This document shows positions 1-64,000 of a stretch of DNA of 64,000 nt, one piece after another. The translations under genes and the position numbers were made by a program. Position 1 is the first letter of the stretch; every line of letters begins with the position of its first letter. The notes beneath the pieces were generated by a model. That model was not told the origin of the DNA, ran no database searches, and saw nothing but the letters and a program-made list of their open reading frames with translations. Source of the DNA: Candidatus Falkowbacteria bacterium RIFOXYC2_FULL_36_12 (GTDB lineage Bacteria; Patescibacteriota; Patescibacteriia; UBA11705); NCBI GenBank assembly GCA_001778235.1, contig MFGJ01000001.1:69302-133301 (forward strand). The letters are read 5' to 3'.

Positions 1-378
1 TCAAAACCAAAAAATTTCAACAAGTCGTTTTTTTTCCAACTCAAAACTTGAAAAAATGCTTTTGTTTCAACAATAGCTGTAATCTGTTTGCGACCAATCC
101 AATATGAAGAAAAAACAGCCAACATTAACTTAACAAAAAACAACATACCAGCGACCATCAAAGAACCAACTGGATAATAAATCGTGAAATAAAATCCAGA
201 GAAAAACAATAAGTAGGCGATAACATTCAAAGCCAAATCAGTTTTTTCAAAAAAGATATATACTTTCTTATATTTTTCAAAATCCATGGTCCCTCCTGCT
301 TCCTCTTCAGGAACAATTTATTTTTGCATAATTTAAATATCTTGTCAATAAAAAAAGTCAGTAAAATTTTACTGACAA

Positions 379-1995
379 TTATTCATAAAGTTGATGCGCA
401 TCCATCATGTAATCGCAATAATAACAACGATATTGAGTATCTCCATCGCGAACAAATCTAGCTGGGACATGTTCGTGGAATTCTTCACGCGAAATACAGC
501 CTCCAAGTACTTTGCCGTCACGACTGATGATGTTTTTGCACTTTCCTTGACCAGTAATAATGGCTGGGACTCTAACAATATCATGCTTTTCAGTTACAAC
601 GCCCTCAACAATTTTATTGATTGAAGTTGGACGACCATTGGTGAGTCGGCCGGCAACCAAAGAAGCAACTATTTTCTTTTCCTCACCTGTTAAATATCTG
701 TCTTGAACCAAGAGCATGCCTTTGTAGGTGCCAGGATGATTGGTTCGTTCAATTACTCCGCCACGATAAACATCGCCATTTTTTTCTACCTGTAAAAGCC
801 ACATCAGCTTTTGAGGAGTATCAATCGGCAAATGATCAATAACAACACCATTTTTCCGAATTGGTTTGATGTAAAAATCTTTGTCATCTACATCACGGGC
901 GACATATTCTCTTTCCTGCCAATAGACATCTTCTTCAATTACATGACCATTATACAATTCCCCATCAAAATCATCACCAATTAATCCGGACAACATACAT
1001 AAGATAGTAATACGGGTTGGGACCCCAGTACCAGCTTGCTGATAAAACTTGGCTTGTGGTAATCTGGCAACAGCTGGCTCAATCTCTGGATCATGTCTAT
1101 AAATTGGTAGAGGATGTGTTAGAATTGCAGTCGGTTTCATATGTTTGACCAGCTTTTCAGTCACAAAATATAACTTTTTAGTTCGTTCATATTCTGCTAA
1201 TGCCAAATCACCCATTCGTTCGAGTTGAGCCCGTAGAACCATTACCACATCAGCTAGTGACATTAATTCTGGTGTCAAGCCATAATGAACTTCATAAGTA
1301 CTCCCCCTTTCTTCAATTAAACGCAGATAACTCTCGGGCATTTGCATACCTTCAGGAGCAACAAAAACGAAATGTACTCCATCGTGAGAAAAATCTTCAA
1401 CATCTGAATGAGGAACACGACCATAGCGCAAATCATTAACCATCATGATTCTTAACCCTCTTAAACTATATGGATGATCACATTCATCTGTAAGTCTGTT
1501 AAAAAATTTTAGAATAGTGTAACGGTCAACAATGGTTTGAGAGGGATGTTTATGTGTACCATCTCCACCATTAATAATGCCCATAAAATACTGGCCTTGA
1601 TCTTTTAATTTATCCATCTCATCAGCAATAAATCTTGCGGAGCCGTCTAGACGATGCCTGATAACAGCAATGCGAGCTCGATATTCTCTAAACATTCTCA
1701 TTGCATCGTAAAGCGATTCACCTTTAAAAGAATATGAATTGCCTGGAGCAGATGAAACACCGAGTGGCAAAACTCCCATAAGGTGCATGGCAGTAAGGAA
1801 TGATTGTTCAGTACGAGAGCTAGGTTCAAAAAAATTGAGTGACATCATTAGTTTCAAATTTTCAGCCAAAGAATAGGCTCCTTGATCACCGGCTTCAATT
1901 GCTTTATCAAATTCTGCTGATTTTCTCATAATATATTCTACTTCATCTCTTGTCAGCTCATCATTTGAAACAAAATGACGATCCTTGAATTTCAT
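379..1995 (-). CDS. pyrB: Aspartate carbamoyltransferase, fused catalytic (PyrB) and regulatory (PyrI) chains. The likely true start is MKFKDRHF, which follows a GGAGG Shine-Dalgarno; the ORF track begins 12 codons upstream.
   Basis: N-terminal part has the SSRTEQSF carbamoyl-phosphate motif plus HPSQ and HPLP motifs of the ATCase/OTCase fold. C-terminal ~150 aa has GVVIDHLP and Cys pairs (CKN...C, CYYC) like the PyrI zinc domain. Confidence 0.8.
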   Translation of the reverse strand: MKFKDRHFVSNDELTRDEVEYIMRKSAEFDKAIEAGDQGAYSLAENLKLMMSLNFFEPSSRTEQSFLTAMHLMGVLPLGVSSAPGNSYSFKGESLYDAMRMFREYRARIAVIRHRLDGSARFIADEMDKLKDQGQYFMGIINGGDGTHKHPSQTIVDRYTILKFFNRLTDECDHPYSLRGLRIMMVNDLRYGRVPHSDVEDFSHDGVHFVFVAPEGMQMPESYLRLIEERGSTYEVHYGLTPELMSLADVVMVLRAQLERMGDLALAEYERTKKLYFVTEKLVKHMKPTAILTHPLPIYRHDPEIEPAVARLPQAKFYQQAGTGVPTRITILCMLSGLIGDDFDGELYNGHVIEEDVYWQEREYVARDVDDKDFYIKPIRKNGVVIDHLPIDTPQKLMWLLQVEKNGDVYRGGVIERTNHPGTYKGMLLVQDRYLTGEEKKIVASLVAGRLTNGRPTSINKIVEGVVTEKHDIVRVPAIITGQGKCKNIISRDGKVLGGCISREEFHEHVPARFVRDGDTQYRCYYCDYMMDAHQLYE

Positions 1996-2399
1996 TTGTC
2001 CTCCGGCTGGTTGTGGCAATGAAAAGAACAATTAACTGTATAATATCTCAACTGATATTTAAGTCAATGTGGATTTTTTGGAAATTTAGATAAATAAACT
2101 TAGTCTTGCCAAAAGCAATGATATGTGCTAAGATTTAGCTAATCAGACTGGCACTTAATGTCGTGATTTCACGATCTTAAATGCTGGAATAATAAATAAT
2201 TTTTAGATAAGAGAGTTTTAGTTAAATGGTTGATCTGGACAAATTCTAGTTAATTTCTATCTTAGCATTTAAACATCTACCATGAAATTTATTGTAAAAA
2301 TTCAACAAAATTATTCACAAAGACTACAAAAAGTTCTAAAATAATTTTTTATTACAATTTTTTCAACTCTAAAACAACTCTTACTATATAAGTAAGAAT

Positions 2400-3914
2400 A
2401 TGTACTATCTATTAACTGTTATTGGACTGGCTATTGGACTTGCTCTGGGGTATGTAATTAGAAAAACTATTGCCCAAAGTAAAGCAAATTCGATTGAAGC
2501 CAAGACACAGTTGCAACTTGAAGAAGCAAAAAATAAAGAACGAGAAATATTGCTAAAGGCAAAAGATAAATCACTGCAAATTATTGAAGAAGCAAAAAAA
2601 GATGAGGTTTCTAGACGACGAGAACTAAATAATGTGCAGTCAAGGCTCGAAAAACGAGAAGAATTGTTTGACAAAAAATTGCTTGAACTTGAATCAAAAC
2701 AAACAAAAATTCAAGACAGAGCCAAGGAAGTTGAACAAATCAAGGAACAAATTAAAAAAATTAAACAAGACCAACTTAATAAACTGGAAAGAATTGCGGG
2801 GCTTGATAAAGAAAAAGCACTACAGGTATTGCTAGACAATGTTGAAAAAGAAAACGAAGAATCCTTGATGATAAGGATGAAAAAACTCCAGAACGAATCA
2901 GCAACAGAGCTAGAAAGAGAAGCAAAAAAAACTCTGGCAAATGTTATTCAAAGATGCTCTGTAAATCATTCATCTGAAATGACAACCACTACCATTGATC
3001 TACCAAGTGATGAAATGAAAGGTAGAATTATTGGTAGAGAAGGTAGAAATATCAGAGCGATTGAACAATTGACCGGGGTAGAAATCGTTGTAGATGATAC
3101 ACCTAATGTAATTACAATTTCAGGTTTTTCACCGATTCGAAGACATGTAGCAAAAAGAGCCCTGGAAAAATTGATTTTAGACGGCAGAATTCATCCGGCG
3201 AAAATTGAAAGCGCGATTGAAGAAGCGAAAAAAGAATTGGCACTTGAAATCCAAAAAGCTGGAGAAGAAGCTGCCTATGAAGTCGGAATTGCAGGACTTG
3301 ATCCAAAATTAATCCAGATTTTAGGCAGATTAAAATATAGAACCAGTTATGGACAAAATGTACTCCAGCACACGATTGAAGTAACTCACCTAGCAGCATT
3401 GCTGGCTGAACAATTAGGTGCTGATGTAAATGTTTGTCGAAAAGCTGGTCTACTTCACGATATTGGTAAGGCTGTTGATCATGAAATACAGGGAACTCAT
3501 ATTGAAATCGGAGTTGATATTTGTAAAAAATTTGGTATTCCAGAAGATGTTATCAAAGCAGGAATGCAACATCATGATGATAAACCAGAAACTCTAGAAG
3601 GAGTAATCATAAAAACCGCTGATGCAATTTCTGGAGCTCGACCTGGAGCAAGAAAAGATACTTATGAAAGATATTTGCAAAGATTGAACGAATTAGAATC
3701 AATAGCCAAAGGCTTTGAAGGGGTAGAGAAAACTTATGCGATCCAAGCTGGACGAGAAGTAAGAGTATTTGTTAATCCGACTGAAATCTCTGACTTGCAG
3801 GCTGAAAAATTGGCTCAAGCTATTGCTAAGAAAATTGAAGCTGAACTCAAGTACCCAGGTGAAATCAAAGTTGCGGTTATACGAGAAAATAGAATTATAG
3901 AATATGCGAGGTAA
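2400..3914 (+). CDS. rny: Ribonuclease Y (N-terminal TM helix, coiled coil, KH domain, HD domain)
   Basis: KH motif GRIIGREGRNIRAIEQLTGVEIVVDD; HD motif LLHDIGKAVDHE; N-terminal hydrophobic anchor. Confidence 0.9.
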   Translation: MYYLLTVIGLAIGLALGYVIRKTIAQSKANSIEAKTQLQLEEAKNKEREILLKAKDKSLQIIEEAKKDEVSRRRELNNVQSRLEKREELFDKKLLELESKQTKIQDRAKEVEQIKEQIKKIKQDQLNKLERIAGLDKEKALQVLLDNVEKENEESLMIRMKKLQNESATELEREAKKTLANVIQRCSVNHSSEMTTTTIDLPSDEMKGRIIGREGRNIRAIEQLTGVEIVVDDTPNVITISGFSPIRRHVAKRALEKLILDGRIHPAKIESAIEEAKKELALEIQKAGEEAAYEVGIAGLDPKLIQILGRLKYRTSYGQNVLQHTIEVTHLAALLAEQLGADVNVCRKAGLLHDIGKAVDHEIQGTHIEIGVDICKKFGIPEDVIKAGMQHHDDKPETLEGVIIKTADAISGARPGARKDTYERYLQRLNELESIAKGFEGVEKTYAIQAGREVRVFVNPTEISDLQAEKLAQAIAKKIEAELKYPGEIKVAVIRENRIIEYAR

Positions 3915-3994
3915 GTGATAACAGCGAGTACAGCGAGTACAGCAAGTAAAGCGAATACAGTAAGGGAATATAATTGAAAAAGATCAAGATTCAA

Positions 3995-4032
3995 ATAAAC
4001 AAATTAAGCTGGGGTTTTCCAGCTTTTTTTGT
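3995..4032 (+). terminator. Intrinsic terminator after rny
   Basis: Hairpin aagctggggttttccagctt followed by a T-run. Confidence 0.6.
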
Positions 4033-4091
4033 TTTGATAAATTAATACTAAACAAAAAAATAGAATACGATGATTCTATTTGTTTTTTTGA

Positions 4092-4493
4092 TTACCGGCT
4101 AAGCAGAAAGCACGCTGGAAAAGTTCGAGTTGTCTTTTGGCGAAGTTGAATATCTTGCCATTCTTTTACTGGCACAAGAACGAATACCACTTCCGTGACA
4201 TTGGCGCGACCTGGACTGGCTCCAAGACAGCATCGCTGAATAAATTTTACTGTTTCCAGATCATCACAATACAACATGAATTGTTGTTTACCCACGATTA
4301 ATGTAAACAGGGCGACAATACAATAGCCTTTGATAGCATCGGCATCAGGTAGCGCTCTTGTAATTTGTCCGTAATAATCTGTTTCTGACTTATTCACACA
4401 ATACATATGATTTAAAAGCGAATACAAAGCTCCGGGAAAAACGACAGGGACATCTTTATGGAGACGAGGATAAGTTTCGACAAAATCAATCAT
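4092..4493 (-). CDS. Hypothetical protein (Cys-containing, 133 aa)
   Basis: Clean ORF on the minus strand with a bidirectional hairpin terminator at 4057-4091. No recognisable motif. Confidence 0.45.
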   Translation of the reverse strand: MIDFVETYPRLHKDVPVVFPGALYSLLNHMYCVNKSETDYYGQITRALPDADAIKGYCIVALFTLIVGKQQFMLYCDDLETVKFIQRCCLGASPGRANVTEVVFVLVPVKEWQDIQLRQKTTRTFPACFLLSR

Positions 4494-4498
4494 GACAG

Positions 4499-4966
4499 CT
4501 AGCCTCTTTGCAAGTGCTTGGCTGCTTGACGATCAAGTTCGTGCTCATCAATCTTGAAATACATGGTGACAAAAAAGACTTTTTTATTCGGACTTTCAAG
4601 TTTAACATCAAGCCAAGGAGCAACAATGACTTGGACAGCCCAGTTCCAAGTATTTTCTAGTTTGCGAAATGCATTAATGGCAGTGTCAAAACTGGTGAAA
4701 ATACCTCTTGGATCAATATTATCAATAAATTCGAATGCAAACGAAGCGTCTGGTGAATTAGGCGAACAGGTCTTAGCATATTTCACAAAAAGAGTGCCAG
4801 CAAGAAACTGAATAAAAGTTTCTAGATTGTGGAATAAATGATTTTTTTCACGAAAACCATGTAATTCAATTGGCATTTGTGTCCAAAGCATTTGAGCGAA
4901 TTGATTTAATTCTCGTTCAGCTTGACGACGATAGCCAACAACACTGGTAGCGGTCGGCTGATCCAT
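4499..4966 (-). CDS. Hypothetical protein, paralog of 5151..5582
   Basis: Shares blocks with the 143-aa neighbour (NQFAQMLW.Q.P..L and G.FTSF...I..F..L...W...IQV.I). Confidence 0.5.
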   Translation of the reverse strand: MDQPTATSVVGYRRQAERELNQFAQMLWTQMPIELHGFREKNHLFHNLETFIQFLAGTLFVKYAKTCSPNSPDASFAFEFIDNIDPRGIFTSFDTAINAFRKLENTWNWAVQVIVAPWLDVKLESPNKKVFFVTMYFKIDEHELDRQAAKHLQRG

Positions 4967-5150
4967 GTTTTTTCCCTTTCCGCTTGGTCAAAGGTCAAGA
5001 AACAAGGATATCATTAATTGTCTTTTTTGTCAACAGTAAAGAAAAAACTGCTTTTTTTCTTGGGATGATTAAAAAAATTATGGCAAATATTTGAATTTAT
5101 CACTTTTGAAGTAAAAATTCATAAATAAAAAAGACTTAGAGGTTTCTAAG

Positions 5151-5582
5151 TCAAACTATAAGTCTAAACCTGATTCTCACACATGGTAGAGAATATCTAT
5201 CATGTTGTGATTGATGATGTGATTCAATCGTTACTTGAATACTACAGGCCCAAGCCTGTTTCAAGGCGTCAAATTTTACGATAACATCATTGAAACTGGT
5301 AAACCCTGTTTCTGGGCCAATGTTTTCCGCTTGGATAGAAAGACAAGTTTCACTACTAACCACATCGGATCCTCGGGCAATGTCTCGAAACATTGACTCA
5401 ATCCAGGCTGAAAATTTTTGTTTTGATTGCCAGTAATCACAAGCAAACTGCTGAAGTGATCTAGGAATTTGACCCCATAAGTTGTCAACCAATTGGCTAA
5501 ATTCTTGATTGAACTGTTTTTTTAGACCTTCAACAAAAATAATAAAGGCTCGAGGTGTAATCATTTCTCGGTTGTCTGACAT
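5151..5582 (-). CDS. Hypothetical protein, paralog of 4499..4966
   Basis: Same conserved blocks as the 155-aa neighbour. Confidence 0.5.
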   Translation of the reverse strand: MSDNREMITPRAFIIFVEGLKKQFNQEFSQLVDNLWGQIPRSLQQFACDYWQSKQKFSAWIESMFRDIARGSDVVSSETCLSIQAENIGPETGFTSFNDVIVKFDALKQAWACSIQVTIESHHQSQHDRYSLPCVRIRFRLIV

Positions 5583-5733
5583 CGTGCTCCTCCCCTTCTA
5601 ATTGATGACTTCAGAGCATATCACAGAATTAAAATTTGTCAATTGGAACACTGATTTGTTATTAAACTATTTGTCCTATTTTACAAAATTTGTTATGATA
5701 ATAATATGATAAATAAATCTAGAATTTTTTCAT

Positions 5734-6540
5734 ATGGCCAGTTTCAATGTGCTAGTAATCGGCGATGTTGTTGGACGACCTGGACGAAAAGCCTTAAAAG
5801 AACTTTTACCAGAACTGAAAGTAAAATATAAACCTGATTTAACAGTTATCAATGGTGAAAATCTGGCTCACGGCTATGGTGTGACTGATGCAATTTTGAA
5901 AGACCTGCAAGAAAGTGGTGTTGATTTCTTTACATCGGGTAATCATATTTTCCAGAACCAGAGAGATCTTAACCAAATATTCAAAAATAACCCAGTTATT
6001 AGACCAGCAAATTATCCGGATGATAAACCGGGTAAAGGCTATAAAATTTTTGATGTTGGTATGGTCAAAGTAATGATTGTTAATTTGCAGGGACAAGTTT
6101 TTTTTCCGCTTGACGAACAAGTCGATAACCCATTTCTGACTTTGGATAAAATATTAAAAGAAGAAAAAGCAGAAAAACCAAAAATTATAATTGTTGACTT
6201 CCACGCTGAAGCAACAAGTGAAAAAAAAGGCTTCGGAGCCTATGCTGATGGAAGAGTAAGTCTGGTTTTTGGGACACATACTCATGTGCAGACTTCGGAT
6301 AATTATATTATGCCAAAAGGCACTGGTTATATTAGTGATATTGGGATGACCGGCATAAAACATTCAAGCCTTGGGATGGATTTTGAAAATGTAATAAGTA
6401 ATTTTGTACATGAAACAACCCTACCAAAACAGATTTCCACAAATGGAAATTGCATTGTTAATGGAATTTTTGCTAAAATAGATGTAGAAAGCGGACAAGC
6501 ATTAGATATTCAGAGAATTGCAGAAGAAGTGGAGGTTTGA
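5734..6540 (+). CDS. ymdB: YmdB-like metallophosphoesterase (2',3'-cyclic-nucleotide phosphodiesterase family)
   Basis: N-terminal VLVIGDVVGRPGR...INGEN metallophosphoesterase signature. Conserved neighbourhood with rny, as in Firmicutes. Confidence 0.75.
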   Translation: MASFNVLVIGDVVGRPGRKALKELLPELKVKYKPDLTVINGENLAHGYGVTDAILKDLQESGVDFFTSGNHIFQNQRDLNQIFKNNPVIRPANYPDDKPGKGYKIFDVGMVKVMIVNLQGQVFFPLDEQVDNPFLTLDKILKEEKAEKPKIIIVDFHAEATSEKKGFGAYADGRVSLVFGTHTHVQTSDNYIMPKGTGYISDIGMTGIKHSSLGMDFENVISNFVHETTLPKQISTNGNCIVNGIFAKIDVESGQALDIQRIAEEVEV

Positions 6541-6685
6541 GTCTGGTACAAAAATAGAGAATATTGGATAAAAGATATTAAAGTATAATTTAATAAAGAT
6601 AAACATATTTGAAATAAAATTACGACTGCGATTTTTGGCAAAATATATTTTGTAAAAATTTGTGACTCGTAAAATTAATAAACCT

Positions 6686-7027
6686 ATGAATAAAGCATCT
6701 CTTGCAGCAGCGATTGCTGACCAAGTAGGGGTAACAAAAAAACAAGCGGAAGAAATGATTGACGCAATGGTCGAGATTGTAATCAAACAATTAAAAAATG
6801 GTAATGAAGTAACTATCACAGGATTTGGAAGCTTTTCAGCTTTTGTTCGAAAAGGACGAGAAGGTGTCAACCCACAAAATCCATCAGAAAAAATTACAAT
6901 CAATCCGACAAAAGTTGCAAGATTCAAGCCAGGTAGCAATTTGAAATCGGCAATGAAAGATTCAAAAGTCGAAACTGTATCAGCAATCGGAGGACAAGCA
7001 GATAGTGGTGAAGGTGCACAAGTTTAA
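6686..7027 (+). CDS. hup: HU-family DNA-binding protein with a C-terminal extension. The ORF could start earlier, at GTG 6662.
   Basis: MNKASLAAAIA...TITGFGSF...RKGRNPQT-like beta-arm (GREGVNPQNPSEKITI). Confidence 0.8.
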   Translation: MNKASLAAAIADQVGVTKKQAEEMIDAMVEIVIKQLKNGNEVTITGFGSFSAFVRKGREGVNPQNPSEKITINPTKVARFKPGSNLKSAMKDSKVETVSAIGGQADSGEGAQV

Positions 7028-7115
7028 AACATTGTTCAATAAAAAAATCTCCAGCGATGGAGATTTTTTGACAAATCAAGCAAATATTCGTATAATTTTA
7101 ATATAATTTTCACTA

Positions 7116-7640
7116 ATGAAAAAAAGAAAAATACAAATTGAGCCAGAACTGTGGCAACAACATTTAAGTGAATTAAATGCAGAAGATTCTGCTGATAATT
7201 TTTTTATCAAACAAATAAAATATCCGAGTAAAAGCAAATTTCTTGAGCCAGAGCACGACTATTTTGTTTCGCCTTTTTTATCAGATGAGATTGAAGCAGA
7301 GAATGAAGGACAACTGGCACTTGATGTTTATGAAAAAGATGAACAAATAGTGATTGTTGCGACAATGGCTGGAGCAAATTTGGATGATTTGGAGGTATTG
7401 CTTGAAGGAGATGTATTGACAATAAAAGGTGAACGAAAGAATGAAGAAACCAAGTCTGAATGCGACTATTTTTATAAAGAATGTTATTGGGGAAAATTTT
7501 CCAGATCAATTATATTACCGACAGAAGTCAATGCTGATGATATTGATGCAAAATACAAGAACGGAATTTTGATTATCAAATTAAAAAAAATAATAAAAAA
7601 TATTAGCGTTAAAATAAAAGTTGATGAAATTGAAGAATAA
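7116..7640 (+). CDS. Small heat-shock protein, Hsp20/alpha-crystallin family
   Basis: Alpha-crystallin domain pattern (LALDVYEKDEQIVIVATMAG...DVLTIKGERK...GKFSRSIILP...YKNGILIIKL). Confidence 0.75.
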   Translation: MKKRKIQIEPELWQQHLSELNAEDSADNFFIKQIKYPSKSKFLEPEHDYFVSPFLSDEIEAENEGQLALDVYEKDEQIVIVATMAGANLDDLEVLLEGDVLTIKGERKNEETKSECDYFYKECYWGKFSRSIILPTEVNADDIDAKYKNGILIIKLKKIIKNISVKIKVDEIEE

Positions 7641-7644
7641 TTAT

Positions 7645-9498
7645 ATGAAAAAAATAAGTATAAATACTTTACCAAAAAATTTAAAGTACTCTCTGATAAT
7701 ATTAGGGGTATTTTTGGTAATACTGTTTATTGTCAATCTGGGTCTGATTGGGTTGGCCCATCTATACAGTGGGAAAATTATGTCAGGAGTAAAAGTAGAT
7801 GACTTAAATCTATCAGGGATGACACCAGAACAAGCTGAACAAATCATCGGAAATAAAATAAGCAAGATCTATGATAGTGGTTTAAAATTCAAATACAATG
7901 AGGTTGAAAAGGACATACCAATAATTGGTGAGAATAATTTAGTTATAATAAATGTCCAAAAAATTATAGCTGAAGCCTATAATACAGGGCGGAATGGGAA
8001 TATTTTCATAAAAAATTTAGACAGACTTCAATTAGTTTTATTTGGTAAAACTGTGCAGGTAAACTATGAGCTAAGTAAAAATAAACTCCAAGAAAATTTA
8101 ATTTATGAATTTGCCGGCTTTGCATCTCCAGCAAAAAATTCCGAACCAATTATTCAAATCACTAATGAAAAAAATAAAAAATATACACTTGATTTTTCAG
8201 AGGAAAGCGCTGGGACAACTTTTAATTTCAATAAATCTTTCCAAGAGGTTGAACAACAGATTTCACAGCTTGAAAATAACCCAATACAATTAGTTCTGAT
8301 TTCCGAGGAACCAACTGTAACAAAAGCAATGGCAGAAAAACAAGAAGATGAAATTAGAGGATTAATTGATAAATTTGAATCATTGACTTTTGACTTCGAA
8401 GATAATAAATATGAAGTCTTGTGGAAAAATTTTATTTATTGGATCATTCTAACAAAACAGGACGATGAGGCTCTAACAACACTAAATCCCGAGATTATAT
8501 CTGGTCAACTTGAGGCTTTTGGTCAGCAGATAGAAAAAGAACCAAGGAATGCTAAATTCCAAATGAAAGATGGCCGAGTAACTGAATTTGAAGCTAGTGA
8601 AACTGGAGTGAAAATATTGAAGGATGAAAGTATTGAAAAAATAAAGGCAGAAATTTTTAAAAATGGAAATTTTGAGATAGAAATAGTGACTGAAAAAACT
8701 GAACCAGCCATTTCAATGGACACAATTAATGATTACGGGATAAAAGAATTAGTTGGTGTTGGGAAATCAAACTTCAGCGGGAGTCCTGCGAACAGAAGAC
8801 ATAATATTGGAGTCGGAGCGGCAGCTTTGAATGGAGTATTAATTGCTCCAGGTGAAGAGTTTTCTCTGGTCAAAGCTCTAGGAAATATTGATGGCTCAAA
8901 TGGCTACTTGCCGGAATTGGTAATTAAGGGCAACAAAACTATTCCTGAATATGGTGGTGGACTATGCCAGGTTGGGACAACAATTTTTAGAGCAGCACTT
9001 GATACAGGGGTAAACATTACTGAAAGAAAAAATCATTCTTACCGAGTATCCTATTATGAACCTGCGGGGACAGATGCAACTATTTACTCACCAAAACCTG
9101 ATTTCCGATTCGTGAATGACACAGCAAAACATATATTAATTCAGACTAAAATTGAAGGCAATGAATTGATTTTTGAAATTTATGGGACTGATGATGGCAG
9201 AACTGTGGAGCAAACATATCCTCAAATTTTCAATATTACCTCACCTGGGCCAACAAAATATATTGACTCTGAAGATTTGGCACCAGGACAAACTAAGTGT
9301 ATTGAAAGTGCTCATGCTGGAGCTGATGCTGTTTTTTATAGAACCATAACTTATGCTACTGGTGAAGAAAAAACCGAGACATACAGAAGTCATTATGTAC
9401 CGTGGCAACAGGTGTGTTTAAGGGGTGTTGATCCAGTGGCAAAAGAAGCTGAAGCTAAAGAAAAAATTGCTGAACAAACACCACCTACAATTGAATAA
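7645..9498 (+). CDS. VanW-like (YoaR-like) protein with N-terminal TM anchor
   Basis: C-terminal GGGLCQVGTTIFRAALDTGVNITERKNHSYRVSYYEPAGTDATI matches the VanW domain. N-terminal hydrophobic helix. Confidence 0.7.
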   Translation: MKKISINTLPKNLKYSLIILGVFLVILFIVNLGLIGLAHLYSGKIMSGVKVDDLNLSGMTPEQAEQIIGNKISKIYDSGLKFKYNEVEKDIPIIGENNLVIINVQKIIAEAYNTGRNGNIFIKNLDRLQLVLFGKTVQVNYELSKNKLQENLIYEFAGFASPAKNSEPIIQITNEKNKKYTLDFSEESAGTTFNFNKSFQEVEQQISQLENNPIQLVLISEEPTVTKAMAEKQEDEIRGLIDKFESLTFDFEDNKYEVLWKNFIYWIILTKQDDEALTTLNPEIISGQLEAFGQQIEKEPRNAKFQMKDGRVTEFEASETGVKILKDESIEKIKAEIFKNGNFEIEIVTEKTEPAISMDTINDYGIKELVGVGKSNFSGSPANRRHNIGVGAAALNGVLIAPGEEFSLVKALGNIDGSNGYLPELVIKGNKTIPEYGGGLCQVGTTIFRAALDTGVNITERKNHSYRVSYYEPAGTDATIYSPKPDFRFVNDTAKHILIQTKIEGNELIFEIYGTDDGRTVEQTYPQIFNITSPGPTKYIDSEDLAPGQTKCIESAHAGADAVFYRTITYATGEEKTETYRSHYVPWQQVCLRGVDPVAKEAEAKEKIAEQTPPTIE

Positions 9499-9510
9499 TA
9501 AAATAAAAGA

Positions 9511-9538
9511 AAAAAGTGTGAAAACACTTTTTTTTAAA
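9511..9538 (+). terminator. Intrinsic terminator after the vanW-like gene
   Basis: aaaagtgtgaaaacactttttttt. Confidence 0.6.
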
Positions 9539-10016
9539 CACAAAACCTGCTATAAAAGGCAGACAAGAAATTTTCATTTAGGATATACCGAGCCGGAGCC
9601 TGGCATTACCTAAAACAAAAATCCCATGCTTGTCGTGTCTGCCTATCAAAACAGGTTTTATAACTAATTCTTGCGAATTAACAGTTAATAATATCATTAA
9701 ATTTTGACATTGTCAATAGAGTTTTTTTCTCTAAAACTAGACAATTTATTTTAGCTTGATTGTCTACTTGTATTATATCATTTAAATCATAACCAGCCAA
9801 ATAACAATATTTAATTTTCTATTCACACTTTATACACAACAAGACATTACTTATATGATTTTATAAGTATTTTTTATAAAGATAGTATTTTTTCTGAATT
9901 TTTAGCCTTTAGAGAAATATTTGAATTTAGACGGAAATAATACTTGATTAAATAAATGTTTATTTTTCTAATATAAAAACCAGCGAAAAGCTGGTTTTTG
10001 AAATTCTTTGAGTAGA

Positions 10017-10598
10017 TTATTTATTTTCAATAATTTTATCAATCAAGCCGTATTTCTTGGCATCGTCGGCAGTCATAAAATTGTCTCTATCAGAATCTTT
10101 TTCAATTTTTGCTAAAGTTTGTCCCGTATGCTTGGATAAAATTTTATTTAATCTAACTTTGGTATCTAAAATATGCTCGGCGGCAATCTTTATATCTGAT
10201 GCTTGCCCCTGCGCACCACCCATGACTTGATGAATCATTACTTCTGAATTCGGCAAAGAAAATCGTTTACCCTTTGTACCAGCTGCAAGCAATACCGAGC
10301 CCATACTAGCGGCAAGACCAATACAAATGGTTGAAACATCAGGTTTGATATACTGCATTGTATCATAGATTGCTAATCCAGCTGAAACTGAACCACCTGG
10401 GGTATTTAGATATAATTTAATATCTTTTTTTGGATCTTCGCTTTCTAAAAATAAAAGCTGGGCAATAATAGTATTGGCGACTGCATCAGTAATCTGGGTA
10501 CCAAGAAAAACAATTCTATCTTTTAATAAACGAGAATAAATATCATAGGCGCGCTCGCCATTGTGGGTTTTTTCTATAACTGTTGGTATTAAATTCAT
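10017..10598 (-). CDS. clpP: ATP-dependent Clp protease proteolytic subunit
   Basis: Ser-His-Asp catalytic triad context ([11 protein letters not shown]...MIHQ) and overall ClpP pattern. Confidence 0.9.
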
Positions 10599-10806
10599 AG
10601 TAGTGAATTATGTTAAATGATTATAGTTGTTAATTGATATATGGAAATAATTAAATAGTGAAATATTGGGGGAATAAGATGGAAAACAGAATAAATCAGG
10701 ATAATTATGAAAATTTACTACTTTTATTAAAATAAAATATAACATTTCATTTTAACCCTGTCAATGAAAAATAAAAAACTGTGACGAGGCACAGGATTTT
10801 TTCTTT

Positions 10807-11580
10807 TTACTTTTTTTTCACAACAAGTCTAAGGCGCGGGTAAACTAATTGGTGATGTTTGTCTTGTTGTTTGAGATTAATTTCCACTCGGGATTCTACC
10901 ATAATATAACCTGGCATGAAACTTGAGCTGGAAATCGTAGTTGACACATTGGACAATATATTAGCGACAATTACAGAGACATCGTTTGAAGTATAAACTT
11001 CAAATTTAAGCCTACGCTTCAATTCAAGAACTTCAGAATCGTCTCCAAACAACGGATCACTTTGTTTCAAAGCGGAAAAATTAATCGTGAGAAATTTACT
11101 CATCAAATATGATCTAACATCAATCGGAATAAAGCTAAGACTATTGCGGACAATGTAATCTTTACCTGCGAACTGGCACTCAATATTACGAAAAAATTGT
11201 AAAGCATCAAAGGCAGAATCAATTGAATATAATTTTGTCATCGGATCGAACTGATCAAGAACTAACAATCGATTGCCTGAAGACAACTCATAAACAGCAA
11301 ATAGATATTGTGTTTGCCCATTGTCAACATATTTAATACGAACAATATTGAAATTTTTCAAGAAAACTCTAAAAAAAAGAAAATATGTGAAAGCAACAAA
11401 TAAACATAAAATTGAATAAACAAATACTATGACGATATTAACTTTTGTCGCCAGAATCATAATAAGCAAAATCAGGGCGAGACCGACAACTTCCATGATT
11501 CTCGGTATTAGCAGATTAAACAAATATTTCATCTTAGCGAGATTCTCATATTTTTCAATGAACTTGGCAGTCTGGTCCAT
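10807..11580 (-). CDS. Hypothetical membrane protein
   Basis: Two or three N-terminal hydrophobic helices; no known motif. Confidence 0.45.
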   Translation of the reverse strand: MDQTAKFIEKYENLAKMKYLFNLLIPRIMEVVGLALILLIMILATKVNIVIVFVYSILCLFVAFTYFLFFRVFLKNFNIVRIKYVDNGQTQYLFAVYELSSGNRLLVLDQFDPMTKLYSIDSAFDALQFFRNIECQFAGKDYIVRNSLSFIPIDVRSYLMSKFLTINFSALKQSDPLFGDDSEVLELKRRLKFEVYTSNDVSVIVANILSNVSTTISSSSFMPGYIMVESRVEINLKQQDKHHQLVYPRLRLVVKKK

Positions 11581-11730
11581 GGCGCCTCCTGTTTCAGGGT
11601 AAAAATAACCTTATAACAATCATTTAAGTATGTCAAACTAAATTTGAGCGCTCCAAGCATTTGTCATCTTTTTCTGACATTGTTTTGTGGCTAATTTTAG
11701 CAGAAAAGAACAAGGCTCCGTCAGCACCTA

Positions 11731-11759
11731 TTGACATTTATTCAAATTTATGATATAAT
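11731..11759 (+). promoter_or_regulatory. Consensus sigma70-type promoter (TTGACA-17-TATAAT)
   Basis: ttgaca at 11731-11736, an exactly 17-nt spacer, tataat at 11754-11759. Confidence 0.6.
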
Positions 11760-11766
11760 GCTTAGT

Positions 11767-12395
11767 TAAATGATCAATACAACTTAGCATAGTCAGTAGC
11801 ATGATGTAGAGGAGAGAGCTCTATTTACTCGCTTTATCGACTCGTCGATTACGCAAGTTTATAGTTATAAACACTGCCTTACCAAGGTATTAAGTTATAT
11901 CCAAGACCTTAATTAAGGCAAAAAACTTCTTCTATGTCATTGTACTGATTATATACATTCTCCAAATATTAACACTATTGTGATGTGGAGGAGAGAGATT
12001 CGTTAGCTAAATTTGGTTTCAACACCGTATTTGGCAATGAATTAAATACTTCCATAGTTTTGCGAGGCTTTAAAATTTCTTTTATTGGCCAGATACAAAA
12101 CTATATTATTTTCCTCTACCTCACAATATTGTTAAGTTCATCAAAATATACGGTAGTAGAGATGTGGGGGGGAGATACGGGGATATTATTTATTTTAATT
12201 GATCCCACGAGACTCCTTCTCATCTGTGCTACTGTTATTTTTTCTTGAAATGGGCAGGCAAGCTTCTCTCTCCTCTATTTTCTAGTTCTTTTACTAGAGA
12301 ATAACTTGTCTGCTCATTTGAGGGAGAAATCCCTTTTACAAAAGGAGCATTCCCGTGTGGAATCGCTTCTTTTGCTTTTAAAGGGATTTTTTATT
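11767..12395 (+). ncRNA. Candidate large structured non-coding RNA of ~630 nt. Its class is unknown; it is not tmRNA and does not look like RNase P RNA by eye.
   Basis: No credible ORF across ~940 bp. A consensus promoter lies upstream and a hairpin plus T-run terminator sits at ~12340-12395. A long-range complement pairs gaggagagag (~11808) with ctctctcctc (~12266), and gatgtggaggagagag-like motifs recur. Confidence 0.4.
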
Positions 12396-12524
12396 TAGAC
12401 AATAAAGACATTTGCTGTGATTAATCTTGCCAATTTCTTCATTTATGTTCAATTTTATGATAAAATATTAGTACATTAAATAATAACCTAACTCATAGAT
12501 TAAGCCTATTGAGTATTTATTAAT

Positions 12525-14861
12525 ATGGCGAAACGAGGAAGACCCAGAAAAAATAAAGTCCAAGTCGAAGAAGAATATTATTCACTTAGCCCTGAAACAA
12601 AAAAAGCAATTTTTATCGTTGTTTTATTTGCCCTTGCAGTTATTAGCAGTTTAAGCTTTTTAGACCTTGCGGGTTCAGCCGGACAGCTTATAAGCATGGC
12701 ACTAGCTATTGCTTTTGGACTGACAAAATATTTATTCCCGATTATTTTAATTTGTTTGGCGTATGTTCTAACCCAACCGAGCAAATATGCACCTACATGG
12801 ATTAATTATCTTGGTATACTAATCTTTATACTAAGTTTTAATGGATTAATTCATTTAATTGTTACTAGAAATATTTTGGATACAGCAACTGATTATGCTT
12901 TTGCCGGACTGGGTGGAGGACTATCAGGGTTGGCCTTGAGCTACCCATTAAATCAAGGATTAGGCTTCTGGGCGAGCGTTGTACTGCTACTGGCCTTTAC
13001 CATTATTTCAATTTTATTAATATTTAATACAACCCTTGAAACACTATTAGACCGAACAAAACTTTCTAATATCGGGAGCTTTGTGTCAAATCCGCTAAAA
13101 CGAAATTCCGGAGATGATGATGATTTTGATGAAGAAGATGATGACGACGATGAAGAAGAAAGTGAAACAAATGAAACTGAAGAGATTGAGCTTGAAGAAG
13201 ATGAAAACGAAGGTCTTGAAACGATTGGACAACCAATTAAAACAAGTGGAATATTTAAAAAAACACCAACTGCAGTTGAAAATAAATTTGCTGAAAGTAA
13301 ATTTAGGAATCTGCAATATGATTTGCCACTGGGCTTACTTAATGGTAAATCAACAAAGCCAAAAAGTGGTGATGTAAATCTGGCAATGGAAAGAATTGAA
13401 AGTACTTTGCATAATTTTGGTATAGATATAGAAATGGGAGAGGTTAATGTCGGACCAACAGTTACCCAGTATTCATTTAAACCAGCTGAAGGAATTAAAC
13501 TATCTAGGATAACAACCTTAAACAATGATCTTGCGCTCGCTCTTGCAGCTCACCCAATCAGAATTGAAGCTCCAATCCCTGGAAAATCCCTTGTCGGAAT
13601 AGAAGTTCCAAATCACCAGCCCGCGCTGGTACCACTTCGACCAATTATTGACAATAAAGATTTCCAAGAACAAAAATCAAAACTTTCACTAGGTCTAGGC
13701 AAAGATGTAAGCGGAAAAAATTGGCATTGTGATTTAGGGAAAATGCCACATTTACTAGTTGCAGGAGCCACTGGTTCAGGTAAAAGTGTTTGCTTGAATA
13801 CTATAATTTTAAGTTTGGTATATCAAAATAGTCCTGAAACATTGAGATTAATATTAGTTGACCCAAAAAGAGTTGAGTTTACTGTATATAATGGGATTCC
13901 ACATTTATTAACACCGGTGATCACTGATGTCACAAAAACAATCAATGCTTTGCGCTGGGCAATACATGAAATGGATCAAAGATTTGATATTTTGTCCAAA
14001 GCAGGAAAAAGAAACATTGAAAGTTATAATGAACATAGTCAAGTGAAAATGCCCTACATTGTCATTGTGATTGATGAACTGGCTGATCTAATGACTGCGG
14101 CATCAGCAGAAGTTGAAGGAAGTATAATCAGACTAACTCAAATGGCACGAGCTATTGGTATTCATTTGGTAGTAGCGACCCAAAGACCATCGGTTGATAT
14201 TATTACTGGCTTGATTAAAGCTAATATACCAGGACGAATTGCTTTTTCTGTTGCCTCATCAATGGATTCAAGAACTATTCTTGATTCAATTGGTGCTGAA
14301 AAATTAATTGGAAAAGGCGATATGTTATTCCAAACGGCTGAACTATCAAAACCAAGACGATTACAAGGGGCATTTGTAAGTGACAGAGAAATAAAAAATG
14401 TGGTAAACTTCCTAAAGCAACTGGCTGGAGAACCTGAATATGATGAATCAATCGTAGAAAAACAAAGTAATAAATCAAGTTTTGATTTTGGTGGTGATGA
14501 AGCTGATGATGAATTGTTTGATGAAGCAAAGAGCGTTGTACTTCAAGCCGGGAAAGCCTCTGCCTCACTGCTTCAAAGACGATTGAGAATCGGATATGCC
14601 AGAGCTGCCAGACTGATTGATATTTTGGAAGAAAAAGGCATTGTCGGCGCAGCTGATGGAGCTAGGCCAAGACAAATCCTAATGTCAGAAGAAGATTTTG
14701 ATCAACCAACTCCATCTGTTTTTCGTGGAAGAGACCAAAAACAAGATGATAAAATCAATATCGCAGATGATGAGACTGATTTAGATGAAGAAAAAGATGA
14801 TGATGAAGATAATGAGATAAATCAACTTGACTATACAGATGACGAGGACAAAAACCAATAA
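12525..14861 (+). CDS. ftsK: DNA translocase FtsK/SpoIIIE
   Basis: N-terminal TM helices, acidic linker, Walker A GATGSGKSVCLN, C-terminal gamma winged-helix (LLQRRLRIGYARAARLIDILEEKGIVG). Confidence 0.9.
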   Translation: MAKRGRPRKNKVQVEEEYYSLSPETKKAIFIVVLFALAVISSLSFLDLAGSAGQLISMALAIAFGLTKYLFPIILICLAYVLTQPSKYAPTWINYLGILIFILSFNGLIHLIVTRNILDTATDYAFAGLGGGLSGLALSYPLNQGLGFWASVVLLLAFTIISILLIFNTTLETLLDRTKLSNIGSFVSNPLKRNSGDDDDFDEEDDDDDEEESETNETEEIELEEDENEGLETIGQPIKTSGIFKKTPTAVENKFAESKFRNLQYDLPLGLLNGKSTKPKSGDVNLAMERIESTLHNFGIDIEMGEVNVGPTVTQYSFKPAEGIKLSRITTLNNDLALALAAHPIRIEAPIPGKSLVGIEVPNHQPALVPLRPIIDNKDFQEQKSKLSLGLGKDVSGKNWHCDLGKMPHLLVAGATGSGKSVCLNTIILSLVYQNSPETLRLILVDPKRVEFTVYNGIPHLLTPVITDVTKTINALRWAIHEMDQRFDILSKAGKRNIESYNEHSQVKMPYIVIVIDELADLMTAASAEVEGSIIRLTQMARAIGIHLVVATQRPSVDIITGLIKANIPGRIAFSVASSMDSRTILDSIGAEKLIGKGDMLFQTAELSKPRRLQGAFVSDREIKNVVNFLKQLAGEPEYDESIVEKQSNKSSFDFGGDEADDELFDEAKSVVLQAGKASASLLQRRLRIGYARAARLIDILEEKGIVGAADGARPRQILMSEEDFDQPTPSVFRGRDQKQDDKINIADDETDLDEEKDDDEDNEINQLDYTDDEDKNQ

Positions 14862-14872
14862 TTGTTTGAACT

Positions 14873-15556
14873 ATGGCAAATTTTGAAAGTAAAAGCTTGA
14901 AATCAATTGAAACTCTAGGCGAAATATTAAAAAAGCATAGATCAGAACTTAATTTGTCCATGAACCAAATCGCGAGACAGTTTCAGATCAATACTAGATA
15001 TTTGCAAGCTCTGGAAAATGATGCATACGATCAAATGCCGGCTGATATTTATACTCACAATTTTCTAAAAAAATATGCGTCTCTACTCGGACTGAATGCA
15101 TCATCATTGATTTCTCTGCATGAAAGAGAAAAAAATCTATATTTGAAAACCAAAAAAAAGGATAAATCAAAGATTAATAACTTAAGCCTAGGTTCAAAAT
15201 TTCTAAACAAAATTTTGGAGCCAAAAAAGATAAAGGCTTTTTTTATTTTGTTACTATTTGTTATAATACTTACCTATATTGGCTTTAGTATCAGTAAAAT
15301 ATTTTCACCGCCAGAACTGATTATAAAGGAACCAAGTGAAAATAGTATAATTACCCAGAATACAACCCTTGAAATCAAAGGGGTAACAGAGGAAGAAGTT
15401 GAATTAACAATAAACTCAAGACAAGTACTTTATGACCGCGATGGAATTTTCTCGGTACAGCTTGATTTGCAAAAAGGATTAAATGTGATTAAAATAACAG
15501 CAAAGAAAAAACACAGCCAATCCAATACTATTTATAAACAGATTATTGTAGAATAG
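14873..15556 (+). CDS. rodZ: RodZ-like HTH (XRE-type) membrane protein
   Basis: N-terminal HTH (LSMNQIARQFQINTRYLQALE), a central TM helix, C-terminal domain. Confidence 0.55.
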   Translation: MANFESKSLKSIETLGEILKKHRSELNLSMNQIARQFQINTRYLQALENDAYDQMPADIYTHNFLKKYASLLGLNASSLISLHEREKNLYLKTKKKDKSKINNLSLGSKFLNKILEPKKIKAFFILLLFVIILTYIGFSISKIFSPPELIIKEPSENSIITQNTTLEIKGVTEEEVELTINSRQVLYDRDGIFSVQLDLQKGLNVIKITAKKKHSQSNTIYKQIIVE

Positions 15557-15672
15557 TAATAACATTGCTTGTCGTTGTTAAATAAATAAATCCATGCTTG
15601 AAATAATTATGAAAGTGTCATTAATGATAAAATTTAAGTGAATTATAGCTTAAGTTTACATTTTCTGAACTA

Positions 15673-16722
15673 ATGAAAAATAAATTTATGGTAAAGACAA
15701 AAAATGGTGTGGAGGAAAATGAAAAAAACAAAGCAGCAAATGAAGCAATTTTGCAAATAAGAGAAAAATTCGGTGAAGGTTCAATCATGAGACTGGGGGA
15801 AGCAAAGGCGATGGAAGTTGATTCTATTCCAACGGGTTGTTTATCTCTTGATATTGCTCTCGGCGTTGGTGGTGTGCCACGAGGTCGTATAATTGAAATC
15901 TATGGACCAGAATCATCAGGAAAAACTACTTTGGCACAACACATTGCATCTGAAACTCAAAAAAGAGGCGGGATTGCGGCCTTTGTTGACGCTGAACATG
16001 CACTTGATCCAGAATATGCACAAAAGATTGGAATAAATATAAATGAGTTATTAATTTCTCAACCTGATACAGGTGAACAAGCTCTGGAAATCGTTGAAAC
16101 CTTAGTAAGATCAAATGCAGTGGATACAATAATTATTGATTCAGTTGCTGCGCTGGTACCAAAAGCTGAAATTGAGGGGGAAATGGGAGATCAACACATG
16201 GGACTCCAAGCAAGATTAATGAGTCAGGCCCTAAGAAAACTGGCTGGCATTGTTGGTAAAACACAAACCACTGTAGTTTTTCTAAATCAAATAAGACATA
16301 AAATCGGAGTTTTTTTCGGCAACCCAGAAACTACAACAGGTGGTAATGCTTTAAAATTTTATTCTTCTGTCCGAATAGAAGTTAGGAGATCGGCACAAAT
16401 AAAAAAAGGAGAAGAAATTATTGGGAACCAAGTCAAATGTAAAATTGTAAAAAACAAGGTGGCGGCGCCATTTCAAACAACAACTTTTGACATTATGTAT
16501 AATGAAGGAATTTCCATCCCTGGTGATGTACTTGATGTGGGGTTAAAGTATAAAATCTTATCAAAATCAGGCAACTCATATACATATGGCGAAGAAAAAC
16601 TTGGGGTTGGCAGAGAAACGGCTAAAGATTATTTGAGACAAAATCCAAAATTAATTGAAAAAATAAAAAAAGAAGTTTGGAAAGCAATAGAAGTTGGACC
16701 GATCGCGGAAGAGCAGATCTAA
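15673..16722 (+). CDS. recA: Recombinase RecA
   Basis: Walker [18 protein letters not shown]1/L2 loop regions, and the overall pattern. Confidence 0.95.
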
Positions 16723-16782
16723 AAGCTAACCAGGTAAGGATATTTAGACGAAAAAACACTGGTGTAATAACCGGTGTTTTGT

Positions 16783-17274
16783 TTAGGGAAACAAACTTAA
16801 TGCTTCGAAAATTACTGCCATGAATTTATCCTGATCTTTTGGTAGCAATGATTGGTCAAAATCAACAAGCGAAACCCAAACTGGTTGTCTTTCACAAAAC
16901 TCCCGAGTTTTCGAAGTATCTGGAAGCTCTCGAGTTGAGACAGAAGCAAGAAAATAGATTGATGTCAGATGATAGGCTTGGCCATCAAAATCAATAATAA
17001 AGTTTTCTGTTGGAGACAGACTTCGAATTAATTTGACGTCTAGACCACATTCTTCAAATACTTCTCGCTTCACTGCCTGCTCAAATGTCTCCCATGGCTC
17101 TTTGCCTCCACCTGGAAAAAAATGTAAACCATTGGACAATGGTGTCAGAAGAATTTCATTTTGATCAATGATTACGGCATAAACCCCGACTCTTTCTCTG
17201 ATATTATTTCGATGAACAAATTTTTCTTGCTCGGTTGATAAACAATGGCATTTGATCAGTTCGGAGGTTGGCAT
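16783..17274 (-). CDS. NUDIX hydrolase. The likely start is MPTSE, after a GAGGAG Shine-Dalgarno.
   Basis: Nudix box GGGKEPWETFEQAVKREVFEECG. Confidence 0.75.
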   Translation of the reverse strand: MPTSELIKCHCLSTEQEKFVHRNNIRERVGVYAVIIDQNEILLTPLSNGLHFFPGGGKEPWETFEQAVKREVFEECGLDVKLIRSLSPTENFIIDFDGQAYHLTSIYFLASVSTRELPDTSKTREFCERQPVWVSLVDFDQSLLPKDQDKFMAVIFEALSLFP

Positions 17275-17376
17275 TGTGGTCTCCTCGGTTGCAGGTGAAA
17301 AATAATTGTAATAATTTATCAACATAAAGTCAAGTTCTATGTTTAAAAATAAAAAATACTCGTATTTTACGAATAT

Positions 17377-17643
17377 TTAATCGTTTTCATACTTCTCAAC
17401 AGTTACAATGACTGAAACTGGGACTGGACCAAACAAAGTATTATTATTCCAAACATATCCTGTGATAACTGTCAGTGAACCAATGAAATAGTTCCTGCCA
17501 ATATGGTACAAAGCATCGGAGATCACAGGACTACGATCCAATGGAGCTTTATCATCCAGAACAACCATTACAACTAAATCATCGACAATCCAGTCAAAAC
17601 GATACAGGAGGTTCTGCTTTGCTGATTTTTCATTGGTAGTCAT
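17377..17643 (-). CDS. Hypothetical protein (88 aa)
   Basis: ORF in tandem with 17662..18102 on the minus strand. Confidence 0.35.
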   Translation of the reverse strand: MTTNEKSAKQNLLYRFDWIVDDLVVMVVLDDKAPLDRSPVISDALYHIGRNYFIGSLTVITGYVWNNNTLFGPVPVSVIVTVEKYEND

Positions 17644-17661
17644 GGTTTGTCTCCCTTCCGA

Positions 17662-18102
17662 CTAGACATAATCGGACATACCCCAGAGTTTGAATTCTGC
17701 TTCATCCCACATGCCATCAGGGTCAAGAAGTGTTTTCAAAGAGTTTTTGGTAGTTTCAAAAAAGGAAAGATCACAACTCTCAACATGCTTACCGACAAGC
17801 GGTGGGAATTCAGTTTTCGCAATCAAGCCAATAAAGACATAATTATTGACGCCTCTACCTTCTTTGAAATGAGTTTTGACCCAGGTAATATAATGAGGCA
17901 GACCAATAACACGATTGCTCTCAAAGTTAATATAGGAAACGGTTGGTTTATCTGGCCCATTGGTCCACATAGGTTTGGCACAATCAGGACAAAATCTGAA
18001 CGGTTGCAATGGATGATGACAACCTCTAATCTCGGTTGCTCGAAAGATGTTTTCCACGGGGATTCTAATACCAATAATTGCATAGGATCTCTGACTGGAC
18101 AT
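17662..18102 (-). CDS. Hypothetical protein with a putative zinc ribbon (CPDC...)
   Basis: Cys pairs CHHP...CPDCAKP. Preferred over the overlapping plus-strand ORF 17647..18258. Confidence 0.4.
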   Translation of the reverse strand: MSSQRSYAIIGIRIPVENIFRATEIRGCHHPLQPFRFCPDCAKPMWTNGPDKPTVSYINFESNRVIGLPHYITWVKTHFKEGRGVNNYVFIGLIAKTEFPPLVGKHVESCDLSFFETTKNSLKTLLDPDGMWDEAEFKLWGMSDYV

Positions 18103-18237
18103 GTCCGTCTCCTTGTCGGTGGCTTACTGACTCTATGTCATAACAAATATTTCATAAAATGTCAATACTTTAATTTTACGAAAATCAGTAAAGTTTATGA
18201 TATCAAAAAACCGCTATTGATAGCAGTTTTTCTTTAT

Positions 18238-18795
18238 TTAAGCTCGTTCTACATATAGTCCAGTTTCTGTATTGACGATAATTTCTTCACCTTCTTTGAT
18301 AAATAGCGGAGCAGAAATTTTGTGTCCTGTTTCCAGAGTTACCAGCTTGCTACCTCCTTGGGCGGTATCACCCTTTATTCCAGGAGGCGCTTCAGTGATT
18401 TTTATTTTAATTTTTGTGGGAATCTGGATGGATACTGGGTTACCTTCGAAAATCAAAACATCAACTGATGTGCCTTCAACTAAATAGTTGATTGAATGCC
18501 CGATATTTTCTTTGTCCAAACTGAATTGTTCGTAGGTATTTGAATCCATGAAATAAACTTCGGTACCTGCAAGATATAAATATGTGGCTTTACTTCTCTC
18601 GAGGTCAGCTGATTCCCATTTGTCAGCACCTTTCATGGTTTTTTCCAAAACAGCGCCGTTCAATAGATTGCGGATTTTGACGCGAAGAATCGCACCACCA
18701 CGGCCCATCTGAACATGCTGGGTCCAGATAACAACATAGGGTTCACCATCAACCTTGGCAACGGTGCCAAGCTTTACCTGACTAATGTCCAACAT
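18238..18795 (-). CDS. efp: Elongation factor P
   Basis: Typical EF-P KOW and OB pattern (VVIWTQHVQMGRGGAILRVKIRNLLNG). Confidence 0.9.
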   Translation of the reverse strand: MLDISQVKLGTVAKVDGEPYVVIWTQHVQMGRGGAILRVKIRNLLNGAVLEKTMKGADKWESADLERSKATYLYLAGTEVYFMDSNTYEQFSLDKENIGHSINYLVEGTSVDVLIFEGNPVSIQIPTKIKIKITEAPPGIKGDTAQGGSKLVTLETGHKISAPLFIKEGEEIIVNTETGLYVERA

Positions 18796-18807
18796 AAAAA
18801 ATATAAT

Positions 18808-19035
18808 TTATTTTGCAATATACGGTAGAAGTGCCATAAATCTAGCGCGTTTGATAGCGTTGGCGCTTTTTCTTTGGTGCTTTGAACATAATCCGCTACG
18901 GCGTCTCTGGGCGATTTTGCCATAAGATGAGACAAACTTCTGCAAAAGAGTTGCTTGTTTGTAATCAACTTCATTTAAACCATTGACGCAATAATAACAA
19001 GCTTTTTCGACTATTGGTTGTTTTTTATTATACAT
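18808..19035 (-). CDS. rpsR: 30S ribosomal protein S18
   Basis: KFVSSYGKIAQRRRSGLCSKHQRKSANAIKRARFMALLPY matches the S18 core. Confidence 0.9.
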   Translation of the reverse strand: MYNKKQPIVEKACYYCVNGLNEVDYKQATLLQKFVSSYGKIAQRRRSGLCSKHQRKSANAIKRARFMALLPYIAK

Positions 19036-19111
19036 AACTATTTTTAATCTAAATATTTTAATTGGCTTATTTCATCAAGCCAATGTCTGACATTAAAGAT
19101 TTATAATTGAA

Positions 19112-19576
19112 TTAAAATGGAATGTTTTCAATTTTGATATCATCACCGTTATCATCATCGGAATGTTTGTTATCATCTTCTGGAATGACTGTCCCGGCTG
19201 GTGCTGTGTCAATTTGAGTATTTGAAGCAGGAGTAAAGTTTGAAGAACCAGCTCGATCAAGCATAATCATATTTTCAGCGACTATCTCGGTTCGATAACG
19301 CTTGACTCCATCTTGTCCCGCCCAATCACGAGTCTGCAAACGACCTTCAAGATAAACTTTGCTACCTTTTTTCAAATATTGAGCACAGATTTCTCCTAGT
19401 TTCCGCCAAGCAACTACATTATGATATTCTACTCTTTCTTGTTTTTGTCCACTGGCATCATTCCAAACAAGATTGGTGGCGACAGAAAATGTTGTGACGG
19501 TTGTTCCCTGTGGTGTTTTTTTTGATTCTGGATCTCGTGTAAGATTTCCAATAATCATTGCTCTGTTTAAATTCAT
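19112..19576 (-). CDS. ssb: Single-stranded DNA-binding protein
   Basis: OB-fold pattern and a C-terminal acidic tail ending IPF. Confidence 0.9.
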   Translation of the reverse strand: MNLNRAMIIGNLTRDPESKKTPQGTTVTTFSVATNLVWNDASGQKQERVEYHNVVAWRKLGEICAQYLKKGSKVYLEGRLQTRDWAGQDGVKRYRTEIVAENMIMLDRAGSSNFTPASNTQIDTAPAGTVIPEDDNKHSDDDNGDDIKIENIPF

Positions 19577-19655
19577 AGGGATATTTTGATTCAGTTTTTG
19601 TAAAAAACCTTTGATAAGAAATTTTTACAAATGATGAAATTAATTGTTATTTTTG

Positions 19656-20324
19656 TTATAGAATGTCATCAGTCAATATCTCATCCAACTTTTTATCAAG
19701 ATCATCAAGACTGATTTTACCTTTTTCCTTTTTCTCTTTTATGATCAAGGGTTCTTCAGACTTGGTCTTTTCAATCGGTTTGGCTTCTTGTTGTTTTTTT
19801 GGCTCAACTTTTTCATCTGCCGGTTCAACGGCCAAATCTTCTACAACTGATTTTTCAACCTCTGGTTTTAATTCAACAGACTGCGGTAAGACTTCGGCAA
19901 CTACTGGCTGATCAACTTTTTCAACAACTGGCTGTTCTTTTACAGCGGTTTTGTCCAAAGCAGCCAATTCTTCTTCTTTGCCTTTTAATATTTTGTCTTG
20001 AATTTTTTGTTCCCTTTCTAATTCTTCGGTTGTTTTGACTTTTTTCTTTACAACTAAAAAGCGTAAAACTTCATTAATTAGAGTCAACTGTTTGTCTAGT
20101 TCTTTTAGATTTTCTGTTGGCATGTCAAACTCAACAACAACATATGTTCCTTGAGTCACCTTCTTTATTGGATATGCCAAACGCTGTTTGCCAAAAATTT
20201 GATTTAAGGTAATTTCACCTTTTTTATCAATAATCTGACTAGTGACTGATTCCATTACTGAATTCAGTTCGTCTCCTGTGTGTTTAATTGAAACAACATA
20301 CAGAAGCTCATAGTGATCTGTCAT
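19656..20324 (-). CDS. rpsF: 30S ribosomal protein S6 with a long charged C-terminal extension
   Basis: N-terminal ~100 aa S6 pattern (YELLYVV...) in the conserved S6-SSB-S18 arrangement. A ~120-aa K/E-rich tail follows. Confidence 0.8.
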   Translation of the reverse strand: MTDHYELLYVVSIKHTGDELNSVMESVTSQIIDKKGEITLNQIFGKQRLAYPIKKVTQGTYVVVEFDMPTENLKELDKQLTLINEVLRFLVVKKKVKTTEELEREQKIQDKILKGKEEELAALDKTAVKEQPVVEKVDQPVVAEVLPQSVELKPEVEKSVVEDLAVEPADEKVEPKKQQEAKPIEKTKSEEPLIIKEKKEKGKISLDDLDKKLDEILTDDIL

Positions 20325-20501
20325 AATTTACTTAATTTTAGCTATTTTGTGATTAACTGGAGGTTAATCAATGGCCATGAGCAAAATAGAAATAAAATCA
20401 ATATTTAATTAACTGTGGTAACATTATCACAAAAGAATAAATTTGACAAGAGCTAAATAGTAATTGACTAGTATAAATAACTGTGCTATAATCAGATTAC
20501 A

Positions 20502-20530
20502 GTATAGAAAATATACTGTTTTATTTTTTA
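20502..20530 (+). promoter_or_regulatory. Putative promoter upstream of nusA (TTGACT-17-TATAAT)
   Basis: ttgactagtataaataactgtgctataat. Confidence 0.45.
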
Positions 20531-20587
20531 AATTTTTATAATTTAGGTATTTAAAGGTATAATACCTGCGTAATAATTATCAATAAT

Positions 20588-21952
20588 ATGAATGAATTAA
20601 AAACCATTATCAAACAAATCAGTGCTGAAAAAGGGATCACAGAAGAAGCGGTCTACGATACAATCAATTCTGCTTTGGCAGCAGCTTTTAGAAAAGATTT
20701 CGGTGAACCAAATCAAAATATCGTAGCTGATTATAATCTGGAAACTGGAGAATTAAAAGTTTTTGATGAAAAAATAGTGGTTGAAAATCTGACTGAAAAA
20801 GAAATTGCGGATATTGAAAAATTAAAACAGTTAAGGGAAGCAAGAAAAGAAGAAATGGAAAAAATTGGTAAACAGGTTGAAAAAACTGAAGAAGAAATTG
20901 AACTGGAAGAAACTATAAGAAAATTTAATCCAAAATCTGAAGTTGAATTAAAAGAGGCGAAAGAAATAAAAAAATCATACAAAATTGATGATATTGTACG
21001 CACACCACTTGAAATCCCTGGAGAGTTTGGACGAATGGCGGCGCAAACTGCAAAACAGGTTATCATACAAAAGCTACGAGAAGCAGAGAGAGACATTATT
21101 TATGCTCAATACAAAAAACGCGAAGGAGAAATTTTATCTGGAATTGTTCAAAAGAGAGATGGACGAAATTTTGTTATTGACCTTGGAAACGCCAATGCTC
21201 TATTACCATTTGAAGAACAAATTAAAAACGAAAGATACCATCTTGGAGATAGAATAAAAATTGTTCTATTGTCTGCTGGTGAGGATATCAAGGCCCCAAA
21301 TTTAATTGTGTCTCGAGCGACTCCATTATTTGTAGAAAAGCTGTTTGAGACTGAAATCCCTGAAATTGCCAATCATACAATCGCGATCAAAGGGATTGCC
21401 AGAGAGGCTGGCTCCCGAGCCAAAGTGGCGGTTCATACTGATGATGAAAGCATTGATCCAATTGGGTCATGCATTGGGCAAAAAGGCTCTAGAATTCAAA
21501 CTATAATCGCTGAATTAAATGGAGAAAAAATTGATATTATTGAATTCAATACTAACCCAGTGAAATACATTGCCAATGCTCTCATGCCAGCTAGAATTAC
21601 TTCGGTTGAGGTGGATGAAACTACACAAACCGCAGTTGTAATTGTTCCAAGTGATCAACTTTCTTTGACTATTGGACGAGATGGCCAAAATGTCAGATTG
21701 GCAGTAAAATTGACTGGCCTAAAAATAAACATCAGGGAACAAGAAACTGGAAATGCTATCTTGGATAAGAACAAAATGAACGAAAAACCAGCTGAAGAAA
21801 AAGTGATTGAAAAACAATCAGAAGCAGAGCTCGCAACAAAAGAAACTGAAGAAAAAACTGTTGAAGTTAAAGCTGTTGAAGTTAAAAAAGAAAAGAAAAA
21901 GAAAACTGCAACTAAAAAAGCTTCCAAGAAAAAAAAGACTGATGAGAAATAA
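20588..21952 (+). CDS. nusA: Transcription termination/antitermination factor NusA with a Lys-rich tail
   Basis: N-terminal domain, S1 domain, two KH domains (IGSCIGQKGSRIQTI; IGRDGQNVRLAVKLTG), then a KKEKKKKTATKKASKKKK tail. Confidence 0.9.
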   Translation: MNELKTIIKQISAEKGITEEAVYDTINSALAAAFRKDFGEPNQNIVADYNLETGELKVFDEKIVVENLTEKEIADIEKLKQLREARKEEMEKIGKQVEKTEEEIELEETIRKFNPKSEVELKEAKEIKKSYKIDDIVRTPLEIPGEFGRMAAQTAKQVIIQKLREAERDIIYAQYKKREGEILSGIVQKRDGRNFVIDLGNANALLPFEEQIKNERYHLGDRIKIVLLSAGEDIKAPNLIVSRATPLFVEKLFETEIPEIANHTIAIKGIAREAGSRAKVAVHTDDESIDPIGSCIGQKGSRIQTIIAELNGEKIDIIEFNTNPVKYIANALMPARITSVEVDETTQTAVVIVPSDQLSLTIGRDGQNVRLAVKLTGLKINIREQETGNAILDKNKMNEKPAEEKVIEKQSEAELATKETEEKTVEVKAVEVKKEKKKKTATKKASKKKKTDEK

Positions 21953-22020
21953 TCAGAATTTGCCTCAATTGATTGAAAATAAATAAATAAGTATTTTACT
22001 TAATAAAAATACAAAGACCT

Positions 22021-22791
22021 ATGATTGCGTTTTACAATACGATTGTTTATGAACCAATATTAAATCTGTTAATTTATCTCTATAATATTATCCCAGGACA
22101 TGACTTAGGCGTAGCAATAATTCTATTAACAATCATTGTCAAGGCATTGTTGATGCCACTTTCATGGAAAGCCTTAAAATCCCAAAAATCCTTGCAAGAT
22201 ATCCAGCCAAAAATGGATGCACTACGAAAACAGTACAAAGATAAAAAGGAAGTCCTGGCCAAAGAAATGATGAAGCTCTATAAAGATAATAAAGTGAATC
22301 CACTTTCAAGCTGTCTACCAACCTTGCTCCAACTACCCTTCTTACTAGCAATTTATTCTGTTTTCAGACGAGATGTACTGTCAAGTGATAGCATCCAAGG
22401 AATTTATTCTTTTATACAAGTACCTGAACATCTTAATACTGTGGCATTTGGGTTTCTTGATTTGCTGGTACCAAGTCTGATTTTGGCGATAATTGCCGGT
22501 ATTGGACAATATATCCAAGCCAAGATGCTAATGACCAAAAGTGCCCCAGGCATGGTGAAATCCGGTGCAAAAGATGAAAATATTATGGCGGAAATGAATA
22601 AATCAATGGTTTATTTCATGCCCTTGATCACGATATTTATTGGTTCACGGCTACCGAGCAGTTTCACTCTGTATTGGTTAATAACAACTATTTTGACCAT
22701 TATTCAACAAAAAGTAGTGTTCTCAAAAATGAAAGCTGAATTAAATAAAAACAATATACTTGATGTTAAGTCTGAAAATAAGCAACCATAA
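22021..22791 (+). CDS. yidC: Membrane protein insertase YidC (short form)
   Basis: Conserved YidC/Oxa1 helices (PLSWKALKSQKSLQDIQPKM...LYKDNKVNPLSSCLPTLLQLP). Confidence 0.85.
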   Translation: MIAFYNTIVYEPILNLLIYLYNIIPGHDLGVAIILLTIIVKALLMPLSWKALKSQKSLQDIQPKMDALRKQYKDKKEVLAKEMMKLYKDNKVNPLSSCLPTLLQLPFLLAIYSVFRRDVLSSDSIQGIYSFIQVPEHLNTVAFGFLDLLVPSLILAIIAGIGQYIQAKMLMTKSAPGMVKSGAKDENIMAEMNKSMVYFMPLITIFIGSRLPSSFTLYWLITTILTIIQQKVVFSKMKAELNKNNILDVKSENKQP

Positions 22792-22792
22792 G

Positions 22793-23092
22793 ATGAAAAT
22801 AAAGTACACAAAAATTAAAGGTCTGCCGGTTGTTTGCCAAAAGAGCAAGACAAGGGTTGGTAAACTTTATAATCTCGAAGTTGATACTGACAGCCTAAAA
22901 ATAATTAGCCTGATAGTCGGACAAAGCTGGTTTGGTCCGAGAGTTTATGTCTCGATCGATCAAGTAATCGCAATAAAAGAAGACCAGATTGAAATCAATG
23001 ATGCTTTTATCAAAGAGGCAGAGATTAATTCTGCGGAGTCAATCAAGCAATTGAACAACTCTATTCCAGTGATTGAAAAAAGTATTGAATGA
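22793..23092 (+). CDS. PRC-barrel domain protein (YlmC/YmxH-like)
   Basis: IKGLPVVCQKSKTRVGKLYNLEVDTDSLKIISLIV resembles the PRC-barrel signature. Confidence 0.5.
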   Translation: MKIKYTKIKGLPVVCQKSKTRVGKLYNLEVDTDSLKIISLIVGQSWFGPRVYVSIDQVIAIKEDQIEINDAFIKEAEINSAESIKQLNNSIPVIEKSIE

Positions 23093-24053
23093 AAATATGT
23101 TATTAACAGAAATAGACAGAGCAACACTTCGAACAATTGTCTATTTTGATATTTTTGACTTTCCGCTAACTGCAAATGAGGTCTATAAATATCTGATTGC
23201 AAGAAATGTAACTTCAGACAAAGCAGTAATTCATAGTTTGCAAAATCTAGAATCCTTTCTGGGACACAGAGAAGGATTTTATTTTTTAAAAAACAGAGAA
23301 GATACTATTGAGTTGCGAAAAGATAATTATTTGTTGTCAGATGAAAAATATAAACTGGCGATAAATAATATAAAACTCTTAAAAAAATGTGCTTTTGTTA
23401 AAGCTATTTTTATTACTAATAAGTTAAGCTATTCAAACCCAAGGGAAAATGGTGATATTGACATTGCGATTGTTTGTCAGGCTGGGCGAATCTGGAGCTG
23501 TAGATTTTTTACAACCTTGATGATGAAATTATTAGGACGAAGACCAACAAAAATAAAACAAAAAAATAAAATTTGCTTGAGTTTTTTCCTTGATGAAAAA
23601 AATCTAAATTTAGAAAAGTTTGCAGGTGAAAACGATCTGCACTTGGCTTTCTGGGTGAGACAGTTTGTGCCTATTTTTGATCCAGAAAAAATAAACGCAA
23701 AAATCCAGCAAGAAAATATTTGGATAAATAAATTACTCCCAAATTGCCAGGAATATGTAGTGAATCAACGAAGAAGAGTCTCAAGGAGATCGTGGATGCA
23801 AGCAGTTTGGCTGATTATTTCACCAAAGCGATTGGAAAATGTATTTAGGAAAATTCAACTAAATAAGCTATCAATTGATTTGAAAAATAAATTGGGACAA
23901 AATAACAATGATGTGGTAATGAATGATGCAATTCTAAAACTGCATAGCACTGATAGAAGAAAATATTTTAACCAATTGTGGGAAAAAAGATGTAAAGAAA
24001 TCATTCCCCAATTTTCAATTACTGAACTATTTAAAACATTAATAAATAAATAA
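23073..24053 (+). CDS. Hypothetical protein, possibly nucleotidyltransferase-fold
   Basis: ENGDIDIAIV resembles an NTase motif; otherwise unknown. Confidence 0.35.
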   Translation: MKKVLNENMLLTEIDRATLRTIVYFDIFDFPLTANEVYKYLIARNVTSDKAVIHSLQNLESFLGHREGFYFLKNREDTIELRKDNYLLSDEKYKLAINNIKLLKKCAFVKAIFITNKLSYSNPRENGDIDIAIVCQAGRIWSCRFFTTLMMKLLGRRPTKIKQKNKICLSFFLDEKNLNLEKFAGENDLHLAFWVRQFVPIFDPEKINAKIQQENIWINKLLPNCQEYVVNQRRRVSRRSWMQAVWLIISPKRLENVFRKIQLNKLSIDLKNKLGQNNNDVVMNDAILKLHSTDRRKYFNQLWEKRCKEIIPQFSITELFKTLINK

Positions 24054-24063
24054 AAAAAGTGGA

Positions 24064-24294
24064 TCATTGTCCACTGGTTTTGTTAATTTGTTCGATATTA
24101 GTATCCGAAACTGATTGTTCGGGATTGTCGACTGATTGTGCGATCCCATAACAGAATAGCAAAAAAAATATTAGACTGATAATATATGCAATTATTTTCT
24201 TACGCAATTCTGTTTTGCGAGAATAAAACCCCGCTGCAACAAATGTGACCACCAGACAAGCAAAAGCTACAATCCAAACGACTACCCACCACAT
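24064..24294 (-). CDS. Small membrane protein
   Basis: Two hydrophobic helices. Confidence 0.35.
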   Translation of the reverse strand: MWWVVVWIVAFACLVVTFVAAGFYSRKTELRKKIIAYIISLIFFLLFCYGIAQSVDNPEQSVSDTNIEQINKTSGQ

Positions 24295-24314
24295 TGGTTC
24301 CTCCTGGGTGCTAG

Positions 24315-24914
24315 CTAGGGGTTACGAGACCAACCGAGATCACCAGAATATGGCTCATGAAAACAAGTATTATCATTAAAAACATGAAATATCTCAACAA
24401 TTGACTTGCCCCGACTTTTTTCTGCGGTATAATCAAATCTATCATCATAATATTCCAGTATAAACTCATAGCCTCGGGATGAATCGTCAGAATACTGACT
24501 GCTCCAATCTTCACGAGTGATAACAACAGAATTACCCTTACCGAAAGAATACCTCGGAAAAACATAGACGGATGATGATAGATTGGTGTGTAAAGCAAAT
24601 CGTTCGTCAACATCGGTTGATAATTTGATCGAGTCATTACCAGCATCAATTTTTATATTTCTCCATTCCATTGAACAGAAATTGCCCTTGATGTTGCTAC
24701 TTTGATATTTAATATTAATGAATGAGATGCTGACTAAAATTGCTGACAGAAAGGCAAGTAGAAAAAAAATTACTGACCACTTTGCATGTTTTCGATACTT
24801 GGTTAGAATAAATGATTTGTATTGTATAACGGCAATAATTAAACAAAACAAGGTAAAAAACAAAAAAACAAAGAGCAATTGTATCATCTGCGCCTCCTGG
24901 GTGTGAAGGAACAT
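24315..24914 (-). CDS. Hypothetical membrane-anchored protein
   Basis: N-terminal TM helices; no known motif. Confidence 0.4.
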   Translation of the reverse strand: MFLHTQEAQMIQLLFVFLFFTLFCLIIAVIQYKSFILTKYRKHAKWSVIFFLLAFLSAILVSISFINIKYQSSNIKGNFCSMEWRNIKIDAGNDSIKLSTDVDERFALHTNLSSSVYVFPRYSFGKGNSVVITREDWSSQYSDDSSRGYEFILEYYDDRFDYTAEKSRGKSIVEIFHVFNDNTCFHEPYSGDLGWSRNP

Positions 24915-24988
24915 AATGTTATAATATAATATAAATAGAGTAAAGTGTCAATCATGAGAGAAAATTTTAGATAATAGAAAAATAATCG

Positions 24989-26308
24989 TTGATTATGAAA
25001 AATTTGAAATATACAATCGAGTATCTTATTTACCTATTAATTTTTTTATTGCCTTGGCAGACAAGATGGATCTATAAACCAGCGGAAATCAATGGTGGGT
25101 ATTATGAATATGGGACTTTATCGCTATATGGCACAGAGATTTTACTGGGATTAATAGTACTGCTAACAATAATTTTTGTTTATACAAAAATTAGTTTGAA
25201 AAACAATAATTTTTCAGGGAAAAGACTGCTATTAGCTCTACTCGTCGTAATGGTTGCGATTTTATCAATTTTGTTAGCTCAAAATCAGGAGTTAGCTATA
25301 AATAAAATTTCACAGTTTGCACTCGGTGGAGCTCTAATCGCAGTATTTCTGGTTATAAAACCGCGACTTCTAAATATTGCTTATGTTTTTGTCGCCTCAA
25401 CTGTAGTTCAAAGCATTTTAGCAATTCAACAGTTTGTAACTCAACAAGTCGGGGCAAACAAATGGCTAGGAATGGCGAGTCAAAAACCAGAAATTCTAGG
25501 GACACCAATAATTGAGAGTAATGGCGAAAGGATATTGAGATCATTTGGTTCACTGCCCCATCCAAATATTTTGGGAGGGATGTTAATCATTGGCTTGCTG
25601 TTCATTATCTATATTTATAGTAAAGAAAAAAACTTGCTCGCAAAATATTTATTGGTAATTGGTTTTATGTTAAATAGCATTGCCTTGTTTTTCTGTTTTT
25701 CACGGTCAGCAATGCTGGCATTGTTAATGAGTCTAGCATTTTTTTATTTTCTGGTCATAAAAATGAAATTTGAGAGATTAAAATCTGTTGGAAATAAATT
25801 TCTACTGATTTTTCTAATGGTTTTTATGATTTTTTCAGCGTTTAATTTTGATTTAACGCAAACACGAATAACTGGGTTTGCCAGGCTGGAACAAAAATCG
25901 ACAGAAGAAAGATTGAGCGGATATAATGATGCATTGCAAATTTTCAAGAATAATTGGCTAGCTGGAGTTGGTCCAGGCAACTATACTGAATCACTGAAGA
26001 GCCTGACTCCAGATCAACCAAGCTGGTACTATCAACCGACTCATAATTCAATAATTTTGTTAACTGTTGAATTTGGGATTGGAGGAGGATTGTTGTTTTG
26101 TTTATCAATATATTGGCTGATTAAAAATACTTTTTTTGATAAGAAGAAAAAAATAAATGAAGAAAATCTAATTTTTGTAATTAGCTGGTTTGGCCTATTG
26201 GTAATCAGTTTATTTGATCATTATTTATATTCATTTTGGGTGGGAAATTTATTATTTTTTTCCAGCTGTGCAATAGTATTGCAAACATTATTGACAAAGA
26301 ATAATTAA
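24989..26308 (+). CDS. O-antigen ligase / Wzy-like polytopic membrane protein
   Basis: ~10 TM helices with a large periplasmic loop, the typical Wzy_C arrangement. Confidence 0.5.
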   Translation: MIMKNLKYTIEYLIYLLIFLLPWQTRWIYKPAEINGGYYEYGTLSLYGTEILLGLIVLLTIIFVYTKISLKNNNFSGKRLLLALLVVMVAILSILLAQNQELAINKISQFALGGALIAVFLVIKPRLLNIAYVFVASTVVQSILAIQQFVTQQVGANKWLGMASQKPEILGTPIIESNGERILRSFGSLPHPNILGGMLIIGLLFIIYIYSKEKNLLAKYLLVIGFMLNSIALFFCFSRSAMLALLMSLAFFYFLVIKMKFERLKSVGNKFLLIFLMVFMIFSAFNFDLTQTRITGFARLEQKSTEERLSGYNDALQIFKNNWLAGVGPGNYTESLKSLTPDQPSWYYQPTHNSIILLTVEFGIGGGLLFCLSIYWLIKNTFFDKKKKINEENLIFVISWFGLLVISLFDHYLYSFWVGNLLFFSSCAIVLQTLLTKNN

Positions 26309-26350
26309 TGACATAGCATTAAGAATTCCTTAGCGGGCAAGGAGAACCAG

Positions 26351-26611
26351 ATGAAAAACTTGCTTGATTTTTACAGTTTGCTTTTTGCTTTGCTGGTAAA
26401 GTTTGGGATTCAAAATCTTTTTTTGTCAATGGATAAAAAATATCGGACTACTTTGGCTAAATATTTTAGCTTGGTTTACCTGGCGCACAGGAATGGACTG
26501 TCAGATGATAATAATGAAAGCCAACTCAACTTACTGCGAACACGAATGAAAGAAGAAGGCTTTCCACGCCTATTGTTGGATCTGATTGAATCAACAGCAA
26601 AAAATATTTAG
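26351..26611 (+). CDS. Hypothetical protein (86 aa)
   Basis: ORF only. Confidence 0.3.
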   Translation: MKNLLDFYSLLFALLVKFGIQNLFLSMDKKYRTTLAKYFSLVYLAHRNGLSDDNNESQLNLLRTRMKEEGFPRLLLDLIESTAKNI

Positions 26612-26679
26612 GGGTTATAGAAGTCATTAATCTGACTTCTTTTTTAATAAAAAACACTGAAAATTTATCAGCGTTTAGA

Positions 26680-27318
26680 TTATTCTGCTTTTAGACAAAT
26701 ATGTTCGGGTGGAAGTTCTCGTTCAGTGAGATGACCCTTGGCGACAAGCAGTTTACCAAGCATTCTAAGTCTCCGAAGATAGGTTTTCCATTCTGAAACA
26801 ACTTCAAGCTCACCCTTCTGGCAAATAACATGAATATTAACCGCAGTATCACCAATGTCAACAGAATCTCCAGCATTTGAGTTGAATGCAGTCAAAAATC
26901 CGTACACATTTTCGACCGAATCTGAAATTGTGAATACTCCGCTAAACCCCTCATATCTCTCATCCAAAACAATTGCGCAATAATTAAGTGTAATACTAAC
27001 ATCAAAATGAGCATTTTCCTTATTTTCCTTACCGTGATGATATTCACGAAGACACTTGGCATCATCCATATCTATTTCATGGCTGACGAGACGACATAAA
27101 ATATCGTCTGGATCAGTCTCGGAAACAATAAATGGACCATTAGAAGGAACATCTTCTTTAAAGCTTTCAGGACAAGTACTATCTACCCAGAGTAGAGTAT
27201 CTGGCTTTAACATGGCGAATAAATTTTTACAGTTTGCTTCATGATCTGCACAGTCTTCCATAGTTGGGAATAGTGCGTCACATTCCTCACAGGCAAAACC
27301 ATCAACTCGCTTTGGCAT
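26680..27318 (-). CDS. Hypothetical acidic Cys-rich protein, possibly a zinc finger. The likely start is MPKRV, after an AAGGAAAGGGG Shine-Dalgarno.
   Basis: CEECDALF...CADHEANC cluster; no family assignment. Confidence 0.45.
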   Translation of the reverse strand: MPKRVDGFACEECDALFPTMEDCADHEANCKNLFAMLKPDTLLWVDSTCPESFKEDVPSNGPFIVSETDPDDILCRLVSHEIDMDDAKCLREYHHGKENKENAHFDVSITLNYCAIVLDERYEGFSGVFTISDSVENVYGFLTAFNSNAGDSVDIGDTAVNIHVICQKGELEVVSEWKTYLRRLRMLGKLLVAKGHLTERELPPEHICLKAE

Positions 27319-27466
27319 CAGACTCCCCTTTCCTTGGTGGAGGTCAGTGATAATATTTTTTAGCACAAGAAAAATATTTTGTCAATGCTAGGAACTGTTG
27401 ACAGAAGAAAGCCAATTTGCTAAAAATAGTTAAGGATTGAAATAATAATAAAATAAGTAAAAATTT

Positions 27467-27754
27467 ATGCTGAAACCATTAAATGATAATGTGGTGGTAA
27501 AACCACTAACCAGTGAAGAAACCACTGCATCAGGTATTATTATCCCAGACACAGCTTCAAAAGAAAAACCTGAACAAGGTGAAATAATTGCTGTCGGACC
27601 GGGAAAAATATCTGAATCTGGGGTGAGAGTGCAAATGAGTGTTCAAGTGGGACAAAAAATCGTATTTACAAAATATTCACCAAATGAGATCAAAATTGGT
27701 ACTGAAAATTATTTGGTTTTAAAAGAAGAAGATATTTTGGCAATTGTAGAATAA
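27467..27754 (+). CDS. groES: Co-chaperonin GroES
   Basis: MLKPLNDNVVVK...GIIIPDTA...GEIIAVG pattern. Confidence 0.95.
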   Translation: MLKPLNDNVVVKPLTSEETTASGIIIPDTASKEKPEQGEIIAVGPGKISESGVRVQMSVQVGQKIVFTKYSPNEIKIGTENYLVLKEEDILAIVE

Positions 27755-27779
27755 ATATTTATTAATCATACCCTGATAG

Positions 27780-29429
<1,650 letters not shown>

Positions 29430-29467
29430 ATAAAATTTTTAGAATAATCTGTAATTTAGATTTTTAT

Positions 29468-29497
29468 AAAAGCGGGAATATACCCGCTTTTGTATTA
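29468..29497 (+). terminator. Intrinsic terminator after groEL
   Basis: aaagcgggaatatacccgcttttgtatt. Confidence 0.6.
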
Positions 29498-29499
29498 GC

Positions 29500-29640
29500 A
29501 AAAAAACACTCCAGCGAATAGCTGGTGTGTGCGTTTAGAGGAGAGGTTGTTGAAAGTAGTGGCTAGCAATGAAATTTAAATGTAAGTTGTTGATTTGTTA
29601 AAACAAGTTTTTTTTAGAATAAGTGATTGATTACGCTTCG
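29500..29640 (+). repeat. Repeat module A, copy 1. It ends in a hairpin plus T-run. A second copy lies at 63760..63903.
   Basis: cgaatagctggtgtgtgcgtttagagg...gtagtggctagcaatg...gtaagttgttgat...tttttttagaataagtgattgatt is ~80% identical to 63764-63903. Confidence 0.7.
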
Positions 29641-29815
29641 CGTCTTACTTTTTGGTGGCAAAAAGTAAGCAAAAACCACTGGGTGAACAAATGCGAATTG
29701 TTTTTGTCAAGTTCGTGGTTTTGATGACGCGCTTGTTCACCCAGACCCGATGCTTGGCATGTTTGTGGGGTTGAATGTATAAAGTAAGTTATCATTTTGC
29801 TATAGCAGGTTTTTT
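29620..29815 (+). ncRNA. Repeat unit 1 of a tandem structured-RNA-like family. It has a 5' module, a variable stem, a 3' module and a terminator.
   Basis: 5' aagtgattgattacgcttcgcg + perfect hairpin cttactttttggtggcaaaaagtaag + caaaaaccactggg; variable stem gggtgaacaa/ttgttcaccc; 3' cccagacccgatgcttggcatgtttgtggggttgaa; terminator tgctatagca + T-run. Confidence 0.45.
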
Positions 29816-29820
29816 GAAAA

Positions 29821-30020
29821 AAGTGATTGATTGCGCTTTGCGCCTTACTTTTTGATGGCAAAAAGTAAGCAAAAACCACTGGGGGCTTTAATTGCTACTT
29901 ATGAAAATTATTTTGTGTTTTAAACACGGCAAGAAAGCCCCCAGACCCGATGCTTACCGTGTTCGTGGGGTTGAATAATAAAGTATGTGATTGGTATTGC
30001 TAAAGCAAGTTTTTTTGACA
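29821..30020 (+). ncRNA. Repeat unit 2 of the same family. Its variable stem (gggggcttt/aaagccccc) is compensatory to unit 1.
   Basis: Same 5' and 3' modules as unit 1; only the middle differs, with stem pairing preserved; terminator ttgctaaagcaa + T-run. Confidence 0.45.
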
Positions 30021-30107
30021 CCCTGCCTGAAAGCCTTAGTCTGTCTCGACTTCACGATGAAGACGGGCAAGATGCGTTAAATGTTATTGTTGTTTATATA
30101 TTTAAAT

Positions 30108-30318
30108 TTGTCACTCTGAACTTGTTTCAGAGTATAAAGGGATAGCTTGATTATACCTTGATTATACCCTGAAATCCATCTTCGTTAAAACTTCGATGGA
30201 CAAGTAAATTCAGAGCCTGCCCTGAATTAATTTCAGGGGTGACAAGTGAGAGTGTTGGTAGCGCGCATTACGCCCCCAGATTTGCCTTCATCAAGATTAC
30301 GGCAGGCAAGACCCGAGG
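30108..30318 (+). repeat. Composite of the hairpin ccctgaa-N-ttcaggg (inverted and direct copies) plus a ~100-nt conserved element, the long-form 3' module. It is homologous to 58703..58825.
   Basis: ggtgacaagtgagagtgttggtagcgcgcattacgcccccagatttgccttcatcaagattacggcaggcaagacccgaggctggtcatgttcgtggggttt matches 58724-58825 with few substitutions. Confidence 0.65.
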
Positions 30319-30433
30319 CTGGTCATGTTCGTGGGGTTTAATATTACTGAAGTTTTATTTTATTTTTGACAATCTTGCGTATATTGTGTAAGCTGAAAAA
30401 TGATTTTGTCCTTTTCACCAGACCGGAGGGAAA

Positions 30434-30961
30434 ATGATTCACCTGAAAGTAAATAAGTTTGGTATTGCCCCACTTGACACTTCAAGTGAAAATAATAAGC
30501 GAAATATAGTTGTTCCCTTGCTTGAAATAATGCAAAAAATCAGTGGTGCAACTGACAATTGGTTTAGTCCATCAATAATGAGAGAAGTAAAAATGTATTC
30601 GGCGGAAGATAGAAATATGCCTTCATCATATTTAAAATTATTTGTGGTGTCTGATTTTCTAAATTGCTATGATGACTGGAAACTATTGCTGTGTTTTATT
30701 CTTGATGTTGTTAGTGGAAAACTTTTCCTAATTCAGGTACATTTATATTTAGTACACACATTAACTGAACTTCAGCCAAGGCAAATACCTGATCTGCAAA
30801 AAGGAACTGATATTTTTGGTGTTGTTAATTTCGAGAGATCACTTGATGGGAAAATTGCATTGCAACAAACCTCAATAATTTCAGCTGTAGACCCAGATAA
30901 AAAGCGTGCGTTTCTAAGATTTTACGGGGAATTGGAGAATTATTTGCATAAACCATATTAA
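30434..30961 (+). CDS. Hypothetical protein (175 aa)
   Basis: ORF only; no motif. Confidence 0.35.
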   Translation: MIHLKVNKFGIAPLDTSSENNKRNIVVPLLEIMQKISGATDNWFSPSIMREVKMYSAEDRNMPSSYLKLFVVSDFLNCYDDWKLLLCFILDVVSGKLFLIQVHLYLVHTLTELQPRQIPDLQKGTDIFGVVNFERSLDGKIALQQTSIISAVDPDKKRAFLRFYGELENYLHKPY

Positions 30962-31016
30962 AAACCGCGATATCATCGTGGCTTTTTTATTTTCGTTCAA
31001 TTTTTTATACTTTTAC

Positions 31017-32102
31017 TCAAACACTGAAACGGAAAACACAGACATCACCATCTTTGACTTCATATAGTTTGCCTTCGAGGTGAATCAGACCTTTTTCTTT
31101 GGCAGCAACTTCGCTCCCAGCTTCAATTAATTTTTGCCAATTGACAACTTCTGCAGCAATAAAACCTTTTTCAAAATCAGTATGAATTTTACCAGCAGCC
31201 TGGGGAGTAAGGGTACCAGCTGTGATTGTCCAAGCACGAGTTTCTTTTGGTCCTGAAGTAAAATAAGTAATTAAATTCAGTTTTTTGTATGATTCAAGGA
31301 TTACGCGATCAAGTCCGGTCATGGTAATGCCTGACTGGTTCAAATATTCAGAAACTTCTTCAGGTGCAAGCTCTGCTAACTCTGATTCTAGCTTGGCACA
31401 GATTGGGATGACGATTTCATTTTGCAAAATATCAATCTGCGGAAGGGTATTTATGTCTGACTCATCAACATTCAAAATGAAAATCATGGGTTTGGCAGTC
31501 AACAAGTTGAGAGATTTGATGGCCTTGTGTTGCTCAAGCTCTAGTGAAATTTTATTTATTAAAATTCCATTTTCTAAATTCTGTTTCAAAAAAGTTAAAA
31601 GCTCAATTTGCTTATTTATAATTTTCATTTCTGATGCTGATGAACCTTTTAATTTGTCAGTGGTTTTTTTTAGTGAATTTTCAACTGTCTGCAAATCAGC
31701 AAAAATCAATTCAAAATTTATGGTTTCTATGTCTGAAGCTGGATCAACTTTGCCTTCAACATGGATAATATCACCAGCGTGAAAATCTCTAACGACTTGA
31801 GCTATTGCATCACATTCACGAATTGTAGCTAAAAATTTATTACCCAAACCTTCACCTTTGTGCGCGCCACGAACCAGACCAGCAATGTCAATAAATTCAA
31901 TCGTGGTTGGAATGATTTTTTCAGATTTTGATAATTTTGCCAACTGCTCGAGACGATCATCAGGGACTTCAACAATTCCTTTGTTGGGCTCAATGGTACA
32001 AAAAGGATAATTAGCAATATCTATTTGCTTCTTGGTTAAAGCATTAAAAGTAGTAGATTTACCGACATTTGGTAGGCCAACGATTCCGATTGAGAATGAC
32101 AT
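31017..32102 (-). CDS. ychF: Ribosome-binding ATPase YchF (Obg-family GTPase)
   Basis: G1 motif [12 protein letters not shown], a YchF-specific coiled-coil insertion, and a C-terminal TGS domain. Confidence 0.9.
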
Positions 32103-32200
32103 AAATAAATTAGGACTTAAATCTTGATAAGGTTTATAAAATTATAAAAGAGACCTGAACTAAAGTCAAGCCTCTTTTTTTAAATAAACTGAATTTTAAT

Positions 32201-33085
32201 TTACTGTGCGTCACCTGGAACAATATCTTCAACCTTGATAATCAAATCAAAAGTAGAAATAATGCTCTCAAAATCCTTGCGATAAGTCATGTAGTCTGGC
32301 AGGGTTTTATCAAGAAGATTGAATGTTGCTCTCAAAATTCGATTTTCAGTCAAGATCAGAATGGTCGGGATCTCATTGTCCTTGTCATCAAGATCAATAA
32401 AATAGAGCATTTTGCCATAAGTGAAATCTTTCTGATCAAGTAAATTCAATTCCTTGAAAATACTATATTTTTCATCAAGACTCAAACCAGCAAAATCAAT
32501 GTAATCATCTTTTATGGTAATGGCCTGAACAAAATTTGGAGTTTCCTTTGGTTGGAGGACTATTTCATACTGCAAGCGACTGGCAACTTTGGTGGCATCA
32601 GGCTCTGAAGTTGCTTCCGCAGTAGTAGCAGGCTGATCAGCGTTCAACTGCTTAGCCCTGACCACTTCCCAATTCTCTGGGAATTGCAACCGCATTCTTG
32701 CTTGATCATTGTTGTAAACCAACCAAGTTGAGACATCCAAATCTCGAGGTAATTTGCGATTGTTATCAAAAAAGTTTATCAAGAGCTCTTGATTGTCTTT
32801 TTCCAAGGTTTTAGCCTTGTCAACCAATTCGGTAATCTGATTCTTTAGATTTTCGACCTGTGTTTCCAAGGCAACTGTTTTGTCTGAACCACCTTTTTGC
32901 AATTCAGATAGTTTGTCTTTGGTATAACCAAAAACAATCCCAATTAAGCCTAATATCACAATGGCAACAACTGCCAAAGTAAAAAGAGAAACATTGTCGT
33001 TTCCCCCCCTAGACTTTGTTTTTGTCGATGTTGTAGACTTGACTTCCTCCTTCTCATCAAGCTCTTGCTTCTTTCTTGGTGACAT
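32201..33085 (-). CDS. Hypothetical membrane-anchored coiled-coil protein
   Basis: Single TM helix after a basic N-terminus, then a coiled-coil segment. Confidence 0.4.
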   Translation of the reverse strand: MSPRKKQELDEKEEVKSTTSTKTKSRGGNDNVSLFTLAVVAIVILGLIGIVFGYTKDKLSELQKGGSDKTVALETQVENLKNQITELVDKAKTLEKDNQELLINFFDNNRKLPRDLDVSTWLVYNNDQARMRLQFPENWEVVRAKQLNADQPATTAEATSEPDATKVASRLQYEIVLQPKETPNFVQAITIKDDYIDFAGLSLDEKYSIFKELNLLDQKDFTYGKMLYFIDLDDKDNEIPTILILTENRILRATFNLLDKTLPDYMTYRKDFESIISTFDLIIKVEDIVPGDAQ

Positions 33086-33246
33086 AATTTTTTTGCATTT
33101 ACTATCTTATGAACTATATTTTACCTTATCCAATAAATATCGCAAATTAGTTATATACAGGCAAATTTTCAACTTTTATTTGGCTTTAGCGTGAAAATAG
33201 GATAAAATTGATAATATCAGGATGATCTATCAACTAAAATAAATAT

Positions 33247-35001
33247 ATGAGTTCTATTGAAGAATTATTAAAAGATCCAGCAAAATTAAAATCAGGTCAA
33301 GTCAGTGATTCAACTACCAATGATGGGGGAAAAACAAGTATAAAGATAGAAGAAGTTTCAACAAAACAAAAGCTGGAGAAAAAAATGAAAGAAATTTCAA
33401 TCAAAGAAACTGAAAGCAGTGCAAAATCAATTGCGACATCTTCTGGAGTGCCATACATTGATCTGATTGGATTTCCGATCAGCCAAGAGACGATCGCTAT
33501 TATTCCAAAAGATAAATCAATATCCATGAGGGTTATTTGTTTCCTTTATATTGGAGAGGAAATGAGAATTGGGACTACTGAACCAGAGAATGAGGAAATA
33601 AAAGAATACGCATATCAACTTGGAGAAAATAACCGAGCAAAGGTGGAAATTTATAAAATTTCAGAGAATAGCCTGAAGGAAGCACAAAAAGTCTATGATA
33701 AGATTCCTGTTCGGGCAAAAAAGATTGAGGGAGTAAGTGTGTCAGAAGAAGATTTAAATAAATATACAGATATTGGCCGTGATTTCAAAAAATTAAACGA
33801 AACTGTAAAGAAAACTAATATTTCTGACATGGTTTCATTGGTTATTGCGGCGGCGCTCGAATCAGGTTCATCTGATATTCATATTGAAGCAGAAGAAAAA
33901 GATGTAAAAATCCGTTTACGAGTTGACGGGATACTGCATGATGCAGCGGAAATTGAAAAAGATAAATGGTCAAAAATTATTTCCCGTATTAAATTACTTG
34001 CAGGACTAAAAATTAATATTTCGGATAAACCACAGGATGGCAGATTTAGCATTGCAACCAAGGAAGATAAAATTGATGTCAGAACTTCAACCCTGCCAAC
34101 TGCTTATGGTGAAAGCGTGGTGATGAGAATTTTGAATTCCTCTGCCGCGGGAGTTGACTTTGATAAGCTGGGATTGATAGGATTGGCAGCCAAACGGCTT
34201 GAAGAACAGATGGCTAGACCAAATGGGATGATTATAACCACTGGTCCGACCGGTTCTGGTAAGACAACCACTTTGTACTCAATTTTATTTCAATTAAACA
34301 AAGAAGGAACTAAAATAATTACCCTTGAAGATCCAATTGAATATAAACTAAAAGGGATTAATCAAAGTCAAATTGATCATAGCAAACACTATTCATTCGC
34401 TGATGGCTTGAGATCAATTTTGAGACAAGACCCAGATATTGTGATGGTAGGTGAAATGAGGGATAAGGAAACTGCTGATGTTGCGGTAAACGCTGCCTTG
34501 ACCGGTCATTTGGTTCTATCTACTATTCATACAAATAATGCGGCTGGCGCTATCCCAAGGTTTTTAGCCATGGGAGTGAAAGGATTTTTGTTGGCTCCTG
34601 CAATAAACGCGGTTATGGGACAAAGATTGGTTAGAAGAATCTGCCAAGATTGTAAGATAGAATATGAAGCAAAACCTGAAGAATTAGAAAACGCAAAAAA
34701 AATCCTAGAATCCATTCCCGAAGGTCATCCTGATCGGCCTGATTTATCAAATTTGCAGTTCTATACTGGTAAAGGCTGTGAAAAGTGTAATGAGATGAAA
34801 TATAAAGGTAGAGTCGGTATTTATGAAATCATGGTAATGAATAAAGAAATCGAACAGGTAATTTTATCAGAAAAACTGTCTGTCACCCAAATGGAAGAGC
34901 TGGCAATAAAAAATCAAATGCTGACCATGGCACAGGATGGATTGATCAAGGCGATGAAGGGAATGACTACGCTTGAAGAGGTGTTTAGGGTGAGTGAGTA
35001 A
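33247..35001 (+). CDS. pilB: Type IV pilus / type II secretion assembly ATPase (GspE/PilB family)
   Basis: Walker A TGPTGSGKTTTLYS, Asp box, His box, and tetracysteine motif CQDC...CEKC. Confidence 0.85.
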   Translation: MSSIEELLKDPAKLKSGQVSDSTTNDGGKTSIKIEEVSTKQKLEKKMKEISIKETESSAKSIATSSGVPYIDLIGFPISQETIAIIPKDKSISMRVICFLYIGEEMRIGTTEPENEEIKEYAYQLGENNRAKVEIYKISENSLKEAQKVYDKIPVRAKKIEGVSVSEEDLNKYTDIGRDFKKLNETVKKTNISDMVSLVIAAALESGSSDIHIEAEEKDVKIRLRVDGILHDAAEIEKDKWSKIISRIKLLAGLKINISDKPQDGRFSIATKEDKIDVRTSTLPTAYGESVVMRILNSSAAGVDFDKLGLIGLAAKRLEEQMARPNGMIITTGPTGSGKTTTLYSILFQLNKEGTKIITLEDPIEYKLKGINQSQIDHSKHYSFADGLRSILRQDPDIVMVGEMRDKETADVAVNAALTGHLVLSTIHTNNAAGAIPRFLAMGVKGFLLAPAINAVMGQRLVRRICQDCKIEYEAKPEELENAKKILESIPEGHPDRPDLSNLQFYTGKGCEKCNEMKYKGRVGIYEIMVMNKEIEQVILSEKLSVTQMEELAIKNQMLTMAQDGLIKAMKGMTTLEEVFRVSE

Positions 35002-35154
35002 ATTAAAGTAGAAGGTAATTGTAAGTTTAATTTTTGTTTGAGTTGACTTTTTTACTCCACAGATTAGAATCATAACACTATCATAAAACCTAAATACTCA
35101 TATTTCATACTCCTTTTATTCACTTATTATAGCGGATATTAAATACCTAGAATA

Positions 35155-35222
35155 CAAACTTCGCATAAGGCGTAGCCCATTTTGCGAAATTTACTTTTTC
35201 TTTTCGCTACGGCGGACGCATT
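35155..35222 (+). repeat. GC-rich direct repeat, upstream copy, flanking the P-loop kinase gene
   Basis: aacttcgcataaggcgtagcccattttgcgaaatt pairs with the downstream copy aacttcgcattaggcgcagccattatacgcaattc at 35985-36022. Confidence 0.55.
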
Positions 35223-35305
35223 TCTGTAATGAATAAATTGAATTATTTATTTTAAAGAGGGGGAATAAGGAAGAAAACTTTATTAATTTATTATCAAACA
35301 AAAAC

Positions 35306-35881
35306 ATGGCCAAAAGTATATTTATATTCATTTCTGGTTTTGGTGCTACTGGGAAATCTACACTTGGGAAAATTATTTCTGAAAAATTCAATATTCCAAA
35401 CATCGGCAATGATGAAATTAAAGAAATTATTTGGTCTCAAATAGGCTGGGAACATGATAAATCCGAATGGGATAAAGTGGGCAAAATGGCATTTGAATTT
35501 ACCTATTATTTTGTTAATGCCTCCCTGTCCAAAGGGAAAAGCATTATTGCAGAAGCTAATTTCCAGCCAGATAAAAACAATGAGAGATTGAATGAACTGA
35601 AACAGAAATATGGTTGTAAATTGTTACAGATTCATTGTAAAGCCGACAGAGAGGTTATTGTTAATAGGTATAAGGAAAGGTTGGCATCTGAAGATTTTCA
35701 TACTGGGCGTAAGCATGCCATAAAAAATATTTTTGGAGAAGAAAAATTTCTATCGAAAATTGGTATTGGTAGTAGAGTTCTAGATATTGAAGGTGAGACG
35801 CTTGAGATTGATACATCAAATCCAAACACAGTCAACTATGAAGAAATATTTAAATTTATAGAAAAAAATATTAAGGAATAA
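35306..35881 (+). CDS. P-loop kinase-like protein (zeta-toxin / chloramphenicol-phosphotransferase-like NTPase fold)
   Basis: Walker A ISGFGATGKSTLGK close to the N-terminus; ~190 aa, typical of small-molecule or nucleotide kinases. Confidence 0.55.
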   Translation: MAKSIFIFISGFGATGKSTLGKIISEKFNIPNIGNDEIKEIIWSQIGWEHDKSEWDKVGKMAFEFTYYFVNASLSKGKSIIAEANFQPDKNNERLNELKQKYGCKLLQIHCKADREVIVNRYKERLASEDFHTGRKHAIKNIFGEEKFLSKIGIGSRVLDIEGETLEIDTSNPNTVNYEEIFKFIEKNIKE

Positions 35882-35984
35882 GAAAAGAATAAGGAGTCTT
35901 TGTTTTTTGGAACTTCCCGCCTCAGGCGGACAAGCGCACAACAGCGCCTATACGAAATTGCCTGTCGGATAGCTCCGCTACCCG

Positions 35985-36022
35985 TCCGCAACTTCGCATT
36001 AGGCGCAGCCATTATACGCAAT
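35985..36022 (+). repeat. GC-rich direct repeat, downstream copy
   Basis: See the upstream copy; ggcggacg/cgtccgc complementarity adjoins both. Confidence 0.55.
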
Positions 36023-36175
36023 TCAAAAAATATTTTTCTTTTAATTTACGGATCTTTTGATAGGCTTTAATAAGGAATAAATTTGATTTTTTTTTTGATT
36101 AGAGGGGAAATAAAGTGTTTTCTCCGCTATCGCACCGAAAACTATTTATAATAACAGATACTTAACTAAGTTTAT

Positions 36176-37096
36176 ATGAACAATTTACTAGAAATACAAT
36201 CTTTAAACAAAACGCAGCTTACCGCCTTAATCAACAGATCAATAGATTTTAGTAAAAACAAAAAACAGCAATTATTAAAGAATAAACGCTTAGCTCTATT
36301 GTTTTCAGAGGTCTCTTTGAGAACCAAAATGTCGTTTAAAATTGGAATGCAATTATTAGGCGGTATTGCCACAACTGTCTCAATTCCGCACTTAACAAAA
36401 GAATTTGACGGAACAAATAGAGAGGATTTCTTAGATATTTTAAAATCACTGGAAGGTTGGGTAGATGCTTTTGTAATAAGAGATTACACAGGAAAATTAT
36501 TAGAAATGTCATTAAAACATACTAATTTACCTATAATCGATGGCTTTTGCGGTCTTAATCACCCCACACAAACTATTGCAGATCTGGCTATTATTCAAAA
36601 AGAATTTAAAAAAATCAAAAATCTTAAAATATGCTGTGTCTGTCCTCCATTTGGTAGCGGTGTTATGGAATCCTTTGCATACGGTGGGATTATAATGGGG
36701 GCGGATATATATTTCTTGACTCCAGAAAGCAAATATAGTTCTAAAAACAAAAGTTTCAATAAAAAGATTAAAGCATTGGGGAAAAAATGGGGCGGAAAGT
36801 TGACCATAACAACTGATATAAAAGTAGCATTATCAGATGCAAAAATCTTATATGTTGACGAGTGGTGGAAAAATACTAAAAACTTTTTGGATATTAAACT
36901 TGGTAAACTCAAAGTTGACAATGCTTTTTTGCAAAATGCTCTCCCAAATATTAAAATAATGCATTATTTACCAGCTCACCATGATAGAGAAATAACCAAA
37001 GAAATTTTACATTCAAAAAAATCAATAGCTTTTGAGCAAGCCGAGTTCAGATTATATTCTGCAATGGCTAGCTTGGAATATATTTTTAATAGGTAA
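36176..37096 (+). CDS. Divergent transcarbamylase of the ATCase/OTCase fold; substrate unknown
   Basis: SLRTKMSF in place of the STRTR carbamoyl-phosphate motif at the expected position; HPTQ motif; HYLPAHHDREIT in place of HCLPAxRGxE. Confidence 0.6.
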   Translation: MNNLLEIQSLNKTQLTALINRSIDFSKNKKQQLLKNKRLALLFSEVSLRTKMSFKIGMQLLGGIATTVSIPHLTKEFDGTNREDFLDILKSLEGWVDAFVIRDYTGKLLEMSLKHTNLPIIDGFCGLNHPTQTIADLAIIQKEFKKIKNLKICCVCPPFGSGVMESFAYGGIIMGADIYFLTPESKYSSKNKSFNKKIKALGKKWGGKLTITTDIKVALSDAKILYVDEWWKNTKNFLDIKLGKLKVDNAFLQNALPNIKIMHYLPAHHDREITKEILHSKKSIAFEQAEFRLYSAMASLEYIFNR

Positions 37097-37101
37097 TTTT
37101 T

Positions 37102-39042
37102 ATGTCAATTATATCCAAACCATCTTCAGTACAAATTAATGATGAAATTAGATATCAAAAGAAATTAATAAATAAATTTAGATCCTTATCTAATAAATAC
37201 TCAATAAAAATTTTAGATGAAAAATTTATTGTTTATCCGAAAGTATTTGAACCCAATTTGGATTCTGAGATACTTATAAAATCCTTAAAACATTTTAAAT
37301 TTACAAATTTTTTAGAAATCGGTGGTGGGACAGGAATTGTAAGTATTTTTGCGAGTAAATATGCAAAATCTGGGTTAGTTGTTGATATAAATAAAAATGC
37401 GATAAAAAATATTCAGGATAATATAAATTTACATAATTTAAATAAAATACTAACAGTTAATCGCGGTTCTCTTTTTGACAATGTTAGTCAAAAATATGAT
37501 CTAATTATCGCCAATCTTCCATTCATGAAAATAAAATCAGAAGATGTTGTCGCATCTGCTTTTTTTGATGAAAATCTTTCCACATGGAGTACTTTCTTAT
37601 CTCAGGCTTCAGAATATCTAACAGAAAATGGTTCCATATTGACCGTTTTACCAAATTTTTGCGCATTTGATGATATTCTTGAAATGGCTAAAAAAAATCA
37701 TTTTGAATATAAAATCATTGATTCATTAAGGGAAGATTGGAGGGAATTTACGACATTTAAATTATTTAAAAAATCAAATAAAATTTTAGTTGAACAAAGC
37801 AAGAAGATTGCAATATTCCTAAGAATAAATGCACGTAAAAAAAATAAGTATACATATGATACCATTAAAAAACCCTTTTACTTTTATGTTGACGGTTATA
37901 ATGGGAAATTACCCGTGTTTATTTTTTCATCTTTTCCATGCGCTAAATATTGCCAAGGATATTGTACACCTTGTTTATATTCAAACATAACTTGCAGCAG
38001 AGCAAAAAAAGATGAAATATATAATTCATTGATAGTACAAACACAATATATAATAGATAATTTTGACAACCTCATTACTAACAAACAGACAGACGCTGAA
38101 CACAAAAATCTCCATAAAATATATCCCGAAAATAAATTAGTCACCGCAGAGCTATGTGGCGAAGGTTCTTTTTTGGCAAACCCCGAAATACCATCTGAAT
38201 TCAGAAAAAAAATTATTGATATGTTTGTTGAATACTCTCAAAAAGAAAAGCTCAACATGCAACTATTCTTTGAATCAAAAATTTCAGATTTTCTTGAGGT
38301 TTATCAAGAATTTGAAGACCAAAAAGATTTAATTAAAAAATACAATCTTACACTTCTTTTTGGTTTTGAGGCAGTGAATGATTTCACAAGGCAGGTTCTT
38401 TATAACAAGGGCTTACAATTAAGGGACTTTGAAAAAGGAATTAAAAAAGCTCAAGAATTAGGCTTTCGCACAGGCGTTTTTGTCTTTTGCGGTGTACATT
38501 CAATGACGCAAAAAGAAATCATTGAAGACACGAAACAAACCATTGAATATTGCCGAAAGAATAATATTGCCTTTTATTTAATGTTACCAAACTTACAGCC
38601 ATTCACCCTTAATCACTTATTATTTATCAACAATAGATACAATCTGTTAGACCCAAGAACAGTTTTGGAAATAATCAAAATACTTATTGCTGACTCCGAT
38701 GGTACTGACAGTTCTTATTATTTGAACGGACATAACTGGAGCATCGGCGGCTTGACAACACACCCCCAACCAGAAATGTTTCTATTTCAAAACAAAAAAA
38801 ATATTGCTTGTGAGAAATGTTCAAATAGAATCAAAAGGATGATTTATGATCTTGCCAAAAGCTATGATACAGAAAAATTCATGGCAGAAGCAAAAAAACT
38901 GGATACTTGTAAATGCAAAAAAGACTATATTGCATTTACTGAATATGAAGAGCGAAATAAAGAAACCCTGCGGAAGCGAGTAGAAGATAATTTAACTTTT
39001 GCAATGGTAGAAAAAGAAAATTACATTAATACTTTACTATGA
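37102..39042 (+). CDS. Fusion protein: N-terminal class-I SAM methyltransferase-like domain (NLPF motif, HemK/Trm5-like) plus C-terminal radical-SAM domain with extra Cys pairs
   Basis: Motif I LEIGGGTGIV; motif IV DLIIANLPF; radical-SAM CX3CX2C within FPCAKYCQGYCTPC; GGE-like LCGEGSFLANPE; C-terminal CEKC...CKCKKD. Confidence 0.6.
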   Translation: MSIISKPSSVQINDEIRYQKKLINKFRSLSNKYSIKILDEKFIVYPKVFEPNLDSEILIKSLKHFKFTNFLEIGGGTGIVSIFASKYAKSGLVVDINKNAIKNIQDNINLHNLNKILTVNRGSLFDNVSQKYDLIIANLPFMKIKSEDVVASAFFDENLSTWSTFLSQASEYLTENGSILTVLPNFCAFDDILEMAKKNHFEYKIIDSLREDWREFTTFKLFKKSNKILVEQSKKIAIFLRINARKKNKYTYDTIKKPFYFYVDGYNGKLPVFIFSSFPCAKYCQGYCTPCLYSNITCSRAKKDEIYNSLIVQTQYIIDNFDNLITNKQTDAEHKNLHKIYPENKLVTAELCGEGSFLANPEIPSEFRKKIIDMFVEYSQKEKLNMQLFFESKISDFLEVYQEFEDQKDLIKKYNLTLLFGFEAVNDFTRQVLYNKGLQLRDFEKGIKKAQELGFRTGVFVFCGVHSMTQKEIIEDTKQTIEYCRKNNIAFYLMLPNLQPFTLNHLLFINNRYNLLDPRTVLEIIKILIADSDGTDSSYYLNGHNWSIGGLTTHPQPEMFLFQNKKNIACEKCSNRIKRMIYDLAKSYDTEKFMAEAKKLDTCKCKKDYIAFTEYEERNKETLRKRVEDNLTFAMVEKENYINTLL

Positions 39043-39365
39043 TAAAAAACAATATTTGGGGATATCAATTAATCTTAGATTTTCGAAATTGTAATAAAAC
39101 TATTTTTAAAGACGAAGAAAAAATGAAAATGAAACCCTATGGACAACCATTGATTAAAGAGTTTGGCAAAGACAAACTCAAAGGATATTCAGTTTTACAA
39201 TTTATTGAAACATCATCAATTACGATTCATTTTGACAATTTTGGAAATAGAGTTTTTATTGATATTTTTAGCTGTAAAAAATTCAGTAAGCAAAGTGCTG
39301 AAAATTTTTGTAAAAAATTCTTTAACACTAACGATGTAAAGTCATATTTACTGGAAAGATATTAG
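39039..39365 (+). CDS. Pyruvoyl-dependent decarboxylase-like small protein (SpeH/AdoMetDC class 1b-like)
   Basis: IETSSITIHFDNFGNRVFIDIFSC resembles the AdoMetDC self-cleavage/pyruvoyl region (ESHISIHTWPE...VDVFTCG). Overlaps the upstream gene by 4 nt. Confidence 0.45.
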   Translation: MIKNNIWGYQLILDFRNCNKTIFKDEEKMKMKPYGQPLIKEFGKDKLKGYSVLQFIETSSITIHFDNFGNRVFIDIFSCKKFSKQSAENFCKKFFNTNDVKSYLLERY

Positions 39366-39519
39366 TCTTTTTGCTATAACTATAAAGGCAGTAATCGTCT
39401 ACAATAGAAAAATGGTCGATCCCATCGCTTCAACATTAGACCCTGAAGAGACCGGCAAACAAATTTATTAATATTGAATAAAAAACCTATCAAAATACAG
39501 TTAATTGAAAAATATTTTT

Positions 39520-39680
39520 GAACTCACTCCGCTACGCTTCGTGCCACGCTGCGCTTTCCTCCCTTCGGTCGTCAGGGCGTATAATAAGGATTATGAGGAA
39601 AATGGCTCGGCTCGCCATTTTCCCAAATTTGATCCACTTCGTTCCGCAAACTTCTCATAATCCTAACGTTGTGCAAAACA
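39520..39680 (+). repeat. GC-rich structured palindromic element
   Basis: Inverted repeat aaggattatgag/ctcataatcct enclosing the perfect hairpin aaaatggc-tcggctc-gccatttt. Confidence 0.5.
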
Positions 39681-39732
39681 ATAAAAAATGATATAATTAG
39701 AGGATAAAAATTTTTAATTAATTAAGTACAAT

Positions 39733-40044
39733 ATGGAAAGATTAACCAATGAAAAAAATGATGCCATACGTGCTGAGGCGCGACAAAAAGCATTAGAGGA
39801 AGCACGAGAACACGGTTTACAAGTTGGGACAACCGTTGGCTTTTATGACCTTAGAGATAGGATGAGCTATGAATTATTAGAAATTATAGGAGATACTGCA
39901 ATCATTGGATATGAAAATGAACGAGATGGTAAAGTCCGCATAGAAGCTCCCTTACAAGACCTAGTAGATGTAAACCGTGTTCTCAATATTGCTTCCGAAA
40001 TAATGGCCACTAGAAGTAGTATTAGGCCAGAGCAGTGGAATTAA
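39733..40044 (+). CDS. Hypothetical protein (103 aa)
   Basis: ORF with a plausible coiled-coil N-terminus. Confidence 0.35.
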   Translation: MERLTNEKNDAIRAEARQKALEEAREHGLQVGTTVGFYDLRDRMSYELLEIIGDTAIIGYENERDGKVRIEAPLQDLVDVNRVLNIASEIMATRSSIRPEQWN

Positions 40045-40094
40045 AAATTTTTATATTTGAAAGCATTTTTTATTACAGAGTACAACACTGCATA

Positions 40095-40215
40095 GCCGGT
40101 TCGGGCTTTTTACAAAAGCCCTCACCCAAATTGTGCAGGTGTAAGCCTTCGGCTATTATACGACTGCACAACTTCGGCTATGCAGGAATGTTGTGCAAAA
40201 CCGCTCGCACACGCT
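40095..40215 (+). repeat. GC-rich palindromic element
   Basis: ctgcatagccg...cggctatgcag inverted repeat; shares the aacttcgg motif with the repeats flanking the kinase gene. Confidence 0.45.
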
Positions 40216-40363
40216 CCGCGGAACATCAGTTGAGCGCAAATATTAGTGAGTATGATGAATCAAGAAGTTTTCAGGCAAATAAGCTTGACAATGTTGCTCT
40301 AATGCTGTAAGCTGGGATGTTTGATAGAAATAGAAAACACAGCCAAAGGATAGAGGGGTAAAG

Positions 40364-40534
40364 ATGACAGGAACCAAAGTAAGAGATATTCTTAAACTTA
40401 TTGCCAAAAAAAATGCTGCAGATGATTATAAGAGACAACTTTCCGATAGAAAAACTGAAATCGTTAAATTGGGACAATTACCAGCGCAACTGGCTAGACT
40501 AAAATCTTTAAGAGATCAAAAATCGAGTGATTAG
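40364..40534 (+). CDS. Small hypothetical protein (56 aa; MTGTKVRDILKLIAKKNAADDYKRQL...)
   Basis: Short ORF preceded by AGGGGTAAAG; not in the ORF track (<60 aa). Confidence 0.25.
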   Translation: MTGTKVRDILKLIAKKNAADDYKRQLSDRKTEIVKLGQLPAQLARLKSLRDQKSSD

Positions 40535-41379
40535 CTTTCACCCGATTTTTTTAATCTATTGATAACTTTTTGATAGTGCATTAGAAGTATTGGAACGCTT
40601 TCTTTCGGAATATCATCTTGCCACTTTACAATATACTCAACATATTTTTCCAATTGCAAAATAAATTCATTACGAATCATGCTAGCGTATCGACGCAACC
40701 GCTTTTTATCTCCCTCGGTACTGGTTTTTCCTCGTTCTTTTTTCATTAATTCTTCAATCTGAATGGTTGTCTGTGGTGGTAATCCTAAAATAACTTTTGG
40801 CATACGAAATTTACCACAAATATCCGGGTCAGCTTCCAATTGGAAGTATTTAACTCTTTGCAAATAACCTTTTAATATTTCATCGGTAATTTTTTCCTCT
40901 TTGGCCATAATTGTCATCACTTCATCGGTTGAAGCAACATCTACGGCTAAAAATTCGTAACCATGCTTGGCATTATCATCTTCAAGTGCAAGAACAAAAT
41001 CTACTCCATTGGTAAAATCATCATGGAGAGAAGCCGGAGTAATGCAAAACTCACCAGGGAAATCACCATAATTGGCTAATAATTCCATTGAAATGTATTC
41101 AGCTATCTCACTGGTTTCGTGGTAATTCTCTTTTACCCCTGAACCGCGTCGACGAACTGAATCATAAAAAACATCTCCTACTTGATGTCTCTGCGACATT
41201 TTTCTTACTCTTTCAATATCTTTAGCAACTTTTTCTGGTTGGTAAACCCTTTGACCATCTTCATCAATTAGACCCTGGAGGTCTTTAATTCGTGGTCTAG
41301 CTGCATTCCATTCAGAGATTAACTTTTCTGTAAATGTTTCTGGCTGAAACTCCTGAAATCTTTTTTCTGCGAATGCCAT
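40531..41379 (-). CDS. Hypothetical protein (282 aa)
   Basis: ORF only. Confidence 0.4.
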   Translation of the reverse strand: MAFAEKRFQEFQPETFTEKLISEWNAARPRIKDLQGLIDEDGQRVYQPEKVAKDIERVRKMSQRHQVGDVFYDSVRRRGSGVKENYHETSEIAEYISMELLANYGDFPGEFCITPASLHDDFTNGVDFVLALEDDNAKHGYEFLAVDVASTDEVMTIMAKEEKITDEILKGYLQRVKYFQLEADPDICGKFRMPKVILGLPPQTTIQIEELMKKERGKTSTEGDKKRLRRYASMIRNEFILQLEKYVEYIVKWQDDIPKESVPILLMHYQKVINRLKKSGES

Positions 41380-41390
41380 ATTTTTTATTT

Positions 41391-41855
41391 TTATTCAATT
41401 ATTATTTGTCTTTCTTGATCAGAAAGTTTGTTGCCTCCGGAGGCGGATGCCTTTACTTTGCGGATTTTTATTTTTGTAAAATTTATTTTAGATTTTTTGA
41501 ATTTTTTTTCAACTTTACTGCCCCATTCAATGAAAACAGCTGTTTGTGGATCATTTAAATATTCTTGTAAACCAATCTGAAACAGGTCTTCAGCCTCGAC
41601 TCGGTAGGCGTCTACATGTATCAATCTTTTGACTGAAGAATTTCTTTTTTTAACTGAATATATTTTCATTATAACAAATGTTGGGCTAGTTAGCCTATTT
41701 TTTATACCCAGTCCGGTGGCGATTCCTCGAATAAAAACGCTTTTTCCAGAACCGAGAGTTCCGTCTAATAAAAAAACTTCTCCGCCTTTTAGACTTGAGG
41801 AAAAGGTTGAAGCGAAATCAAGAGTTTTTTGTTCACAGTTAGAAAGATATGTCAT
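41391..41855 (-). CDS. tsaE: tRNA threonylcarbamoyladenosine biosynthesis protein TsaE (likely start MTYLSN)
   Basis: Walker A-like LDGTLGSGKSVFIRGI and the TsaE/YjeE pattern (LTSPTFVIMKIY). Confidence 0.7.
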   Translation of the reverse strand: MTYLSNCEQKTLDFASTFSSSLKGGEVFLLDGTLGSGKSVFIRGIATGLGIKNRLTSPTFVIMKIYSVKKRNSSVKRLIHVDAYRVEAEDLFQIGLQEYLNDPQTAVFIEWGSKVEKKFKKSKINFTKIKIRKVKASASGGNKLSDQERQIIIE

Positions 41856-41869
41856 AAAATTTAGTTGGG

Positions 41870-41995
41870 TTTCAACAAATTGCAAATCCGCTACAAATCT
41901 ACAAATAGTTGGTTTCAACAAATTGCAAATCCGCTACAAATCTACAAATAGTTGGTTTCAACAAATTGCAAATTCACTACAAATCTACAAATAGT
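41870..41995 (+). repeat. Three tandem copies of a ~41-bp repeat
   Basis: ccgctacaaatctacaaatagttggtttcaacaaattgcaaat x3, nearly identical. Confidence 0.8.
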
Positions 41996-42368
41996 TGGGT
42001 AGTATTCTTTTAAAGGTGACACCGTCATTATTAAATAGTGCCAAGATTCCAAGCTTGAGCCCCGATTGGGATAAGTAACCTTTAACTTGGTCAAAATCCT
42101 TCCTTGATAAACGATCTTTACATTTTAATTCAAGAATAATTTTGTCTTCAACAAGAAAATCAAAGTAATATTGACCTACTACTTCATCTTTAAATTTAAG
42201 CTTCGCACAAAGCTCCTTCGCATGTTTTAAACCAATATCACGAAATTCTTTTGAAACAGCACTCTGGTAATGTTTTTCTTTGTGCCCTGGCCCTAATTCA
42301 TTATAAACCTCAAATAAAACACCCACAATCTTATAACTCAATTCTTTATAAATCACTTTCTCGATCAT
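41985..42368 (-). CDS. GxxExxY-family protein (PD-(D/E)xK-like)
   Basis: GVLFEVY motif and the overall pattern of the GxxExxY family (KEFRDIGL...LELKCK). Confidence 0.6.
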   Translation of the reverse strand: MIEKVIYKELSYKIVGVLFEVYNELGPGHKEKHYQSAVSKEFRDIGLKHAKELCAKLKFKDEVVGQYYFDFLVEDKIILELKCKDRLSRKDFDQVKGYLSQSGLKLGILALFNNDGVTFKRILPNYL

Positions 42369-42415
42369 ATTTGTAGATTTGTGGCTGATTTGTTATATGC
42401 GGAATCTAGTTTTTT

Positions 42416-43468
42416 TTATACTAATTCCCAGTTGGGATCGGGTCGAAACTTTGTGGGGTCAATAAAATCATTATTTTTGAAATGGAAATAGGCCGGAAGT
42501 GTGATCATCACGGCATTGTCACCGGTAAATTGAATTTCTGGAATTTTAATTTCTACATTTGGTAATTGATGCTGACTCAAATTTTGGATTTTTGTTCGTA
42601 AAGCTTTGTTGGCGGAAACTCCACCACCAATTAATATTGATTTTACTTTCAGTTTTTCAGCAGCATTTAAAGTTTTCAAGGCTAAAACATCTGTAACAGC
42701 TTCTTGAAATTCGTGACACATTTCGATAATATCTTTGTCTTTTAGTTTTCCCATTTTTTCTAATTTGTACAAAACAGAAGTTTTGATACCTGAAAAACTC
42801 ATTTCAAAACCTGGTTTGTCAATCATTGGTCGTGGAAGTTCGATATTTTTTTCACCAAAAAATTTATCTGCAAATTTTGAAACAATCGGTCCACCAGGAT
42901 AACCGAGACCGAGCATTTTTGCAACCTTATCAAAAGCTTCACCAACTGCATCGTCTCGTGTTCCGCCGATCCATTTGTATTTGCCGTGATCAGACATGAG
43001 AATTAAATCAGTATGTCCACCTGAAACAACAAGTGCCAAGGCTGGAAAAAGTTTTTTTATATCTAATAATTTTTCATCAAGTAAACTGGAGTAAACATGA
43101 CCCTCGATGTGATTTACTCTGATTAAAGGTTTGTTCCATGCACTGGCTAGAGTTTTGGCGGTTTCAACGCCTGTCAGAAGAGCGGGCATAAGGCCTGGCC
43201 CGCCTGTAACGGCGATTGCGTCGATGTCAGATTTTTTAAGTTTTGCTTGTTTTAATGCATGATCGATTACGGGTAAAATTTGCTCAAGGTGCATACGAGC
43301 GGCGACTTCGGGAACAACTCCGCCAAATTTGGCGTGGATTTTCACTTGGCTTGATATGATGTTGCTCAAAATTTCAACTTTATCGGTGAATTCTAAAACA
43401 GCTGCGGCTGTCTCATCGCAACTTGATTCGATTCCTAGAATTTTTATTGGTTTTGTTGAGTTTTTCAT
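42416..43468 (-). CDS. tsaD: tRNA N6-adenosine threonylcarbamoyltransferase TsaD
   Basis: ILGIESSCDETAAAV N-terminus; Kae1/TsaD pattern. Confidence 0.9.
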   Translation of the reverse strand: MKNSTKPIKILGIESSCDETAAAVLEFTDKVEILSNIISSQVKIHAKFGGVVPEVAARMHLEQILPVIDHALKQAKLKKSDIDAIAVTGGPGLMPALLTGVETAKTLASAWNKPLIRVNHIEGHVYSSLLDEKLLDIKKLFPALALVVSGGHTDLILMSDHGKYKWIGGTRDDAVGEAFDKVAKMLGLGYPGGPIVSKFADKFFGEKNIELPRPMIDKPGFEMSFSGIKTSVLYKLEKMGKLKDKDIIEMCHEFQEAVTDVLALKTLNAAEKLKVKSILIGGGVSANKALRTKIQNLSQHQLPNVEIKIPEIQFTGDNAVMITLPAYFHFKNNDFIDPTKFRPDPNWELV

Positions 43469-43557
43469 GTGGTTATTATAGCTTATAATTTTAGGGAAAG
43501 AAATACTGATACAATTTTGCTAGACATAAAAATATCATCCTACGATGATATTTTTAT

Positions 43558-43631
43558 GGTACTCCCAAGGGGAATTGAACCCCTGTTTTCAGGATGAAAA
43601 CCTGATGTCCTAACCACTAGACGATGGGAGC
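43558..43631 (-). tRNA. tRNA-Glu (anticodon TTC)
   Basis: Cloverleaf on the minus strand: acceptor GCTCCCA, D-arm GTCTAGTGGTTAGGAC, anticodon loop TTTTCAT, T-arm AGGGGTTCAATTCCCCT, CCA encoded. Confidence 0.8.
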
Positions 43632-43719
43632 AGAATTGGTTAACACTATAAAATTAAGTTACTTATTATTTATTTAATACTCCAGGATGTCTGCCAGAGG
43701 CAGATCCGCCTTTGGCGGG

Positions 43720-43783
43720 AAAACCTGATGTCCTAACCACTACCTACCTATCGGCAGGCAGGGACGATGGGAGATAAAATATT
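43720..43783 (-). pseudogene. Partial duplicate of the 5' half of tRNA-Glu with a 21-nt insertion, diverging at the anticodon loop
   Basis: gaaaacctgatgtcctaaccacta[cctacctatcggcaggcaggg]acgatgggag matches the 5' half of 43558..43631; the 3' half is replaced by the palindrome gatctgcctctggcagacatc. Confidence 0.55.
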
Positions 43784-43997
43784 TGAATAAATATGCGAGA
43801 ATTATATCAAACTTTTCCTTATTAGTCAAGAATTACAATGGTATTGGATAAAAAAGCAATACAATCTTTATTAAACTAAGTCAATATTTAGAATTTTTCA
43901 GAAAAACTTGAAATATTTTTCATTTTAGGTTATTATTGGGCTAGAATACAGTATTTTTGAAATGCTGATTTTTAATTAATTATAAATGAAATAAATT

Positions 43998-44240
43998 ATG
44001 TCAGTACCAAAACGAAGAAAGACTTCATCAAAGACTAAAAAAGGCAGATCTCATCAAGCTTTGAAAAATCCAAATTACACAAAATGTCCAAAGTGCGGAG
44101 CCTCTGCTAGACCACACTATGCTTGCATAGAATGTGGTAGCTATAATTCCAGAGAAGTGCTAAAAACTCGAGCAACCAAGAAAGCTGGACAAAAAGCAAA
44201 GAAGGAAGCCCAGGCAAAAAAGGCACAAAAAACTAGTTAA
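43998..44240 (+). CDS. rpmF: 50S ribosomal protein L32 with a Lys/Ala-rich tail
   Basis: MSVPKRRKTSSKTKKGRSHQAL...CPKCG...CIECG zinc ribbon. Confidence 0.85.
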   Translation: MSVPKRRKTSSKTKKGRSHQALKNPNYTKCPKCGASARPHYACIECGSYNSREVLKTRATKKAGQKAKKEAQAKKAQKTS

Positions 44241-44318
44241 TTAAATTTTAATTAAATAGAATATGTTGGGATTACACACATATAATTGTAAATCTTAACA
44301 TTCTATATTTCCCAAACT

Positions 44319-46325
44319 ATGTCTGCAATTATGTATTTTGCTCTAGCCTGCGCTGGAGTAGCCATTATCTATGGTTTGATTCTGATCAAACAAGTTCTCA
44401 AATTAAAAGCTGGCAATGATACAATGATCTCATTGGCCAAAGCGATTCAAGAAGGGGCCAAGGCTTATTTAAACCGACAGTATAAAACAATAGCTATTAT
44501 TGGAGTAGTAATTGCCATCATTCTATACTTTGTAATTGATGGAATTACAGCGGTGGGATTTATAATTGGTGCGGTTTTGTCTGGACTAGCTGGTTATATT
44601 GGCATGAATATTTCTGTTCGAGCTAATGTAAGAACAACTGAAGCAGCAAAACAAGGACTGAAAAAAGCTTTAAATGTAGCGGTAAAGGGTGGGTCAGTTA
44701 CAGGTATGCTAGTTGTCGGTCTAGGCTTGCTAGGAGTAGCCGGATTTTATGCCTTTACCAATGATGTCCATGCCTTAATTGGATTAGGATTTGGAGGAAG
44801 TTTGATTTCAATTTTTGCCAGACTCGGTGGAGGAATTTTTACCAAAGCTGCTGATGTTGGGGCTGATCTAGTTGGAAAAGTTGAAGCTGATATCCCAGAA
44901 GATGATCCACGAAATCCTGCTGTAATTGCTGATAATGTTGGTGACAATGTTGGTGACTGCGCAGGAATGGCAGCTGATTTATTTGAAACCTATGCCGTGA
45001 CTGCTGTCGCAACCATGTTACTTGGTTCACTTATTTTTCAAAATTTTAATAACGGAATACTGTTCCCTCTACTACTTGGCGGAATTTCAATTCTAGCCTC
45101 AATCATTGGAACATTTTTCATGAAGCTCGGGCCAAAGAAAAATATTATGGGGGCGCTGTACCGAGGATTGTTGGTTGCAGGGTTGATTTCAGCGGTTGCA
45201 TTTTACTTTGCAACAAACTGGGCAATGGCAAACAATGGCCTTTTTACAACAATCAATATTTTTCTGGCATCATTGATTGGACTACTAGTTACTGGGGCGT
45301 TGGTCGTAATTACTGAATATTATACTTCAACAAAATATAAACCGGTAAAATCCATTGCCGAAGCTTCTACAACTGGACATGGTACAAATATAATTCAAGG
45401 ATTAGCTATTTCAATGAAATCAACTGCTTTACCTATTATTGTGATTGTAGCTGGGATTCTTGGCTCATATTATTTTGCAGAATTGTATGGAGTGGCAATC
45501 GCAGCCATGGCCATGCTATCTATGGCAGGGATTATTGTTACCATTGATGCCTATGGACCGATTACGGATAATGCTGGCGGAATTGCAGAAATGGCAAAGC
45601 TACCGGCTGAAGTAAGAAATGTCACAGATCCACTTGATGCTGTGGGAAATACAACAAAAGCTGTTACAAAAGGTTATGCAATCGGTTCAGCTGGACTGGC
45701 AGCGATTGTACTTTTTGCTGATTATACTCATGCATTAACTGCTGGCGGAGCTAATATACAATTTCTTCTAAGTGATCCAAAAGTTTTAGTTGGTTTATTT
45801 ATTGGTGGACTACTACCTTATTATTTTGGGGCTTTATCAATGCAAGCTGTTGGCAAAACTGCTGGCAAGGTGGTAGAAGAAGTACGAAGACAATTTAGAG
45901 AAATTAAAGGGATTATGACTGGCGAAGAAAAACCTGATTATTCAAAAGCAGTAGACATTGTGACTAAAGATGCAATTAAACAAATGATTGTTCCAGCGCT
46001 GATTCCTGTTGTTCTGCCAATATTAGTAGGGTTGCTACTTGGACCTGAAGCGCTCGGCGGATTGCTAGTAGGATGCATTGTTACAGGATTGTTTGTGGCG
46101 ATTTCTATGACAACCGGTGGTGGTGCTTGGGATAATGCAAAAAAATACATTGAAAATGGAAACTTTGGAGGTAAAGGATCAGAGGCTCACAAAGCAGCTA
46201 TTACCGGTGACACGGTTGGAGATCCTTATAAAGATACTGCTGGACCAGCAATTAATCCAATGATTAAAATTATCAATATCGTTGCTTTACTGATTGTCGG
46301 ATTAATAATTAAATTCTGGATATAA
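44319..46325 (+). CDS. hppA: Membrane-bound proton/sodium-translocating pyrophosphatase
   Basis: [18 protein letters not shown] and [18 protein letters not shown] motifs of V-type H+-PPases; ~16 TM helices. Confidence 0.9.
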
Positions 46326-46378
46326 TAAATTAAATAGAAAAGAGCTGCTTATTTGGCAGTTCTTTTTGGTTTCAAATT

Positions 46379-46732
46379 TTAATTTGTGAAACTTGATAAA
46401 GCTTGGATTTCTGACTCACTAGTTTTCAGTAATTTCAAATCCATTTGACCTAGTAACCTCAAATAATGGTTAAATTTATCTATTTCATAATGAACAGTCA
46501 AACCAATTGATTTACGATACCTAGCCAGATGAAGCCAATTCTTGGCGGATGCAATTCGGGATATTTTCAGCAGTCTCATAAGTTCCTGGCTAGAAACACC
46601 AATTTCCACTGATTTACCGGGATTTGTTGTCAAAAATTGGTAAATTTCTCTAACAAGTATTTCCACATCTTCGTTTTGATACCTTTGTTTGACCAATTCA
46701 TACAATATTTTCATTTTTCTTTGTAATGTCAT
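46379..46732 (-). CDS. Small putative regulator (possible HTH). The likely start is MTLQRK, after an AGAGAGGA Shine-Dalgarno.
   Basis: C-terminal region LMRLLKISRIASAKNWLHLARY resembles an HTH; divergently oriented to the downstream operon. Confidence 0.35.
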   Translation of the reverse strand: MTLQRKMKILYELVKQRYQNEDVEILVREIYQFLTTNPGKSVEIGVSSQELMRLLKISRIASAKNWLHLARYRKSIGLTVHYEIDKFNHYLRLLGQMDLKLLKTSESEIQALSSFTN

Positions 46733-46872
46733 GTTTTCCTCTCTTTCGGGTGAAACTTGACATTTTTCGCTAAAATTGGTAAGTTGTAGCATTAATCGGA
46801 CTTTGAAAAATGAATACTGTTATTTTAGCTTTTTTCCAAATGCAAAGCAAACGAAGGCAGAGGAGGAAGCTG

Positions 46873-47979
46873 ATGGCCAAAAATAAAAAAGACTTGAGTT
46901 TAAATCAAGCATACCGAGATTATTTGGTTGAAATTGGATGCATGGACAATGATGGTAACTTTGATGAAGGCAAGCTTAGTAGCTTTGCAGTTTCTCTGCA
47001 TTCTGATAAATGGGGATTGAAACAAATTGCTATGGATGTAAAAGGACTTGGTGTCCGAATTCAATCCAAACTTTATTTGTTAACGAAGGACAAGCGATTT
47101 GCACCGCGATCCCTTGATGAACTAAGAAAACTAACCGAGCTGGCACCTGAATTTGGTGAGGATCCAAATCAATTCAATGATTTGAAAAATCAGATTGATA
47201 GAAATATAAATGAATTCTTACCTGAATTTGCTGATAATAGAGTTTATGTAAAGATTCTAAAAAAATATAGAGTTGGTCACGCTGGTGGATTTATAGAAAA
47301 ATCAGCATTGGCAAGATATTTGAGTGTTTCAAGAAGTACCTTACTTTATTATGAAACCTATAAACATCCTGTAAACCCAGAAAATAAAATGAAGCTTTAT
47401 CTGGCTTTCAAGGAAATTGAGCTGGCACCAAGCAATCCACGAGAACAAGGCTTACTAGAACATTGGGCTGAAATAATTAAAACCCTACCATTTGTTGAAA
47501 CAGAGAAAACTGATGAGGACAAAACAATAGAATCGCAGCCTATTTCCATGGATAGAGCTGAACAAATTGAGGAAATCAAAAAGCAATTACTTGGTGATCA
47601 TGAATGGCTAGAAAAACTCAAAGATGCTTTGATGCTTGAGGAAATGACAGAAAAACTATCTGAAGTCAAAGTTCATGATGTGCCAGAAACTGAATTTGTT
47701 GATGAAGAATTTCTAGTTGCTCTAGAAGGTTCTTTGCGGGATGCGACTAACAGACTACAAACAATTTCTAGTCTAGATAAAATCAAAAATCAAAATGCAT
47801 TAAACGAAATGACCAAGGTATTTGCAGCTTTTGAAGATATTGTGATTGATTTGGTAGCAAAAGTTCAAAAAATTTCTCAAGGGACAATTGGAGCGAGAAG
47901 CGCTGAATTGCTACAAGATAGCCTTCGGCTTCGCGGGCAATTCAGCGGTCAACCGCAAAGACCAAAAGGGGGAAATTAG
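46873..47979 (+). CDS. Hypothetical protein with an internal HTH-like segment; partner of the GHKL ATPase
   Basis: Start MAKNKK after GAGGAGGAAG; HTH-like KSALARYLSVSRSTLLYYE; acidic and coiled-coil C-terminal half. Confidence 0.5.
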   Translation: MAKNKKDLSLNQAYRDYLVEIGCMDNDGNFDEGKLSSFAVSLHSDKWGLKQIAMDVKGLGVRIQSKLYLLTKDKRFAPRSLDELRKLTELAPEFGEDPNQFNDLKNQIDRNINEFLPEFADNRVYVKILKKYRVGHAGGFIEKSALARYLSVSRSTLLYYETYKHPVNPENKMKLYLAFKEIELAPSNPREQGLLEHWAEIIKTLPFVETEKTDEDKTIESQPISMDRAEQIEEIKKQLLGDHEWLEKLKDALMLEEMTEKLSEVKVHDVPETEFVDEEFLVALEGSLRDATNRLQTISSLDKIKNQNALNEMTKVFAAFEDIVIDLVAKVQKISQGTIGARSAELLQDSLRLRGQFSGQPQRPKGGN

Positions 47980-47981
47980 AG

Positions 47982-49967
47982 ATGGCAAAGCCACAGAAAT
48001 CAAACTGTCTTAGAGTAAAAGCTGGGGTTTCTGATATTGTTTTTCGAAGAAGAGTTGCTCAAAATAGCGAATTATCTGCAATCAGAGAAATTCTGGATAA
48101 TGCTATGGATGCTGGCACTGCTGAAGTAATCTGCTTTCTCGATAATCCTGAAAAACCAACAAGATTTACTGTGGTTGATACAGGAACTGGTATGGCACCT
48201 GATGCTTTTGAAGCATTTTTCAATTATGGTATGTCTTCGTGGAAAAGAACTAAAACAAAAGGTAGAAACGGTGAAGGTGCAATTTTTATTTTGCATCATG
48301 TGAAAAGTGTACGATATATTACCAAGACTGCTGATATTGACTTTGCTAGAACTTTTAGACTTGACCTTGATAGCTGGCTGAATCTGGTGACTACCAATGC
48401 TGAAGTAGAAATCCAAGAAATCCCCCTCGGAACTCATCAATACGAGCCAGAAGGGGCTGAATCATTTACGATTGTTGAGATGGAGCTTTACAAAGCAAAG
48501 GCTAACGCATTTACACTAAGTAACCTGATTGAAAATCTAGCTGAATATCTGGCACCTCAATATGTTGATCGTGTTTTCATCAATGGTGAAAAAATCCAAC
48601 CGATTGAAGGATTGATTCGAGTAAATCACACAAAAGAAGATCGAGTGCTGGGAGAAATTGTTGCAACAATCTACAGACCAAAGATGCGTAGAACAAAGTC
48701 AACACGATTCAAATTGTCGATTGGAGCATTTGGTCCGATTGTTGATTTTCATAATTTTGTAAGCCGTTTCCCAAAAGACTTACAACAAGATATTCCTTCA
48801 TTGTATTCTGATCCTGATGTTTGTGGCAACATTGATGTAGCGAGATTTAATGACTGGAGAGACGGCGCATCTAATGAATTTTTGTCTGATTTGTTTAATG
48901 AGAGAGCTCTACTTGAACAGTTTGTGCGATATCTGAAAAGTTTGGCAAAAGTAATCAGTAAGGAGTTTGGTTATTCTGATAGTTCAATGGCTGACCGAGA
49001 GGTGAAAAACCTAGAGGTATTGCGAGCTCAATCTATTGCTGCTTTTGGTGAAATTCCAAATCCACAAACAGAAACTACTGGCAGAAGAATGCCCCATACT
49101 TTCAATGTGTCTCCATATTCAAGCTTTATGGTACCGGGTGAAGGCCAGATTTTTGAAGTAGCTAAGTGTAGGAGAAATGATGTTTTTCACTGGGATACCA
49201 GTCATCTACCAAAGCATTCAATCAAACCACTTGACCCTAAAAATCAAAGCGTTGAAATTACAATTCTACAAGATGCAAAATATGAACTGAAAGAACAGTA
49301 CAGAATCATTGTGACTAGAAATGATCAAGAAGCAGAAATTAAAATTGCATATGTTGAGATCCAGCCTGTAAAAAGAATGAGGCTTCAGCCAAGATTCAGT
49401 AATGATCACTTGCCCAATGATCTTCTGGTAATCCAAGTAAAGGATATGCCCGGAGCAACCTTGAAACTTGAATGGTCAGTTGAACCAGCTGACGCTGGAA
49501 CCTTTATGAGATCGAAAAATATTATGACTCAAACATTTGTTTTTAACCGACCTGGCATGTGTACGGTAACAGCAAAAGATCCAAACAATCAGGCTATTGT
49601 GGCGCAAGGGAAATATCATTGTCGAGATTCAGTAAAAGTTGGTGAATATGAATCCGGAGTGATTGTACCCCAAATCAGACTGGTAAACACAATTATGACA
49701 ATTAGAACCTATAGAGATGACCAACTACCGAAGCAAGCTTATCTACTTGGCAATGAATCAGATGGTAACCATGTTGTCTGCAGAATTAATACTGCACATC
49801 CAGCGTACAAAGATGCATCAAGGACTGACAGTGCTTGGAGAACCTATGTTTTGACTCTGCTGGTACAACAGGATGTTTTTAGGAGATTTAGTTCAGGTAG
49901 TGATCAAAGACTCCGGTCAATCAATGATGTTGCAGATGAAATTGGCGAAATTCTTTCAAAATTTTAA
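47982..49967 (+). CDS. GHKL (Bergerat-fold) ATPase-domain protein; MutL/MORC/Hsp90-like N-terminus with a ~400-aa uncharacterised C-terminal region
   Basis: N box IREILDNAMDAGTAEV, G1 box VVDTGTGMAPD, G2-like KGRNGEGAIF. Translationally coupled to the upstream gene (3-nt gap). Confidence 0.65.
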   Translation: MAKPQKSNCLRVKAGVSDIVFRRRVAQNSELSAIREILDNAMDAGTAEVICFLDNPEKPTRFTVVDTGTGMAPDAFEAFFNYGMSSWKRTKTKGRNGEGAIFILHHVKSVRYITKTADIDFARTFRLDLDSWLNLVTTNAEVEIQEIPLGTHQYEPEGAESFTIVEMELYKAKANAFTLSNLIENLAEYLAPQYVDRVFINGEKIQPIEGLIRVNHTKEDRVLGEIVATIYRPKMRRTKSTRFKLSIGAFGPIVDFHNFVSRFPKDLQQDIPSLYSDPDVCGNIDVARFNDWRDGASNEFLSDLFNERALLEQFVRYLKSLAKVISKEFGYSDSSMADREVKNLEVLRAQSIAAFGEIPNPQTETTGRRMPHTFNVSPYSSFMVPGEGQIFEVAKCRRNDVFHWDTSHLPKHSIKPLDPKNQSVEITILQDAKYELKEQYRIIVTRNDQEAEIKIAYVEIQPVKRMRLQPRFSNDHLPNDLLVIQVKDMPGATLKLEWSVEPADAGTFMRSKNIMTQTFVFNRPGMCTVTAKDPNNQAIVAQGKYHCRDSVKVGEYESGVIVPQIRLVNTIMTIRTYRDDQLPKQAYLLGNESDGNHVVCRINTAHPAYKDASRTDSAWRTYVLTLLVQQDVFRRFSSGSDQRLRSINDVADEIGEILSKF

Positions 49968-50013
49968 ATAAAAAAATCGTGAATATTATTCACGGTTATT
50001 TTTTTTCAAATCA

Positions 50014-51663
50014 TTACTCGTCTTTGTCTATTTCTTGACTTTTAGCCATAAATTCTTCACGACGAATTCTATTGGCTTCGAGAATTGATTCCATTGCTTC
50101 GGTATAAAATGCTTGGTTATTTGGAATGGATTTTTTCACTTCATCTGCAATAGTACGATTTTGGAATTCTTGCCACAAATCACTACCTGTTAGAAGATAG
50201 GCGTATAGCCGACCTTCATCAGTAAGAAAGACTTTTTCTTCAATAAATTTCTTTCTAGTGACTTTGTTGGTTTTTTCATTTCTACTAATCCTAATCAGTC
50301 TTCTATCTGCAAGAATTGAAACAACTGAAGGATGTTCCTTGCTTGAACGGAAAATCCTCGTCTTATTATCAAAGCTTAGATAACCAGCTCCAACTAAATC
50401 TTTACTGACAGATTGTGGTCTCCGACCAAAATCTCCTCGACGCCTATCAACTCGATGGCCTGGTTTAGTTTTTTCTTGAATAAATCCCCAGAGAGCACAA
50501 ACAAATATTTCGGCCAAATCTGCATCAACAATTTTACGATCAGGCTTTTTAGCTACATCTTGTTTGGAATTAATAGTGGTGGGATAAGATTTGACATCTA
50601 CGCTTCTTTGACAAAATTCAGCAAAGCTTGCTTTGGCAGAGTCATAAGTCGCAATAAATTTTTCTAGCTCATCCAGTTGAAAGTTTTTAGGGTTTAATTC
50701 AATAGTATGGTTGCTAAGATCAACAGGATTGTATGCACGAATTTCATGCAGACCTAGAACCATGCCCCAAAATCGGCCTTCTTCGCCAACCAGCTCAAAG
50801 GTTGACATGTATCGCATCAGATTTTCTTTCAAGTATTCGATTTTTTTTCTGATGTCTTCAGCTTCAATAACTCGATAAACATCAACTAATTCATTAAATC
50901 TTTCAACCTTTTGCGTGAGAAGCTTTACTTTTGTTCTGATTCTTTCAAACTTAATTTTTGTTGGTTGAATCTCTCTGAAATCTTGTTCAATAATCGGCTT
51001 CATCTCTGGCAAGGTTTCTCTGGTAATCTTTTCAATTTTTTGTCCAACATCAATCAAAATTCCCCAAGCATCATAGATTTCCTGCTCAAAATCAGTTTCC
51101 CTACATTCAGCTTCAGTGCGATCAATTTCATTTTCAATTTCATCCTGTTGTTCAGCCAAATCACTATCAATGGTCTGATAAGCTTCAACTAATTTACAAA
51201 ATTCTACATAAATTGTTGTGAGCTTGCCACAAAGTTTACGCATAAAACTTGCTTCATCAGCAATCAAACCAGTTGAAGATTGAATTTGAAGACATTTTTC
51301 AGCTTTTTCCTGCAAAGCTTGGTTCAAGCCAACAATTTCTTCAGATCCATTAATTAGGTCTTTTTCAAGCGCCTTTAGCCTGTCAACAAGACGAGAAAAT
51401 TGAGCATGAAGCTCTCTTTCATCACCCTGCAAAATCAAATTGATTGAGGCAATAAGATGTTCGATGATTGATTTTGTTTCAAGTCTATTTTCCAAAATAT
51501 TGGAATGTATAAATGTTTCTTCGAGAAACTCTACCAATCGATCCAATTTTTCCATCAAATGTGAAATTTGCCCGCCATATTGATCAGATTTTTGCGGAAG
51601 TTTTCTGTTCATACCACCTCGAGATTTCACAACTGAAGTCTTTTTATCAAGATGCTTTACCAT
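50014..51663 (-). CDS. Hypothetical coiled-coil protein (549 aa)
   Basis: Start MVKHLDKK after GGGGAGGAG; long heptad-like, E/K/L-rich segments; no catalytic motif seen. Confidence 0.45.
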   Translation of the reverse strand: MVKHLDKKTSVVKSRGGMNRKLPQKSDQYGGQISHLMEKLDRLVEFLEETFIHSNILENRLETKSIIEHLIASINLILQGDERELHAQFSRLVDRLKALEKDLINGSEEIVGLNQALQEKAEKCLQIQSSTGLIADEASFMRKLCGKLTTIYVEFCKLVEAYQTIDSDLAEQQDEIENEIDRTEAECRETDFEQEIYDAWGILIDVGQKIEKITRETLPEMKPIIEQDFREIQPTKIKFERIRTKVKLLTQKVERFNELVDVYRVIEAEDIRKKIEYLKENLMRYMSTFELVGEEGRFWGMVLGLHEIRAYNPVDLSNHTIELNPKNFQLDELEKFIATYDSAKASFAEFCQRSVDVKSYPTTINSKQDVAKKPDRKIVDADLAEIFVCALWGFIQEKTKPGHRVDRRRGDFGRRPQSVSKDLVGAGYLSFDNKTRIFRSSKEHPSVVSILADRRLIRISRNEKTNKVTRKKFIEEKVFLTDEGRLYAYLLTGSDLWQEFQNRTIADEVKKSIPNNQAFYTEAMESILEANRIRREEFMAKSQEIDKDE

Positions 51664-51829
51664 GGTTTGCTCCTCCCCTGGTTTTCAATGAACTGATTTA
51701 CCAGTAAAATTACTATATTTTTGTATTTTTGTCAAGTGTTTCTACTTTTATGCTTGATTTTGTTAAAACAGGATGCTATAATCAAAAAACTATAAAGATT
51801 ATAATTTAACTAATTTTACTAATTTTATT

Positions 51830-53212
51830 ATGAAAATTACAAAAAATTTACTGGAAAAAAGCCAAGTTGAATTAACAATTGAAATTTCACAAGAGGATTT
51901 AAAGCCATATTTAGAAAAAGCAGCAATTGAATTAACAGAGAAAAAACCTCTGCAGGGCTTCAGACCGGGCAAGGCTCCATACGAAATTGTGAGAAAACAG
52001 CTCGGAGAAATGGTTATTTTACAACAAGCTTCCAATGCGATTATTGGCGAGACTTTTTATCAAGCGATTGAAAAAGAAAAACTTGAAACAGTTGACCAGC
52101 CAAACATAAGCATTGTAAAAATGGCACCGGAAAATCCATTTATTTACAAAGCAACGGTTTCGCTACTACCTGAAATTAAATTAGTTGATTTTACTACTAT
52201 AAAAATAAAAAAATCAGCGGAAATCAAAATTACTGATGATGATGTAAACAAAGTCATTAAGGATTTACAAAATATGCGGGCGACTGAAGTTAATGTTGAT
52301 CGAGAAGTAAAAAAAGATGATAAAGTTGAAGTAAATTTTGAAACATTTATTGATGGTGTGGCGCTGGCTGGAGGTAAAGCAGAAAAATATCCGCTAGTAA
52401 TTGGTGCAGGACAGATGATACCAGGATTTGAAGAAAAGGTGATTGGAATGAAAAAAGATGAAGAAAAACAATTTGAAATAAGTTTCCCAAAAGATTATCA
52501 TCAAACAAAAATTGCTGGGAAAAAAGCAAAATTCAAAATCAAATTATTGCAAGTCTTTGAGCGACAACTACCAGAATTGAATGATGATTTTGCTAAAAAC
52601 CTTGGGGTAAAAACTGTTATTGATTTGCAAAATCAAATTAAGCATAATCTGGAACACGAAAATCAACACAAACAAGAACATGGGCAAGACATGGATATTG
52701 TAAATGCGATAATTGATAAATCTGAATTCGGACAATTACCAGAAGTTTTGATAACAGATGAAGCAAGAAAAATGATGGAAGAATTGAAGGACAATGTGGC
52801 TCATCAGGGTCTAGGATTTGAAGATTATTTAAATCATTTGAAGAAAAAAGAAAGCGATTTACTGCTAGATTTTACACCTGACGCAATCAAGAGAGTAAAA
52901 ACTGCTTTGGCGATCAGACAAATGGCAAAAGACAAAAATATTTCTGCAACTAAAGATGAAATTCAGCAAGAAAAGGAAATAACTTTAGCTTCATACAAAA
53001 TGAACCCTGCCTATGCACAACACATGGCACAGCTGGAACAAAATATGAAATCTGAATCTGCCGAGAGATATTTTGGTAATGTTATTACCAATAGAAAAGT
53101 TATGGACATGCTACGAGAAACCATGATTGAGGGCTATGCAAAACATAGTTGTGAACATGAGGAAGGACATGACCATGGTCATTCTGACGATGGTAAAGAT
53201 GGGGGTAAATAA
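51830..53212 (+). CDS. tig: Trigger factor with a His-rich C-terminal tail
   Basis: N-terminal ribosome-binding pattern (GFRPGKAPYEIV), FKBP-like middle, HEEGHDHGHSDDG tail. Confidence 0.85.
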   Translation: MKITKNLLEKSQVELTIEISQEDLKPYLEKAAIELTEKKPLQGFRPGKAPYEIVRKQLGEMVILQQASNAIIGETFYQAIEKEKLETVDQPNISIVKMAPENPFIYKATVSLLPEIKLVDFTTIKIKKSAEIKITDDDVNKVIKDLQNMRATEVNVDREVKKDDKVEVNFETFIDGVALAGGKAEKYPLVIGAGQMIPGFEEKVIGMKKDEEKQFEISFPKDYHQTKIAGKKAKFKIKLLQVFERQLPELNDDFAKNLGVKTVIDLQNQIKHNLEHENQHKQEHGQDMDIVNAIIDKSEFGQLPEVLITDEARKMMEELKDNVAHQGLGFEDYLNHLKKKESDLLLDFTPDAIKRVKTALAIRQMAKDKNISATKDEIQQEKEITLASYKMNPAYAQHMAQLEQNMKSESAERYFGNVITNRKVMDMLRETMIEGYAKHSCEHEEGHDHGHSDDGKDGGK

Positions 53213-53228
53213 ATATAGAATGATGAAA

Positions 53229-53256
53229 ATTGGCGCTTTGGCGCCTTTTTTGATAG
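53229..53256 (+). terminator. Intrinsic terminator (ggcgctttggcgcc hairpin + T-run), copy 1
   Basis: aaattggcgctttggcgccttttttgat. Confidence 0.65.
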
Positions 53257-53289
53257 AATAAATAAGTATTATTATTAACTTAGAATCGT

Positions 53290-53901
53290 ATGTCTGAAGG
53301 ATTTTTAACACCAGAGGAGAAAAAATTATTGAGTCAAGAGGTGGATGACTCTGGATCTCGGGTAATATTCTCTGATAGAGAAAACCCAAAACAAACAAAA
53401 AGGGATGCTGAAAGAACAATAGCAGAAAATGAGGGGATAATTTACGAGAATTTATTTGCTATGATTAAAATGGAAGGGCATATTTGTGTGCCACGAGAAT
53501 TTGTAAACAAATATGTGGGGCTTCAAGAGGAGTTAGCAAAATGGGAGGGAACATCCCCTAAAAAATTTCCAGCGATGGTTGAAGGAAAGTCTCTTTATTA
53601 TCTAGATGCAAATCATAGCTTGATCGAAGTTGAGATCGATCAGAACAAAATTGACCCGGTTGTTGTTAAAAAATTAATTAATGAGCAAATTCGAGAGAGA
53701 GGTATTATTACTAAACAAATTTCAATCCGTGGATATGTTTCGGAGGAAATATCCAAGAACGATCTTCCATTAGTACTAATGAACAATGCAGAAAGATTAG
53801 AAAATATGTTCTATGTAATTACAGGTGATTATAAACGCATGAAAACAGATGAAGCTAATGCAGCGCAAGCTGAAGTTGATACTAAAAGTTTAACATTCTA
53901 A
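53290..53901 (+). CDS. Hypothetical protein (203 aa)
   Basis: ORF bracketed by two copies of the same terminator hairpin. Confidence 0.4.
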   Translation: MSEGFLTPEEKKLLSQEVDDSGSRVIFSDRENPKQTKRDAERTIAENEGIIYENLFAMIKMEGHICVPREFVNKYVGLQEELAKWEGTSPKKFPAMVEGKSLYYLDANHSLIEVEIDQNKIDPVVVKKLINEQIRERGIITKQISIRGYVSEEISKNDLPLVLMNNAERLENMFYVITGDYKRMKTDEANAAQAEVDTKSLTF

Positions 53902-53908
53902 TAAACGA

Positions 53909-53937
53909 AAACTGGCGCTTTGGCGCCTTTTTTTGAT
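53909..53937 (+). terminator. Intrinsic terminator (same hairpin), copy 2
   Basis: aaactggcgctttggcgcctttttttgat. Confidence 0.65.
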
Positions 53938-54006
53938 ATACTTGAGATGTTCATAATTGAATGTTGTTGACTTTGTAACAAGTGCAGAGTGACAATTGTA
54001 ATTATA

Positions 54007-54839
54007 TGAAACTTGGTGCACATGTATCAATTGCTGGCGGAATATTTAAGGCTCCGCTCAACGCAAAAAAACTGGGGTGTGAAACCTTTCAGATATTTTC
54101 GAGATCACCAAGAGGTGGAATGCCACCTGAAATAACTGATAATATTGTTGAACAATTTAAAAATAATATGGAGCAGGCTGATATTAAAAACTTTTATATC
54201 CACGCACCATATTTTATTAATCTGGCATCAGATAAACCAAGAATTGCCAAGGGATCAATTGAAATATTAAGATCAGAGCTTGAACGAGGTAATAAACTGG
54301 GAGCGGTCGGTGTAATGTTTCACATGGGTAGTGCCAAGGATTTTGGTTCAACCAAGTCACTTAAAATGGCGATTGATGCAATCAATGAAATATTAGAAAA
54401 TTATGATGGTAAAACATTGTTATTAATTGAAAATTCAGCTGGTGCAGGAGAAATTTTGGGTGATAAATTTGATGAAATTGGATTTATAATAAAGAAAATA
54501 AAAAATAAAGCTAAAATTGGTGTATGTCTGGATACCTGTCATATGTTTGCCTCTGGTTATGATATGAGAGATAAAAAAAGTTTGGGAAAAACATTAATGG
54601 AGTTTGAAAAACATATTGGAATAAAATTTTTGCAGGTTATTCATCTCAATGATTCAAAAACCGAGCTTGGTTCAAATAAAGATAGACATGAAGTAATTGG
54701 AAATGGCTTGATTGGACAAGAAGGTTTCAAACAAATTCTGCATAATATAAAACTGAAATCAGTTGATGGGATTATTGAAACTCCAGATTTGAAAAATAAC
54801 AGTTCCACAAGCTTAAATGTTTTGAAAAAACTAAGATAA
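54007..54839 (+). CDS. nfo: Endonuclease IV (AP endonuclease, TIM-barrel)
   Basis: MKLGAHVSIAGG N-terminus; metal-binding His/Asp/Glu pattern (HAPYFINLAS...CLDTCHMFASGYD...HLND). Confidence 0.8.
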
Positions 54840-54906
54840 TATTTATAAACAGGATGAATTGTGATATAATCATATTATTATTATAATTTTCTAGCTAGAT
54901 TTAATT

Positions 54907-55605
54907 ATGTTTAATAAAAATCCCCTAAACCCGACTCAACCAATGGATAGGAAGATAAGTCTGAAAAAAATGTCAGATATAACTTGGAGAATTTTCAGAA
55001 TTATGTCGGAATTTGTTGAGGGGTTTCAATTTTTATCTGATTTTAATAAAGAAGTTACTATCTTTGGTTCAGCAAGACTCAAACCACAATCAAAATGGTA
55101 CACAGAAGCTGAAAAACTGGGTGAACTACTGGTAAAAAAGAAATTTTCTGTAATTACCGGTGGTGGACCTGGTATTATGGAAGCGGCAAACAAAGGTGCT
55201 TTCAAGGTTGACCCAAATAAATCAATTGGAATAAATATTCAACTACCGGCTGAACAAAGAACCAATTCTTATGTTGGCCAGGCTAAAGCTTTTTATTATT
55301 TTTTTACTAGAAAAGTAATGCTGGCGGCATCAGCACAGGCTTATATTTTTTTTCCTGGTGGGTTTGGAACAATTGATGAATTTATGGAAATATTGACATT
55401 GATTCAAACTAGAAAAATGCAAAAAACACCAATAATTTTGGTGGGAATAAAATTTTGGACTCCGCTTATTAAATGGTTTGAAAAATCATTTCGAGACCAA
55501 TACAAAACTATTCACTCTGAAGACTTAAAATTGTTTAATCTGGTTGATTCAGCTGAAGAGGTCATGAAAATTGTCAAAAAATCAAAGGAAAGAACAATAT
55601 TCTGA
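54907..55605 (+). CDS. LOG-family protein (cytokinin riboside 5'-monophosphate phosphoribohydrolase-like)
   Basis: GGGPGIMEAANKGA and PGGFGTIDEF signature motifs. Confidence 0.8.
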   Translation: MFNKNPLNPTQPMDRKISLKKMSDITWRIFRIMSEFVEGFQFLSDFNKEVTIFGSARLKPQSKWYTEAEKLGELLVKKKFSVITGGGPGIMEAANKGAFKVDPNKSIGINIQLPAEQRTNSYVGQAKAFYYFFTRKVMLAASAQAYIFFPGGFGTIDEFMEILTLIQTRKMQKTPIILVGIKFWTPLIKWFEKSFRDQYKTIHSEDLKLFNLVDSAEEVMKIVKKSKERTIF

Positions 55606-55717
55606 TTTTAAAATAATATTCACTTTATAAAGTCCGCTTGGCAAAAGCGGATTTTGATATTGTAAATTGGATTTTTAGTTGCTAAGATTGATTGAGATGG
55701 TAATATAATATTAATTT

Positions 55718-56239
55718 ATGTCTACAATAGCAATTTGCTCTGATTCACATGATAATATCCCAAATATTGATAAATTTTTGAATTACTGCAAAAGACACAA
55801 TATAAAACTCATGATTCATTGTGGAGATATTACTACCCTAGAAACAAAAAAGTATTTTCAAGAAAATTTCCGAGGTAAAATTTATTTTGTAGAGGGAAAT
55901 GCTGATATTACAAGTATTGAACAAGAAAAATCTATTGAAACCAAAAGAACTAATAGATTTCAAGTAATAAAAAGAGCTCCAGTCCCCTTCTTGGAATTAA
56001 TTGTTGACCAGATACAAATTGCTGTTTGTCACAAGAAAGATAAAGCAATACGATTAGCAAAAAAAGGTTTTTATCATTTTGTTTTTTTTGGGCATACACA
56101 TAAACCATGGCAGGAAAAAATTGATAAGTCATTTATTATAAATCCCGGAACGCTAGCTGGCATGTTTACCCCACCGAGCTTTGCAACATACAACACAACG
56201 ACAAAACAACTAGAATTAATTCAAGTACATAATCTATGA
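55718..56239 (+). CDS. YfcE/MJ0936-like metallophosphoesterase
   Basis: IAICSDSHDN...HCGDI...GNAD...GHTH motif order. Confidence 0.65.
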   Translation: MSTIAICSDSHDNIPNIDKFLNYCKRHNIKLMIHCGDITTLETKKYFQENFRGKIYFVEGNADITSIEQEKSIETKRTNRFQVIKRAPVPFLELIVDQIQIAVCHKKDKAIRLAKKGFYHFVFFGHTHKPWQEKIDKSFIINPGTLAGMFTPPSFATYNTTTKQLELIQVHNL

Positions 56240-56838
56240 TGATTGAAATAAACAAAGAAAATCCTGAATACCCAAAAATCAAACTGGCGGTAGAAACTTT
56301 GCGAAATGAAGGTGTTATTGTTTATCCGACTGATACAATTTATGGTTTAGGTTGTGATATTTCCAGTAAAAAAGCGATTGATAAAATTTATAGAATTAAA
56401 AATAAAAAAGCTACTGGCTTTAGTTTTATAATTCCTGATTTGAGCCAAATATCAAAATACGCCTATGTTTCAGATTATGCCTATAAATTGATGAAAAGGC
56501 TTTTGCCTGGTCCATATACTTTTATACTCAAAGCTACAAAAATTGTACCAAAGCAATTAATTCCAAATAAAAAAACTGTAGCAATAAGAATTCCTGACAA
56601 TATAATCACTGCAGAAATTGTAAAGTTGCTTGGTAACCCAATTGTTTCTACCAGTGTAAATATTACAGGCGGAATTCATTTTACTGATCCGATTGATATT
56701 GAAAAAAAATTTGGTAATGATATTGATTTAATAATTGACATTGGTCCCCTACCAAACGATGCTTCAACGGTTATTGATCTGACAAATGATGAACCAATTA
56801 TTATTCGTGAAGGCAAAGGCGATATTTCTGTAATTTAA
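56236..56838 (+). CDS. tsaC: L-threonylcarbamoyladenylate synthase TsaC/YrdC
   Basis: VIVYPTDTIYGLGCD motif and the YrdC pattern. Confidence 0.85.
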   Translation: MMIEINKENPEYPKIKLAVETLRNEGVIVYPTDTIYGLGCDISSKKAIDKIYRIKNKKATGFSFIIPDLSQISKYAYVSDYAYKLMKRLLPGPYTFILKATKIVPKQLIPNKKTVAIRIPDNIITAEIVKLLGNPIVSTSVNITGGIHFTDPIDIEKKFGNDIDLIIDIGPLPNDASTVIDLTNDEPIIIREGKGDISVI

Positions 56839-56898
56839 ATTCATTTAATTTATTTCTTTAATAAAAATTGCTACAATAATGAAGTAGTAATTTTTTAT

Positions 56899-57123
56899 AT
56901 GAAAATAAATGTTAAAGTAATCACCAAGTCAAAACTAAATAAGGTGGAAAAAATATCGGATAATGATTATAAAGTCTGGCTAAATGTGATGCCGATTGAA
57001 GGCAAAGCAAACAAATTATTGATAAAATTGTTATCTAAATTTCTAAAAGTTCCAATGAATAAAATCAGCATATTTGCTGGTTCGCGGAATAAAAATAAAA
57101 TAATCACTATTGACAAAACCTAA
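56899..57123 (+). CDS. DUF167/YggU-family small protein
   Basis: VMPIEGKANKLLIKLLSKFLKV...ISIFAGSRNKNKII pattern of the UPF0235 family. Confidence 0.55.
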   Translation: MKINVKVITKSKLNKVEKISDNDYKVWLNVMPIEGKANKLLIKLLSKFLKVPMNKISIFAGSRNKNKIITIDKT

Positions 57124-57172
57124 ACTTTTGTATATAATATGATGTTCTCCGCAGACGGGAAGGACTGGAATC

Positions 57173-57517
57173 ATGGATGAAAATCAGCCTATTTTGGCAC
57201 AATCTATTTTTGTTATTCTATGTGTTCTTGTATACATCTTTTTAGTCTGTGCTAAGGAAGGTGTTTTGGACTATACCTGGCTTGACTCCACTGATTACCC
57301 TGAATATGGAGAATGGGCATATGAACCAATACTTGGAAGTGGGAATTGTGTAGATTACCATGGTAAAAAAAGTCATTACGAGAAACTTAATATTGCAATA
57401 GACGAATACTCATCTAGATTTACTCAATTTATTTGTGATGGAACAAAGCCAAACAACAGTTATGAAGCATTTTATGTAGGAACTACATTGCTAAATCTGC
57501 TTGTGTCAACAAAATAA
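57173..57517 (+). CDS. Hypothetical membrane-anchored protein (114 aa)
   Basis: N-terminal TM helix; Cys-containing C-terminal part. Confidence 0.35.
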   Translation: MDENQPILAQSIFVILCVLVYIFLVCAKEGVLDYTWLDSTDYPEYGEWAYEPILGSGNCVDYHGKKSHYEKLNIAIDEYSSRFTQFICDGTKPNNSYEAFYVGTTLLNLLVSTK

Positions 57518-57600
57518 GTTCAAGATCGTCAAAATGACGGTTTTTTCTTTTATTTAATTTTAGGGACAAACAATACTTTTGTGTCGTAAAACTATACTTC

Positions 57601-57620
57601 AATGTTTCACGTGAAACATT
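57601..57620. promoter_or_regulatory. 20-bp perfect palindrome aatgtttcacgtgaaacatt (copy 1); putative operator or recombination site
   Basis: Perfect dyad centred on CACGTG; an identical copy lies at 58450-58469. Confidence 0.5.
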
Positions 57621-57793
57621 TTATAATGTTATTATTTTTTAGAATATTTATATAACTTGAGTAAGCATTTATAAATATTCATATAGTGATCAATTGATGA
57701 TGAGATAACACATCTAATACCTAAAATATCCACTACACTATTTTAATCATACATACTAATATTGAGTATTTTGTGATTGAATTGTTAAATGAT

Positions 57794-58135
57794 TGATTTT
57801 AAAGTAAATTTAAACAAAATTTAGCTATTTGTATAGACTATTGTAGACAAACAGAAAATAAGTTAAATCCTGTTTTTAAAGTAAATTTAAACAAAAATAC
57901 GCGTTTGTATAGACCATTGTAGACATCTATGTGATATTTTCCGAGTAAATACCTATAATTTGCTAATAATCAACATTTTTATAGTAAATTTAAACAAAAA
58001 TTAGCGTTTGTATAGACTATTGTAGACATTTATAAAATTTTCTGTTAAAAATCTGAAATAACCCTACTTTTTTGATTTTAAAGTAAATTTAAACAAAAAA
58101 TAGCCCTAGATGTATAGACCATTGTGTACAAACAT
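57794..58135 (+). repeat. Array of four degenerate ~50-bp direct repeats (iteron-like)
   Basis: Core agtaaatttaaacaaaa...tttgtatagac[ct]attgtagaca at ~57797, 57875, 57977, 58075; spacers of ~28-50 bp differ. Confidence 0.7.
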
Positions 58136-58229
58136 GCTAAATTTTGGTAGTTATCAATAGTTTATCCACAGAATTTTGGTATTTTGGCTGTAATATTGGT
58201 GGAAAAACTATATACTTATTTTTATACCC

Positions 58230-58305
58230 TGGTGACCCCACCAGGACTTGAACCTGGATCAAAGGCTTAGGACGCCCCTATTCTATCCAATTGAACTATG
58301 GGATC
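58230..58305 (-). tRNA. tRNA-Arg (anticodon CCT)
   Basis: Cloverleaf: acceptor GATCCCA/TGGGGTC, anticodon loop GTCCTAA, T-arm CCAGGTTCAAGTCCTGG, CCA encoded. Confidence 0.75.
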
Positions 58306-58449
58306 GTAGTTGGTTGTAAGCCCTGAAGTAGATGCTATGCATCACTTCAAGGCAAGCGAGTATGGTTAAACCTGTATTAATGACTGTATTTTACTGTATT
58401 CAATAAATTTATTCAAGGTAATGTTTAATTAGTTTGTGATATTAAATGG

Positions 58450-58469
58450 AATGTTTCACGTGAAACATT
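58450..58469. promoter_or_regulatory. 20-bp perfect palindrome aatgtttcacgtgaaacatt (copy 2)
   Basis: Identical to 57601-57620. Confidence 0.5.
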
Positions 58470-58618
58470 TTTTATTTATAATAATATTTTTTTATTATTT
58501 TTACTAGAATTAAACATATTAAAGTGTCGTAAAATATTAATTATTTAATTATCAAAGAGTAAAAGTTTTGAAGAGTGATAATTAATATTCAAAACGCATG
58601 AAACAAGATTTCCTTTGG

Positions 58619-58919
58619 CCATGCACTATAAACAAGTTTAAGTGCATGGCGAGTAAGCTCGCTGTGGGAAAAGTTTCGAGTGAGGAATAAAAATTAATTA
58701 TTTATACCCTGAAACAAGTTCAGGGTGACAGGTGAGTGTGTTGGTGGCGCGCATTACCGCCCCAGACCTGCCTTCATCAAGATTACAGCAGGCAATCCCC
58801 GAGGTTAGTTATGTTCGTGGTTTTATCACGAGAGAAATTGTTTATACCCTGAAACAAGTTCAGGGTGACAAATTGGGAGATACTGAAACCATGCACTATA
58901 AGCAAGTTTAAGTGCATAG
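58619..58919 (+). repeat. Nested direct repeats. The outer hairpin ccatgcactataaacaagtttaagtgcatgg occurs twice. The inner tataccctgaaacaagttcagggtgaca occurs twice. The core is a ~100-nt conserved element.
   Basis: Outer copies at 58619-58649 and 58889-58919; inner copies at 58703-58730 and 58843-58870; core 58724-58825 is homologous to 30238-30318. Confidence 0.7.
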
Positions 58920-58966
58920 AGTGTAAGCTAAGGACAGGCTTCTCATCCTGTCTGTTTAAAATAAAA

Positions 58967-59043
58967 TGGCGTCCGAGACAGGATTCGAACCTGTGACCTA
59001 CAGCTTAGAAGGCTGTTGCTCTATCCAGCTGAGCTACTCGGAC
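58967..59043 (-). tRNA. tRNA-Arg (anticodon TCT)
   Basis: Cloverleaf: acceptor GTCCGAG/CTCGGAC, D-arm GCTCAGCTGGATAGAGC, anticodon loop CTTCTAA, T-arm ACAGGTTCGAATCCTGT, CCA encoded. Confidence 0.8.
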
Positions 59044-59159
59044 ACAATTATGAGGAAATTATAGCAAGAAACCTTCAGTAAGTCAATGATATAGTTGACA
59101 ATTGTTGTTTTTCAGACTATAATATATAGTTGTGAGTCCACAAAGGGGGAGAGATACTG

Positions 59160-59561
59160 ATGATGTACGGGAGCAACGAGATAAGACCTTTTCAGTATTT
59201 CAAATTTTTTATTTTTTTTGTTGCTGGGGTTGTTCTTTTTTACGCTATAACTACTGGCATTTCATTGATTGCTCTTGCACCTGAAATCGAGCAGGTGAGT
59301 AAATTGAAAAAAACATTTGGATTTGAATGTACTTTTCAGATCAGGTGTGCAGAAAAATTGCGGGGTGAAAAAAATATCTACGAAAAAGAGCTTGATTTCA
59401 ACACTTGTTTTCAGCACCTTGAAAGCAATGCATTGCAGGAAATCCTTGAGAACCATAACAGGGTAGTTGACCTCCTGCCGTGGTGGGCATTTAAGTCACA
59501 TCTGCATGAAAAATGTATGATCCCGACCTATCCCAATCAATGGGCTGAAGCTGAATTGTAA
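59160..59561 (+). CDS. Hypothetical membrane-anchored protein (133 aa)
   Basis: ORF with an N-terminal TM helix and Cys residues. Confidence 0.35.
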   Translation: MMYGSNEIRPFQYFKFFIFFVAGVVLFYAITTGISLIALAPEIEQVSKLKKTFGFECTFQIRCAEKLRGEKNIYEKELDFNTCFQHLESNALQEILENHNRVVDLLPWWAFKSHLHEKCMIPTYPNQWAEAEL

Positions 59562-59654
59562 ACAAAAACAGTGATCGTATTCACTGCTTTTTTTATTTTA
59601 TATATATTTTGAGAAATAGGGGAGCATGAAATTATCAAGGCTTACTCGTGCTTG

Positions 59655-60629
59655 TTATTTATTTTTTTTTGATAATGGTTTGCGTTTATTGTGAAAAGCT
59701 TTGTGAACATCTCTAAGTTGTTGATTGGTAATGTGAGTATATATCTGTGTAGTTGTAATGGATGAATGGCCAAGAATTGATTGGACTGAACGAATATCAG
59801 CACCATTCATTAGTAAATCAGTAGCAAAGCTATGACGCATAGTGTGCGGTGTTACACTTTGGTTTATACCTACAAGCTGGGCGTATTTTTTTACTATTCG
59901 TTCTAAACTTCTCGGAGTTAAGCCAATAAAATCTTTTTCTTCTGCAGTTGAATTATTACGAGCTTCAGCGGCTTTATCATGACCAATAAACAAAAACAAG
60001 TTTTTATCTTTGCGAAGCTTTCGATATTCCTGTATCCAATAACGAGCTTGGTTGGATAGAAAGGCGACTCGAATTTTGCCACCCTTACCGCGGATAGAAA
60101 ATTCTGTTTTTTTTATATTTAAATCTTTTTTTAAGCTCGCAAGCTCTGATACACGCATCCCGGTTGAAAAGAATAATTCAAGAATGGCTTTATCACGAAA
60201 TTGAATTATTTTGGGATTTTTTGACTTCAGCGGAGCATCAAGCAAATTGTACAAATCACTGCCTTCAAGAAAACCAACATGGCGCATCTGCAGACGAGCT
60301 AGTTCAACCTTTTCCGGAGCCAATGAACTAATATCTCGCTTGGCTAAATATTTCAAGAATGAACGGATAGCAATCAAATGATAATTTTGAGTGTTTTTTT
60401 GTAATGATTCTTTTGTTTTTGGATCTTTGAACCGATTGAGCCAAAGGCGAAAAAGTCTAACCGCATCGAGACTGATTTTTTCTGGAGTAGTTATATTTGA
60501 GCTCTTGAGCCAACCAGAAAAACGACGCAGATAGAAGTCATAATTGCGAATAGTGCGCTCGGTGCGTCCTTTGGCGACTTCTAAATCCTGAAGAAAGTCT
60601 GTGATTAATTTATCCAGTTTTGAAGACAT
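59655..60629 (-). CDS. xerC: Tyrosine recombinase, XerC/XerD-like
   Basis: C-terminal catalytic pattern HTMRHSFATDLLMNGADIRSVQSILGHSSITTTQIYTHI with a plausible nucleophile Tyr; N-terminal SAM-like core-binding domain. Confidence 0.8.
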   Translation of the reverse strand: MSSKLDKLITDFLQDLEVAKGRTERTIRNYDFYLRRFSGWLKSSNITTPEKISLDAVRLFRLWLNRFKDPKTKESLQKNTQNYHLIAIRSFLKYLAKRDISSLAPEKVELARLQMRHVGFLEGSDLYNLLDAPLKSKNPKIIQFRDKAILELFFSTGMRVSELASLKKDLNIKKTEFSIRGKGGKIRVAFLSNQARYWIQEYRKLRKDKNLFLFIGHDKAAEARNNSTAEEKDFIGLTPRSLERIVKKYAQLVGINQSVTPHTMRHSFATDLLMNGADIRSVQSILGHSSITTTQIYTHITNQQLRDVHKAFHNKRKPLSKKNK

Positions 60630-60991
60630 TGTGTTTTTATTTTATTGATTTAATAATTTATTTACTTAATGAACGAATGTACTTTAATTTTACGACACTT
60701 TTGAATTTGGGACAAGAGGTGAGGGGTGAGAATTGTTAGATTTTAGTTGACAGATTATAGTTATGATTGGTTGATTATTTTATTTATTTATGAAATAATG
60801 CTTGCTATTGCCAAAATTTAATAGATGTGTTAGAATAATTAAAGCTTAATAAATTAACTACTCTGTGGAGCTAGCCCTGAAATCTCATAGAAGATGAAGC
60901 GGTTCTGTGGAGAAATTACAAAACTACAAAAAGTTACGAAATATTACAAAATATTTTATAACGAGCTGTAAGGTTGTAATGAAGTAAAATT

Positions 60992-61369
60992 ATGTTGGAT
61001 CAAAAGAAAAAGCAACGAATCATTGCTAAGTTCAAAACACATGAAAATGATACTGGTTCACCTGAAGTGCAAATTGCTATTTTAACAGAAGAAATCAAGG
61101 AATTAACAAAGCATCTTCAGATGCACAAACAAGACCATTCATCACGAAGAGGTTTGCTAAAAAAACTGGGTGAAAGAAAAAGATTACTACGATACCTTGA
61201 GGCAGAAAACCAAGAAAGCTATGAAAACCTTATCAAAGAACTAAAACTGAAAATTTCTAAAAAGTACCAAGAGAGAAAAGAAGAAATTGCTAGACTTTTG
61301 GCTGAAGACGAAGAAGCTGAAAGAGCTGAAGAAGAAAGCGTTGAAGAACCTGTAGTTGAAGAAGAATAA
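60992..61369 (+). CDS. rpsO: 30S ribosomal protein S15 with an acidic C-terminal extension
   Basis: GSPEVQIAILTEEIKELTKHLQMHKQDHSSRRGLLKKLGERKRLLRYL; conserved rpsO-pnp order. Confidence 0.85.
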   Translation: MLDQKKKQRIIAKFKTHENDTGSPEVQIAILTEEIKELTKHLQMHKQDHSSRRGLLKKLGERKRLLRYLEAENQESYENLIKELKLKISKKYQERKEEIARLLAEDEEAERAEEESVEEPVVEEE

Positions 61370-61382
61370 ATTTTTTACATAA

Positions 61383-61410
61383 AAAGCCTCCTCTTCGGAG
61401 GCTTTTTGGA
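61383..61410 (+). terminator. Intrinsic terminator after rpsO (attenuator before pnp)
   Basis: aaaaagcctcctcttcggaggcttttt. Confidence 0.65.
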
Positions 61411-61563
61411 AAAATACTTTTAGATTATAATATAAGTATAATTAATAAATTAACAATTAATAAAAATGCTTGGGCATTAGACACATTGGCTATTAGCTTG
61501 AATCAATAATTCAACTTTAATAATAGTCGTTAGTTTGATGGTCAAGCATTTGACCAAATTCAT

Positions 61564-63717
61564 ATGAATAAAAAACATGAATTCAAACTTGAATGGGCAG
61601 GCAAGGAGTTGAAAATCTCAACTGGAGTCCTAGCTCATCAAACAAATGGTAGTTGTCTAGTTCAGTATGGAGATACTGTTATATTAGCAACGGCGGTAAT
61701 AAATAAAGAAAAAAATGAGGGAATGGATTTTTTCCCACTGATGGTAGAATTTGAGGAAAAAATGTATGCGGCTGGAAGAATCAAGGGTTCTAGATTTATC
61801 AAAAGAGAAACTAGACCAACTGATGAAGCGATTTTGACTGCCCGACTGATTGACCGAGGATTGCGACCACTTTTTGATGAAAGAATTCGTCAAAATGTAC
61901 AAATCGTTGTGACTGTATTGCAACATGATGGAGAAAACGATCCAGATATTCCATCAATCATCGGTGCTTCTTGTGCCCTAGAATTATCTGACATCCCTTG
62001 GGACGGACCGATTGCTGGAATCAGAATCGGTAAAATTGAAAAAGAGTGGGTTCTAAATCCAAGCTATGAAGCACGGGACAAATGTGAATTTGAACTGACT
62101 GCTTGTTATTTTGGCGATAAAGTTATCAATATTGAAGCTAGCGCCAATGAAACTGATGAAAAAACAATGTATGAAGCATTTAAGTTTGGGTCAAAACATA
62201 TAAAAAGTGTTTTGCAACTACAAGAACAAATCAGAAAAGAACTTGGAAAAGAAAAATTCAAAATTGATTTTACTGAAGAAATTGATAGCGACGAAGTGCT
62301 TGATAAAAATCAAAAAGCTAGCTTGAAACAATTTGAAGATTTGAAAGCTGAAGCAATTGCATATGCTGACAAACATATTGATAAATATTTATTCGATGTG
62401 CCTGTAGGAACAAAAACTGAAAGAAAAGAAAAGGTAAGTGCTGTAAAAGAAGAAATGATTGAAATGCTGAAGAAAAAAAATGTTGGTAAAGAAAAAATAA
62501 AGAAAATATTAGAATTTTTTGACACTTTCATTGAAGAAAGGGTCAGCGAAGCTATTATCAAGAAATCAAAACGAATTGATGGACGAAAACTGGACCAAAT
62601 CAGAACATTGAACTCTGAAGTAGGCCTGATGAATAGACTTCATGGATCAGCATTGTTTGAAAGAGGTGAAACTCAAGTGCTTTCAATCGTAACATTGGGT
62701 GCGCCCGGTGATGAGCAAATGCTTGACGGCATGGAATTAACTGGGAAAAAAAGATTTATGCATCATTATAATTTTCCGCCATATTCTGTGGGTGAAGCAA
62801 GACCGATGCGAGGTGCTGGACGAAGAGAAGTTGGACATGGTGCACTAGCAGAGAAAGCGATCATGCCCGTATTACCAAAAAAAGAAGATTTTCCTTATAC
62901 AATCAGAGTTGTATCTGAAGTAATGGGTTCAAATGGTTCAAGTTCAATGGCTTCAACCTGCGGATGTTCACTAAGTCTGATGGACGCAGGCGTGCCGATC
63001 ACAACTCCGGTTGCGGGTGTGGCAATTGGACTGGCTTCAAATGAAAAAGGTGAATATAAAGTTATCACTGATATTCAAGATCTCGAAGATGGACAAGGTG
63101 GAATGGACTTCAAAGTTACTGGAACAAAAAACGGTATTACAGCTATTCAAATGGATACCAAAACCAGAGGTTTGAGCCTTGAGATTATTGAAGAAGCGTT
63201 GGAAAAAGGAAGAAAAGGACGAATGGAAATTTTAGAAGTAATGAGCAAGGCAATAGATAAACCAAGAGCTGAAATGTCAAAATATGCACCAAGAATAATT
63301 ACAATTAAAATTAATCCAGATAAAATCAGAGATGTTATTGGTCCTGGAGGAAAAATGATTAATGAAATCATTGATAAAACCGGTGTTTCAATTGACATTG
63401 AAGATGATGGAACAGTGTTTATTACTTCTGTTTCAGAAAATGGTAGCAAGGAAGCGGTTGAATGGATTGAAAGGTTGACCGAAGAAGCAAAAATCGGAAA
63501 AGTTTATGAGGGAACAGTCGTAAGACTAATGGACTTCGGAGCTTTTGTAGAAATTTTTCCAGGAACTGATGGGATGGTTCATGTTTCTGAAATTTCAAAA
63601 ACAGAGAGAGTTAATGATATAAAAAAATATTTGAAAGTTGGTCAAAAGGTTAAAGTTAAAGTAATGAAAATTGATGATCAAGGCAGAATAAACCTTTCAA
63701 TCAAGCAAGCTGAATAA
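61564..63717 (+). CDS. pnp: Polyribonucleotide nucleotidyltransferase (PNPase)
   Basis: Two RNase PH domains, KH (IGPGGKMINEII) and S1 (GKVYEGTVVRLMDFGAFVEI) domains. Confidence 0.95.
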   Translation: MNKKHEFKLEWAGKELKISTGVLAHQTNGSCLVQYGDTVILATAVINKEKNEGMDFFPLMVEFEEKMYAAGRIKGSRFIKRETRPTDEAILTARLIDRGLRPLFDERIRQNVQIVVTVLQHDGENDPDIPSIIGASCALELSDIPWDGPIAGIRIGKIEKEWVLNPSYEARDKCEFELTACYFGDKVINIEASANETDEKTMYEAFKFGSKHIKSVLQLQEQIRKELGKEKFKIDFTEEIDSDEVLDKNQKASLKQFEDLKAEAIAYADKHIDKYLFDVPVGTKTERKEKVSAVKEEMIEMLKKKNVGKEKIKKILEFFDTFIEERVSEAIIKKSKRIDGRKLDQIRTLNSEVGLMNRLHGSALFERGETQVLSIVTLGAPGDEQMLDGMELTGKKRFMHHYNFPPYSVGEARPMRGAGRREVGHGALAEKAIMPVLPKKEDFPYTIRVVSEVMGSNGSSSMASTCGCSLSLMDAGVPITTPVAGVAIGLASNEKGEYKVITDIQDLEDGQGGMDFKVTGTKNGITAIQMDTKTRGLSLEIIEEALEKGRKGRMEILEVMSKAIDKPRAEMSKYAPRIITIKINPDKIRDVIGPGGKMINEIIDKTGVSIDIEDDGTVFITSVSENGSKEAVEWIERLTEEAKIGKVYEGTVVRLMDFGAFVEIFPGTDGMVHVSEISKTERVNDIKKYLKVGQKVKVKVMKIDDQGRINLSIKQAE

Positions 63718-63730
63718 ACATAGCAAAAAT

Positions 63731-63754
63731 ACCGCTTCACAGCGGTTTTTTGTT
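63731..63754 (+). terminator. Intrinsic terminator after pnp
   Basis: accgcttcacagcggtttttt. Confidence 0.65.
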
Positions 63755-63759
63755 AACCT

Positions 63760-63945
63760 TAAAACCCACCGACGAATAGCCGGTATGTGCGTTTAAAAGA
63801 AAAACAATTGAATGTAGTGGCTAGCAGTGTAATTTAAGTGTAAGTTGTTGATGTTGCTATGGCAAATTTTTTTGAGAATAAGTGATTGATTTCGCTTTGC
63901 GTGGTCCACCGAAACCACGCACTATAAACAAGTTTAAGTGCATGG
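63760..63945 (+). repeat. Repeat module A, copy 2, followed by a cgtgg...ccacg hairpin and a copy of the cactataaacaagtttaagtgcatgg hairpin
   Basis: ~80% identical to 29500-29640; terminal hairpin shared with 58619-58649 and 58889-58919. Confidence 0.7.
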
Positions 63946-64000
63946 CAAGCAAGTTCGGTGCATGTTTTTGTAACCAGTTCTATTGAGATATAGTGATATT

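What the first reader, a model, noticed from the sequence alone, without database searches (positions are those of the whole stretch)
57575..58540. 20-bp perfect palindrome aatgtttcacgtgaaacatt present twice, each near a GTGTCGTAAAA motif
Identical perfect dyads centred on CACGTG occur at 57601-57620 and 58450-58469, on either side of the repeat array and tRNA-Arg(CCT). Two identical perfect 20-bp palindromes in an AT-rich genome are very unlikely by chance. They suggest operator sites for a dimeric regulator, or recombination core sites. The 11-mer gtgtcgtaaaa occurs 20 bp upstream of the first dyad (57581), 55 bp downstream of the second (58524), and once more in inverted orientation at 60687.
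Basis: seen in the sequence. Interest (0 to 1): 0.5.

Follow-up and report, generated by a model that had tools for sequence, protein, structure and literature searches.

The report
Two parS chromosome-partition sites
The two identical 20-bp palindromes are ordinary parS "centromere" sites, where the partition protein ParB loads onto a bacterial chromosome. The only unusual point is that in this group of ultra-small bacteria (Patescibacteria) each site has a sharply conserved 11-bp companion motif of unknown function.

Summary
AATGTTTCACGTGAAACATT occurs exactly at 57601-57620 and 58450-58469 (0.01 expected by chance). GTGTCGTAAAA occurs exactly three times (0.04 expected).

The palindrome core TGTTTCACGTGAAACA is the perfect consensus parS, the ParB/Spo0J binding site. 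In 45 of those 120 loci a ParB signature lies a median of 1.2 kb away, and 6 of 6 tested ORFs are ParB_N + HTH_ParB. The host is a Candidatus Falkowbacteria bacterium (Patescibacteria/CPR). So the sites bind a dimeric HTH protein, but they are not a gene-specific operator or a recombination core.

The 11-mer is real and not explained. In 11 Patescibacteria lineages (GC 32-61%) it sits 10-12 nt from one parS. A second, same-oriented copy brackets a parS/tRNA-Arg(CCT) module, which also holds DnaA boxes in several lineages. It is not enriched at parS loci of other phyla, and it is a poor sigma-70 -10 element.

No parA or parB lies within -9.6 to +73.7 kb of the window, so a cognate ParB in this genome is inferred, not shown.

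Verdict: a known kind of element, with a modestly interesting lineage-specific companion motif.

The parts
57601..57620 (.). parS site 1 (16-bp core 57603-57618, TGTTTCACGTGAAACA)
   Evidence: Exact consensus parS. An orthologous site is kept in relatives L131, L132 and L133.
58450..58469 (.). parS site 2 (16-bp core 58452-58467)
   Evidence: Identical to site 1. An orthologous site is kept in L131-L133, L137, L138 and L143.
57581..57591 (+). 11-mer A, GTGTCGTAAAA, 11 nt before the parS1 core
   Evidence: The 10-12 nt spacing to parS holds in 11 lineages. In alignment A2 only the 11-mer and the parS core are invariant.
58524..58534 (+). 11-mer B, 56 nt after the parS2 core, same orientation as A
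   Evidence: Spacing is 56-61 nt in the window, L131-L133, L137, L138 and L143.
60688..60698 (-). 11-mer C, 59 nt upstream of the xer start codon and pointing toward xer
   Evidence: 11-mer-like copies lie upstream of xer in L132, L133 and L134 (GTGTCGTATAA), with a one-mismatch copy about 540 nt upstream in L131.
58230..58305 (-). tRNA-Arg(CCT), the gene always found inside the parS/11-mer module
   Evidence: It lies next to parS in every Patescibacteria locus examined whose tRNAs were scanned, that is all except L134 (no parS).
57793..58134 (+). Array of four ~58-nt units whose core is the imperfect palindrome TTGTATA-N8-TATACAA. An associated element, not part of parS.
   Evidence: 4 hits in the array against 0.71 expected for the window. 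There is a single unit in L132, L133, L138 and L143, and 4-6 units in L131.
58162..58170 (+). Perfect DnaA box TTATCCACA next to array unit 4
   Evidence: TTTATCCACAG is kept at the same place in L132 and L133. It is one of only two perfect boxes in the 83 kb examined.
58967..59043 (-). tRNA-Arg(TCT), neighbour of the module
59655..60629 (-). Xer-type tyrosine recombinase, a housekeeping neighbour. No evidence that it acts on the dyads.
   Evidence: Phage_int_SAM_1 + Phage_integrase; 60% or higher identity to homologues named as from several Patescibacteria groups (Falkowbacteria, Buchananbacteria).

Best explanation
The two 20-bp palindromes are chromosomal parS sites, the cis-acting centromere of a ParABS partition system, in a Candidatus Falkowbacteria (Patescibacteria/CPR) chromosome. 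Mechanism, taken from established ParB biology and not shown here: a ParB dimer recognises each 16-bp inverted repeat through its HTH domains. parS stimulates CTP-dependent closure of the ParB N-terminal gate. The resulting clamps slide onto flanking DNA and accumulate into a partition complex. That complex is moved by ParA and commonly loads SMC, so that the origin-proximal part of the chromosome is organised and segregated. Two sites 849 bp apart form one compact loading zone in an A+T-rich, tRNA-bearing non-coding stretch. The 11-mer GTGTCGYAAAA is a separate, Patescibacteria-specific cis element. Directly oriented copies flank the parS/tRNA-Arg(CCT) module. My best guess is that it binds a still unidentified sequence-specific protein that works with the centromere or origin region, for example as a boundary or roadblock to ParB sliding, or as an origin-region organiser. 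I put about 50% on that guess among the options considered. It is probably not a promoter -10 element.
For: SHOWN.
(1) The core equals the perfect parS consensus at 16 of 16 positions. Review PMC7022226 lists TGTTNCACGTGAAACA (B. subtilis) and TGTTTCACGTGAAACA (H. neptunium) as parS, and calls it a highly conserved palindrome present in most bacterial chromosomes.
About 0.5 are expected in 596 Gb under uniform composition (my own arithmetic). The loci come from Alpha-, Beta- and Gammaproteobacteria, Bacillota, Bacteroidota, Actinomycetota, Chloroflexota, Acidobacteriota, Spirochaetota and others, often with 2-4 copies within 1 kb.
(3) 45 of those 120 loci carry the ParB arginine-patch motif GE[RK]RxRA within the 8-kb locus, at a median of 1.2 kb from the palindrome. 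The same motif has 0 hits in 252 kb of control loci and 0 in the window. All 6 tested ORFs are ParB_N + HTH_ParB (E 1e-26 to 1e-38).
(4) Orthologous loci of three other Falkowbacteria-like genomes (Xer 72-75% identical) keep two parS at the same positions while the surrounding non-coding DNA has diverged. Across 11 lineages the only invariant columns are the 11-mer and the parS core.
(5) 11-mer: 3 exact copies against 0.04 expected. 27 copies occur in 15 loci (14 Patescibacteria lineages plus L141, a probable chance match), with sharp motif edges and no extra copies elsewhere in those loci. Spacing to parS is fixed. Only 1 of 120 parS loci from other phyla has it, against about 3 expected by chance.

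INFERRED: ParB binding, CTP-dependent clamp loading and spreading, ParA and SMC involvement, and any role of the 11-mer.
Against: No parA or parB gene, and no ParB or ParA signature, lies in the window or in the flanks reachable from it (window coordinates -9.6 to +73.7 kb). A cognate ParB in this genome is therefore assumed from the conservation of the site, not demonstrated. Origin proximity is unresolved. There is no GC-skew switch in the window, and the skew follows gene strand. For the 11-mer no binding protein, transcript or phenotype is known, and its orientation relative to neighbouring genes is not uniform.
Confidence: 0.92

Rival explanations
1. The dyads are operators for a dimeric transcription factor unrelated to chromosome partition, controlling a local gene.
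For: The sequence is a perfect dyad of operator size. The simple scan finds promoter-like hexamers that use the dyad itself as a -35: TTCACG-N16-TATAAT at 58455-58482 and TTCACG-N18-TATTAT at 57606-57635. In some relatives parS2 lies 22-44 nt upstream of tRNA-Arg(CCT).
Against: The identical 20-mer is conserved across bacterial phyla and sits beside parB, not beside one regulated gene family. No regulator gene is adjacent. No protein-coding gene lies downstream of either promoter-like site. No other promoter in 64 kb carries the site.
Confidence: 0.03
2. The dyads or the 11-mers are recombination core sites (dif or att-like) for the adjacent Xer-type tyrosine recombinase. They would allow inversion or excision of the tRNA-bearing segment.
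For: A Xer-like recombinase gene lies 1.2 kb away. Two identical sites flank an 830-bp segment. 11-mers A and C are inverted around 3.1 kb (I2 and I12). The array is in the opposite orientation relative to the tRNA in L131 compared with the window.
Against: The dyad has no 6-8 bp asymmetric central spacer between 11-bp arms, and it is the universal parS sequence. The 11-mer has no inverted partner arm 6-8 bp away in any copy. The module is equally conserved next to rmuC, with no xer called within 5 kb, in the Uhrbacteria-like genomes. Strains of this species (loci L121-L129) all show the same arrangement. The Xer protein is 60% or more identical to homologues named as from several Patescibacteria groups, so it is a housekeeping enzyme rather than an element-borne integrase.
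Confidence: 0.02
3. The dyads act mainly as RNA hairpins, that is as weak bidirectional intrinsic terminators for the tRNA and neighbouring transcripts.
For: Each dyad folds into an 8-10 bp hairpin followed by a U-run on the + strand. The energies are -6.5 to -8.2 kcal/mol, z -2.0 to -3.4. In most of the low-GC relatives parS is followed by a T-run.
Against: The hairpins are weak and A/U-rich, and the terminator scan did not call them. Site 1 lies just after a genuine terminator at 57522-57544. Base-for-base conservation of the loop and stem across phyla is a DNA-recognition signature, not an RNA-structure signature, because there are no compensatory changes.
Confidence: 0.02
4. The sites are parS by sequence, but their main role here is something other than ParA-driven segregation. 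Options are SMC loading only, ParB-mediated silencing of the tRNA region, or a relic kept after loss of ParA/ParB.
For: No parAB lies within 83 kb. ParB can modulate nearby transcription in other bacteria (abstract of PMC4488948). The sites sit tightly against tRNA promoters in some lineages.
Against: A relic would decay, yet the sites are perfect and conserved over 32-61% GC. parS sites are commonly tens of kb from parB in other bacteria (within the ori domain, up to 20% of the genome).
Confidence: 0.05

Closest known systems
Chromosomal parS / ParB(Spo0J)-ParA(Soj) partition system (B. subtilis, C. crescentus, H. neptunium and others)
   Same: The 16-bp palindrome TGTTTCACGTGAAACA is identical. 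There is more than one copy, the sites are intergenic, and the same sequence lies next to parB genes in many phyla.
   Different: The host is an uncultivated Patescibacteria bacterium. parAB is not nearby. The sites flank tRNA-Arg(CCT) and are paired with a lineage-specific 11-mer at fixed spacing. I found no description of that pairing.
Noc-binding site (NBS, about ATTTCCCGGGAAAT) of the ParB paralogue Noc in Bacillota (consensus from my own knowledge)
   Same: It is a parS-derived palindrome bound by a ParB-family CTP-dependent clamp.
   Different: The specificity positions differ. The window sites carry the parS bases (GTTTCAC/GTGAAAC), not the NBS bases. To my knowledge Noc is restricted to Bacillota.
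Plasmid and phage centromeres and ParB-family operators (P1 parS, F sopC, RK2 KorB OB)
   Same: They are short repeats that nucleate ParB-family complexes. KorB shows that such sites can also repress promoters.
   Different: Those sequences are replicon-specific. The site here is the chromosomal consensus, in a conserved chromosomal context of housekeeping genes.
dif/Xer and integrase att cores
   Same: They are short sites near a tyrosine recombinase gene.
   Different: The dyads and the 11-mer have no two-arm plus asymmetric-spacer architecture, are not single-copy, and show no terminus signal.
oriC-type DnaA-box clusters and ParB roadblocks by nucleoid proteins
   Same: The module holds a conserved perfect DnaA box. 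Uhrbacteria-like homologues hold up to 10 boxes between the two 11-mers. Review PMC7022226 notes that ParB spreading can be limited by protein roadblocks.
   Different: In this genome there is no dense box cluster at the parS locus and no skew or gene-orientation switch. A roadblock role for the 11-mer is speculation.

Membership tests
Chromosomal parS (ParB/Spo0J binding site) | 16-bp inverted repeat matching TGTTNCACGTGAAACA | tested here: met
   16 of 16 positions at both sites. Consensus from PMC7022226.
Chromosomal parS (ParB/Spo0J binding site) | The same sequence is physically associated with parB genes in other genomes | tested here: met
   45 of 120 loci carrying the exact 20-mer have the ParB GERRxRA motif, at a median of 1.2 kb. 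Controls have 0 in 252 kb plus 64 kb. All 6 tested ORFs are ParB_N + HTH_ParB.
Chromosomal parS (ParB/Spo0J binding site) | Purifying selection on the site at orthologous positions while flanks diverge | tested here: met
   Only the parS core and the 11-mer are invariant across 11 lineages.
Chromosomal parS (ParB/Spo0J binding site) | Cognate ParB (and usually ParA) encoded in the same genome | not testable with these tools
   None within window coordinates -9.6 to +73.7 kb. The rest of the genome could not be reached, because look-ups are restricted to window proteins.
Chromosomal parS (ParB/Spo0J binding site) | Location in the origin-proximal domain | tested here: inconclusive
   There is no GC-skew switch, and skew tracks gene strand. 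Hints of origin proximity: a DnaA-box cluster 8 kb away at about 66.7 kb, gyrA at about -5 to -7 kb, and yidC, ssb and ftsK in the window.
Chromosomal parS (ParB/Spo0J binding site) | Specific ParB binding and CTP-dependent clamp loading at the site | not testable with these tools
   This needs biochemistry or ChIP.
Operator of a gene-specific dimeric transcription factor | The site overlaps promoters of a defined regulon, with the regulator usually nearby | tested here: not met
   There are only two sites in 64 kb, with no protein gene downstream and no regulator adjacent. The sequence is universal across phyla.
dif / att recombination core | Two ~11-bp recombinase-binding arms around a 6-8 bp asymmetric spacer. 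dif is single-copy at the terminus. | tested here: not met
   The dyad has no spacer and is present twice. The 11-mer lacks an inverted partner arm. There is no skew switch.
sigma-70 -10 element (candidate reading of the 11-mer as ..TAAAAY) | T at the last (-7) position, T at the first position, and a TTGnnn -35 at 16-18 bp | tested here: not met
   The -7 position is T in only 12 of 27 copies. The first position is C in 6 of 27. The -35 is inconsistent except upstream of xer.
oriC (DnaA-box cluster plus unwinding element) at the parS locus itself | Several DnaA boxes within a few hundred bp, and a strand-bias switch | tested here: not met
   In the window locus there is one perfect box plus two TCCACAG boxes 2.7 kb away. 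Genes stay on the + strand on both sides. Uhrbacteria-like homologues do have dense boxes.

The most novel reading that the evidence does not exclude
GTGTCGYAAAA is an undescribed, Patescibacteria-wide cis element. It is the binding site of an unknown sequence-specific protein that is functionally coupled to the centromere. One copy sits 10-12 nt from a parS, and a second, same-oriented copy closes off a compact module holding parS sites and tRNA-Arg(CCT), plus DnaA boxes in several lineages. In Uhrbacteria-like genomes the module looks like oriC. The element could set the boundaries of ParB sliding or organise an origin/centromere cassette in these reduced genomes. The second recurring composite, the TTGTATA-N8-TATACAA palindrome followed by DnaA boxes (at 58.1 kb and about 66.7 kb), may belong to the same origin-region system.
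Probability: 0.4. Interest if true: 0.6.

Novelty: new member of a known kind. Interest (0 to 1): 0.3.

Why it matters
As parS, the finding is routine. It marks the chromosomal centromere and probably the origin-proximal domain of an uncultivated CPR bacterium, which helps with genome orientation and with checking binning or assembly. The more useful result is comparative. Across the Patescibacteria loci examined (14 lineages; 13 have parS nearby), parS sits in a conserved non-coding module with tRNA-Arg(CCT), with DnaA boxes in several lineages, and with a sharply defined 11-bp motif that is absent from parS loci of other phyla. If that motif binds a factor that shapes ParB loading or spreading, or origin function, it would give a handle on chromosome maintenance in a large radiation that has almost no experimental genetics. 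It is directly testable by DNA-affinity methods.

Tried and rejected
1. Known RNA family. Rfam found only the three tRNAs at gathering thresholds across the window, and nothing credible at E up to 5 in 57400-61000.

2. oriC at the dyads. Rejected for this genome. There is no GC-skew switch. DnaA boxes are not enriched in the window (13 against 21 expected). Genes stay on the + strand on both sides.

3. The 11-mer as a sigma-70 -10 or ECF-type promoter. The -7 T is missing in 15 of 27 copies and the -35 is inconsistent. A minus-strand promoter reading also failed on manual inspection.

4. The 11-mer as a dif arm or att core. There is no partner arm.

5. The 11-mer as a general companion of parS. 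Rejected: 1 of 120 loci from other phyla has it.

6. Literature on the 11-mer. Three papers contain the string, and by their titles none concerns this motif. No paper combining Patescibacteria or CPR with parS/ParB chromosome biology turned up.

7. Finding parAB by walking. The left flank (L146) and right flank (L150) have none.

8. The repeat array as CRISPR or TIGR-like. Units of about 58 nt with 20-45 nt irregular spacers and no cas or tas gene nearby. Judged by eye only and not pursued.

9. L141 and L145 (Zur/ZnuA context, GC 0.53). The 11-mer next to parS there is probably a chance match.

10. The Livny et al. 2007 paper could not be read.

Full report
**1. Observation**

The sequence read and pattern searches confirm the finding. 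AATGTTTCACGTGAAACATT is exact at 57601-57620 and 58450-58469. These are the only matches in the window with up to 3 mismatches (0.01 expected). No other 16-mer comes within 3 mismatches of the core.

GTGTCGTAAAA is exact at 57581-57591 (+), 58524-58534 (+) and 60688-60698 (-). That is three copies against 0.04 expected.

Between the dyads lie a four-unit repeat array at 57793-58134 and tRNA-Arg(CCT) at 58230-58305 on the minus strand. The dyads are not part of a duplicated block. Only an A/T-rich tail is similar beyond the 20 bp (D9).

**2. Identity of the palindrome**

About 0.5 would be expected by chance under uniform composition (my own arithmetic).

- The loci come from Alpha-, Beta- and Gammaproteobacteria, Bacillota, Bacteroidota, Actinomycetota, Chloroflexota, Acidobacteriota, Spirochaetota and others, often with 2-4 copies within 1 kb.
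- The core TGTTTCACGTGAAACA is the perfect parS consensus. Review PMC7022226 lists TGTTNCACGTGAAACA for B. subtilis and TGTTTCACGTGAAACA for Hyphomonas. It describes parS as a highly conserved palindrome on most bacterial chromosomes, mostly in the ori domain.
- I tested the association directly. In 45 of the 120 loci the ParB arginine-patch motif GE[RK]RxRA is encoded within the 8-kb locus, at a median of 1.2 kb from the palindrome.
- The same pattern has no hit in 252 kb of unrelated loci or in the 64-kb window.
- All six such ORFs tested are ParB_N + HTH_ParB, with E-values of 1e-26 to 1e-38.

The dyads are therefore parS sites.

**3. Host and context**

- The neighbouring Xer protein is 100% identical to a protein of Candidatus Falkowbacteria bacterium RIFOXYD2_FULL_35_9. 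The same locus occurs in many groundwater assemblies.
- The window encodes housekeeping genes: RNase Y, ClpP, FtsK, RecA, EF-P, SSB, S6, NusA, YidC, YchF, PilB, TsaD/TsaE, a H+-pyrophosphatase, trigger factor, Nfo, Sua5, S15 and PNPase.
- There is no ParA, ParB or DnaA in the window. There is none in the 9.6 kb to the left (gyrA and others) or the 9.7 kb to the right.
- A cognate ParB is therefore inferred from conservation of the site, not shown.
- GC skew shows no switch and mainly follows gene strand. Origin proximity is unresolved.

**4. Comparative genomics of the module**

Loci were fetched through Xer homologues: L131 (75% identity), L132 (73%) and L133 (72%). They keep this order: DUF167 gene, 11-mer, parS1, tRNA-Arg(CCT), parS2, 11-mer, tRNA-Arg(TCT), xer. 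An 11-mer-like copy also lies upstream of xer.

A metagenome scan for the composite GTGTCGYAAAA-N10-14-GTTTCAYGTGAAAC returned 11 loci.

- L137, L138 and L143 are low-GC relatives. L138 has Sua5 upstream.
- L135, L139 and L144 have 56-61% GC. There the order is 11-mer, parS, DnaA boxes, parS, tRNA-Arg(CCT), tRNA-Ala(CGC).
- Homologues of the neighbouring RmuC are named Uhrbacteria, Parcubacteria or Patescibacteria.

Three more such loci were fetched (L147-L149).

- Each has two same-oriented 11-mers 1.0-1.6 kb apart. The pair brackets the parS sites, tRNA-Arg(CCT) and tRNA-Ala, and most of the DnaA boxes found in these loci.
- L147 has 10 boxes with at most 1 mismatch, three of them perfect.
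- The second 11-mer lies about 100 nt upstream of rmuC.

Across 15 loci (14 Patescibacteria lineages plus L141), 27 copies define a sharp motif, G[T/C]GTCG[T/C]AAAA, with A/T flanks. There are no stray copies elsewhere in those loci. L141 and L145, in a Zur/ZnuA context, are probably a chance match.

- The gap between the 11-mer and the parS1 core is 10-12 nt in 11 lineages. In their alignment the only invariant columns are the 11-mer and the parS core.
- The gap from parS2 to the second 11-mer is 56-61 nt in seven low-GC lineages.
- In the 120 parS loci from other phyla the motif occurs once, against about 3 expected by chance. The pairing is therefore specific to this lineage.

**5. What the 11-mer is not**

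- *Not a sigma-70 -10 element.* Read as ..TAAAAY, it lacks the critical last T in 15 of 27 copies and starts with C in 6. A TTGnnn -35 at 17 bp is seen only upstream of xer. This organism has canonical TTGACA-17-TATAAT promoters nearby.
- *Not a dif or att arm.* It has no inverted partner arm.
- *Not a known motif in the literature searched.* Three papers contain the string, and by their titles none concerns this motif.

I therefore treat it as a binding site for an unidentified protein. Its bracketing, same-oriented arrangement around the parS sites suggests a boundary or organiser role. The literature notes that protein roadblocks limit ParB sliding. This is speculation.

**6. Mechanism**

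*Shown:* sequence identity to parS, association of that sequence with parB genes, and conservation at orthologous positions.

*Inferred from established ParB biology:* ParB dimers bind each dyad, close into CTP-dependent clamps, slide and accumulate. The complex is positioned by ParA and may load SMC.

As RNA, the dyads form only weak hairpins of -6.5 to -8.2 kcal/mol. The terminator scan did not call them, so a terminator role is at most secondary.

**7. Other features seen in passing**

- *Array units.* They share the imperfect palindrome TTGTATA-N8-TATACAA. Four of the five window hits are in the array, against 0.71 expected for the window. The units occur 1-6 times at this locus in relatives, and in the opposite orientation in L131.
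- *Unit plus DnaA box.* Unit 4 is followed by a conserved perfect DnaA box (58162-58170). The same unit recurs about 8.5 kb downstream, just outside the window at about 66.67 kb. There it is directly followed by three DnaA boxes and an AT-rich stretch. L133 has the same composite.
- *Perfect DnaA boxes.* Those two places hold the only perfect boxes in the 83 kb examined. That may mark oriC or a DnaA-box cluster close to the centromere. Gene orientation does not switch there.
- *Structured insert.* The stretch 58540-58966, with two pairs of hairpin repeats around a GC-rich core, is strongly structured on both strands (z -5.1 and -5.7). It appears species-specific, since the equivalent interval is 105-186 nt in relatives.

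**8. Verdict**

The palindromes are textbook parS sites, a new instance of a known kind. The added value is the Patescibacteria-specific 11-mer companion and the conserved parS/tRNA-Arg(CCT) module, which also holds DnaA boxes in several lineages. That module is unexplained and modestly interesting.

Noticed in passing
window 57793-58134; L131 7466-8642; L132, L133, L138, L143 (single copies): There is an array of four ~58-nt units (AAGTAAATTTAAACAAAAA...TTGTATAGACYATTGTRKACAA). The conserved core is an imperfect palindrome, TTGTATA-N8-TATACAA, which looks like an operator for a dimeric protein. Copy number varies from 1 to 6 between relatives, and in L131 the orientation relative to the tRNA is reversed.
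   Followed up: partly
window 58162-58170; just outside the window at about 66.67-66.93 kb (L121 19480-19560, L150 about 15100-15690); L133 440-540: A composite of the array unit followed by DnaA boxes recurs. The only two perfect TTATCCACA boxes in the 83 kb examined lie next to such units. The second site has three boxes within 40 nt plus an AT-rich stretch, in a 573-nt intergenic region upstream of a dksA-like gene. It is a candidate oriC or DnaA-box cluster 8 kb from parS2, but gene orientation does not switch there.
   Followed up: partly
L147 2837-4446, L148 3696-4846, L149 2924-4449, L135/L139/L144 (see alignment A1): In GC-rich Uhrbacteria-like Patescibacteria the homologous module is packed with DnaA boxes (up to 10 in 1.6 kb) around tRNA-Arg(CCT) and 2-4 parS sites, and is bracketed by two 11-mers. 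It looks like an oriC that contains a tRNA gene.
   Followed up: partly
window 58540-58966: This is a species-specific insert of about 430 nt between 11-mer B and tRNA-Arg(TCT). It has two pairs of near-identical hairpin repeats (58619-58659 and 58889-58929; 58696-58730 and 58836-58870) around a GC-rich core. It is strongly structured on both strands (z about -5 to -6) and has no Rfam match. It could be a small non-coding RNA or a miniature mobile insert.
   Followed up: partly
window 60863-60869 and 60905-60911 (upstream of rpsO): Two CTGTGGAG motifs (the DnaA-box-like TCCACAG on the minus strand) lie in the xer-rpsO intergenic region. A similar TCCACAGAG is present in L133. Three of the five TCCACAG heptamers in the window fall within 57.5-61 kb.
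   Followed up: no
window 11580-12525: This 945-nt intergenic region before ftsK has three spaced repeats of ATGTRGAGGAGAGAG and a TTGACA-N17-TATAAT-like promoter. It may hold unannotated small ORFs or an RNA. Gene orientation in the wider region changes from mostly minus to mostly plus around here.
   Followed up: no
L141 10540-10600 and L145 (GC 0.53, next to zur/znuA genes): Here parS is embedded in a 36-bp extended palindrome (CGTCAAAAAATGTTTCACGTGAAACATTTTTTGACG) with a GTGTCGTAAAA 12 nt away, in what looks by gene context and GC content like a non-Patescibacteria contig. The 11-mer match is probably chance.
   Followed up: no
window 379-2031 and 36176-37096: There are two aspartate/ornithine carbamoyltransferase-like genes. 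One is unusually long, at 550 aa with about 200 extra C-terminal residues.
   Followed up: no

What the first reader, a model, noticed from the sequence alone, without database searches (positions are those of the whole stretch)
57794..58135. Array of four degenerate ~50-bp direct repeats (iteron-like) upstream of tRNA-Arg(CCT)
The repeats share agtaaatttaaacaaaa and tttgtatagac[ct]attgtagaca cores but differ at ~15% of positions. Spacers are unequal (about 28, 50 and 48 bp). The degeneracy, unequal spacers and lack of cas genes argue against a CRISPR array. The pattern looks more like iterons or arm-type protein-binding sites, such as a replication or partition centre or recombinase accessory sites. 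This fits an integrated or remnant mobile element, given the adjacent tRNAs and tyrosine recombinase. Each repeat contains the internal direct half-sites tagac.attgtagaca.
Basis: seen in the sequence. Interest (0 to 1): 0.5.

Follow-up and report, generated by a model that had tools for sequence, protein, structure and literature searches.

The report
Regulator binding-site array beside tRNA-Arg
The four repeats are real and are most likely a cluster of docking sites for a small, very conserved DNA-binding protein of the Patescibacteria (CPR bacteria); I found no paper describing its 24-bp palindromic target, which recurs across this group next to DnaA boxes, after two particular tRNA genes and at the protein's own promoter.

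Summary
Four direct units lie at 57797-58132, each a 23-bp AT-rich box, a variable linker and a 24-bp quasi-palindrome. The cores are 98% and 92% identical between copies; the spacers are at random level (48%).

The window is chromosomal DNA of a Candidatus Falkowbacteria (CPR). Sister species carry one unit at the same place, followed by DnaA boxes, 3' of tRNA-Arg(CCT) and between two perfect parS sites. Unit 4 is that ancestral unit; units 1-3 are extra tandem copies.

The palindrome is the local form of TTTGTATAGACTAGTGTATACAAA, found in at least 119 metagenome contigs. It often occurs in arrays of 2-4 sites 70-110 bp apart. Perfect DnaA boxes are 37-fold enriched beside it. Near tRNAs it is always on the 3' side.

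Three copies precede every gene examined of a conserved HTH_17 (Xis/BldC/RacA-like) protein, the proximal one at the promoter's -10. I therefore read the array as four operators for that protein (inferred, confidence about 0.6).

It is not a CRISPR array, an origin, a set of iterons or a mobile-element relic. Its physiological output is unknown, and whether this genome encodes the protein was not shown.

The parts
57797..57851 (+). Unit 1: AT box 57797-57819, linker TTTAGCTA, palindrome 57828-57851 (TTTGTATAGACTATTGTAGACAAA)
57874..57927 (+). Unit 2: AT box 57874-57896, linker, palindrome 57904-57927 (TTTGTATAGACCATTGTAGACATC)
57977..58030 (+). Unit 3: AT box 57977-57999, linker, palindrome 58007-58030 (TTTGTATAGACTATTGTAGACATT). 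The spacer after it (ATAACCCTACTTTTTTGA) looks like a decayed copy of the DnaA-box tail seen in L019.
58076..58132 (+). Unit 4, the ancestral unit and ortholog of the single unit in L018 and L019: AT box 58076-58098, linker AATAGCCCTA, palindrome 58109-58132 (GATGTATAGACCATTGTGTACAAA)
58151..58170 (+). DnaA boxes belonging to unit 4: degenerate TTATCAATA (58151-58159) and perfect TTATCCACA (58162-58170). The latter is the only perfect DnaA box in the 64-kb window. It lies 51 bp from the start of the 20-nt 3' core, in the commonest offset class seen elsewhere.
57603..57618 (.). parS site 1 (TGTTTCACGTGAAACA, perfect consensus), 178 bp left of the array
58452..58467 (.). parS site 2 (perfect consensus). 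The parS pair brackets the array, the DnaA box and tRNA-Arg(CCT) in all five Falkowbacteria-like species.
58230..58305 (-). tRNA-Arg(CCT). The array lies on its 3' side, as at every tRNA-associated copy of the palindrome elsewhere (12 of 12).

Best explanation
The feature is a tandem array of four composite protein-binding units. Each unit has a lineage-specific 23-bp AT-rich box, a linker of about 10 bp, and a 24-bp quasi-palindrome. The palindrome is the Falkowbacteria version of a Patescibacteria-wide operator, TTTGTATAGACTAGTGTATACAAA.

Inferred: the operator is bound by a small (115-140 aa), very conserved Xis/BldC/RacA-like winged-helix protein of Pfam family HTH_17. That protein represses its own promoter through three such operators spaced 70-100 bp apart.

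Shown by comparison: the ancestral element at this locus is one unit followed by DnaA boxes. It sits 3' of tRNA-Arg(CCT), between two parS sites. In this species it was amplified to four copies by tandem duplication of a unit of about 100 bp. Only the two cores were then kept, and the DnaA boxes decayed in copies 1-3.

Inferred: the four sites, at the same spacing as the autoregulatory arrays, load several copies of the protein into a cooperative or looped nucleoprotein complex next to DnaA-bound DNA. The array lies in a convergent 3'-3' gap with no promoter to control. Its likely output is therefore a protein barrier or sink, for example blocking read-through from the tRNA, or buffering the regulator and modulating DnaA occupancy. 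Classical promoter repression is unlikely. This last step is speculative.
For: 1. The cores are conserved and the rest is not: AT box 98%, palindrome core 92%, linker 57%, spacers 48%, equal to shuffled. Unit 4 aligns with the single units of L018 and L019, including the DnaA-box tail.

No flank is conserved beyond 24 bp.

3. Arrays are typical of this element: 62 single sites, 45 pairs, 19 triples and 2 quadruples, 70-110 bp apart. L119 has an independent 4-copy array 12 bp from the 3' end of tRNA-Arg(CCT).

4. The link to the HTH_17 gene is strong. tblastn finds the gene in 29 of the 119 motif-selected loci. In 11 loci a TTGACA-N17-TAnnnT promoter has its -10 overlapping the palindrome. In 5 of 5 genes fetched by protein identity rather than by motif, there are exactly three palindromes, 4-15, 92-106 and 161-184 bp upstream of the ATG, and none elsewhere in those loci.

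5. The protein is a DNA binder of the right type. Pfam gives HTH_17 (best 5e-10). In the AlphaFold model, residues about 11-60 have pLDDT 84-91. The closest folds are Xis, BldC-DNA, RacA-DNA and RdfS. Among 31 homologs, 44 alignment columns are invariant.

6. Perfect DnaA boxes are 37-fold enriched within 150 bp of the palindrome, at fixed offsets. The window's only perfect box follows unit 4.
Against: - No binding experiment exists, so the assignment of the protein to the palindrome rests on promoter co-location only.
- The HTH_17 gene was not found in the window or in the 20-kb Falkowbacteria loci. Two protein searches list no Falkowbacteria-labelled member. Its presence in this genome is therefore assumed.
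- The Foldseek E-values are weak (0.015-0.05), and the C-terminal half of the model has low confidence.
- The window's palindromes deviate from the consensus by 2-6 positions.
- The AT box is unexplained and absent from other lineages.
- The array has no obvious target promoter, so the functional output is conjecture.
- Most metagenome loci were selected by the motif itself, which biases the context counts.
Confidence: 0.6

Rival explanations
1. A centromere-like or chromosome-organising site. The array, together with the two flanking parS sites, forms part of a segregation or organisation hub. The bound protein acts architecturally, like RacA at ram sites or plasmid Par proteins at centromere repeats, rather than as a transcription factor.
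For: - Two perfect parS sites bracket the module in all five Falkowbacteria-like species and in L048, L161 and L067.
- RacA and the pSK1 Par centromere-binding domain are among the fold matches.
- The array lies in a promoter-less convergent gap.
Against: - parS is only about 5-fold enriched near the palindrome overall, and is absent at L119 and L075.
- Most palindrome sites lie in promoter regions of regulatory genes (HTH_17, ECF sigma, dksA).
- The proximal site overlaps the protein's own promoter, which is typical of a repressor.
Confidence: 0.12
2. A functionless relic: a neutral tandem duplication of an intergenic segment that carries one real regulatory site (unit 4). Units 1-3 would have no role.
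For: - Sister species manage with one unit.
- Units 1-3 have lost the DnaA boxes.
- Unit 1 is shortened.
Against: - The spacers have diverged to random level while both cores stay 92-98% identical. That requires selection or conversion acting on the cores only.
- Arrays of 2-4 sites at this spacing are the norm for this element.
- An independent 4-copy array exists at the same tRNA in L119.
- There is no copy-number variation among 12 assemblies.
Confidence: 0.08
3. Four weak promoters or small-RNA genes. Each unit would be a promoter, with the AT box serving as UP element and -35, and a -10 inside or before the palindrome, driving short transcripts.
For: - Each unit keeps a promoter-like skeleton in the same register as the HTH_17 promoter (TTAAAG-N17-TAGCGT before the palindrome).
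- A 28-nt stretch of the 114-aa ORF's promoter region is 71% identical to part of unit 1 (D13).
- A GTGATA-N17-TATAAT match lies in spacer 2.
Against: - The consensus scan finds no promoter at the units, although this genome uses perfect TTGACA-N17-TATAAT promoters nearby.
- The -10 candidates lack the conserved final T, or vary between units.
- There is no Rfam match and no excess RNA structure (z = -1.2 and -1.4).
- There is no ORF of 25 aa or more.
- The downstream spacers are not conserved.
Confidence: 0.07
4. Iterons of a replication origin, either the chromosomal oriC or an integrated plasmid-type replicon. An initiator would bind the repeats and DnaA would assist opening of the AT-rich DNA.
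For: - Directly repeated units, an adjacent perfect DnaA box, AT-rich sequence, parS sites on both sides and a 1.6-kb non-coding region.
Against: - Cumulative GC skew rises through the site, and genes are co-oriented on both sides.
- There is only one perfect and one degenerate DnaA box.
- No Rep gene is present among the neighbours scanned by Pfam.
- The spacing is 76-103 bp rather than about 22 bp.
- Relatives have a single unit.
- The same palindrome-plus-DnaA-box module occurs at a second locus 8 kb away.
- L070 has a conventional DnaA-box and AT-rich origin at dnaA/dnaN without the palindrome.
- 11 of 15 DnaA-box-bearing sites show no skew switch.
Confidence: 0.04
5. Arm-type or accessory sites for a tyrosine recombinase and excisionase, left by an element integrated at tRNA-Arg(CCT).
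For: - The array is next to a tRNA 3' end.
- A tyrosine recombinase gene lies 1.5 kb away.
- The candidate binder has an excisionase-type fold.
Against: - The recombinase is Xer-like (best NCBIfam matches XerD and XerC) and lies on the other side of both tRNAs.
- There is no duplicated tRNA fragment.
- Gene order is conserved housekeeping DNA across five species.
- Phage_integrase flanks the palindrome in 1 of 150 ORFs.
- The HTH_17 gene sits in a conserved cluster with an ECF sigma factor, not with an integrase.
Confidence: 0.03

Closest known systems
BldC of Streptomyces and Xis-type excisionases (MerR-like winged-helix proteins without an effector domain)
   Same: - The candidate binder has the same small winged-helix fold. 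Top Foldseek matches are 4j2n (Xis) and 6amk/6ama (BldC-DNA), with TM-score relative to the target about 0.7, and Pfam gives HTH_17.
- From my own knowledge, these proteins bind several repeated sites and assemble cooperatively.
- The 3' core also contains 10-12-bp-spaced direct half-sites.
   Different: - There is no detectable sequence relationship to any solved structure.
- The CPR protein has an extra, nearly invariant C-terminal segment (KGIGQ..KWKIKNPLYSPNPK) of unknown structure.
- Its site is a 24-bp near-palindrome, repeated every 70-110 bp rather than contiguously.
- It is a chromosomal, radiation-wide, autoregulated gene next to an ECF sigma factor. It is not a phage or ICE directionality factor.
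Multi-operator autoregulated repressors (for example three-operator promoter regions that work through DNA looping)
   Same: - Three operators lie upstream of the regulator's own gene at conserved positions.
- The proximal operator starts at the -10 element.
- Extra operator clusters occur elsewhere in the genome.
   Different: - The window's array is not at a promoter. It lies in a convergent gap after a tRNA gene.
- Operators are frequently fused to DnaA boxes at fixed offsets.
Non-origin DnaA-box clusters (E. coli datA and DARS, B. subtilis DnaA-box clusters)
   Same: - Perfect DnaA boxes sit outside oriC, combined with the binding site of a second protein.
- From memory, E. coli datA also lies next to a tRNA operon and needs IHF.
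   Different: - There is only one perfect and one degenerate box here.
- The partner site is a different, CPR-specific palindrome.
- No evidence bears on DnaA-ATP hydrolysis or titration.
Plasmid iterons
   Same: - Direct repeats with conserved cores, plus a DnaA box and AT-rich DNA.
   Different: - The repeat period is 76-103 bp.
- There is no rep gene.
- The locus is chromosomal and syntenic, and the element is single-copy in relatives.
- The core is the operator of a regulator found at many loci.
RacA/ram and ParB/parS chromosome-anchoring sites
   Same: - RacA is a fold match.
- The array lies between two canonical parS sites.
   Different: - The palindrome's sequence is unrelated to ram or parS.
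- Most copies lie in regulatory regions of transcription-related genes.

Membership tests
CRISPR array | Near-identical repeats of 23-47 bp separated by unique spacers of uniform length | tested here: not met
   Only two short cores are conserved, and the linker inside each unit varies. Spacers are 24, 51 and 47 bp.
CRISPR array | cas genes or a leader nearby | tested here: not met
   The ten neighbouring ORFs on the two sides are housekeeping or unknown, with no Cas domains. The rest of the genome was not examined.
Iteron-type replication origin | Adjacent gene for a Rep initiator | tested here: not met
   Pfam and NCBIfam scans of the neighbours give Sua5/YciO, YggU, two small membrane-like ORFs, a Xer-like recombinase and S15.
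Iteron-type replication origin | Iterons of 17-22 bp, closely and regularly spaced | tested here: not met
   Units of about 55 bp, spaced 76-103 bp apart.
Chromosomal oriC | Switch of GC skew and of gene orientation at the site | tested here: not met
   Skew is +0.118 over the 4 kb to the left and +0.142 over the 4 kb to the right, and cumulative skew rises monotonically.
Chromosomal oriC | Cluster of several DnaA boxes with an unwinding element, usually next to dnaA | tested here: not met
   One perfect and one degenerate box. There is no dnaA in the window. L070 has a separate conventional origin at dnaA.
Integrative-element att or arm-type sites | Duplicated tRNA 3' fragment bounding an island that carries an integrase | tested here: not met
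   There is no partial tRNA copy in the window. The flanks are syntenic housekeeping genes in five species.
Operator array of the CPR HTH_17 regulator (family proposed here) | Match to the palindrome TTTGTnTAnAC-NN-GTnTAnACAAA | tested here: met
   The four sites have 1, 3, 3 and 4 mismatches over 18 specified positions. These are the only matches in 64 kb; null mean 0-1.65.
Operator array of the CPR HTH_17 regulator (family proposed here) | Sites arranged in arrays 70-110 bp apart | tested here: met
   Window spacing is 76/103/102 bp. Autoregulatory arrays are spaced 69-102 bp. Other arrays are listed.
Operator array of the CPR HTH_17 regulator (family proposed here) | The same genome encodes the HTH_17 protein | not tested
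   It is not in the 64-kb window or the 20-kb relatives' loci. Protein searches list no Falkowbacteria-named member. The full MAG could not be searched.
Operator array of the CPR HTH_17 regulator (family proposed here) | Direct, sequence-specific binding of the protein to the palindrome | not testable with these tools
   Inferred only from three conserved sites at the gene's own promoter in 5 of 5 independently fetched genes.
parS centromere (the flanking palindromes, not the array) | 16-bp consensus TGTTTCACGTGAAACA | tested here: met
   Perfect matches at 57603 and 58452. The sequence is given as parS in 13 papers.
parS centromere (the flanking palindromes, not the array) | ParB encoded in the genome | not tested
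   tblastn with a Spo0J sequence written from memory found no hit in the sequence held. The rest of the genome was not available.
LexA (SOS) box of Patescibacteria | Motif upstream of lexA, recA and repair genes | tested here: inconclusive
   No LexA, S24 peptidase or RecA family is among the 25 most frequent families in 150 flanking ORFs. The palindrome triplet sits at the HTH_17 promoter. The paper that defines the Patescibacteria LexA motif could not be read.

The most novel reading that the evidence does not exclude
The palindrome and its HTH_17 protein form an apparently undescribed master regulatory system, conserved across the Patescibacteria, that works physically together with DnaA. 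Composite 'operator + DnaA box' modules would couple replication status to the expression of core transcription factors (an ECF sigma factor, a DksA-like protein, the regulator itself) and to two rare-codon tRNA loci. Amplified arrays such as this one, placed between parS sites, would act as a chromosomal sink or barrier that sets the free level of the regulator or shapes DnaA and ParB loading.
Probability: 0.3. Interest if true: 0.8.

Novelty: new variant of a known kind. Interest (0 to 1): 0.62.

Why it matters
Almost nothing is known about gene regulation in the Candidate Phyla Radiation, which makes up a large share of bacterial diversity and is mostly uncultured. This finding led to three things:

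- a 24-bp operator conserved almost letter for letter across lineages of 26-56% GC;
- a candidate binder whose 85-residue core is nearly invariant;
- a reproducible set of partners: DnaA boxes at fixed offsets, an ECF sigma factor, a DksA-like protein, tRNA-Ala(CGC) and tRNA-Arg(CCT).

Together they give a concrete, testable regulatory circuit. It can be tested by gel shifts or DAP-seq with a 120-residue protein, motif scans of complete genomes, and work in cultivable members if they carry it. It also hints that these reduced genomes tie transcription control to the replication initiator.

For annotation, it explains a class of conserved repeat arrays in CPR intergenic regions that could otherwise be mistaken for degenerate CRISPRs, iterons or mobile-element scars.

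Tried and rejected
- **Two-core pattern scans.** The combined pattern found nothing in genome contigs or viral contigs. The AT box plus palindrome combination is lineage-specific, and the species is not among the representative genomes.
- **Same-species contigs.** They are identical in this region, so they give no comparative signal.
- **RNA families.** Only the tRNAs match, even at E <= 1.
- **Sigma-70 promoter reading.** No consensus match at the units, and -10 candidates are not conserved.
- **Origin reading.** Rejected on skew, gene strand and dnaA location.
- **Mobile-element reading.** Rejected: no att fragments, syntenic housekeeping flanks, a Xer-like recombinase.
- **Structured-RNA reading.** z = -1.2 and -1.4.
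- **Intrinsic-terminator reading of the palindrome.** Rejected by inspection: the stem is AT-rich, no U-run follows, and the conserved G/G asymmetry would break the hairpin.
- **dif or Xer-site reading.** Rejected by inspection: there are several copies per genome and no resemblance to dif arms.
- **LexA-box reading.** Unlikely on flanking-gene content, but the key paper was unreadable.
- **Locating the HTH_17 gene of the window's own lineage.** This failed by tblastn of held loci, by two protein searches and by a cluster look-up that returned no names.
- **Sequence search of the PDB with the family profile.** No relative found.

Full report
**1. The observation**

The sequence at 57794-58135 contains four direct copies of a composite unit. 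The 17-mer AGTAAATTTAAACAAAA occurs four times exactly and nowhere else in the window at up to two mismatches; 0.31 matches are expected by chance. The 20-mer TGTATAGACYATTGTAGACA occurs four times at up to three mismatches, against 0.00 expected. A scan of all 64 kb with the palindromic frame TTTGTnTAnAC-NN-GTnTAnACAAA finds only these four sites.

Twelve independent assemblies of the same population span the whole 1,643-bp intergenic region. Eleven are 100% identical and one has a single mismatch; four further partial copies are also identical. The array is therefore real and stable.

Within the array, the 23-bp AT-rich box is 97.8% identical between copies and the 20-bp 3' core 91.7%. The linker is 57% identical. 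The spacers are 48% identical, the same as shuffled sequence (48 +/- 2%). Only the two cores are maintained.

**2. Context**

The neighbours are housekeeping genes: trigger factor, an AP endonuclease, LOG, YfcE, Sua5/YciO and YggU on one side, and rpsO and pnp on the other. A Xer-like tyrosine recombinase is also present; its best NCBIfam matches are XerD and XerC at about 215 bits, below the equivalog cut-offs.

The array sits in a 1.64-kb non-coding region that also holds tRNA-Arg(CCT) (58230-58305) and tRNA-Arg(TCT) (58967-59043), both on the minus strand. The array is therefore 3' of tRNA-Arg(CCT). On its other side is the terminator of a converging 114-aa ORF.

Exact-protein look-ups place the window in Rifle aquifer metagenomes and two MAGs. 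The closest representative genomes are Candidatus Falkowbacteria, with 64-76% identity for the Sua5-like protein.

**3. Comparison with sister species**

Loci L018-L021 keep the same gene order and the same tRNA pair. They carry one unit, not four. An alignment shows that window unit 4 is the ortholog of the single unit in L018 and L019. It shares the variant TGTGTACAAA, the linker AGCCCT and a tail TTATC...TTTATCCACAG. Units 1-3 are extra copies. The spacer after unit 3 still resembles that tail, which indicates tandem duplication of a unit of about 100 bp, followed by decay of everything but the cores.

Two further features are shared by all five species:

- The palindrome AATGTTTCACGTGAAACATT, present at 57601 and 58450, contains the canonical parS sequence TGTTTCACGTGAAACA. 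One copy lies on each side of the unit and the tRNA.
- The only perfect DnaA box of the window (58162-58170) directly follows unit 4. In the relatives, too, the perfect DnaA boxes sit 30-50 bp after the 3' core, with one exception in L020.

The 3' core also occurs about 8 kb away. There it overlaps the stop codon of a 398-aa gene, is again followed by DnaA boxes, and lies upstream of a dksA/traR gene. In the window species its central 14 bp are precisely inverted relative to L019 and L021. That drew attention to its dyad symmetry.

**4. The 3' core is a widespread element**

My rough estimate of the chance expectation is about 30; this is not a tool result. The 119 contigs hold 148 sites. The dominant form is TTTGTATAGACTAGTGTATACAAA, an 11/12 palindrome, and nothing beyond these 24 bp is conserved.

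- **Arrays.** The sites form 62 singles, 45 pairs, 19 triples and 2 quadruples, spaced 70-110 bp apart.
- **DnaA boxes.** Perfect boxes occur at 2.06 per kb within 150 bp of the element, against 0.056 per kb elsewhere. Half of all sites have one, at preferred offsets: abutting upstream, reversed at about +20, and forward at about +50. The window's box belongs to the +50 class.
- **tRNAs.** Twelve sites lie within 300 bp of a tRNA (random expectation 6.3 +/- 1.8). All 12 are on the tRNA's 3' side, and only tRNA-Ala(CGC) (8 cases) and tRNA-Arg(CCT) (4 cases) are involved.
- **An independent array.** L119, from a different lineage, has four palindromes with a 78-bp period. They end 12 bp from the 3' end of tRNA-Arg(CCT), with different spacers and no AT box. 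Amplified arrays at this tRNA have therefore arisen more than once.

**5. The candidate binder**

Eleven motif-selected loci show a consensus TTGACA-N17-TAnnnT promoter whose -10 overlaps the 5' end of the palindrome. An ORF of 115-140 aa follows. tblastn finds this gene in 29 of the 119 loci.

It belongs to Pfam HTH_17 (best E-value 5e-10). It has about 1,850-1,970 homolog clusters, and the only names attached are 'excisionase family DNA binding protein' and 'helix-turn-helix domain-containing protein', from Patescibacteria MAGs. Its 85-residue core is nearly invariant, with 44 invariant alignment columns among 31 sequences.

The AlphaFold model is confident for residues about 11-60 (pLDDT 84-91). 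Its best structural matches are mycobacteriophage Xis, Streptomyces BldC bound to DNA repeats, B. subtilis RacA bound to DNA, and the RdfS excisionase. TM-scores relative to the target are about 0.7, but the E-values are weak, at 0.015-0.05. No solved structure is related by sequence.

As an unbiased test I fetched five HTH_17 genes by protein identity rather than by motif. Every one has exactly three palindromes upstream, 4-15, 92-106 and 161-184 bp from the ATG. The proximal one lies at the promoter's -10, and there are none in the remaining 3-19 kb of each locus. All five lie in the same cluster: DUF5667 protein <- ECF-type sigma factor <- | -> HTH_17 -> ~580-aa protein.

This is the signature of an autoregulated repressor with three operators. 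The operator spacing (69-102 bp) matches the window array (76, 103, 102 bp).

The most frequent Pfam families among 150 ORFs flanking the palindrome are the ECF sigma factor (18), HTH_17 (13) and DksA/TraR (13). Neither DnaA nor DnaN is among the 25 most frequent families. The loci with a DnaA-box cluster flanked by two palindromes are upstream regions of dksA.

**6. What it is not**

- **An origin.** GC skew and gene orientation do not switch at the site. Of 15 DnaA-box-bearing sites in other contigs, 11 show no skew switch. L070 has a conventional origin at dnaA/dnaN without the palindrome, while its palindrome-plus-DnaA module lies 6.5 kb away, upstream of dksA.
- **A mobile-element scar.** There is no att-like tRNA fragment, the flanks are syntenic, and an integrase flanks the palindrome in only 1 of 150 ORFs.
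- **A set of promoters or RNA genes.** The units have no consensus promoter, although perfect promoters lie nearby. There is no Rfam match, no ORF of 25 aa or more and no excess RNA folding.
- **A CRISPR array.** The repeat anatomy rules it out.

**7. Mechanism: what is shown and what is inferred**

Shown:
- The array consists of four copies of two conserved cores.
- It arose from a single ancestral unit with DnaA boxes.
- The 3' core is a radiation-wide palindrome that occurs in arrays, next to DnaA boxes, 3' of two tRNAs, and in triplicate at the promoter of an HTH_17 gene.

Inferred, with confidence about 0.6:
- The HTH_17 protein binds the palindrome, so the array is a four-operator cluster that loads several copies of it next to DnaA-bound DNA.

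Speculative:
- The array lies in a convergent gap, so it may act as a barrier to read-through from the tRNA towards parS and the converging gene. It could also act as a sink that buffers the regulator, or as a modulator of DnaA occupancy.
- The AT-rich box has phased A/T tracts and is 98% conserved here and present in L018 and L019, but absent elsewhere. It may be an architectural or second-protein site. Its role is unexplained.

**8. Novelty**

Full-text searches found no paper containing the palindrome and none describing such a regulon in Patescibacteria. The one potentially relevant paper, on the Patescibacteria LexA motif, could not be read. The flanking-gene content argues against a LexA box.

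The kind of thing, a transcription-factor operator array, is ordinary. What appears to be undescribed is this particular conserved operator-regulator pair, its fixed coupling to DnaA boxes and to the 3' flanks of two tRNAs, and its amplification between parS sites.

**Main caveats**

- No binding data exist.
- The HTH_17 gene has not been shown in this genome.
- Most contextual statistics come from loci selected by the motif itself.

Noticed in passing
window 57603-57618 and 58452-58467: Two perfect parS sites (TGTTTCACGTGAAACA), 849 bp apart, bracket the array, the DnaA box and tRNA-Arg(CCT). The pair is conserved in L018-L021, and similar pairs occur in L048, L161 and L067.
   Followed up: partly
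window 57581-57591 and 58524-58534: A conserved motif, GTGTCGTAAAA, lies 11 bp left of parS 1 and about 57 bp right of parS 2, in the same orientation. It is also present beside the parS sites of L018, L019 and L021, and as GAGTCGCA in L020. Its function is unknown.
   Followed up: no
window 58619-58659 / 58889-58929 and 58696-58730 / 58836-58870: Two pairs of repeated hairpins lie between the two tRNA genes. Both have the loop AAACAAGTT (CCATGCACTATAAACAAGTTTAAGTGCATGG and ACCCTGAAACAAGTTCAGGGT). L119 has analogous hairpin repeats between its tRNAs. They may be processing or spacer elements of a tRNA operon.
   Followed up: no
L011 20428-20491 (same species, about 2.7 kb beyond the window's right end): A second palindrome site overlaps the TAG stop codon of a 398-aa gene with no Pfam match. 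Its central 14 bp are exactly inverted relative to L019 and L021. Three DnaA-type boxes follow it, and it lies about 570 bp upstream of a dksA/traR gene.
   Followed up: partly
L019 about 19290-19660 and L021 about 17470-17800: A conserved promoter-like TATAAT and a conserved, possibly structured stretch lie between the palindrome/DnaA-box module and the dksA-like gene. There is no Rfam match. It could be a leader or a small RNA.
   Followed up: no
L061, L077, L115 and L162 (for example L162 9858-9871): A second palindrome, GGCTTATATTAGCC or GCTTATTTTAGCC, recurs 10-15 bp upstream of the 24-bp operator in several lineages. The window's linker (TTAGCG, TTAGCT) resembles its right half.
   Followed up: no
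L162, L165, L166, L168 and L170: A conserved gene cluster: DUF5667 protein <- ECF-type sigma factor <- | -> HTH_17 regulator -> ~580-aa protein without Pfam domains. It was found in all five independently fetched genes.
   Followed up: partly
window 57110-57138 and 59095-59123: Perfect TTGACA-N17-TATAAT promoters precede the 114-aa and 133-aa ORFs. Both products appear to have a hydrophobic, membrane-like segment and have no family match. This CPR genome uses canonical sigma-70 promoters.
   Followed up: no
L074, L131, L102 and L153: Some metagenome hits to the search pattern are unrelated (GTGTAGACAT)n-type microsatellites or GC-rich contigs. They inflate the raw hit count slightly.
   Followed up: no

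What the first reader, a model, noticed from the sequence alone, without database searches (positions are those of the whole stretch)
58600..58930. Nested direct repeats around a ~100-nt conserved core between two tRNA-Arg genes: successive insertions or a composite RNA
An outer 31-bp hairpin, ccatgcactataaacaagtttaagtgcatgg, occurs at 58619 and 58889. Inside it, a 28-bp hairpin, tataccctgaaacaagttcagggtgaca, occurs at 58703 and 58843. Inside that lies the ~100-nt core 58724-58825, homologous to 30238-30318. At the groEL locus the same 28-bp hairpin occurs in inverted orientation with compensatory changes (ctctgaa...ttcagag), so its structure is conserved. Nested direct repeats of hairpin sequences are what repeated site-specific insertions into hairpin targets would leave behind, or they could delimit processing sites of a composite transcript. 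The position between tRNA genes fits either reading.
Basis: seen in the sequence. Interest (0 to 1): 0.55.

Follow-up and report, generated by a model that had tools for sequence, protein, structure and literature searches.

The report
Pile-up of tiny mobile hairpin repeats
The spacer between two arginine tRNA genes of a Candidatus Falkowbacteria genome is filled with copies of several families of 25-35-base hairpin repeats, some lying inside the loops of others. This is a REP-like kind of selfish or junk DNA, not a composite RNA gene.

Summary

- **Inner hairpin (F1).** It fits most features of the published CGTC/TGTC-tagged REP superfamily: an 8-bp stem, a 5-nt loop and an unpaired GACA tail. 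Its exact 25-mer recurs in uncultivated viral contigs of 36-60% GC. The wider family, in contigs of 28-60% GC, has fully compensatory stem variants.
- **Outer hairpin (F2, 35 nt).** It is a separate small element that lies inside F1 loops.
- **The "core".** It is modular and carries a 31-nt hairpin (F3). Clean empty sites for F3 exist in the same window.
- **Three-state site.** One F1 site occurs empty, F2-filled or F5-filled, always at GAAA^CAAG.

These indels split the host sequence cleanly and show no target duplication. The nested direct repeats are therefore four co-oriented F1 units, two of them carrying F2. They are not insertion footprints.

Orthologous tRNA-Arg spacers in three related species lack the whole array. 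No Rfam family matches, and the window holds no transposase gene.

The most likely mechanism is trans-mobilised single-strand hairpin transposition; this is inferred, not shown. I rate it a new variant of a known kind, of moderate interest.

The parts
58230..58305 (-). tRNA-Arg(CCT), a flanking gene that is not part of the repeats
   Evidence: ARAGORN and Rfam tRNA model, 56 bits.
58967..59043 (-). tRNA-Arg(TCT), a flanking gene. It has its own strong promoter-like site on the minus strand at 59086-59058.
58619..58653 (+). It is a 31-nt bulged hairpin plus the 4-nt tail CGAG. The sequence after it (TAAGCTCGCTGTGGGA) resembles a decayed 3' half of an F1 hairpin.
   Evidence: The paralog in L149 has an intact F1 5' half (TTTATACCCTGAAA) directly in front of F2.
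58706..58730 (+). It forms the 5' end of the composite core-type element.
58731..58835 (+). Body of the core-type composite repeat. It runs AGTGAG.., then a small optional hairpin GGTGGCGCGCATTACCGCC, then CCCCAGA, F3, and CCCCGAGG..GTTCGTGG...
   Evidence: Seven distinct copies were recovered, each preceded by an F1. The 17-nt segment GGTGGCGCGCATTACCG is absent from the L149 paralog.
58767..58797 (+). F3, a 31-nt hairpin element inside the core: stem CCTGCC, 14-nt loop TTCATCAAGATTAC, stem AGCAGG, tail CAAT, plus one C.
   Evidence: About 20 distinct copies in differing contexts. Alignment A3 shows a clean 31-nt indel against empty paralogs.
58846..58870 (+). F1 copy, the second 'inner hairpin', intact here. 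The paralogous unit in L149 carries F5 in its loop.
58880..58936 (+). A decayed F1 unit carrying F2 copy 2 in its loop. The 5' half is ATACTGAAA, F2 occupies 58889-58923, and the 3' half is TAAGCTAAGGACA.
   Evidence: The F1 halves were identified by eye against the intact filled site in L162.
63915..63949 (+). F2 copy 3, a solo copy with no nested content. It sits inside an F1-like hairpin (CACCGAAA ... CAAGTTCGGTG), about 170 nt beyond the pnp terminator.
30109..30136 (-). F1 copy with the compensatory stem ACTCTGAA/TTCAGAGT. This is the empty state of the three-state site.
   Evidence: Alignment A1 compares it with L162 (F2-filled) and L157 (F5-filled).
30162..30243 (+). An F1 unit with F5 in its loop (F5 = 30175-30204, TCCATCTTCGTTAAAACTTCGATGGA plus CAAG). 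It is followed by a second F1 with loop TTAAT (30221-30243) that leads into core B.
30244..30334 (+). Body of core copy B. Its F3 lies at 30281-30311.
29740..29778 (+). Empty F3 target inside a repeated module, CCCAGA^CCCGATGCTTGGCATGTTTGTGGGG. The junction is at 29745|29746.
   Evidence: alignment A3, against L146 and L153.
29940..29980 (+). Second empty F3 target, CCCAGA^CCCGATGCTTACCGTGTTCGTGGGG. The junction is at 29945|29946.
   Evidence: alignment A3, against L163.

Best explanation
**What it is (shown)**

The region 58600-58940 is a pile-up of miniature palindromic repeat elements in a fast-evolving spacer. It is not one nested unit. Read on the + strand it is:
1. A decayed F1 with F2 in its loop.
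2. An intact F1.
3. The body of a composite repeat, carrying the 31-nt hairpin F3.
4. An intact F1.
5. A decayed F1 with F2 in its loop.

F1 fits most features of the CGTC/TGTC-tagged REP superfamily. F2 (35 nt), F3 (31 nt) and F5 (30 nt) were found here only in this Falkowbacteria genome and in the metagenome contigs that hold its repeat copies. All three share one design: a hairpin followed by a 4-nt tail (CGAG or CAAG).

**How it most likely works (inferred)**
- The units move, or moved, as single-stranded hairpins.
- A trans-acting enzyme, not encoded nearby, inserts them with no target duplication, 3' of a short purine-rich site. The site is GAAA^ in F1 loops and CAGA^ in the module that hosts F3.
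- This resembles HUH/Y1 (IS200/IS605 or RAYT-type) transposition.
- Loops of existing hairpins are preferred targets because they are exposed when the DNA is single-stranded.
- Once built, composites are also copied as blocks.

**Status of the steps**
- Shown: element boundaries, clean filled/empty pairs, copy numbers, stem covariation, and absence from relatives.
- Inferred: the direction of each event (insertion or precise excision), the single-strand intermediate, and the enzyme.
For: **The repeats are real and multi-copy**
- Repeats confirmed.
- Census over 221 kb of this genome:

| Family | Copies |
|---|---|
| F1 intact | 23 |
| F1 interrupted | at least 9 |
| F2 | 6 |
| F3 | 24 |
| F5 | 10 |

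**F1 is a structured family**
- 35 IMG/VR stretches match A-NN-CTGAAACAAGTTCAG-NN-TGACA.
- Stem variants among them and the 3 window copies: ATCC/GGAT 12, ATGC/GCAT 12, ACCC/GGGT 8, ATTC/GAAT 7, ACTC/GAGT 1. One copy breaks pairing. Contig GC ranges from 28 to 60%.
- F1 features match the description of CGTC REPs in PMC3733652.

**Clean filled/empty pairs**
- Three-state site: empty, +35-nt F2 or +30-nt F5, all at GAAA^CAAG, with conserved flanks (A1).
- All 10 F5 copies lie in F1 loops, across three F1 stem types. Five of the six F2 copies lie in recognisable F1 or F1-like loops.
- F3 is a clean 31-nt indel between paralogs that are otherwise about 90% identical (A3).
- F3 lies behind at least seven different upstream contexts.
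- The L149 paralog of region A differs by an F5 insertion and a 17-nt hairpin indel (A2).

**Strand and lineage**
- All 10 F3 matches on the 520-kb contig of the same genome are on one strand.
- The orthologous spacers of three related species lack the array.
- No F1-type hairpin occurs in about 38 kb of those loci.

**Precedent**
- PMC3733652 reports REPs inside small target palindromes and notes that CGTC REPs lack a dedicated transposase.
Against: - No transposase was identified. The 64-kb window holds only housekeeping genes.
This negative is weak.
- All filled/empty pairs are between paralogs in one genome. No orthologous polymorphism between strains was seen, so recent mobility is not shown.
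- Precise deletion or gene conversion could produce the same indels.
- F2, F3 and F5 each lie in one kind of context, which homology-driven spread would also explain.
- I found no clean empty site for F1 itself.
- The 5' side of F2 copy 1 (58596-58618) is not a recognisable F1 half.
Confidence: 0.6

Rival explanations
1. No transposition is involved. The families are variable apical parts of multi-copy palindromes, and they spread only by gene conversion, template switching or replication slippage between existing copies. The conserved hairpin arms (TTTATACYCTGAAA / CAAGTTCAGRGTGACA, and CCCCAGA / CCCCGAKG) would serve as the short homologies. The indels would then be precise hairpin deletions or conversions.
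For: - F2 and F5 are found almost only inside F1 loops, always at the same point.
- F3 is found only between CCCAGA and CCCGAKG.
- Whole composites are duplicated as blocks.
- Three-state sites lie in paralogous blocks, not at orthologous loci.
- No transposase was found.
Against: - F5 lies in F1 units with three different stems (ACCC, ATCC, ACTC). That leaves only 6 and 9 nt of shared sequence to drive conversion.
- F3 lies behind at least seven different upstream contexts.
- The shared design of a hairpin plus a 4-nt tail, and the clean junctions, fit enzyme-defined ends.
- F1 itself is spread over unrelated contigs of 28-60% GC. Conversion cannot do that.
Confidence: 0.25
2. The hairpins act in RNA. 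They would be 3'-end stabilisers, terminators or processing sites of a tRNA-Arg(TCT)-spacer-tRNA-Arg(CCT) transcript, or the array would encode a composite small RNA.
For: - The region folds better than shuffles on both strands: z = -4.65 on the + strand and -5.35 on the - strand.
- No canonical terminator follows tRNA-Arg(TCT) in the window, whereas the relative L106 has one (by eye).
- REPs are reported to act as RNA elements in other bacteria (PMC3733652).
Against: - No Rfam match, even at E <= 10.
- The array is absent from the same spacer in three related species. Those spacers keep only two short boxes in front of the second tRNA.
- Each tRNA has its own promoter-like site.
- The same units lie beyond the pnp terminator.
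- F1 orientation is unrelated to flanking genes, 72 same strand against 67 opposite.
- Differences between copies of F2 and F3 break pairs rather than compensate.
- The core is not coding: by eye, most differences between copies A and B change the amino acid.
Confidence: 0.08
3. The direct repeats are attL/attR-type footprints of successive site-specific integrations next to tRNA genes, made by the neighbouring tyrosine recombinase at 59655-60629.
For: The region is flanked by tRNA genes, with a Phage_integrase-family gene about 700 nt away.
Against: - The recombinase is the housekeeping Xer type. It keeps 58-75% identity across many other Patescibacteria and holds the same syntenic position in relatives that lack the repeats.
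- The interior is only 105-270 nt, with no cargo.
- The repeats are not tRNA 3' ends.
- Solo copies of each hairpin exist elsewhere.
- Real filled/empty pairs show no duplicated hairpin.
Confidence: 0.03

Closest known systems
CGTC/TGTC-tagged REP superfamily (Di Nocera, De Gregorio and Rocco 2013, BMC Genomics 14:522, PMC3733652)
   Same: - Read on the minus strand, F1 has the unpaired tag TGTC. In the viral copies the tag is TGTC or CGTC.
- 8-bp stem, 5-nt loop and a short unpaired tail.
- Dispersed and intergenic, often in inverted pairs.
- Stems vary by compensatory changes.
- No dedicated transposase.
- The paper also reports REPs lying inside small target palindromes.
   Different: - The host phylum, Patescibacteria/CPR, and uncultivated viral contigs are not among the five phyla listed in the paper.
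- In the window variant the second stem pair is C-G, not A-T.
- The tail is ATA or CTN, not CCA.
- In region A the units are direct, not inverted.
- Smaller hairpin elements lying inside F1 loops are not described in what I read of the paper. I read the outline and term-search excerpts, not the full text.
REPINs mobilised by RAYT, and IS200/IS605-derived hairpin elements (HUH/Y1 single-strand transposition)
   Same: - A hairpin plus a short conserved unpaired motif.
- Indels with no target duplication.
- Insertion 3' of a short target.
- Same-strand hairpins.
- Strand bias: all 10 F3 matches on the 520-kb contig are on one strand.
   Different: - There is no GTAG tag.
- No RAYT or TnpA gene was found in the sequence sampled.
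- The units are single hairpins of 25-35 nt, not doublets or elements bounded by left and right ends.
Small dispersed repeats (SDR, 21-27 nt) of Nostoc. Elhai et al. 2008, Genome Res 18:1484, is listed in the references of PMC3116915. The paper is not held in the library, so details are from memory.
   Same: Very small repeats (under 40 nt) that behave as mobile insertions. They are hairpin-forming, found inside other repeats, and have no known enzyme.
   Different: A different phylum and different sequences. I could not check the paper's defining features.
IS elements that target REP loops, such as IS1397 into palindromic units of BIMEs (references 41 and 42 in PMC3116915)
   Same: A hairpin or REP serves as a specific insertion target.
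   Different: Here the inserts are 30-35-nt hairpins with no coding capacity, not full insertion sequences.

Membership tests
CGTC/TGTC-tagged REP superfamily (PMC3733652) | Unpaired 4-nt tag CGTC (or the variant TGTC) at one end of the palindrome | tested here: met
   - All three intact window copies end in GACA, which reads TGTC on the other strand.
- Viral copies end in GACA or GACG.
CGTC/TGTC-tagged REP superfamily (PMC3733652) | Stem of 8-9 bp and loop of 4-5 nt | tested here: met
   8-bp perfect stem and 5-nt loop.
CGTC/TGTC-tagged REP superfamily (PMC3733652) | Complementary A-T residues at the first and second stem positions | tested here: inconclusive
   - The first pair is always A-T.
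- The second pair is T-A in 31 of the 41 sequences tabulated.
- It is C-G in most of the rest, the ACCC and ACTC variants. All three window copies are of this kind.
CGTC/TGTC-tagged REP superfamily (PMC3733652) | 3-nt unpaired tail, mostly CCA | tested here: not met
   The tail is ATA in this genome and CTN in the viral contigs. A tail exists but does not fit CCA.
CGTC/TGTC-tagged REP superfamily (PMC3733652) | Mostly organised as inverted dimers | tested here: inconclusive
   - Inverted pairs occur at 30109(-)/30162(+) and in many viral contigs.
- Region A holds direct units only.
GTAG REP / REPIN with RAYT | GTAG tag, and a RAYT gene flanked by the repeats | tested here: not met
   - There is no GTAG tag.
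- No Y1 transposase was found among 216 ORFs (weak).
- None of the window's genes carries such a domain.
IS200/IS605-type single-strand transposition (mechanism, not membership) | Insertion 3' of a short specific target, no target duplication, clean empty sites | tested here: met
   Alignments A1, A2 and A3 show clean 35-, 30-, 31- and 17-nt indels at GAAA^ or CAGA^, with no duplicated flank.
IS200/IS605-type single-strand transposition (mechanism, not membership) | A Y1 HUH transposase in the genome | not testable with these tools
   Only about 285 kb of the genome could be read, and none was found there. The whole genome cannot be scanned with these tools.
Classical MITE | Terminal inverted repeats flanked by a target-site duplication | tested here: not met
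   No duplication at any junction.
CRISPR array or integron attC | CRISPR: regularly spaced repeats with unique spacers and cas genes. attC: sites of 57 nt or more with R and L boxes. | tested here: not met
   - Each hairpin has only two copies in this spacer, 140 and 270 nt apart.
- No cas or intI genes.
- The units are 25-35 nt.
- No CRISPR match in the tRNA-Arg region. One weak sub-threshold CRISPR-DR63 hit (24.7 bits against a gathering score of 37, E = 0.18) lies at 29885-29924, outside the repeat units.

The most novel reading that the evidence does not exclude
A set of hairpin elements only 25-35 nt long is still mobile in a reduced CPR genome, each built as a hairpin plus a 4-nt tail. 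They insert with no target duplication into the loops of one another, using an enzyme that is not a recognisable RAYT or IS200 transposase. One family (F1) is shared word for word with uncultivated viral contigs of 36-60% GC. That would point to a phage-borne or very broadly conserved mobilising activity for the 'orphan' CGTC-type REPs.
Probability: 0.25. Interest if true: 0.65.

Novelty: new variant of a known kind. Interest (0 to 1): 0.4.

Why it matters
- CGTC-type REPs are widespread, but no enzyme that moves them is known.
- This genome offers unusually clean material for that problem: a three-state insertion site, 30-35-nt inserts with defined ends, and a strict one-strand bias on a 520-kb contig.
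- All of this sits in a small Patescibacteria genome of roughly 1 Mb, where few candidate genes could be responsible.
- It also shows that the unusually long intergenic regions of this organism are repeat pile-ups rather than unannotated RNA genes. This matters when such regions are annotated.

Tried and rejected
- **Rfam:** nothing beyond the tRNAs for the window, for both repeat loci at E <= 10, or for six viral loci.
- **Viral contigs:** no match for F2, the core, F3 or F5.
- **Cultured phages:** only partial chance matches to F1.
- **Literature:** full-text searches for the hairpin sequence found nothing relevant. The Elhai 2008 paper is not held.
- **The 133-aa neighbouring gene:** it has no homologues, so it could not lead to relatives. 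The Xer gene was used instead.
- **A gene shared by the F1-bearing viral contigs:** none found; the largest cluster covers 5 of 35 loci.
- **Empty sites for F1 itself:** the candidates turned out to be reshuffled clusters.
- **Promoter reading of the GACA tail (TTGACA-like):** rejected by eye, because no -10 box lies at the right spacing.
- **Coding reading of the core:** rejected by eye, because most differences between copies A and B change the amino acid.
- **Orthology of the three-state site with the groEL locus:** rejected. tblastn with GroEL and neighbouring proteins found nothing in those loci, so the copies are paralogous blocks.
- **My own first reading of 30162-30243 as one split hairpin:** replaced by an F1 carrying F5, followed by a second F1.

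Full report
**1. The observation**

- The outer hairpin lies at 58619-58649 and 58889-58919. The repeat extends to 41 nt at 90% identity, and a third copy lies at 63915-63945.
- The inner hairpin lies at 58703-58730 and 58843-58870. The two copies are identical within a 35-nt repeat (97% identity).
- An inverted copy at 30109-30136 has the compensatory change CTCTGAA/TTCAGAG.
- Neither pattern matched once in 100 dinucleotide-preserving shuffles.
- The core 58723-58820 matches 30237-30334 at 87% identity.
- The two tRNA-Arg genes (CCT and TCT) are on the minus strand.
- The locus is identical in independent assemblies from ENA, JGI and Logan, so it is not an assembly artefact.

**2. The organism and the orthologous loci**

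- The neighbouring tyrosine recombinase (59655-60629) carries the NCBI name of Candidatus Falkowbacteria bacterium RIFOXYD2_FULL_35_9. It is the housekeeping Xer type, 58-75% identical in many other Patescibacteria.
- Loci around its 72-75% identical homologues keep the gene order pnp, rpsO, xer, tRNA-Arg(TCT), spacer, tRNA-Arg(CCT), PF1765, Sua5.
- The spacer is 319, 397 and 541 nt in the relatives, against 661 nt in the window.
- Only two short boxes in front of the second tRNA are conserved: TTTTACGACACTT and the palindrome TGTTTCACGTGAAAC.
- Nothing from 58560-58960 is present in the relatives.
- About 38 kb of those loci holds no hairpin of the inner type.
- All genes in the 64-kb window are housekeeping. 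None encodes a transposase, a reverse transcriptase or an HUH protein.

**3. The inner hairpin (F1) belongs to a cosmopolitan REP family**

- The 25-mer ACCCTGAAACAAGTTCAGGGTGACA occurs exactly in six IMG/VR contigs of 36-60% GC.
- The relaxed pattern A-NN-CTGAAACAAGTTCAG-NN-TGACA occurs in 35 IMG/VR stretches of 28-60% GC.
- The free stem positions are complementary in 40 of 41 sequences (38 viral and 3 window). The variants are ATCC/GGAT 12, ATGC/GCAT 12, ACCC/GGGT 8, ATTC/GAAT 7 and ACTC/GAGT 1.
- Nearly every viral copy is preceded by AG.
- Sibling units with other loops and stems lie nearby in both orientations, often as inverted pairs or dense clusters.
- Similarity between contigs is limited to the 25-29-nt unit.
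- No gene is shared by these contigs.
- The units are intergenic in 66 of 72 cases and show no orientation bias toward flanking genes, 72 same strand against 67 opposite.
- Rfam has nothing, and cultured phages lack the unit.

Read on the other strand, the unit is TGTC or CGTC, an 8-bp stem, a 5-nt loop, the second arm of the stem, and a short tail. This matches most of the description of the CGTC-tagged REP superfamily in PMC3733652:
- The tag is often TGTC.
- Stems are 8-9 bp and begin with A-T.
- Loops are 4-5 nt.
- There is a 3-nt tail.
- Units mostly form inverted dimers.
- The family is known from Proteobacteria, Chlorobi, Bacteroidetes, Spirochaetes and Thermotogae.
- No dedicated transposase is known.
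- Some REPs lie inside small target palindromes.

F1 departs from that description in its tail sequence. The window variant also differs in its second stem pair.

**4. The core is composite and carries its own mini-hairpin (F3)**

- A metagenome scan with CCAGA-N6-TTCATCAAGATTAC gave 27 loci, about 20 of them real.
- Ten matches, in eight stretches of DNA, lie on one 520-kb contig, all on one strand.
- That contig belongs to the same organism as the window. Its DnaK is 100% identical to the protein recorded for RIFOXYD2_FULL_35_9.
- The truly repeated unit is a 31-nt hairpin: stem CCTGCC, loop TTCATCAAGATTAC, stem GGCAGG, tail CAAG, plus one base.
- F3 always lies between CCCAGA and CCCGAKG, but behind at least seven different upstream contexts.
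- The window holds two empty versions of this site, at 29745|29746 and 29945|29946.
- Alignment A3 shows a clean 31-nt indel between these and filled paralogs that are otherwise about 90% identical over some 85 nt upstream and 25 nt downstream.
Each is preceded by an F1 and continues GTGACA-AGTGAG.
- The paralog in L149 lacks a further 17-nt hairpin segment of the core.

**5. Hairpins inside hairpins**

- F5 (TCCATCTTCGTTAAAACTTCGATGGA plus CAAG, 30 nt) has 10 distinct copies. All lie in an F1 loop between CTGAAA and CAAGTTCAG, in F1 units with three different stems.
- The outer hairpin F2 (31-nt hairpin plus CGAG, 35 nt) lies at the same point in an intact F1 in L162 and L145.
- F2 also lies in recognisable or decayed F1 hosts at L149, 58880-58936 and 63905-63960.
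- Alignment A1 shows one homologous site in three states, with conserved flanks:
  - empty (window 30109-30136);
  - F2-filled (L162);
  - F5-filled (L157).
- These copies are paralogous blocks, not the groEL locus of another strain.
- F2, F3 and F5 are absent from IMG/VR.
- As single-stranded DNA, the hairpins fold as follows:

| Element | Folding energy (kcal/mol) | Stem and loop |
|---|---|---|
| F1 | -7.6 | 8-bp stem, 5-nt loop |
| F2 | -10.4 | bulged 13-bp stem, 4-nt loop |
| F3 | -5.4 | 6-bp stem, 14-nt loop |
| F5 | -3.2 | 6-bp stem, 14-nt loop |

**6. Re-reading 58600-58940**

On the + strand the region is:
1. F2 copy 1, followed by a decayed F1 3' half.
2. An intact F1 at 58706-58730.
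3. The core body at 58731-58835, with F3 at 58767-58797.
4. An intact F1 at 58846-58870.
5. A decayed F1 at 58880-58936, with F2 copy 2 in its loop.

The paralog in L149 carries the same block from F2 to the third F1. There it has an intact F1 5' half in front of F2 and F5 in the third F1. The two 'layers' are therefore four co-oriented F1 units, two of them carrying F2. In every filled/empty pair the host sequence is split at one point with no target duplication; the hairpin is never duplicated. Direct repeats are thus not the signature of these insertions.

**7. Mechanism**

- Shown: discrete ends, clean indels, one design shared by the families (a hairpin plus a 4-nt tail), targets 3' of GAAA or CAGA, multi-copy dispersal, one-strand bias of F3, and absence from related species.
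- These features are what single-strand transposition by HUH/Y1 enzymes produces. That mechanism is known for IS200/IS605 and has been proposed for REPs with RAYT (general knowledge; PMC3733652, PMC3116915).
- The enzyme is not identified. A memory-typed TnpA and RAYT query found nothing in 216 ORFs, which is weak evidence.
- Spread by conversion or template switching among existing copies is the main rival. It explains the narrow host context of F2, F3 and F5.
- It is harder to reconcile with F5 occurring in three F1 stem types, and with F1 occurring in unrelated contigs.
- An RNA role finds little support:
  - Nothing in Rfam.
  - No conservation in relatives.
  - The wrong strand relative to the tRNA genes.
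  - A position beyond the pnp terminator.
  - Non-compensating differences between copies of F2 and F3.
- Nested att sites are contradicted by the filled/empty pairs and by the housekeeping nature of Xer.

**8. Verdict**

- The thing is a REP-like repeat pile-up. It extends a known kind to a new phylum and adds an unusual layer: 30-35-nt hairpins that lie in REP loops.
- Novelty: a new variant of a known kind.
- Interest: 0.4.

Noticed in passing
window 43680-43775: Next to tRNA-Glu (43557-43631, minus strand) lies a second tRNA-Glu-like sequence that ARAGORN does not call. It repeats the 24 nt at 43596-43619 exactly, and the homology continues after an interruption by a 21-nt mini-hairpin (CCTACC-TATC-GGCAGG plus CAGG). 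The insert has nearly the same stem as F3 and resembles the insert in the F1 loop of L157. It may be a tRNA pseudogene or a tRNA disrupted by a mini-element.
   Followed up: partly
window 58450-58469 and 58523-58537, and again at 57601-57622: The palindrome TGTTTCACGTGAAACA and the box TTTTACGACACTT lie upstream of tRNA-Arg(CCT) and are conserved in four Falkowbacteria species (L106, L108, L110). They may be a promoter or operator for the tRNA. The palindrome recurs about 850 nt away.
   Followed up: partly
window 29485-29643 and 63743-63902: The regions downstream of groEL and of pnp share a 160-nt module at 79% identity. It is part of a larger set of repeated modules that fill about 1 kb after groEL; 29579-29815 also matches 29781-30015.
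   Followed up: partly
window 57784-58134: Diverged tandem-like repeats of roughly 100 nt lie between the 114-aa ORF and tRNA-Arg(CCT). They are partly conserved in relatives: 58069-58171 matches L110 8275-8376 at 81%.
   Followed up: no
window 53972-53997 and 11590-11608: A decayed F1 copy (ACTTTGTAACAAGTGCAGAGTGACAA) follows a terminator-like hairpin. A possible F1 half-site (ACCCTGAAACAGGAG on the minus strand) lies just upstream of a gene.
   Followed up: partly
L147, L153, L161, L163 (upstream of the F3-bearing modules): Tracts built from CCTGCC/GGCAGG units (for example ctgcctgccgcctgcctgcctgtaggcagggtaggcaggc) lie next to several repeat modules. The motif is the same as the F3 stem.
   Followed up: no
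window 59160-59561: The 133-aa ORF next to tRNA-Arg(TCT) has a perfect sigma-70-type promoter match (59095-59123). It has no homologue outside its own 90% cluster among 5.8 billion proteins.
   Followed up: partly
window 41862-41912 and 41949-41998: A 51-nt direct repeat at 94% identity overlaps the 5' end of the minus-strand ORF 41391-41921. I did not examine it.
   Followed up: no
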